Shown here: piece after piece, positions 1 through 24,583 of the stretch
How positions within the stretch are numbered: position 1 is the stretch's first letter
How the letters are laid out: the number at the start of each line of letters is the position of its first letter
From: a virus
Lineage: Duplodnaviria; Caudoviricetes
IMG/VR virus record: IMGVR_UViG_3300020181_000032
Location: 1-24,583 of that record
Direction: 5' to 3' (one strand)
DNA length: 24,583 bases
Notes under the pieces: generated by a model
What the model saw: only the letters and a program-made list of their open reading frames with translations
Told to the model about the DNA's origin: nothing
The model's database searches: none
Position numbers and translations under genes: made by a program

Positions 1-130
1 AGCCAAAAAATTTCGCGACGAGTTGATCTTGATCGGGTTATATAAGCCGGAACTGATGGCTGTACGGCCCGCTGAGGGCCTGGGGACCCCGACCCCTCCC
101 GGAGCTACCCCCAGACCCTCCTGGAGCTTC

Positions 131-523
131 TCAGCCCTCTTCCTGAGCCGCGTGGGCCCCTTCGTGGCCAGCGGGCAGGTCACAGACGGCGGGGTACATC
201 CGGCCGGCGTCGAAGTACTTCCGGCAGCGTCGAGCTGGCTGCTGAAGCGCCGGCACCTGCTCGGGCACCTGGTCGACGTCGTGCTGCTCGATCACCTCGG
301 TCGGTGCGCCGGCGACCCGCTCGACCAGCATCGCCGGGAACGCCTGCTGCTCCGAGGCCGCGACCTCCAGCCGGGTGCGTACCAAGTCCAGCTGGAGTCG
401 GGCCAGCAGCACCTCGGCGATCGCTTCGAGGTAGTCCACGGTTTCGAGGTCGCCCTCGCCGAGGACTCCCGTCGCCCACTTCGCCGTCTTCTCGGCCGCT
501 GCGATCCGGTCAACGTTCTCCAT
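131..523 (-). CDS. Hypothetical phage protein (130 aa) with C-terminal C-x13-C-x5-H-x3-H putative zinc-binding motif
   Basis: GC3-rich ORF. AAGGGA (537-532) lies 8 nt before ATG 523, a better start than 634 in the ORF track, which runs through the repeat array. Ends CRKYFDAGRMYPAVCDLPAGHEGAH. Confidence 0.7.
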   Translation of the reverse strand: MENVDRIAAAEKTAKWATGVLGEGDLETVDYLEAIAEVLLARLQLDLVRTRLEVAASEQQAFPAMLVERVAGAPTEVIEQHDVDQVPEQVPALQQPARRCRKYFDAGRMYPAVCDLPAGHEGAHAAQEEG

Positions 524-552
524 GATCATCGTCCCTTCGTCGTTGGCTTCAA

Positions 553-691
553 GTGCTCCGGCGGAGCACTGGAGATTGGAGGCACCGGGCAGTAGTGCTC
601 CAGCGCCCACTCCGTGGAGCGCTGGGTGGAGCACATACGGCCCGTGTGTGCTCCAGTGTGCTCCGGAGTGCTCCAGTCAAAAGTGGAGCAC
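553..691. repeat. Iteron-like array of GTGCTCC/GGAGCAC heptamers, putative replication origin
   Basis: Eight perfect copies: GTGCTCC at 553, 595, 648, 658, 668 and inverted GGAGCAC at 563, 628, 685, plus variant GGAGCGC at 616. Intergenic, directly after the primase-helicase stop. The repeat is certain; origin function is inferred. Confidence 0.8.
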
Positions 692-696
692 TCAGA

Positions 697-2823
697 TCAG
701 GCACCTTCAGCCACCTCAGAGTGGTCAGCCCGAGGCTCGCTTCCGGCGAGATAGTGAAATTGTGCACGCTTCGGTCCGGGCACCCTGACGATCTTGCGTC
801 CGGCCCGGCGGACGGCCTCGGCGACCCGGCGCGAGGAGAGATCGAGGTCGTCCTGGAGGGCGGTGTAGGTGATGCCGGGGTTCTCCTTCAGGTGGGCCAG
901 CACTCGGTCGAGATCGCCCCGCGTCTTGACCGCCGTACGGTTCCAGCCGCCGAAGGTGAGCTGTTGGGTCTCGGCGTCGAAGGTCAGCTGCTCCTCGTCC
1001 ACGTCCACGTCGCGGCCCTCGGCGCGCAGGAAGCGCAGGTTGGTCTCCCGGTCCCGCGTGAGGTACCAGAGGGCATCTGGCCAGGCTTCGAGCCGCTGGG
1101 AGCCGATGGCGGTCTCCTCGCCGGCCTCGACCTTGGCCTTCGGAGTGTGGACCGGCATCACGATCTCGGTGACGCCGGCCTCGTGCTTGATCAGGTCGAG
1201 GTAGTCCAAGAACGTGCTGACCTGGGCCTCGTCGTTGCCGGACTCGATCGAGCCGAGGTAGGCCCGGCTGTACGGGTCGATGATCCACACCTTGACCTGG
1301 CGCTCGGCGAGCCAGCGGACGACCCACTCGCGGATGCGCTCGCTCGCCAGCGGCAACGATCGGCCGCGCAGGTGGAGGGGGTGGACGATGTCGGTGTTGC
1401 GGATGCCCTGCCGGCGCAGCCAGCGCCGATACTGCGTCGAGTCCAGCTCGTAGTTGAAGACCGCCACGCCGCCGTCGACCGGCTCGACCTCGAACTTCCC
1501 GAGGAATGGATCGTGGTCCACCAGGCTGCGGATCAGATTGTTCACCATCGACGTCTTGCCAGCCTTCCGGCCGGCTATCAGCACCGCATTGTGGTTGGCC
1601 CCGAGAATGCCCTTCACCCGCCAGGGGGACTCCTCGTCGGGGAACAGCAGCTCGTCGGTCAGCGTGCCGAAGGTTTCCGGTTCGCGCCAGGTCTTCTCGT
1701 GCTCCTCGATGCGATACCGGCGCCGGGCCTCTTCGGCAATCCGGATCTTTTCGAGCTGCATCTTGACGTTCGACTCGAACAGAACATCGACACCTTCAGC
1801 CGGCGGCGTCTCGCCGTCTTCGACCACCCGGAGCTGGACCCGTTCGTCGTGGCGGACCTGCGGGCCGTTGAAGAGGTCGGAGATCCCGTTGCCGGTCGAC
1901 AGCGGTACGCTCGCGGCCTTGCGACCGACGCGGGCGGCGGCGCCCTCCCACTTCGACGCCAGTCGGGCAGCGTCGAAGTGAGCGTCCTGCGGCGCGCGTT
2001 GCATGAACGTCCGGCGCATCCGGTCCAGGTCGTAGCCGCCGGCGTTCGCCAGCTCGATCAGCCGACAGGCGACGTCGAAGCAGGTCTGGTCCCACGGCTC
2101 GCCGGTGTAGCCCCGCCCGTTCGGCGTCGCCAGCTCGCGCATGCGGTCCAGCCGCTTCAGCTCGCCGTCGATGCCGCTGGTGACGTAGCTCGTGCCGCGT
2201 ACGTCGTCCCAGACCGGGCTCTCGATAGCAGGTGCTTCCTCCGCTGGCGCCTGCTTGGTCAGCCGCTCCACCCAGTTCGCCGGCAGCGCCGGCACCTCGG
2301 TGGGCGCTGGCATGAATCCCACCGGCAGCTCGGTGTCGCTCGGGTCATAGATCTGGACGATCCGGCCGTCGTCGTCGGGATTGGTCGAACCCGGCGCGAG
2401 CAGATAGCGGTGATGGAACTGGATGATCTCCACGCCGGGGCCGAACAACCGCGTCAGCACTGAGACAAACTCAACGCCGACCGGAATGCGGAACAGCAGC
2501 TTGGCCGAGCCGTCCGTACGGGAGGTGATCTTGTACGTCCTCGGTAGCGGACCCAGCTCGGCGATGGCCTTGCCCATCGTGTCCAGGCCCTGCTTGCCGT
2601 TGTAGGCGTCGACGTCGATGGCGACCATGCCCTGCATGACGCGGATCGCGATGTTGCCGTCTGGTTCCTCGACCGTCCAGCCGCCTACGTCGTTGCGCGT
2701 GGGCCACGCACCGTCTGCCCCGGTGAAGCCGTCTGGCGGCGGCGACTTCTTCCCTGGTGGTAACGGAAGTACGCCATGCCAGCCTTTGTCATAGAAGCCA
2801 AGGGCAAAACGCTCATAGGTCAT
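697..2823 (-). CDS. Bifunctional DNA primase/polymerase (Prim-Pol) fused to a RecA-like AAA helicase domain, with probable C-terminal winged helix (708 aa)
   Basis: N-terminus has GWHGVLPL..K.P, NIAI and VAIDVD motifs typical of Prim-Pol. Walker A AGRKAGKTS, Walker B WIIDP, then VHTPK and GSQRLEAWPD. GAAAGG SD 6 nt before ATG. Confidence 0.9.
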   Translation of the reverse strand: MTYERFALGFYDKGWHGVLPLPPGKKSPPPDGFTGADGAWPTRNDVGGWTVEEPDGNIAIRVMQGMVAIDVDAYNGKQGLDTMGKAIAELGPLPRTYKITSRTDGSAKLLFRIPVGVEFVSVLTRLFGPGVEIIQFHHRYLLAPGSTNPDDDGRIVQIYDPSDTELPVGFMPAPTEVPALPANWVERLTKQAPAEEAPAIESPVWDDVRGTSYVTSGIDGELKRLDRMRELATPNGRGYTGEPWDQTCFDVACRLIELANAGGYDLDRMRRTFMQRAPQDAHFDAARLASKWEGAAARVGRKAASVPLSTGNGISDLFNGPQVRHDERVQLRVVEDGETPPAEGVDVLFESNVKMQLEKIRIAEEARRRYRIEEHEKTWREPETFGTLTDELLFPDEESPWRVKGILGANHNAVLIAGRKAGKTSMVNNLIRSLVDHDPFLGKFEVEPVDGGVAVFNYELDSTQYRRWLRRQGIRNTDIVHPLHLRGRSLPLASERIREWVVRWLAERQVKVWIIDPYSRAYLGSIESGNDEAQVSTFLDYLDLIKHEAGVTEIVMPVHTPKAKVEAGEETAIGSQRLEAWPDALWYLTRDRETNLRFLRAEGRDVDVDEEQLTFDAETQQLTFGGWNRTAVKTRGDLDRVLAHLKENPGITYTALQDDLDLSSRRVAEAVRRAGRKIVRVPGPKRAQFHYLAGSEPRADHSEVAEGA

Positions 2824-2877
2824 GCGCAGCCTTTCTCCCCCGAAGGATGTGGTAGCCTCGGGCTCGGTGGTTCGTCG

Positions 2878-2910
2878 GAAAGGGTCGAGGTCTAGTGCCT
2901 CGGCCCTTTC
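2878..2910. promoter_or_regulatory. 13-bp inverted repeat (hairpin, possible attenuator) over the RHH stop and upstream of the primase gene
   Basis: GAAAGGGTCGAGG-tctagtg-CCTCGGCCCTTTC with one non-Watson-Crick pair. Confidence 0.5.
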
Positions 2911-3089
2911 TTAATGTCGGCGGTGTCTGTGGCGGGCTCGTTCTCCCTGAGCCAGTTGGTCAGCGCTCGACGCGCCGCCTCCGACTCGGAGATCTCTAGG
3001 GCCTGGCAGGCTACTCGCAGCCGGCGCCGCACCGAGGACGTGACACGCAGATGGAGGGTGGCTGGTGGGTCGGGTTTCCTCTCGGGCAT
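2892..3089 (-). CDS. Ribbon-helix-helix (CopG/Arc-like) DNA-binding protein (65 aa)
   Basis: TLHLRV beta-ribbon followed by two helices (SSVRRRLRVACQAL, SESEAARRALTNWLRE). ATG 3089 chosen because it lies 7 nt after a -10 hexamer (leaderless). Confidence 0.8.
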   Translation of the reverse strand: MPERKPDPPATLHLRVTSSVRRRLRVACQALEISESEAARRALTNWLRENEPATDTADIKKGPRH

Positions 3090-3127
3090 GGGAGACACCG
3101 TAGCAACCGGTTGCTACGCTAGCCACC
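3090..3127. promoter_or_regulatory. Bidirectional leaderless promoter with perfect 20-bp palindrome CGTAGCAACCGGTTGCTACG (3099-3118)
   Basis: Plus strand TG-C-TACGCT (-10 at 3115-3120), 7 nt, ATG 3128. Minus strand TG-C-TACGGT (-10 at 3102-3097), 7 nt, ATG 3089. Neither gene has an SD. Confidence 0.75.
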
Positions 3128-4714
3128 ATGACGACCACCACCGCGATCCAACTCCGGGACTACCAGCAGGAAGCCATCGAGGCGCTACGCCAGGCGTACG
3201 CCGAGGGCATCCGTGCGCCGGCGGTCGTGCTGCCGACCGGAGCGGGGAAGACGGTGATCTTCAGCTCGATGGCGGCGACGGCGCGCCAGCGCATGCTCAT
3301 CCTCGCGCATCGAGACGAGCTGATCAGCCAAGCGGCCGACAAAGTCCGCTCGATCGCCCCGAACGTCGACCTCGGCATCGTCAAGGCCGAGCGGAACGAG
3401 TCCGACCGGCGCGTGGTGGTCGCCAGCGTCCAGAGCCTGATCAACCCGGTCCGGCGCGAGGCGCTCGGCGACATCGGGATCATCGTCTGCGACGAGGCCC
3501 ACCACGCCACGGCCAAGACCTACCGGAAGATCTTCGACCACTTCCCGGACGCCTTCCGGATCGGCTTCTCCGCCACCCTCGCGCGCACGGACGGCGCCGC
3601 GCTGGGCGAGGTGTGGGACGACGTCGTCTACACCCGCTCGATCCAGGACATGATCGAGGACGGCTACCTCGTCAAGCCGCGCGGCATCCATGTCTCGGTC
3701 GCCGACCTCCACCTGGAGAACGTCAAGGTCCGGGGCGACTTCACCGAGCGGGACCTGGGCCGGGAGCTGATCCGCGCGCTCGCGCCCGAGCTGGCCGCGA
3801 AGGCGTACGTCGAGCACGCCAGCGACCGCTCGGGCCTGCTCTTCACCCCGACCGTCGAGGCGGCGTACGCCTTCGGCGACGCGCTGAACGACCAGGGCGT
3901 CAAGACCGAGGTGGTCCACGGCGCGATGCCGGTGGACGAGCGTCGAGGCATCCTGGCCCGGCTGGAGTCGGGCGAGACCCAGGTGGTCAGCAACTGCATG
4001 GTGCTGACCGAGGGCTTCGACTGCCCTCGGGTCTCCTGCGTGGTGATCGCCCGGCCGACGAAGTCCGCGCCGCTCTACACCCAGATCGTCGGCCGCGTGC
4101 TGCGGCCGTTCCCCGGCAAGGTCGACGCTCTGGTGCTCGACATCACCGGCGTGTCGAGCAAGGTCAAGCTCGCCACCCTCGCCGACCTCCTCGGCGCGGA
4201 GAAGCGCGAGCAGGCCGACCCGGTCGAGCAGCTGGAGGAGGAGCCGACCGAGCGCGAGCGCATCGACATCGACTACGCCACCGGTGACGAGCTGCTGGCC
4301 CGCGAGGTCGACCTGTTCGCAGAGTCGACCTCGGCCTGGGCGAAGACCGCCGCCGGGACGTGGTTCCTGCCCGCCGGCGACAAGAACTACGTGTTCCTCC
4401 GCCAGCAGCCCGACGCCACCTGGAAGGTCTGGCAGCTGTCGAAGGCTGAGGGCTTCGCCGACCACGGCGGCGACCTCGGGCTGCGGGCGGCGAAGCGTCT
4501 CGGCGAGAAGGTGGCCCGGCGGCACGGCGCGCTCTCCAGCAAGGGCTGGCGCGAGTCGCCGCAGCGGGCCAGCGGCGGCCAGCTGTCCTTCCTGGACAAG
4601 CTGCGGATCAAGTACGACCCGCTGACCGTGACCAAGGGCGAGGCTTCCTCGCTGATCGACGCGAGGCTCGCCACGCAGACGATCGATAGGGCCGTGGCTA
4701 GCTTCGGCCTATGA
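3128..4714 (+). CDS. Superfamily 2 DEAH-box DNA helicase (ResIII/RadD-like, 528 aa)
   Basis: Q motif LRDYQ, motif I LPTGAGKT, II DEAHH, III SAT, V LTEGFD, VI QIVGRVLR. Confidence 0.93.
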   Translation: MTTTTAIQLRDYQQEAIEALRQAYAEGIRAPAVVLPTGAGKTVIFSSMAATARQRMLILAHRDELISQAADKVRSIAPNVDLGIVKAERNESDRRVVVASVQSLINPVRREALGDIGIIVCDEAHHATAKTYRKIFDHFPDAFRIGFSATLARTDGAALGEVWDDVVYTRSIQDMIEDGYLVKPRGIHVSVADLHLENVKVRGDFTERDLGRELIRALAPELAAKAYVEHASDRSGLLFTPTVEAAYAFGDALNDQGVKTEVVHGAMPVDERRGILARLESGETQVVSNCMVLTEGFDCPRVSCVVIARPTKSAPLYTQIVGRVLRPFPGKVDALVLDITGVSSKVKLATLADLLGAEKREQADPVEQLEEEPTERERIDIDYATGDELLAREVDLFAESTSAWAKTAAGTWFLPAGDKNYVFLRQQPDATWKVWQLSKAEGFADHGGDLGLRAAKRLGEKVARRHGALSSKGWRESPQRASGGQLSFLDKLRIKYDPLTVTKGEASSLIDARLATQTIDRAVASFGL

Positions 4715-4763
4715 TCAGATCGAGCGGCCGGGAGATCCGGCCACCGATCCAGGAGATCACCTC

Positions 4764-5261
4764 ATGGGCACCCACGGACCACTCGGCAAGCGCTCGTCCG
4801 AGAAGATGCGGCCGGCACACTGGAAGCGCAACGACGGGAAGGCCGACGAGACGCCGGTGATCACGGTCGACGCCACCCCGGTGATTGTCCCGGAGCCCGA
4901 CGAGGACTGGCACCCCGTCGCTCGGCGGATGTTCGACTCCCTCGAAGCCTCCGCGCACGCCGTCTTCTACACCCAGTCGGACTGGGGCGTCATCTACCTC
5001 ATCTGCGAGAACCTCTCGCGCGACCTGAAGCCGAAGTTCGTCGGTGTCAACGAGGCCACCGGCGAGGTGCTCACCCGCTCGGTGCCGATCGCCGGCTCCA
5101 GCCTGGCCGCGTACACGAAGATGCTTGGCAACGTGCTGGCCACCGAGGCCGACCGTCGCCGCCTGAAGATCGAGGTCGAGATGAACGTCGGCGACGACGA
5201 CGTTCCCGAGGCCCCGCTGAGCCTCACCGAGCGCAGGGAAAAGATGCTGAAGGAGGCGTAA
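4764..5261 (+). CDS. terS: Terminase small subunit (actinophage type, 165 aa)
   Basis: MGTHGPLGKR N-terminus, WHPVARRMFDSL..FY..SDW and TEADRRRLKIEV resemble mycobacteriophage L5-type small terminases. AGGAG SD; upstream of TerL. Confidence 0.85.
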   Translation: MGTHGPLGKRSSEKMRPAHWKRNDGKADETPVITVDATPVIVPEPDEDWHPVARRMFDSLEASAHAVFYTQSDWGVIYLICENLSRDLKPKFVGVNEATGEVLTRSVPIAGSSLAAYTKMLGNVLATEADRRRLKIEVEMNVGDDDVPEAPLSLTERREKMLKEA

Positions 5262-5404
5262 TGCCAGGGAAGCAGGTCAAGAACTGGCGCCAATACCACG
5301 CCCTGAAACGCAAGGGCTACTCGAAGACCAAGGCTGCCAAGATCACAAATGCTTCTGCGGCAAAGCGCCGAGTCAAGTCCCGCCGACGTCGTAAGAGGAG
5401 GTGA
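5261..5404 (+). CDS. Small, very basic protein (47 aa), not in the ORF track
   Basis: TAATG overlap with terS stop and AGGAGG SD at 5251-5256. Translates MPGKQVKNWRQYHALKRKGYSKTKAAKITNASAAKRRVKSRRRRKRR. Confidence 0.8.
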   Translation: MPGKQVKNWRQYHALKRKGYSKTKAAKITNASAAKRRVKSRRRRKRR

Positions 5405-5410
5405 TACCCC

Positions 5411-7281
5411 ATAACAGCCCTCCAAGAGCTGCCCACGTACGTCATTGAGCCCGTTGCGATCGGCCCCACCTGGACCAAGGGGCCCGATGGCAACTACATC
5501 ACGCCGTCGCTGACCCTTGGCTGGCAGGTGATCGACTGGATTCACGCCAACCTGCTCAATGACGAGGGGGAGCCGTTCCGATTGACCCTGGAACAGCGTC
5601 GCTTCCTCCTCTGGTTCTACGCCATCAATAAGGACGGAAAGTTCGTTTATCGATCTGCCATCCTGCAGCGTCTAAAGGGCTGGGGTTTACCGGAAAAGAC
5701 CCGTTAGGCGCGGCTATTGCCGCCGTTGAATTCGTCGGCCCGTGTCGCTTCTCGCATTTCGCCGAGGAGGACATGGATGAGATCGGTGTCGCCAAGGGCG
5801 AGCCGGTCGGAAAGCAGAACAAGCGGGCGTGGATCGACATCGTCTCGGTGTCGAAGTTCGCGACCCGGAACACGATGCGGATCTTCCCCGGTCTGTTCAC
5901 CCAGGACTGCAAGGACCGCCATCGGATCGAGATCGGCAAGGAGATCATCTACGCCCACTTCGGGCAGCGGACGATCCAGGCCACCACCTCCAACCCCGCC
6001 ACCCTCCAGGGTGGTCGGTCCAGCTTCGTGCTGATGAACGAGACGCACGAGTGGCTGGTGGCCAACGGCGGCCACGAGCTTCAGCTGACGATCGAGAACA
6101 ACGCGACCAAGTCCAAGGACGGTGCGGCGCGGACCCTGGCCATCACCAACGCCTACGAGCCCAGCGAGGACTCGGTCGCCCAGCGGATGCGCGAGGCGTG
6201 GGAGGACGAGCGGGCCGGTCAGGCCATCGACACCGGCGTGCTCTACGACTCCCTGGAGGCGCCGGCGGACGCCCGGATGTCGCCACCGGTGCCACGCGGC
6301 TCCCCGCTGCCTAGCGACGAGGAGGTCAAGGCGTACCTCGCGGCCATCGTGACGGCCGTTCGAGGCGACTCCGACTGGCTCGACGTCGACCGCATCGTCC
6401 GACGCATCCTGTCCCGCGACAACCCGGTCAGCCAGAGTCGGCGGTTCTGGTTCAACCAGATCGTGGCGCTGGAGGACGCCTGGGTCCACCCGGCCGCGAT
6501 CGACGCCGCCGAGGACCCCATCGTGCGCGCGGCGCGGCAGTACGAGGGCGACACCCTTCGCGCCGGCTGGATCGTTCAGCCGGACGAGCCGATCGTGGCC
6601 TTCTTCGACGGCTCGAAGTCCGATGACTCCACCGGGCTGGTCGGCTGCCGTCTCTCCGATGGCTACACCTTCGTCATCGGGCTCTGGGAGAAGCCGTACG
6701 CCGAGCGCCGCGTCAACCGGAGCGAGAACCTGCCGTTCGCGGCCTGGAAGGCGCCCCGAGAGGCCGTCGACCGCCGCGTCGAGGAGATGTTCGCCCGGTT
6801 CACCGTCGTCGCATTCTGGGGCGACCCCTCGCACGCCAAGGACGACGACGACGAGGACGCGGCCTCCTACTGGGGTCCGCACATCGACGCCTGGCACCGC
6901 GAGTACGGCGACCAGCTGAAGTGCTGGTCGGTCCAGTCGGGCCACTCCCAGCACTCGGTGCTCTGGGACATGACCTCACCCGAGCGCACCCGCATTTTCA
7001 CCGAGGCGGCCGAGACGTTCGTGGAGGACATCGAGGCGACCGACGACCTGGAGCAGTACCAGCCGACCTTCCGGATCGACGGCCATCCGAAGCTGAAGGA
7101 GCACCTCCGCAACGCCCACCAGTATCCGAACAAGTACGGCGTGTCGCTGTGGAAGGGGTCGCGGGGGTCCTCCCGTAAGATCGACCTCGCCGTCTGCGCG
7201 GTCGGCGCCCGCATGCTTCGTCGCGTCGTCTTGAATCGGGGCCTCGAAGAGCCTGACAAGCCCGGTGAATTCTGGTGGTGA
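5411..7281 (+). CDS. terL: Terminase large subunit in two reading frames (join 5411-5686, 5695-7281; about 620 aa); needs recoding across an 8-nt gap
   Basis: 5' frame: IGPTW..TLGWQVIDW..LTLEQRRFLLWFYAI..YRSAILQRLKGWG, stopping at TAG 5705-5707. The -1 frame continues GKDPLGAAIAAVEFVGPCRFSHF into the 5773-7281 ORF (Walker B FVLMNETH, coupling ITNA, nuclease FFDGSKSDDSTG and KIDLAV). Joined, they give the RLKGWGKDP Walker A of L5-like terminases. ATA start inferred. Confidence 0.9.
5669..5710 (+). other. Candidate recoding site in terL: GGT take-off (5684-5686), TTA (5687-5689), GGA landing (5692-5694), inside a predicted hairpin
   Basis: Sequence TGG GGT TTA CC GGA AAA GAC CCG TTA. CGTCTAA (5669-5675) pairs with TTAGGCG (5704-5710), and GGGTTT (5683-5688) pairs with AGACCC (5697-5702). 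Confidence 0.7.
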
Positions 7282-7291
7282 AGGAGGCTGT

Positions 7292-8734
7292 ATGGCTCGG
7301 AACAGGGCGATGAGCCCAGGCGGCGCGACCCAGTTGGCACGGGAGTACTTCCCGAGCTTTCTGGAGCAGCGCGAGCACGTGAACAAGATCCAGAAGTGGT
7401 ACCGGCCGCGCATGGGCGAAGACCTGGAGGAAGGCCCCTTCATCCCCAAGGACGCTGACATCTCCCCGGAGTATCACGACCTGGCTGAGCGCTCGACCAC
7501 GCCCTGGATGTGGCTGGTCGTCAAGTCGCTGGCCCAGACGATGTACGTCGATGGCGTCCGCCGGCCGTCGTCGGAGGAGAACATGGAGGTCTGGCGGATC
7601 TGGCGGCGCAACCGTTGGAACGCCCGGCAGATCCAGCTCCACCGCGCGGTCCTCGCGCATGGCTTCGCCTTCGCGACCGTGCTGCCCGGCACGGAGCCGC
7701 TGACCGGGCTCCGCACCTCGCTCGCGCGGCCGGTCTCAGCCGCTCGGATGGCCGCCTTCTACGCCGACGACACCGCCGATGACTTCCCGCTCTTCGCGAT
7801 CAAGGGCACGCCGATCGAGGACGGCCACCACGTCGCCCAGGCGTGGAACGTCGAGCTGTGGGACGAGTGGGCGGTCCACTACCTGCGCTGTGAGGGCGAG
7901 GGCGCCACCGCCCAGGACTGGACCTACCTCGACCACCTCGTACACGGTTCCGGGCTCACCCCGGTCGTACGCCACGCCCCTGACGTCGACCTGGCGGACG
8001 GCAAGGCGTGGGGCGAGGTCGAGCCCTTCATCCCGATGGCCAAGCGCATCGACCAGGACGTCTTCGACCGGCTCATCGTTCAGCGCTTCGGCGCCTGGAA
8101 GATCCGCTGGGTCACCGGCATGGCCATCCCGAGCGACCCGGCCGCGAAGAAGCAGCTGCTCGCCGGCGGCTTCATGGGCAGCACCTCCGCCGAGACGAAG
8201 TTCGGCACGCTGGAGGAGACCGACCTGAACGGCTTCATCGCCGCCAAGGACGCCGACCTGCGAGACCTCTCCGCCGTCTCCCAGACTCCGCCGCACCACC
8301 TGCTCGGGCTCTCCTCGAACCTCCAGGCTGAGGCGCTCGCGGCGGCCGAGGCCGGCCTTCAGCGCAAGTCGGCCGACTACCGGACCGGCATGGGCGAGAG
8401 CTACGAGCAGCAGCTCCAGCTCATGGCCATGGTTGCCGGCCTCCGCGACGAGGCGGCCGAGCACGACATGCAGATCCGCTGGCGCGACACCGAGTCGCGG
8501 TCCTTCGCCCAGGCGGCCCAGGCCCTCGGCATCGTCGCCCAGCAGCTGCGGGTGCCGGTCGAGATGCTCTGGGAGCGCATCCCAGGGTGGACCGATGGCG
8601 ACACCGAGCGGGCCCAGGAGCTGATCCGGAACGGCTCCCTCGACCAGTTCATCGAGGAGCTGACCCGAGGCGCCAGCAGCCCAGCGGGCATCCCCGGCGC
8701 CCAGGAGCCCGCCGGAGAGATCGGGCGTGGTTAG
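7292..8734 (+). CDS. Portal protein (SPP1 gp6-like, 480 aa)
   Basis: Follows terL; AAGGAGG SD before ATG 7292. Motifs WMWLVVKSLAQTM, WRIWRRNRWNARQ, SQTPPHHLLG..NLQAEAL..AE and IRWRDTE. Confidence 0.9.
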   Translation: MARNRAMSPGGATQLAREYFPSFLEQREHVNKIQKWYRPRMGEDLEEGPFIPKDADISPEYHDLAERSTTPWMWLVVKSLAQTMYVDGVRRPSSEENMEVWRIWRRNRWNARQIQLHRAVLAHGFAFATVLPGTEPLTGLRTSLARPVSAARMAAFYADDTADDFPLFAIKGTPIEDGHHVAQAWNVELWDEWAVHYLRCEGEGATAQDWTYLDHLVHGSGLTPVVRHAPDVDLADGKAWGEVEPFIPMAKRIDQDVFDRLIVQRFGAWKIRWVTGMAIPSDPAAKKQLLAGGFMGSTSAETKFGTLEETDLNGFIAAKDADLRDLSAVSQTPPHHLLGLSSNLQAEALAAAEAGLQRKSADYRTGMGESYEQQLQLMAMVAGLRDEAAEHDMQIRWRDTESRSFAQAAQALGIVAQQLRVPVEMLWERIPGWTDGDTERAQELIRNGSLDQFIEELTRGASSPAGIPGAQEPAGEIGRG

Positions 8735-9566
8735 CCCCGAGGCGGAGCTTCTCAGCCGCAACCACCAGGCCGCCCAGGACCGCAACGCGGCGGTCGTGGT
8801 GGCCGGCGTCATCCGGCTCTGGCAGGCGCTGGTCCGGACCGACGACCTCGACGGCAGTGCCATGCGCTGGATCGAGCGGATCATCCCGACCATCCGCACT
8901 CGGTATCGAGAGTCGGCCAGGCTGGCCCTGGCCTACATCCAGGTCTACCGGCGGCTGGAGCTGGGCGCCGACGATCCTGGCCCGACCATCCAGCTGCCCG
9001 AGCTGCCCGAGGAGGCCGTTCGCACCTCCCTTCGGGTGACCGGCCCGGTCGCACTGAAGCAGAAGTTCCGGGCGGCCGAGGTCGATCGAGCACGAGCCCG
9101 CCGGCTCGATGTGCCCGAGCAGCCGTTCTCGCTCCAGAAGGCCATGGATGACGCCGCGAGAGAGGCGGCCGGTGCGGCATTGCGCCACACCTTCGCCGGC
9201 GGTCGCGAGGTCGGCATGCGACACGTCGCCGCCGACCGGGTCGCACTCGGGTGGGCCCGCCAGACCAAGGCCCGACCCTGCTACTTCTGCGCGATGCTGG
9301 CCAGCCGAGGTGCCGTGTTCAAGGACGACTCTTTCGATGAGTCGAACGCCCGCTTCGTCGGCGAGGGCGACTACAAGGCCCACGACCACTGCCGATGCAC
9401 CCTCCGGCCGGTCTATCGCCGGGAGGACTCAATGGACTCCGACGCCCAGGTCTTCGAGGACATCTGGGCTCGGTCGACTCGGGGAACCGGCGGTCGCGAC
9501 GCGATCAATGCCTTCCGCCGGGCCTACGAAGCTGAGTACGGAGGCCGCGACACGACGACACGCTGA
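8727..9566 (+). CDS. Capsid maturation / MuF-like head morphogenesis protein (279 aa)
   Basis: Between portal and scaffold. GWAR..PCYFCAMLASRG.VF and HDHCRC motifs typical of this actinophage family. Confidence 0.8.
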   Translation: MVSPEAELLSRNHQAAQDRNAAVVVAGVIRLWQALVRTDDLDGSAMRWIERIIPTIRTRYRESARLALAYIQVYRRLELGADDPGPTIQLPELPEEAVRTSLRVTGPVALKQKFRAAEVDRARARRLDVPEQPFSLQKAMDDAAREAAGAALRHTFAGGREVGMRHVAADRVALGWARQTKARPCYFCAMLASRGAVFKDDSFDESNARFVGEGDYKAHDHCRCTLRPVYRREDSMDSDAQVFEDIWARSTRGTGGRDAINAFRRAYEAEYGGRDTTTR

Positions 9567-9574
9567 CCAGGCAC

Positions 9575-9601
9575 TTGACAACAGACATACTCGGATAAGA
9601 T
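9575..9601 (+). promoter_or_regulatory. Possible sigma70-type promoter for the scaffold/capsid genes
   Basis: Perfect TTGACA (9575-9580) and TAAGAT (9596-9601) in an AT-richer intergenic gap, but the spacer is only 15 nt. Confidence 0.4.
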
Positions 9602-9609
9602 CACCCCCA

Positions 9610-9660
9610 GCTAGTCCCAGCCCAGGTGGCAGGACCAGCCCTCGCAGCCCAGGAGGCGCG
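9610..9660 (+). promoter_or_regulatory. Tandem GCC-CAGG(T/A)-GGC hairpins in the scaffold leader; the second contains the SD
   Basis: CAGCCCAGGTGGC (9618-9630) and CAGCCCAGGAGGC (9645-9657), each extended by a lower stem across an unpaired A. Confidence 0.6.
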
Positions 9661-9661
9661 T

Positions 9662-10219
9662 GTGCCTAAGCAACTCCCCCCGTTCGAAGAGTGGACTCCC
9701 CCGTGGAAGGAAGATGAGTTCGACGCCGAGAAGGCGGCCCGTCTCATCTACAACCACCTCGGCGAGATCAACACCCTGAAGACGGCCAACGCTGATCTTC
9801 GCACCGAGAACCAGACGCAGAAGGCCCAGGTCGAGGAGAAGGCCCGTGAGGGCGAGTCCGAGATCGAGACCCTGCGTCGAGAGAACGAGCAGGCCAAGAA
9901 GAAGCTCACCGAGGCCCAGGCGGCTGTCGGAGAGAAGCTTCGTCTAGAGGTCGCCCTGGAGAAGGGCCTGACCGTCAAGCAGGCTAGGCGCCTGGTCGGC
10001 GAGTCGAAGGAAGACCTCCTGGCCGATGCGGACGAGCTACTGGAGTCGTTCGGTGGCGCCAAGGGCAACGAGCCCGAGGGGCAGTCGCAGGAAGAGGAAG
10101 AGCCTCTCCCGATCGGCGGACCTCGGTCGGCGGTGAACCCCGGCTCCCCGAACCCCTTCAACGGCCGCGTCTCGACGTTCGAAGAAGACCTCGCGAAGGT
10201 CAAGCGGCTCGGAGAGTAG
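9662..10219 (+). CDS. Capsid scaffolding protein (185 aa)
   Basis: AGGAGG 9651-9656 then GTG 9662. Acidic coiled coil with LEVALEKGL..ARRLVGESKEDLLADADEL; directly before capsid gene. Confidence 0.85.
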   Translation: MPKQLPPFEEWTPPWKEDEFDAEKAARLIYNHLGEINTLKTANADLRTENQTQKAQVEEKAREGESEIETLRRENEQAKKKLTEAQAAVGEKLRLEVALEKGLTVKQARRLVGESKEDLLADADELLESFGGAKGNEPEGQSQEEEEPLPIGGPRSAVNPGSPNPFNGRVSTFEEDLAKVKRLGE

Positions 10220-10285
10220 TCCCGCACGGCCCCACGTCCACGGTGGCCGACTGCGGTCGTCCATCAGACCCAACAGGAGGTCACC

Positions 10286-11260
10286 GTGGCCGTTATCAAG
10301 GCCAAGCCGGAGAAGTTCGTCCCTCTCGCCCTCGGTGCGATTCAGCGCGAGCTGATCACGCCCATGGTGGTGACCCGTGTCGGGAACACCACCTTCAACA
10401 ACGCCCTCAACGACACCGTGACCATCCGCGTCGGTGAGCTTCGCGCCGTCGCCCGCGACTACGAGTGGCGTACGCGCACCGCGCCCATCCAGATGGATGA
10501 CATCCAGGGTGGCGAGGGCATCGCGATCAAGCTCGACACGCACATCACCTCGGCGACCAGCCTGACGCTGGAGCACCTGACGCTGGACGACATCGACTTC
10601 ACCAACGAAGTCCTCGTCCCGCAGGCCACCGCCGTCGCCGGTCGACTGGAGTCCAAGGTCATCGCGGCCCTCCAGGCGGCCCCGTTCAAGCGCGAGATGG
10701 AGGTTCCGGCCGGCAGCGACCCGCACCTGGTCGCCGTCGAGGCCCGGCGCCTGCTGAACGCCGACAAGATCGCCCCGAAGGCCGGCCGGTTCTTCCTCAT
10801 CGGCTCGGACGTCGAGGCGGAGTGGCTGACCAGCGACCGGCTGTCGAAGTATGACTCGACCGGTCAGACCGGCACCCCGGCGCTGCGCGACGCGATCATC
10901 GGCCGCCTGGCCGGCATCCCCGTCGTGGTCAGCGAGACCCTGCCGGCGGACTTCGCGATGCTGCTCCACCGCACCGCGCTGGTCCTGGGCAACGTCGCCC
11001 CTGTCGTGCCCCAGGGCGCGCGGATCGGTCGACGGACCGCCCTCAACGGCATGGCCATGACCTGGCTCCAGGACTACGACGCCGACTACGCGCGTGACCG
11101 GTCCCTGTTCCACACCTTCGCCGGGATCACCTCGGTGCAGGACGAGCGCGACGCCAACGGCGTCCTGCTCCCCGAGGAGCAGCTGACCAACAACGTCCGT
11201 GGCGTTCGGATCAACTACACCGGTCTCGGGCCCGTCTTCCCGCCGGTTGTGACCCCCTGA
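10286..11260 (+). CDS. Major capsid protein (HK97 fold, P22-coat-like family, 324 aa)
   Basis: Strong SD AGGAGGT; size and position after scaffold. NDTVTIRV, RRLLNADKIAP..RFFLIG and GRLAGIPVVVSETLP. Confidence 0.88.
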   Translation: MAVIKAKPEKFVPLALGAIQRELITPMVVTRVGNTTFNNALNDTVTIRVGELRAVARDYEWRTRTAPIQMDDIQGGEGIAIKLDTHITSATSLTLEHLTLDDIDFTNEVLVPQATAVAGRLESKVIAALQAAPFKREMEVPAGSDPHLVAVEARRLLNADKIAPKAGRFFLIGSDVEAEWLTSDRLSKYDSTGQTGTPALRDAIIGRLAGIPVVVSETLPADFAMLLHRTALVLGNVAPVVPQGARIGRRTALNGMAMTWLQDYDADYARDRSLFHTFAGITSVQDERDANGVLLPEEQLTNNVRGVRINYTGLGPVFPPVVTP

Positions 11261-11271
11261 TCCGACTGAGC

Positions 11272-11321
11272 GTGGGGTGCGCCGTCCCGGCGCTGTCCGG
11301 AGAGAGGTCGGCGCACCCCAC
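11272..11321 (+). terminator. Stem-loop after capsid gene (terminator or mRNA stabiliser)
   Basis: Perfect 13-bp inverted repeat GTGGGGTGCGCCG / CGGCGCACCCCAC around 24 nt; no U tract. Confidence 0.55.
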
Positions 11322-11342
11322 AACACCTGAGAGGAGGTAGCG

Positions 11343-11810
11343 ATGGCCCTGGTGACCATTCCGGCCCTGTCGATCTGGGTCCAGCAGGAGATCGCCGAGG
11401 ACGACCCGTTCGCGATCGCGATCATCAACGCTGCCTCCCTGGTGGTCTCCCAGACCGCTCGGCGCTACCCCGAGTGGCTGGAGCCCGACGCCGTCGTGCC
11501 GGACCGCGCGAAGCTCATCGCGGTCCTGCTCGCCAAGCGGACCTACCAGTACCCCGACCCGATCACCAACACCGCGCCGATCGGTCCCATCGGCGGCGAG
11601 CGCCTCATCGAGGACTTCGTCCGCACGATGCACCTCACCGACGAGGAGCGGGCCGAGCTGGAGGCCATGGCGCCCGAGGGCGTCATCCCGCCGCCCGGAG
11701 CTGGTCAGCTCTTCACCTTCGACACCTCCTGGTATGCCCCGGAGGCGGTCACCACCGACACCTACGGCATCCCCGAGCTGGTCCACCCGCCCATCACGGA
11801 GAACCCCTGA
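11343..11810 (+). CDS. Head-to-tail adaptor (155 aa)
   Basis: GAGGAGGT SD; synteny; AKRTYQYPD...IGP...MHLTDEERAELE pattern. Confidence 0.75.
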   Translation: MALVTIPALSIWVQQEIAEDDPFAIAIINAASLVVSQTARRYPEWLEPDAVVPDRAKLIAVLLAKRTYQYPDPITNTAPIGPIGGERLIEDFVRTMHLTDEERAELEAMAPEGVIPPPGAGQLFTFDTSWYAPEAVTTDTYGIPELVHPPITENP

Positions 11811-12133
11811 TGGCCCGGATCGGCGCCGAGGAGATCCAGGTGATCCAGATGTCTGAGCCGGACCACTGGGAGCAGCGGACTGTGCTCGGCGAGCGGACTA
11901 TCACCGGCTGTGCCATCTGGCCGCGCTCCTCGACCGAGGATGGCCACCGAGGCATGGTCCTGATCGAGGGCCTCAATGTCTTCATCCCGCCAGGGGAGAC
12001 CGTCGCCGCCAGCGACCGGATCGTGGCCCGTGGCGAGGAATTCGAGGTCGACGGCGAGCCGGGGCTGTACCGAGACAAGCGAGGCCGCGACAAGGGCATG
12101 TGGGTCGCGCTGACCAAGGCGGGGAGGGCCTGA
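11810..12133 (+). CDS. Head-to-tail stopper / head closure protein (107 aa)
   Basis: TGATG overlap; GCAIWPRSSTE...ASDRIVARGEEFEVDGEP. Confidence 0.75.
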   Translation: MARIGAEEIQVIQMSEPDHWEQRTVLGERTITGCAIWPRSSTEDGHRGMVLIEGLNVFIPPGETVAASDRIVARGEEFEVDGEPGLYRDKRGRDKGMWVALTKAGRA

Positions 12134-12465
12134 TGGCACGAGTCACCGTTCGCTACCGGCCCGACCGACGCGAGTTCGGCAAGCTCATGCGCTCCCAGCA
12201 GATGCGCCGACCGGTCATCCGGGCGGCCAACGACATCCGCGACCGCGCTGTGCAGATCGCCCCTCACGACACCGGCGACTATGCCGCCGCCTTCAGGGTC
12301 AACGAGCAGGCCGGCCTGGTGAGCGTTCGCGGCAACCCCCGCGTCAACGTCGAGGTCTACAACGACGACCCGGCCGCCGCTCCGTTGGAGTTCGGCAACG
12401 GCCGTATCGAGGCTCGGCGCGTGATGCTGCGCGCCGGCGAGATGATGGGGGAGGTGCCGGAGTGA
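12133..12465 (+). CDS. Neck / HK97 gp10-like tail component (110 aa)
   Basis: TGATG overlap with GGGAGG SD; APHDTGDY...AAPLEFG motifs. Confidence 0.7.
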   Translation: MARVTVRYRPDRREFGKLMRSQQMRRPVIRAANDIRDRAVQIAPHDTGDYAAAFRVNEQAGLVSVRGNPRVNVEVYNDDPAAAPLEFGNGRIEARRVMLRAGEMMGEVPE

Positions 12466-12851
12466 GCTACGACCTCCCGCCCTTCCCTGACGTCGAGTCG
12501 GCGATGCGGCTCTGGCTGATCGCCTCCTTCCCCGAGCTGACCCCCGCCACGGTGGTCGGCCAAGGCGTCCCGGACAACGAGTTCCCCTTCGTTCGTCACG
12601 GGCGGGTCGGCGGAGGGTCCAACCGTTTCTTGGACCGGCCGCTGATCGACGTAGATGTCTTCGACCGGAATCGCGACGTGTCGAACGGCCTGTCGCGGCG
12701 TATCGAGGCGAAGATGCAGGGCTACCCTCACCGCATGAGTGGCGTCGTGATCGATTCTGTGAGCACCGTGATCGCGCCGTTCAAGGCACCGTGGGCCGAT
12801 CAGACGATCTATCGGTACACGACGAGATACCAGTTCAGCGTGCGGCGCTGA
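12462..12851 (+). CDS. Tail terminator (129 aa)
   Basis: GTGA overlap; FPDVE..PFVR.GRVGG..DRPLIDVDVF; directly before tail tube. Confidence 0.78.
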   Translation: MSYDLPPFPDVESAMRLWLIASFPELTPATVVGQGVPDNEFPFVRHGRVGGGSNRFLDRPLIDVDVFDRNRDVSNGLSRRIEAKMQGYPHRMSGVVIDSVSTVIAPFKAPWADQTIYRYTTRYQFSVRR

Positions 12852-12872
12852 TCACTCTGAAAGGAATCTGCG

Positions 12873-13550
12873 ATGCCGCTCTATGACGACCTGAAGAACA
12901 AGCAGACCGAGCTGATCCGCAAGGCGATCGACGGCTCGGCTTTCCTCGCGCCGGTCGCGGCCGAGCCGATCACTGACATCACCGCCGTCACCGGGACCGC
13001 TCCCGACGAGGAGATCTCCCTGGTCGAGCTGCCGGACACCTGGGACGACCTCGGCTGGCTGTCGGAGGACGGCGTGGCCTTCAGCCGCGACGTGACCCAG
13101 TCCGACGTCACCTCGTGGGGCTCGGTCAGCCCGACCCGGTCCGACGTCACGGCCGACACCTCGACCATGACGGTGGTCTGCCAGGAGACCAAGATGCTGA
13201 CCATCGGGTTGGCCACCGGCGCAGACCTGGCCGGCATCGTGCCGGCGGTCGGCACCGGCGAGGTCTCGATCGCCAAGCCGAGCCGTCCCAGCTCGCGGTT
13301 CTACCGGGTGCTCGCGCTCGCGGTGGACCAGGGCGACGCCGGCGAGATCTACATCGGCCGGATGCTGCCTCGTGCGAAGGTGACCTCCTACGCCGAGCAG
13401 AGCTTCTCCGGCGGCGACGACCCCATCACCTGGGGTGTCACCTTCACCGGCTTCGAGGACAGCGCCCTCGGTTACTCCGAGCGGTGGCTGTTCGGCGGCG
13501 CCGGCTGGAACGCCCTGCTTACCCAGATGGGCTTCACGGTCACGCCGTGA
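12873..13550 (+). CDS. Major tail (tube) protein (225 aa)
   Basis: AAAGGA SD; DLGWLSEDGV.F, SWG..PTRSDV and ITWGVTFT typical of actinophage tail tubes. Confidence 0.88.
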   Translation: MPLYDDLKNKQTELIRKAIDGSAFLAPVAAEPITDITAVTGTAPDEEISLVELPDTWDDLGWLSEDGVAFSRDVTQSDVTSWGSVSPTRSDVTADTSTMTVVCQETKMLTIGLATGADLAGIVPAVGTGEVSIAKPSRPSSRFYRVLALAVDQGDAGEIYIGRMLPRAKVTSYAEQSFSGGDDPITWGVTFTGFEDSALGYSERWLFGGAGWNALLTQMGFTVTP

Positions 13551-13558
13551 CCCGAGAT

Positions 13559-13603
13559 GGCCGAGCGCGGCTAAGTCTCGGCGGGCTCCGGTCGCGCTCG
13601 GCC
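13559..13603 (+). terminator. Stem-loop after major tail gene
   Basis: GGCCGAGCGCGGC / GTCGCGCTCGGCC, 13-bp stem with one G-U, around 19 nt; no U tract. Confidence 0.5.
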
Positions 13604-13636
13604 GCCCGCCACCCTTCCAGCGGCTAGGAGAATCGC

Positions 13637-13807
13637 ATGGCTGACAAGCAGGGGACCGAGTTCAAGCCGGTCACCGTGAAGAAGGGCGACGAGACGCGGA
13701 CGGTCCGATCGGCCGCCGCCCTCGTGCAGGCCCAGTTCGACGGCTTCCGACTGCCGGAGGCCGAGACCAAGTCGACGGCGAAGAAGACCGCCGACTCCAA
13801 GTCCTGA
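13637..13807 (+). CDS. Small hypothetical protein (56 aa), not in the ORF track
   Basis: AGGAG SD, phage-like codon usage, fills the gap. MADKQGTEFKPVTVKKGDETRTVRSAAALVQAQFDGFRLPEAETKSTAKKTADSKS. Confidence 0.75.
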   Translation: MADKQGTEFKPVTVKKGDETRTVRSAAALVQAQFDGFRLPEAETKSTAKKTADSKS

Positions 13808-13827
13808 TCCACGAAGAGGAGCCCGCC

Positions 13828-14184
13828 ATGGCTGAGAACAAGAACAAGGTAACCCCGATCGACAAGCCGACCATCAACCTCGACGTCGCCGAGCGCGAGA
13901 AGACACACAAGCCGTTCGTCGCCACGATCGAGGGGAAGAACTACACCTTCCTCGACGCCCGTGAGGTGGACTGGCAGCTGCTGCTGGCGAACTACCAGGA
14001 CCCCGCCGCCCTCCTCTCAATCGTGGTTCGCGAGGAGGACCAGGAGGAATTCTTCAAGCTGACGATCCCCTGGTGGAAGATCGACCTGCTCAGCAAGGCG
14101 TACGAGCGTCACTTCGGTCTCGCTGACGAGGGTGCGCCAGGCGTCGTGAGGCGACCGGGAAACCCGCGCGGCTCGCGTACCTGA
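13828..14184 (+). CDS. Tail assembly chaperone (gpG-like, 118 aa)
   Basis: GAGGAG SD; between tail tube and tape measure; slippery G GGA AAC near the 3' end. Confidence 0.85.
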   Translation: MAENKNKVTPIDKPTINLDVAEREKTHKPFVATIEGKNYTFLDAREVDWQLLLANYQDPAALLSIVVREEDQEEFFKLTIPWWKIDLLSKAYERHFGLADEGAPGVVRRPGNPRGSRT

Positions 14185-14636
14185 TCGGCAAGTACCGAGC
14201 CGAACTGGAATACGACCTCCAGGCGCATCTTGGCGTCGACCTCAACCAGATGTGGCAGGACCGGCAGTGGCGGAAGCTCCTCAGCTTCATCGACCACCTT
14301 CCCCGGAACAGCTACTACGTCGAGGCCGCGTCGAACGACGAAGAGCACGCCAGGATGCTCCTGGAGGCATCGGAGAACCAGCCGAAGCGTGAGTATCGGC
14401 CGCCGATGTCGTTGTGGACGATGGAGGCCGAGATCCTCGCCGACATCGCCGACCGAGTCCAGCAGTTGACCATCACGACACGGGCGGCGAACAGCCGCAA
14501 GGGAGCAAAGCTCCCGAAGTTCGTGCCGTACGCTCGCCCCAGGCATGCGATCGAGCCGCTGCGCCGAGCGCGTCGCCAGGAACGACACGAGGCCCTCGCT
14601 CGACGGGTGCTTCGCCGGAAGAGAGAGGCGGGGTAG
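13828..14636 (+). CDS. Tail assembly chaperone, -1 frameshift product (gpGT-like)
   Basis: G_GGA_AAC at 14157-14163 is in phase. The -1 frame reads KPARLAYLIGKYRAELEYDLQAHLGVDLNQM into ORF 14250-14636, ending next to the tape measure ATG. Confidence 0.85.
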
Positions 14637-17600
14637 ATGCCCTACAACGCAGGAACCGTCTTCCTCCAGGTGGTTCCGTCGTTCCGTGGGGTACAGCGCG
14701 CCATCGCTCGCGAGGCGAACAGCCTCGGAGCTTCGATTGGCGGCCCCATCGACGAAGGCGTCCAGCGCGGCGTCCGCGAGGGGGCCGCCAAGGCCGCCGG
14801 ACCAGCTGGTCGCAAGGCCGGCGAGGACTTCACCAGCGGCTTCCAGCGCATCGTCCAGACCCGCCTCAGCCGGGCCCTCCAGTCGCTGCCCAACATCGAG
14901 GTCAAGGCCACCACCCGGTCGGCCGACCGGCAGATCGCCCAGCTGCGTAGGCGCCTCGCCGACCTCAACGACCAGCGCATCGGTGTCGACGTCGACGCCC
15001 GCACGGCGCTGAGTGAGATCGCGGCGGTCGCCGCCGCCCTCCAGCGGATCGGCGGGCAGTCCCGCGACATCGACGTCCAGGTGAACGCGGCCCAGGCCCT
15101 AGCCCAGCTCAACGCGGTCGAGCAGGAAGCTCGCCGGCTCGACGGCAACGACATCCGGATCAACCTCAACGACAACGGCTCGATCCGCCGCACCTACGAG
15201 CGCATGCGCGAGGTGGGCAGCGAGTCGCAGCGGACCACGTTCGCCTTCCGCGCCTTCAGCCTCCGCGCCTCCGCGCTCATGGTCGTCCTGCCGGCGATCC
15301 CGCCGCTGCTCGGGGCAGTCGCCGGCGGCTTCTTGGCCATCTCAGCCGCCGGCGTCGTGGCCATCCCCGCCATTGCGGGACTGGTGGCCGGCTTCTCTGG
15401 CATCGGTGACGCCGTTGGAGCTCTGGGGGACGTCCAGGCCGACGCAGCCAAGGACAGCCTCGCCTCGGCACGCACGATGCGGACCGCGACCAACTCGGTC
15501 CGCGACGCCCAGCTGGCCCTGGCCCGCGCCCGCGAGGACGCCGCCCAGCGGTCCGAGGACGCCAGCCGGCGGGTGGCCGACGCCATCCGCGACCTCAATG
15601 ACGCCGAGCGCAACGCGGCCGAGCGGTCCGCCGACGCCCAGGCTCGGGTGGTCGAGGCCCGCGAGCGCGCGGCCGAGATGATCGAGGACGCCATCGACTC
15701 CCAGGTGCGCGCAGAGCGCTCCCTGGCGTCCGCACAACGCGATGCCCAGCGGGCCCAGCAGGATCTGGTCGAAGCCCGCCAGCAGGCCGCCCAGGATCTC
15801 CTGGACCTCGAAGAGCGCCGTCGCGGCGGACTGCTCGATGAGCGCCAGGCCGTGCTCGACCTCGGCGAGGCGCAGCACTCCTACAACTCGGCGATGGCCG
15901 AGCCGGGCGTCACCGCGACCGAGCGCGAGGAAGCCTCGATCGCCCTGGAGCGGGCGCGGCTGGCCCTGGAGAGCATCCGGCGCGAGAATCGCGAGCTGGC
16001 GGCCGAGAAGCGCAAGGCCGACCGGGACGGCGTCGAGGGCTCCGAGCGGGTCCAGACGGCGGAGGAGCGGCTGACGGAGGCCCTCCAGAGCCAGCGTGAC
16101 GCCCAGGAGCAGCTGGGCGAGTCGGCGCGGGCGGTGGACGAGGCCCGGATCGAGGGCGCGGAGCTGGTCAGCGAGGCCCTCCAGGCCCAGGTCGACGTCG
16201 CTCGGGAGAACAGCCGGGCGATCGCCGATGCCGAGCTGGCGGTCGCCGACGCGCGCCGGCAGCAGCAGCGGTCGTACGCCGATGGCCAGCGCTCGATCTC
16301 CGACGCCCAGCGCAACCTCACCGACGCGCAGCTGGCCTACCAGGACGCACTCGTGCAGACCGGCGAGCTGGGCTCGGCCTCCATGCAGGCGCTGGACGAG
16401 GCCATGAGCAAGCTGGGGCCGGCCGGCCAGCGGTTCGCCCGCTTCATCCACGGCCTGCGGGACGAGTTCCTCGGCTTCCGCAACGCCCTTCAGGGCGGCA
16501 TGCTGCCGGGCGTCGAGAGCGCCATCGGCACGCTGATGAACACCTACGGGCCGGGCTTCTCGACCTTCCTCGGCACGCTCGGGACCGCCCTGGGTGGGGC
16601 GTTCGAGTACGCCGCCGAGGTCTTCACCAACCCGGTGTGGCAAGAGTTCTTCACCACCATCGCCGACGCCACGCCCGGCCTCGTGCAGGCGTTCACCGAG
16701 ATCGGTCTGAACCTCGCCACCGGCTTCGTGGCCATCCTCGAAGCCTTCATGCCGCTGGGGCTCCAGTTTGTGGAGTGGCTGGTGGGCGCCTCGGGCAGCT
16801 TTGCCGACTGGGCGGCCAGCCTGGAGGACTCCTCGGCCTTCCAGGACTTCGTCGGCTGGCTGGAGGAGATGGGGCCCCGACTGGAGGCCCTCTTCTCCGC
16901 CCTCGGCGGCGCGCTGGTCAACCTCGCGATCGCGATGGCACCGGTGATGGAGGACATCGTTGATGGCCTGATCGCGGTCCTCAACTGGGTCGCGAACATG
17001 GACCCGATGGCCCTGAACGCCCTTGTGATGGGCATCCTCGGGCTCGCCGGCGCCTTCCAGATCATGGCCGGCGCGGTGACGCTGAAGTCCTTCTGGGCGG
17101 CCTTCGGCGTCGGCGGCCTCATCGGCCTGGCGATCGGCGCCCTGGTCGCCGCCTTCGTCTGGGCCTACCAGAACGTCGAGTGGTTCCGGAACGGCGTCAA
17201 CGCTGCTGTCCGGGCGGTCGGCGACTTCTTCGTCTGGGTCTGGGAGAACCTGCTCCAGCCCACCGGTCGGTTCTTCGGCAACATGTGGCGCGGGCTGATG
17301 GACTTCCTCGGCCCGATCTTCGAGGCGATCGGCGGCTTCTTCTCCGACGTCGGTGCGGTCTTCCGCAGGATCTGGGACGGCTGGATCTGGCCAGTCATCG
17401 ACCTCTTCGTGCATATGGGGATCTGGCTGTGGGAGAACCTCGACAAGCTCTGGGGCTTCCTGGGCGACGCCTGGCGCGGCCTCGGCCGGCTGATGATGTG
17501 GGTCTACGACAACACGATCGGTCGGGTGTTCCGGCTCTTCGAGAACCTCGTCGTCTGGTTCACCAACACCTTCGATGACGAGCTGAACCAGCTGCGGGTC

Positions 17601-19322
17601 CTCTGGCGTGCGCTGAGTGGTGCGCTCCAGCTGGTCTATGACGAGTACATCGCGCCGATCTTCGCCGGCTTCAAGCGACTGATGGACGACGTCGGCGAGG
17701 CGTTCGGCGAGTTCACCGAGTGGATCGGTGACAAGTGGGACGACCTGGTCGAGTTGCTGAAGCGCCCGCTCCGCTGGATCATCAACACCGTCATCAACGA
17801 CGGCCTGATCGACGGCGTCTTCAACAAGGCGGCCGAGTTCTTCGGGTCGGACAAGATGGACCGCATTCCGATGCCGGACGGGCTGAAGAAGGGCGGCTAC
17901 GCCACCGGCGGCATCTATCCCGGCTACACCCCCGGCCGCGACGTCGGCTACATCGGCGTCTCCGGCGGCGAGGCGATCATGCGGCCCGAGTGGACCCGAG
18001 CCATGGGCGCGGACTACGTCCACGAGGCCAACCGGATCGCCCGGCTCTACGGGCCTCGGGGCGTGCGCGACTTCATGGGCTACTTCGCTCGCGGCGGCGT
18101 GGCCAAGCCCATCGACGGTGGCTATCGCCACTCGGGCTGGGGTTCGTACGCCGGCCACTCCGGCATCGACTACGCCGCACCGACCGGCACCAACGTCCGG
18201 GCCTTCATGGCCGGTCTGGTCAACGCGGTCAAGCACCTGACCTACTCCTACGGCCGGCACGTCCGGATCTCGCACGACGACGGCCTGGAGTCGATCTACG
18301 CGCACCTGAACCAGACGCTGGTGCGCACCGGCGACCGCGTCGTGGCCGGCACGCGCATCGGCACGGTGGGCTCGACCGGTAACTCGACCGGGCCACACCT
18401 CCACTTCGAGATCCGCGCGAACGGCGGGGCGGTCAACCCAGTGCCGTACCTGTCTGGCGCGAAGTCGATCGCCGGAGGAGGCCCGCTCGCCGGCGTGGCC
18501 CAGTGGGTCAGCGACATGATGGCCAAGCCGCTGGCCTGGGTGAAGGACCAGATGGCCGGTCCGCTGAGCAAGATCAAGGAGAAGTTCGGCGACAACTGGT
18601 TTGCCAGTGAATTCCTGCCCAGCATCCCGCGCAAGCTCTTCGACGCAGTCGCCGAGAAGCTCGACAGCATCATCGGCACTGCCTCCGACACCCACTACGG
18701 CGACGCGGGTGCGGGGCCGGTGAAGGCGCTCGTGCGGGGCATGGCGGCGCGCTACGGCTGGCACCAGGGCGCCCAGTGGCGCGCGTTGGAGAAGCTCGTG
18801 CAGGGCGAGTCGAGCTGGAACCCGAACGCCACTAACCCGAGCAGCGGGGCGCACGGTCTCTTCCAGTTCATGCCCTTCCTCTGGGCGGAGTACGGCGGGA
18901 AGAAGACCAACGACCCGAGCGAGCAGGCCCGGCTCGGCCTTCAGTACATCGCCAACCGCTACGGCTCGCCGGCCCAGGCGTACGCCAAGTGGCTGGGCCG
19001 CAACCCCCACTGGTACTCCGAGGGCGGCGTGGTCCCAGAAGACATCGCTGCCCAGTCGCCGGATGCGGCGCCGTTGCTCCGCGACACCGGCGGCCCGCTG
19101 CCTCCGGGCCTGTCGCAGGTGCTCAACCTCACCGGCAAGAACGAGTGGGCGCTGCGCGAGGACCAGCTGACCTACCTCCGCGACTACCAGAGCGGCGGCA
19201 TCAACATCACCGTCCCGATGATGCCGACCAACTCGACCCCCCAGGACGTGGCGAGCGCGCTTGAATTCCACGTCCGCCGGCACCAGCACGCCGGTGTCTA
19301 CGCCGACATGATCGGGGATTGA
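14637..19322 (+). CDS. Tape measure protein (1561 aa) with C-terminal M23 peptidase and lytic transglycosylase domains
   Basis: AGTVFLQVVPSFRG start, long coiled coil, Trp/Phe repeats. M23 motifs HSGID, YAHL, GNSTGPHLHFE (about 18156-18452). SLT-like GESSWNPNATNPSSGAHGLFQ (about 18777-19016). Confidence 0.95.
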   Translation: MPYNAGTVFLQVVPSFRGVQRAIAREANSLGASIGGPIDEGVQRGVREGAAKAAGPAGRKAGEDFTSGFQRIVQTRLSRALQSLPNIEVKATTRSADRQIAQLRRRLADLNDQRIGVDVDARTALSEIAAVAAALQRIGGQSRDIDVQVNAAQALAQLNAVEQEARRLDGNDIRINLNDNGSIRRTYERMREVGSESQRTTFAFRAFSLRASALMVVLPAIPPLLGAVAGGFLAISAAGVVAIPAIAGLVAGFSGIGDAVGALGDVQADAAKDSLASARTMRTATNSVRDAQLALARAREDAAQRSEDASRRVADAIRDLNDAERNAAERSADAQARVVEARERAAEMIEDAIDSQVRAERSLASAQRDAQRAQQDLVEARQQAAQDLLDLEERRRGGLLDERQAVLDLGEAQHSYNSAMAEPGVTATEREEASIALERARLALESIRRENRELAAEKRKADRDGVEGSERVQTAEERLTEALQSQRDAQEQLGESARAVDEARIEGAELVSEALQAQVDVARENSRAIADAELAVADARRQQQRSYADGQRSISDAQRNLTDAQLAYQDALVQTGELGSASMQALDEAMSKLGPAGQRFARFIHGLRDEFLGFRNALQGGMLPGVESAIGTLMNTYGPGFSTFLGTLGTALGGAFEYAAEVFTNPVWQEFFTTIADATPGLVQAFTEIGLNLATGFVAILEAFMPLGLQFVEWLVGASGSFADWAASLEDSSAFQDFVGWLEEMGPRLEALFSALGGALVNLAIAMAPVMEDIVDGLIAVLNWVANMDPMALNALVMGILGLAGAFQIMAGAVTLKSFWAAFGVGGLIGLAIGALVAAFVWAYQNVEWFRNGVNAAVRAVGDFFVWVWENLLQPTGRFFGNMWRGLMDFLGPIFEAIGGFFSDVGAVFRRIWDGWIWPVIDLFVHMGIWLWENLDKLWGFLGDAWRGLGRLMMWVYDNTIGRVFRLFENLVVWFTNTFDDELNQLRVLWRALSGALQLVYDEYIAPIFAGFKRLMDDVGEAFGEFTEWIGDKWDDLVELLKRPLRWIINTVINDGLIDGVFNKAAEFFGSDKMDRIPMPDGLKKGGYATGGIYPGYTPGRDVGYIGVSGGEAIMRPEWTRAMGADYVHEANRIARLYGPRGVRDFMGYFARGGVAKPIDGGYRHSGWGSYAGHSGIDYAAPTGTNVRAFMAGLVNAVKHLTYSYGRHVRISHDDGLESIYAHLNQTLVRTGDRVVAGTRIGTVGSTGNSTGPHLHFEIRANGGAVNPVPYLSGAKSIAGGGPLAGVAQWVSDMMAKPLAWVKDQMAGPLSKIKEKFGDNWFASEFLPSIPRKLFDAVAEKLDSIIGTASDTHYGDAGAGPVKALVRGMAARYGWHQGAQWRALEKLVQGESSWNPNATNPSSGAHGLFQFMPFLWAEYGGKKTNDPSEQARLGLQYIANRYGSPAQAYAKWLGRNPHWYSEGGVVPEDIAAQSPDAAPLLRDTGGPLPPGLSQVLNLTGKNEWALREDQLTYLRDYQSGGINITVPMMPTNSTPQDVASALEFHVRRHQHAGVYADMIGD

Positions 19323-19323
19323 G

Positions 19324-20190
19324 ATGCCCGTCGACTACAACTTCTCCCTCGACGGAGTGGAGTTCGGGATCGGCAACCCGGTGACCGTCGAGACCTTCGA
19401 CACCGGGACCGCCGAGTGGCGCGTCCAGGACCAGTCGCACCCGGTGCGCAACGCTCGCGTGTTCGGCCGTGACTTCCTCGACGGCCCCGTCTGGACGTTC
19501 AACATGTCCACCGACAAGGAGGACCCCGAGGGCTCCCTGGAGACCCTGGAGCAGCTCGCCACGGTCTGGCGCAAGGGCACCGAGCTGGCGCCCGGCGAGG
19601 TGATGGCGCTGAGCTACGGCGTCGGCGGCCGGGAGCGTCGCATCTACGGGCGCCCGCGCGAGTGGGCGGCACCGGTGAGCAACCTCCTGCTCGGTGGCTA
19701 CGTGCCCATCACGGCGAACTTCGTGACCGCCGACCCCTTGCACTACTCCGAGGAATCCTTCAGCCACACCGTCGACATCCTCGCCGCGACCACCGGTGGC
19801 TTCGTCTTCCCGGCCTACTTCCCGTTGCAGATCATGAGCACCGGCGGCACTCGGCAGGGCTTCCTGACGGTGGGCGGCAACGTGCCGACCTACCCGGTGG
19901 TGCGCTTCAACGGCCCAGTGGTCGATCCGTTCGTGGAGGCCGAGGGCTGGCGGCTCGGGCTCAACCTCAACATCGGCGACAACGAGTACGTGATCATCGA
20001 TACCCAGCCCTGGGCGATGACGGTCATGCGGAACAAGTACACCTCGGTGGCGGGCTACCTGATGCCCGGCACGCGACTGGCTGATGCTCGACTTCGGCCG
20101 GGAACCCAAGAGCTGATCTTCGGCGGTATGTCGCCCTCGGGGACGGCCCAGTGCATCGTAAGCTGGCGCTCGGCCTGGTGGTCGCTGTGA
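19324..20190 (+). CDS. Minor tail protein, distal tail (Dit)-like (288 aa)
   Basis: First gene after tape measure; RIYGRPR, FVTADPLHY, GPVVDP, LRPG and WRSAW end. Confidence 0.78.
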   Translation: MPVDYNFSLDGVEFGIGNPVTVETFDTGTAEWRVQDQSHPVRNARVFGRDFLDGPVWTFNMSTDKEDPEGSLETLEQLATVWRKGTELAPGEVMALSYGVGGRERRIYGRPREWAAPVSNLLLGGYVPITANFVTADPLHYSEESFSHTVDILAATTGGFVFPAYFPLQIMSTGGTRQGFLTVGGNVPTYPVVRFNGPVVDPFVEAEGWRLGLNLNIGDNEYVIIDTQPWAMTVMRNKYTSVAGYLMPGTRLADARLRPGTQELIFGGMSPSGTAQCIVSWRSAWWSL

Positions 20191-20205
20191 CGGAAGGGGC
20201 ATGAC

Positions 20206-21231
20206 GTGGCGTGGGATGGCGTTGCTTGGGCAGTCGCCGGGGGTGAGCACACCCCGGAACTGGCCCGCGTGCTCGCGTACGCAGCCACCGGCGGCGGCGA
20301 AGGCGTGGTCGGCATTAACGACCTCGTCGTCCGGGCGCTGGCCACCCCTGGCGCAGCGGTCCGCATCGGGCCCGGCGCCGGCGTGATGATCAACCGGTAC
20401 CCCGGCGCGAGCTGGGGCGAGAGCTACATCGCTCGGAATCCGACCGACACGAACGTGATGGTGACCGCCTCGGGCGCCGGCAGCGGCCGGGCCGACATGG
20501 TCGTGGCCCGGATGCGCGACCCGCAGTACCCCGGAATGCCGTCGCCGCCGAGCGTGCCCTACGGCCCGTACGTCGAGGGCTTCGTCGTCCAGAACGTGCC
20601 TACCACTGCCACCCGGATCAGTCAGATCAACGGTGGTGCCGGGCTTCCGTACCCGGCGGTCGCACTCGCGCGGATCAACCTCCCGGCGAACACCTCGACC
20701 ATCACCAACTCGATGATCACCGACCTCCGGAAGGTCGTCCAGCCCCGCCGCGAGCGCGTGGTGCGCACCATCTCGATCTCCGCCGGCAACCCCGACCCAC
20801 TGGGCGCTACCGGCACCCTTGGTGAGCCGTGGCCCGACCAGGGCATGTGGAACCTCGACATCCCGGAATGGGCCACTCGGGCCCGCATTACCGCGACCTG
20901 GGCACAGGCATGGGTGCCGGACAACATCGTCGGCGGCTACGTCTGGGTGCGCGTCGGGACCAACGACGGCAGCCACCTGGCGACGCAGACGACCCGGTAT
21001 CGCGAGACGGCTGCTCCCGTCCCTCGGCGCAGCACGCTGATGAACGCGGGCGAGATCGCCATCCCCGAGTCCTACCGAGGAACGACCCAGTCCTTCCAGA
21101 TGCGCGGCCGAGTGACTGAGCAGGGCACCGAGTGGCCCATCGAAGAAGGCGACGATCCCATCACTGTCGACGCGGAAAGCTCGATCATCCTCGACGTGGA
21201 GTTTGTCGAACAAGCCACCACGGATAGCTGA
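20206..21231 (+). CDS. Minor tail protein (341 aa)
   Basis: GAAGGGG SD and GTG start; GRADMVVARMRDPQY and LARINLPANTSTITNSMITDLR typical of actinophage minor tails. Confidence 0.75.
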   Translation: MAWDGVAWAVAGGEHTPELARVLAYAATGGGEGVVGINDLVVRALATPGAAVRIGPGAGVMINRYPGASWGESYIARNPTDTNVMVTASGAGSGRADMVVARMRDPQYPGMPSPPSVPYGPYVEGFVVQNVPTTATRISQINGGAGLPYPAVALARINLPANTSTITNSMITDLRKVVQPRRERVVRTISISAGNPDPLGATGTLGEPWPDQGMWNLDIPEWATRARITATWAQAWVPDNIVGGYVWVRVGTNDGSHLATQTTRYRETAAPVPRRSTLMNAGEIAIPESYRGTTQSFQMRGRVTEQGTEWPIEEGDDPITVDAESSIILDVEFVEQATTDS

Positions 21232-22364
21232 TGGCGTGGCGTTTTCTCGCTCAGCGCCTCAACGGCGACGGCACGGGCACCTTCGTGTCCACCGACCTGC
21301 CCTTGGGCGACGTCACGTTCACGTCGACCCTCAGCGGCGACTTCACCCTCTCGGGTGCGATTGATCCGCGCCACCCGAACGCGATCGGCGCCGATGGCCA
21401 GCCCATCATCCGGCAGTGGAGCACGGCGATCTACCCCGAGATCGACGGTCTGATCCGAGGTGGCGGGATCGCCACCGGCCTGAGCTTCGACGGGCCGGTC
21501 ATGCAGATCGACGCGGTCGGCTTCACCGGCTACCCACGCGGGATGCCGTACACCGACAGCTGGTACGGCGTGGAGATCGATCCGCTCGACGCGGCCCGTC
21601 ACATCTGGACCCACCTCCAGGGCAAGGCCGGCGGTGACCTCGGGCTCGTCCTCGATGGCACCACATCGCCGGTGCGGATCGGCGAGGAGCTGGAGGAGGT
21701 CGAGTTCGAGACCGGCGAGGGCGAGCTGGTCCAGTTCGAGGCCGGCCCGTACAAGCTGGCCTGGTGGGTCACCGACGACCTCGGCCGCGAGTTCGATGAC
21801 CTGGCCGCCGAGACGCCGTTCGAGTATCTGGAGGAGCACTCCTGGAACGAAGGCCAGACCGACATCGTCCACCGGTTGCGCCTCGGGTACCCCCGGCTCG
21901 GCCGCCGGCGGCCGGACCTGCGCTTCGTCCTCGGCGAGAACGTCGCCATCATGCCGAGCATCTCCAGGCCGGAGGAGGACTACGCCAGCGAGGTGCTCGT
22001 GCTGGGCTCCGGCGAGGGCCAGGACATGATCCGAGGGCTCTCCGGGCGCTCGACTGCTGGTCGACTCCGGCGCGTCTCCGTGGTGGACGACAAGGCGATC
22101 CAGAGCAAGACCCGAGCCAACGACCGCGCTGCCCGCGAGCTGGCCCGCCTCAACGGCGACATCGAGGTGGCGACGATCGAGATCCGCAACCACTCGCACG
22201 CACCGGTGGGAAGCTTCAGCCCAGGCGATGAGATCCGCCTCCAGGCCGACACCGACTGGGTCAACGTCGATGACTGGTTCCGCATCCTGACCGTGACCAC
22301 CAACCCCTCGGAGGGCGACGCGATGACCGCCGCCGTCGTACGCGCCGACGCGATGGCGCTATGA
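21231..22364 (+). CDS. Minor tail protein, tail tip/hub-like (377 aa)
   Basis: TGATG overlap; RLGYPRLGRRR.DLRFVLGENV, YASEVLVLGSGEG and GSFSPGDEI. Confidence 0.75.
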   Translation: MAWRFLAQRLNGDGTGTFVSTDLPLGDVTFTSTLSGDFTLSGAIDPRHPNAIGADGQPIIRQWSTAIYPEIDGLIRGGGIATGLSFDGPVMQIDAVGFTGYPRGMPYTDSWYGVEIDPLDAARHIWTHLQGKAGGDLGLVLDGTTSPVRIGEELEEVEFETGEGELVQFEAGPYKLAWWVTDDLGREFDDLAAETPFEYLEEHSWNEGQTDIVHRLRLGYPRLGRRRPDLRFVLGENVAIMPSISRPEEDYASEVLVLGSGEGQDMIRGLSGRSTAGRLRRVSVVDDKAIQSKTRANDRAARELARLNGDIEVATIEIRNHSHAPVGSFSPGDEIRLQADTDWVNVDDWFRILTVTTNPSEGDAMTAAVVRADAMAL

Positions 22365-24583
22365 GCGACCTCAGCCGGCACGCCCGGCGCATCTCGACGC
22401 TGGAGACCCGCGTCCGGAGCCTGGCGCGCGCTCCGCAGCTGTCCAACTCCTCGGTCCAGGACGGCAACGTCAACGAGTACGACCGCGACGGCAACCTCGC
22501 GTCGAGCTGGGGCAAGCAGTGGGACGGCTCGCACGGCGCGTACCCGGTGCGCGGCCCCGTGCCTCCCACTCCCTCGCCGCCGATCGTGGAGGGCGTTCTG
22601 GGCGGCCTGCGGGTCTCCTGGGACGGTCTGTGGGCCAGTCCCGACGCGGTCGCCCCGATGGACTACGCCCGGATGGAGGTCCACGTCTCGACCGTCGAGG
22701 GCTTCGACCCGGTGCTAGCCGAGACGCTGCGAGCCACCATCGAGACCCCTCGGGGCGCCGATGTCCTCATCTCCATGCCGGCCGGGACCTACTGGGTCGC
22801 CCTGGTCGCGCGGTCGCTCGCCGGCAAGGCGTCCGAGGGCTCGGTCCAGGTGTCGGCCACCACGCAGTCGATCGAGGACTTCATTGGCGACATCGGCGCC
22901 GGCACGCAGATCTACTACGGCCCGGACGCGCCGGCGAGCCCGGCCGAGGGCGAGCTGTGGTTCGCCGAGGTCGCTCCAGGCCAGTACGAGACCCGCCGGT
23001 ACGTCGGGGGCGCCTGGGAGCCGCTGAGCAGCCAGGCGGCCACGGAGGCCCTGGCGGAGGCCATCAGCAAGTCCGAGGTCACCTCCAGCGACACCGCGCC
23101 GGCGGACCCCGACACCGGGGACCTCTGGATCGACACCGCGAGCGAGAACACGCTGAAGGTCTGGACCGGCGCCGCCTGGACGCCGCACCGGTTCGGCAAC
23201 GGGGCCATCGAGCCCGAGTCGCTGATCGCCCGCGACGTCATCGCCACCGGCACGATCTCCACCGCGCTGCTGGAGGCCGAAGCGGTCACCGCCGAGAAGA
23301 TGGCCGTGGGCACGATCACGGCGGAGTCCGGCATCATCGCCGACGCCGCCATCGGCACCGCCCAGATCAGCGAGCTGTCGGCCACCAAGATCACCTCCGG
23401 CACCCTCGACGCCCAGGTGATCGTCTCCGGCTCGATCTCGACCGCCGCCACCGGCGCCCGTGTCTTCATGGACCACGACGGCATCAAGGCGTTCAACAAC
23501 TCCGGCCTCCGCTCGATCACCATCCGCCCGGACGGTGCGGGGCTGGTCGGCTACATGTGGATGCCCGGCGACGTCAACTCGATCGCCATGACGCCGGACG
23601 CACCCGGCCTGGACATCACCGGCGACATCGACCTGCGGGCCGAGGTCGCGCTGGCCAACTACCAGCTCGGCCGGCAGTGGGCGTTCGCGAAGATGCACAA
23701 CACCGTGGGCACCACGCACGCCTACGGGCTCTCGGTTCGCTGGGACGGCCTACTGACCTTCCACTGGAGCACGGACGGCACCAACGAGACTTCGCGCAAC
23801 TCCACCGTGCCGGTCCCGTTCGCGAACGGTCAGCGGCGCTGGATCAGGGCCTGGCTCGACGTCGACAACGGCGCCGGCGGCCACACCGTCACGTTCTACA
23901 CCTCGGTCGACGGCGAGTTCTGGACCCAGCTCGGGGCACCAGTCATCACGGCCGGGGTCACCTCGATCTTCGCCGGCACGGCTGAGCTGGTGGTGGGCGC
24001 CCGGATCAGCGGCGTCGACCGGATGACGGGCAAGTACTACCGGGGCGAGATCCGGAGCGGCTTCAACGGCATTGTGGTGGCCTCTCCCGACTTCGGCAGC
24101 CAGCTGGCCGGCACCACGAGCTTCACCGACAGCTCCGCCAACCTCTGGACGCTGATGGGCTCGGCCGCGATCCAGATCGAGGGCCAGCCGGTCCCTGAGT
24201 TCGAGGTGCGCAACCCCGGCACCGACGCGATGGTGCGCATCCGACCGGCCATCGACGCCCTCGGTGCGACCTCGCTGGTCGAGTTCATCCCGCGTGCGAT
24301 CGCCGGCCACCCCTGGATCGGTGGCGGGATCGCCTCGGGTGTCAGCCAGAACGACGCGCCGGCCGACAACCGGCCGGGCCTGCGGATCAGCGCGCCGGCG
24401 AACGAGGCGTACTCGCCCCAGGCGCCGCCGGCGATCGGGATCTACTCGCGCGGCGACATCACTACGTACACCGAGGCGAACATCCTCGCCGACCGGATCA
24501 CCCTCCACGGCGACGTCCGCTTCTCGACCACCAACTGGCTGAGCTACATCCCGAACGCCCTCGGCTTCAACGGCGGGTCGTTC
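22361..24583 (+). CDS. Minor tail / tail fibre or receptor-binding protein, 3' truncated (741 codons in window), not in the ORF track
   Basis: ATGA overlap; open to the window end. FN3-like segment (GGLRVSWDG...YWVALVARSLAGKAS), two GE/DLW repeats, AITA-type fibre repeats, then a LamG/concanavalin-like beta domain. Confidence 0.8.
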   Translation, partial: MSDLSRHARRISTLETRVRSLARAPQLSNSSVQDGNVNEYDRDGNLASSWGKQWDGSHGAYPVRGPVPPTPSPPIVEGVLGGLRVSWDGLWASPDAVAPMDYARMEVHVSTVEGFDPVLAETLRATIETPRGADVLISMPAGTYWVALVARSLAGKASEGSVQVSATTQSIEDFIGDIGAGTQIYYGPDAPASPAEGELWFAEVAPGQYETRRYVGGAWEPLSSQAATEALAEAISKSEVTSSDTAPADPDTGDLWIDTASENTLKVWTGAAWTPHRFGNGAIEPESLIARDVIATGTISTALLEAEAVTAEKMAVGTITAESGIIADAAIGTAQISELSATKITSGTLDAQVIVSGSISTAATGARVFMDHDGIKAFNNSGLRSITIRPDGAGLVGYMWMPGDVNSIAMTPDAPGLDITGDIDLRAEVALANYQLGRQWAFAKMHNTVGTTHAYGLSVRWDGLLTFHWSTDGTNETSRNSTVPVPFANGQRRWIRAWLDVDNGAGGHTVTFYTSVDGEFWTQLGAPVITAGVTSIFAGTAELVVGARISGVDRMTGKYYRGEIRSGFNGIVVASPDFGSQLAGTTSFTDSSANLWTLMGSAAIQIEGQPVPEFEVRNPGTDAMVRIRPAIDALGATSLVEFIPRAIAGHPWIGGGIASGVSQNDAPADNRPGLRISAPANEAYSPQAPPAIGIYSRGDITTYTEANILADRITLHGDVRFSTTNWLSYIPNALGFNGGSF

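Follow-up and report, generated by a model that had tools for sequence, protein, structure and literature searches.

An 8-nt coding gap in a phage terminase large-subunit gene, probably bypassed by ribosomes, and its relatives at the same junction

The terminase large-subunit gene (terL) of a phage fragment of 24,583 nucleotides (24.6 kb, ~67% G+C; the window in the following, meaning the whole stretch of DNA analysed) is split by an 8-nt gap exactly between the codons for GWG and those for KDP. Comparison with gapped and gapless relatives makes it very probable that ribosomes bypass the gap. As a combined explanation we consider it likely that a bypassed gap in the sole terL of this phage arrived with a mobile HNH cassette that is now without its nuclease. 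The window locus alone is a further case of the published phiHau3-type gap; the family surveyed here goes beyond the genes of Antonov 2023 in having gaps led by stops or other codons, a module upstream of terL, and a link to HNH genes.

The interrupted terL gene and its surroundings

The window carries, in this order, a primase-polymerase, a helicase, terS, a 47-aa basic ORF, terL, the portal gene, and head and tail genes. terL is the only terminase large-subunit gene of the phage contig, and no tRNA genes were found within the window. The features referred to below are as follows.

4764..5261, + strand: terS, terminase small subunit (Pfam PF25673 Terminase_7, E 1.4e-26)
5261..5404, + strand: 47-aa basic ORF, DUF7218 (PF23855, E 3.4e-14)
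5395..5404, + strand: extended Shine-Dalgarno-like module GAGGAGGTGA, seen in the sequence; its TGA is the stop of the 47-aa ORF
5411..5413, + strand: ATA, the probable non-canonical start codon of terL; the shared N-terminus I-[PST]-[ATP]-L comes next
5411..5686, + strand: terL 5' part, 92 codons, last residues KGWG (PHROG 9, E 8.7e-15)
5683..5689, + strand: G_GGU_UUA heptamer, rival -1 frameshift site
5684..5686, + strand: predicted take-off codon GGT (Gly); GGT is commoner at gapped than at gapless junctions
5687..5694, + strand: 8-nt coding gap TTACCGGA, with a rare TTA first and the predicted landing codon GGA (5692-5694) last
5695..7281, + strand: terL 3' part, 528 codons, from the presumed Walker A lysine (KDP) onward (PHROG 9, E 6.2e-41)
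5704..5707, + strand: second TTA, fourth codon past the landing, overlapping the frame-0 stop TAG (5705-5707)
7265..8734, + strand: portal gene, opening the head-tail module (PHROG 104, E 1.5e-81)

The gap is preceded by CGT CTA AAG GGC TGG GGT (5669-5686) and followed by AAA GAC CCG TTA GGC. Read on unbroken, frame 0 runs CGT CTA AAG GGC TGG GGT TTA CCG GAA AAG ACC CGT TAG, i.e., ...KGWGLPEKTR and a stop at 5705-5707; deletion of 5687-5694 yields RLKGWGKDPLGAAIA, in which RLKGWG is joined to KDPLGAAIAAVEFVGPCRF. Both parts match PHROG 9, the terminase large subunit, and the TerL joined over both keeps 23/23 invariant and 76/81 near-invariant residues. None of the loop residues K77, G78, G80, K81, D82, and P83 varies among 72 gapless TerLs, the rows that were aligned out of 101 usable ones. 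We take the GWGKDP loop to be Walker A, the ATP-binding motif, on the basis of the motif itself, a weak, sub-threshold alignment with ARKNGKT of terminase PDB 6z6d, and general knowledge.

The gap is real. Logan contigs from three runs span the junction without difference (X1 at depth 54, X3 at 7.5, and X4 at 2.9), and no indel or joined form is listed at the junction in these contigs, which drop rare variants. The runs X1-X4 are 2018 soil metagenomes, represented by contigs and not by raw reads; X1 and X3 may be the source of the window, and the X2 contig, which ends 21 nt past the gap, was left out of the count. A metagenome scan returned 12 loci, among which L364 is identical to the window and the others are at most 57% identical. 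Thus far the first-pass annotation, made from the letters alone, was accurate: the sequence and frames of the TTA-led gap, the restoration of RLKGWGKDP by removal of exactly 8 nt, and the frame-0 stop TAG 5705 all hold, in-frame TTA occurs only once in the 6052 codons of the 17 other window genes, and the adjoining genes, which it had called intact, are open frames, most of them with phage family matches.

Its proposed kinship with the terL insert of phiHau3 is likewise upheld, the same junction being gapped in three published genes (PMC10732093). Antonov 2023 describes three gapped genes among 100, all UUA-led and located at the terL g6/g7 junction: phiHau3, which has 10 nt there and another gap besides, S. 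catenulae with 7 nt, and StrepC.1, whose junction is given in the supplement as GGC TTA CCGGC AAG. When UUA was replaced by UAA in a phiHau3 cassette, mass spectrometry identified the peptide of the bypass junction in E. coli; in S. coelicolor the full-length protein was detected. A 5' hairpin and an internal Shine-Dalgarno are only proposed as stimulators (PMC10732093). The window shares with phiHau3, StrepC.1, and S. catenulae the gene family, the GWG-KDP site, a TTA as first and a Gly codon as last triplet of the gap. The StrepC.1 gap, TTACCGGC, is one base from that of the window and likewise 8 nt long, so the gap length is not new.

The window TerL is 38% identical to that of phiHau3 and falls into a separate clade; its nearest relatives belong to uncultured phages (up to 61% identical). 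It further differs from phiHau3 by its GGU-to-GGA pair, which is unmatched at the third base and occurs in 6/66 gapped clusters, by the TTA after the landing, and by an intact reading at the g7/g8 site, where the second gap of phiHau3 is absent from the window. A rival landing codon is the in-frame GGC at 5707, use of which would delete KDPL. An 8-bp stem (5668-5675 with 5704-5711) can be drawn around the gap; it is unsupported. For the window terL itself, raw dN/dS values of ~0.6 in the 3' part were set aside as uninterpretable, since the nearest relatives are only 58-59% identical.

Gaps at the same junction and UUA sensing

Among 66 IMG/VR relatives, 59 covered the junction, 57 being gapless and two bearing stop-led gaps. 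Pattern scans of IMG/VR (54 of 64 parts) and GTDB returned at least 119 loci with at least 51 gapped terL genes and 56 loci with 35 gapped genes, respectively; other gaps were missed, since the patterns demand an AAG lysine codon, a Trp, and a gap of at most 30 nt. De-replication led to at least 66 gapped and at least 130 gapless clusters, which do not equal independent lineages. The gapped GTDB loci lie in Streptomyces, Kitasatospora, Nocardia, Gordonia, Amycolatopsis, Saccharopolyspora, Lentzea, Actinoplanes, Nocardioides, and Salininema, and gap-bearing hosts span at least ten actinobacterial genera. The gapless pattern is estimated at ~990 IMG/VR stretches, and by a rough estimate ~6% of these TerL genes are gapped.

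In 66/66 gapped clusters the flanks restore the GWG-KDP junction exactly. The clusters hold at least 47 distinct gaps of 4-16 nt, with a length modulo 3 of 1, 2, and 0 in 31, 20, and 15 of the 66 clusters. As first gap codon we found TTA (30), TGA (13), TAG (11), TAA (3), AGA (3), CCA (2), and AGG, ATA, CAA, and GAT (1 each), i.e., 30 TTA-led, 27 stop-led, and nine other gaps. The last gap codon is GGC in 34 clusters, GGT in 16, AGC in eight, GGA in six, and GAC and CGC in one each. Counted over distinct gaps, 39/47 open with TTA or a stop, against 8% expected from base composition, and 37/47 close with GGN. The take-off codon is GGT in 33/66 gapped versus 20/130 gapless clusters and GGG in 0/66 versus 14/130. 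A TTA within 15 codons past the landing occurs in 6/66 gapped clusters, five of them stop-led, versus 0/130 gapless ones. The first-pass annotation had suggested looking in the terL genes of relatives for inserts at the same site that keep TTA; such inserts exist in 66 clusters, and 30 of them begin with TTA.

Gapped terL genes are under purifying selection, with dN/dS of 0.04-0.27 in the 3' part and 0.12-0.46 in the 5' part (13 pairs). On a TerL tree of 138 rows (FastTree, unrooted), gap presence needs 24 changes, 18 of which are forced by starred branches, and a tree of the terL 5' parts still needs 20; gapped genes often stand beside gapless sisters that are 91-96% identical. The TerL tree cannot separate repeated gain from repeated loss of the gap. 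In one Streptomyces clade, prophage terL genes whose proteins are 93-95% identical switch back and forth between TTA-led and TGA-led gaps.

These counts bear on why the gap is kept. According to the bldA model of Smith 2013, as related in Antonov 2023 (PMC10732093), bypass would serve as a developmental sensor, with TerL made only when tRNA-Leu(UAA) is scarce. In line with such a role, TTA leads 30/66 gaps and is enriched in Streptomycetaceae (16/25 loci versus 2/10 others, p 0.027), TTA-led gaps mostly persist without an HNH gene, nine terL genes carry TTA at the second, g7/g8 site, and in the published E. coli experiment no product of bypass came from a UUA cassette (PMC10732093). On the other side, 36/66 gaps are not TTA-led, 6/25 Streptomycetaceae loci are stop-led, and the two kinds of first codon, TTA and TGA, swap among close relatives. 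Stop-led gaps cannot sense tRNA-Leu, and we regard the sensor as an unlikely reason for keeping the gap. The TTA enrichment in Streptomycetaceae is consistent with UUA acting as a near-stop there, and a sensor role as a later use, alongside a mobile origin, is possible.

For the window locus a strict bldA switch is not supported. Its second in-frame TTA must be decoded, and the claim of the first-pass annotation that packaging is gated by scarcity of tRNA-Leu(UAA) finds no support here, given this point as well as the 27/66 stop-led and 9/66 other gaps. By homology the phage is actinobacterial; however, its best capsid match in 401 Streptomyces genomes reaches 40%, and among named phages a capsid and a tail protein find their best matches, at 35-47%, in phages of Mycobacterium and Arthrobacter. 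No close relative of the window phage was found by its capsid, tail, and portal proteins.

Routes across the gap

The preferred reading, a ribosomal bypass, runs as follows. Translation would start at ATA 5411 behind the strong Shine-Dalgarno and read to KGWG. At the rare UUA, which is slow to be filled, the peptidyl-tRNA-Gly would release GGU, slide 8 nt, and re-pair at GGA, and translation would resume at AAA GAC CCG to give a TerL of 620 aa whose GWGKDP loop is intact. Decoding of the UUA would instead lead to a dead-end product of 98 aa. UUA would be one of several interchangeable pause codons.

The main competitor within the decoding step is a programmed -1 frameshift at G_GGU_UUA, giving KGWG(L/F)TGKDP with three extra loop residues. 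It is well known from phage tail assembly chaperones, in which a programmed -1 frameshift at X_XXY_YYZ joins two frames. The window phage also has a candidate site of this kind, the canonical G_GGA_AAC, in its tail chaperone gene (14157-14163). At the terL junction, G_GGU_UUA is canonical and combined with a slow A-site codon, and the -1 path is open; the second heptamer named by the first-pass annotation, G_GAA_AAG, does not have the X_XXY_YYZ form. In addition, the bypass needs an unmatched landing from GGU on GGA, and profile scores barely split the products (720 bits versus 711-712 bits). A -1 frameshift is possible at the window locus alone; as the mechanism of the family it fails.

The pattern of the family, with gaps in all three frames, favours the bypass. 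All in-frame gaps begin with a stop (15/15, versus 11/32 distinct out-of-frame gaps), and seven gaps carry a stop in the frameshift path, namely 2/20 net -1 gaps in the -1 path (L170, L242) and 5/31 net +1 gaps in the +1 path (L101, L148, L156, L205, L221). We conclude from both observations that bypass is likely and a -1 frameshift unlikely. No in-frame sense insertion was found at the junction among 196 clusters, and extra residues in the loop, whose K77, G78, G80, K81, D82, and P83 never vary among the gapless TerLs, therefore appear not to be tolerated. Compared with the tail chaperones, a frameshift in terL would lengthen a loop that is otherwise invariant, and the heptamer is not conserved: a canonical slippery heptamer is absent from 15/20 net -1 gaps, and G_GGU_UUA occurs in 4/20. 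The gap TTACCGGC is present in seven clusters, six of which have a GGC take-off and no slippery heptamer. No significant 3' structure was found at the window site. Altogether, a frameshift at the window gap appears quite improbable; two odd gaps, L077 with its U-run and L102, which lands on GAC, may be crossed by frameshifting.

The bypass from GGU to GGA, as put forward in the first-pass annotation, draws its support from the pattern over the 66 gapped clusters. GGA landings follow GGT in 6/33 cases and GGC in 0/31 (p 0.025). A tRNA-Gly(UCC) reading GGU and then landing on GGA fits these landing counts; our literature search found no supporting paper for such a landing. No significant fold was found near the window gap (z -0.66 to 0.13), and neither hairpins nor internal Shine-Dalgarno sequences are enriched in the 66 gapped versus the 130 gapless clusters or significant in the window. 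Both features are for this reason not used in support of the bypass.

It is very improbable that no hop takes place, either because the two parts are made separately or because the 8 nt are excised, from RNA or from DNA. GAGGAGG lies just ahead of ATG 5773, and short GG repeats flank the gaps; however, a start at ATG 5773, at a spacing of only 2 nt, would lose the presumed Walker A lysine and six invariant residues. Against an excision, the ends of the 4-16-nt gaps have nothing in common but a slow codon, in frame, and a Gly-like one, so that the pattern follows the reading frame, and DNA excision in particular finds no joined form in the contigs, which drop rare variants. Least probable of all is that the assembly is wrong or that the gene is dead and the element defective: the evidence consists of contigs, the window's source may be among the bridging runs (two of the three), and its contig is fragmentary, yet three runs agree on a break at the published site that is a near-copy of a published gap, all 23 invariant residues are kept, and gapped relatives are under purifying selection.

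Start module, HNH genes, and origin of the gap

The window terL has no in-frame ATG, GTG, or TTG before 5528, which lies past the conserved GPTW and TLGW motifs, a point that the first-pass annotation had overlooked. Instead, GAGGAGGTGA (5395-5404) is followed by a 6-nt spacer and ATA ACA GCC CTC, and a gapped relative, L239, has ATG at a spacing equal to that of the window's ATA. The GTG inside the module is the annotated start of phiHau3-like genes; it is out of frame in the window and in eight other gapped genes, which have ATC or ATT at the matching spacing. From this arrangement, ATA 5411 is likely the start of terL.

The module is strongly associated with the gap. Among clusters with enough flank, GGRGGTGA precedes terL in 49/51 gapped and 6/100 gapless ones, and an ATC, ATT, or ATA start after the module position is found in 34/51 versus 1/100. 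In independent tree pairs the association with the gap has a median p of 0.0005 for the module and 0.002 for the ATH start. A module-only scan of IMG/VR gave 15 matches, all at terL starts; 14 are gapped, one ends before the junction, and nine have HNH upstream. The pattern was designed from gapped genes; gapless genes outnumber gapped ones by ~16 to 1, yet none matched. The module and the N-terminus I-[PST]-[ATP]-L are common to distant TerL clades.

HNH genes show a further association. An HNH gene abuts terL in 6/40 gapped and 0/56 gapless loci by Pfam, for which 150 of 206 gapless ORFs were submitted; exceptions are a weak match two ORFs upstream at L013 and HNH farther upstream at three gapless loci. 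With a custom profile built from the six Pfam positives the numbers are 11/50 versus 0/89, five of the 11 positives not being seeds, and 39/50 gapped loci are without HNH. By gap class this profile finds HNH in 8/20 stop-led, 1/24 TTA-led, and 2/6 other loci, and the module scan adds one further TTA-led locus. Over independent tree pairs the association between HNH and gap has a median p of 0.03. In L006, L007, L190, L198, and L235, the last codons and stop of the HNH gene form the GGRGGTGA module. A search with the L007 HNH as query matched only itself. In the window, the 47-aa DUF7218 ORF occupies the slot that holds the HNH gene in gapped relatives and terminates in AGG AGG TGA, as several HNH genes of relatives do. 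No HNH match was found in the window; with none upstream of its terL, it is at most a nuclease-less derivative.

By analogy with T4 mobA and gene 60, we think it probable that a mobile cassette with an HNH nuclease brought the gap in. Located between terS and terL, an HNH gene would cut a gapless terL near the conserved junction; repair would copy in the HNH gene, the new start region, and the terL 5' part with the gap, and the gap would protect the copy. Synonymous divergence (dS) is higher in the 5' than in the 3' part in 7/7 gapped-gapless sister pairs (L007 counted twice) and in only 4/13 gapped-gapped pairs, as a co-converted tract would give.

The likeness to T4 gene 60 and MobA extends to the HNH upstream, the element-linked N-terminal stretch, the scatter among near-identical gapless relatives, and the frequent loss of the nuclease with the gap kept (bioRxiv 10.1101/2022.08.31.505936), and to a gap headed by a stop or hungry codon, with the landing codon at its end (the same preprint and PMC5009743). 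There are differences as well. The T4 gene 60 gap is 50 nt long and structured, compared with 4-16 nt in the terL family and 8 nt in the window; the terL family has no enriched hairpin or internal Shine-Dalgarno and has a non-canonical start; and its HNH, whose cutting is putative, lies between terS and terL, unlike MobA, which splits an ORF. In the Cluster O mycobacteriophage Corndog an HNH insertion lying upstream of the gene for the tape measure likewise goes with a lost canonical start, and proteomics found the protein translated from upstream of any ATG, GTG, or TTG (PMC4351075). Corndog differs in the gene concerned, in having an ACG start or a bypass as options, and in the lack of an internal coding gap (PMC4351075).

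More broadly, and with confidence evenly balanced against doubt, we propose that the 'UUA sensor' of phiHau3 is one face of a widespread actinophage element, comprising an HNH homing nuclease between terS and terL, a strong Shine-Dalgarno with an AUC, AUU, or AUA start, a bypassed 4-16-nt immunity gap in Walker A, and weak initiation that would space the ribosomes thinly enough for the hop; the window would be its nuclease-less relic. From work on T4 gene 60, sparse ribosome loading aids bypassing.

'HNH', 'AUC', and 'AUU' do not occur in the main text of PMC10732093. The literature searched, which took in few subscription papers, showed no gaps that are stop-led or lie outside Streptomyces, no such non-canonical start module, and no link to HNH genes. 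Natural cases of programmed bypassing are very scarce, and the terminase site was known from three genes. The question of sensor versus homing scar is testable on near-identical pairs that differ in gap and HNH (L007 versus L009 and L010). By our rough estimate, annotation would treat ~6% of this TerL family as broken genes, many of them probably with a wrong start codon. With 47 natural gaps at one codon, in three frames and with varied pause and landing codons, the family offers a ready mutational series for the rules of short-range bypassing.

The second gap site and the range of gap forms

Nine clusters of relatives whose terL gene carries a gap at the GWG|KDP junction (the first gap) also hold a TTA at the second position known from phiHau3, the g7/g8 site (L067, L068, L086, L143, L181, L189, L193, L201 and L221). 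This TTA is codon 101 counted from the first gap, is preceded by a Ser codon and, in eight of the nine clusters, is followed by a 10-nt gap. In L086 and L201, the first gap opens with a stop codon.

The shortest gaps comprise 4 nt (AGGC, TAGC), such that landing and pause codons overlap; they occur in L108, L123, L230 and L240 (Gordonia) and in L203 (Nocardia). Atypical gaps were found in L077 (a U-run) and L102 (GAC as landing codon). The 3' frames of these two terL genes are unusually long, with 906 and 777 codons, respectively, which suggests inserted domains, e.g., inteins.

Further features of the window

Outside terL, the following features were recorded:

2761-2763, minus strand: the single further in-frame TTA, counted over 17 genes other than terL; it lies in the primase-polymerase gene, at codon 21
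2823-3128: intergenic region separating the divergently oriented genes for primase-polymerase (minus) and helicase (plus)
around 3100-3117: palindrome GTAGCAACCGGTTGCTAC, within this region
13828-14184: tail assembly chaperone ORF
14157-14163: G_GGA_AAC, in frame close to the 3' end of the chaperone ORF
14250-14636: ORF in the frame to which this heptamer leads

The palindrome-bearing region is possibly an operator or origin. The heptamer is a candidate site in the usual -1 frameshift layout.

Interrupted and gapless terL genes

The terL genes of L381 (901-1140), L205 and L219 are interrupted or rearranged at places other than the gap junction. L381 contains both the Shine-Dalgarno-like module GGRGGTGA and the HNH nuclease gene, and its terL is cut off ahead of the junction.

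The module is also kept in the gapless terL genes of L244, L245, L286, L293, L301 and L311. Three of these, L286, L293 and L301, are neighbours of gapped genes on the unrooted TerL tree and may be cases of precise gap loss.
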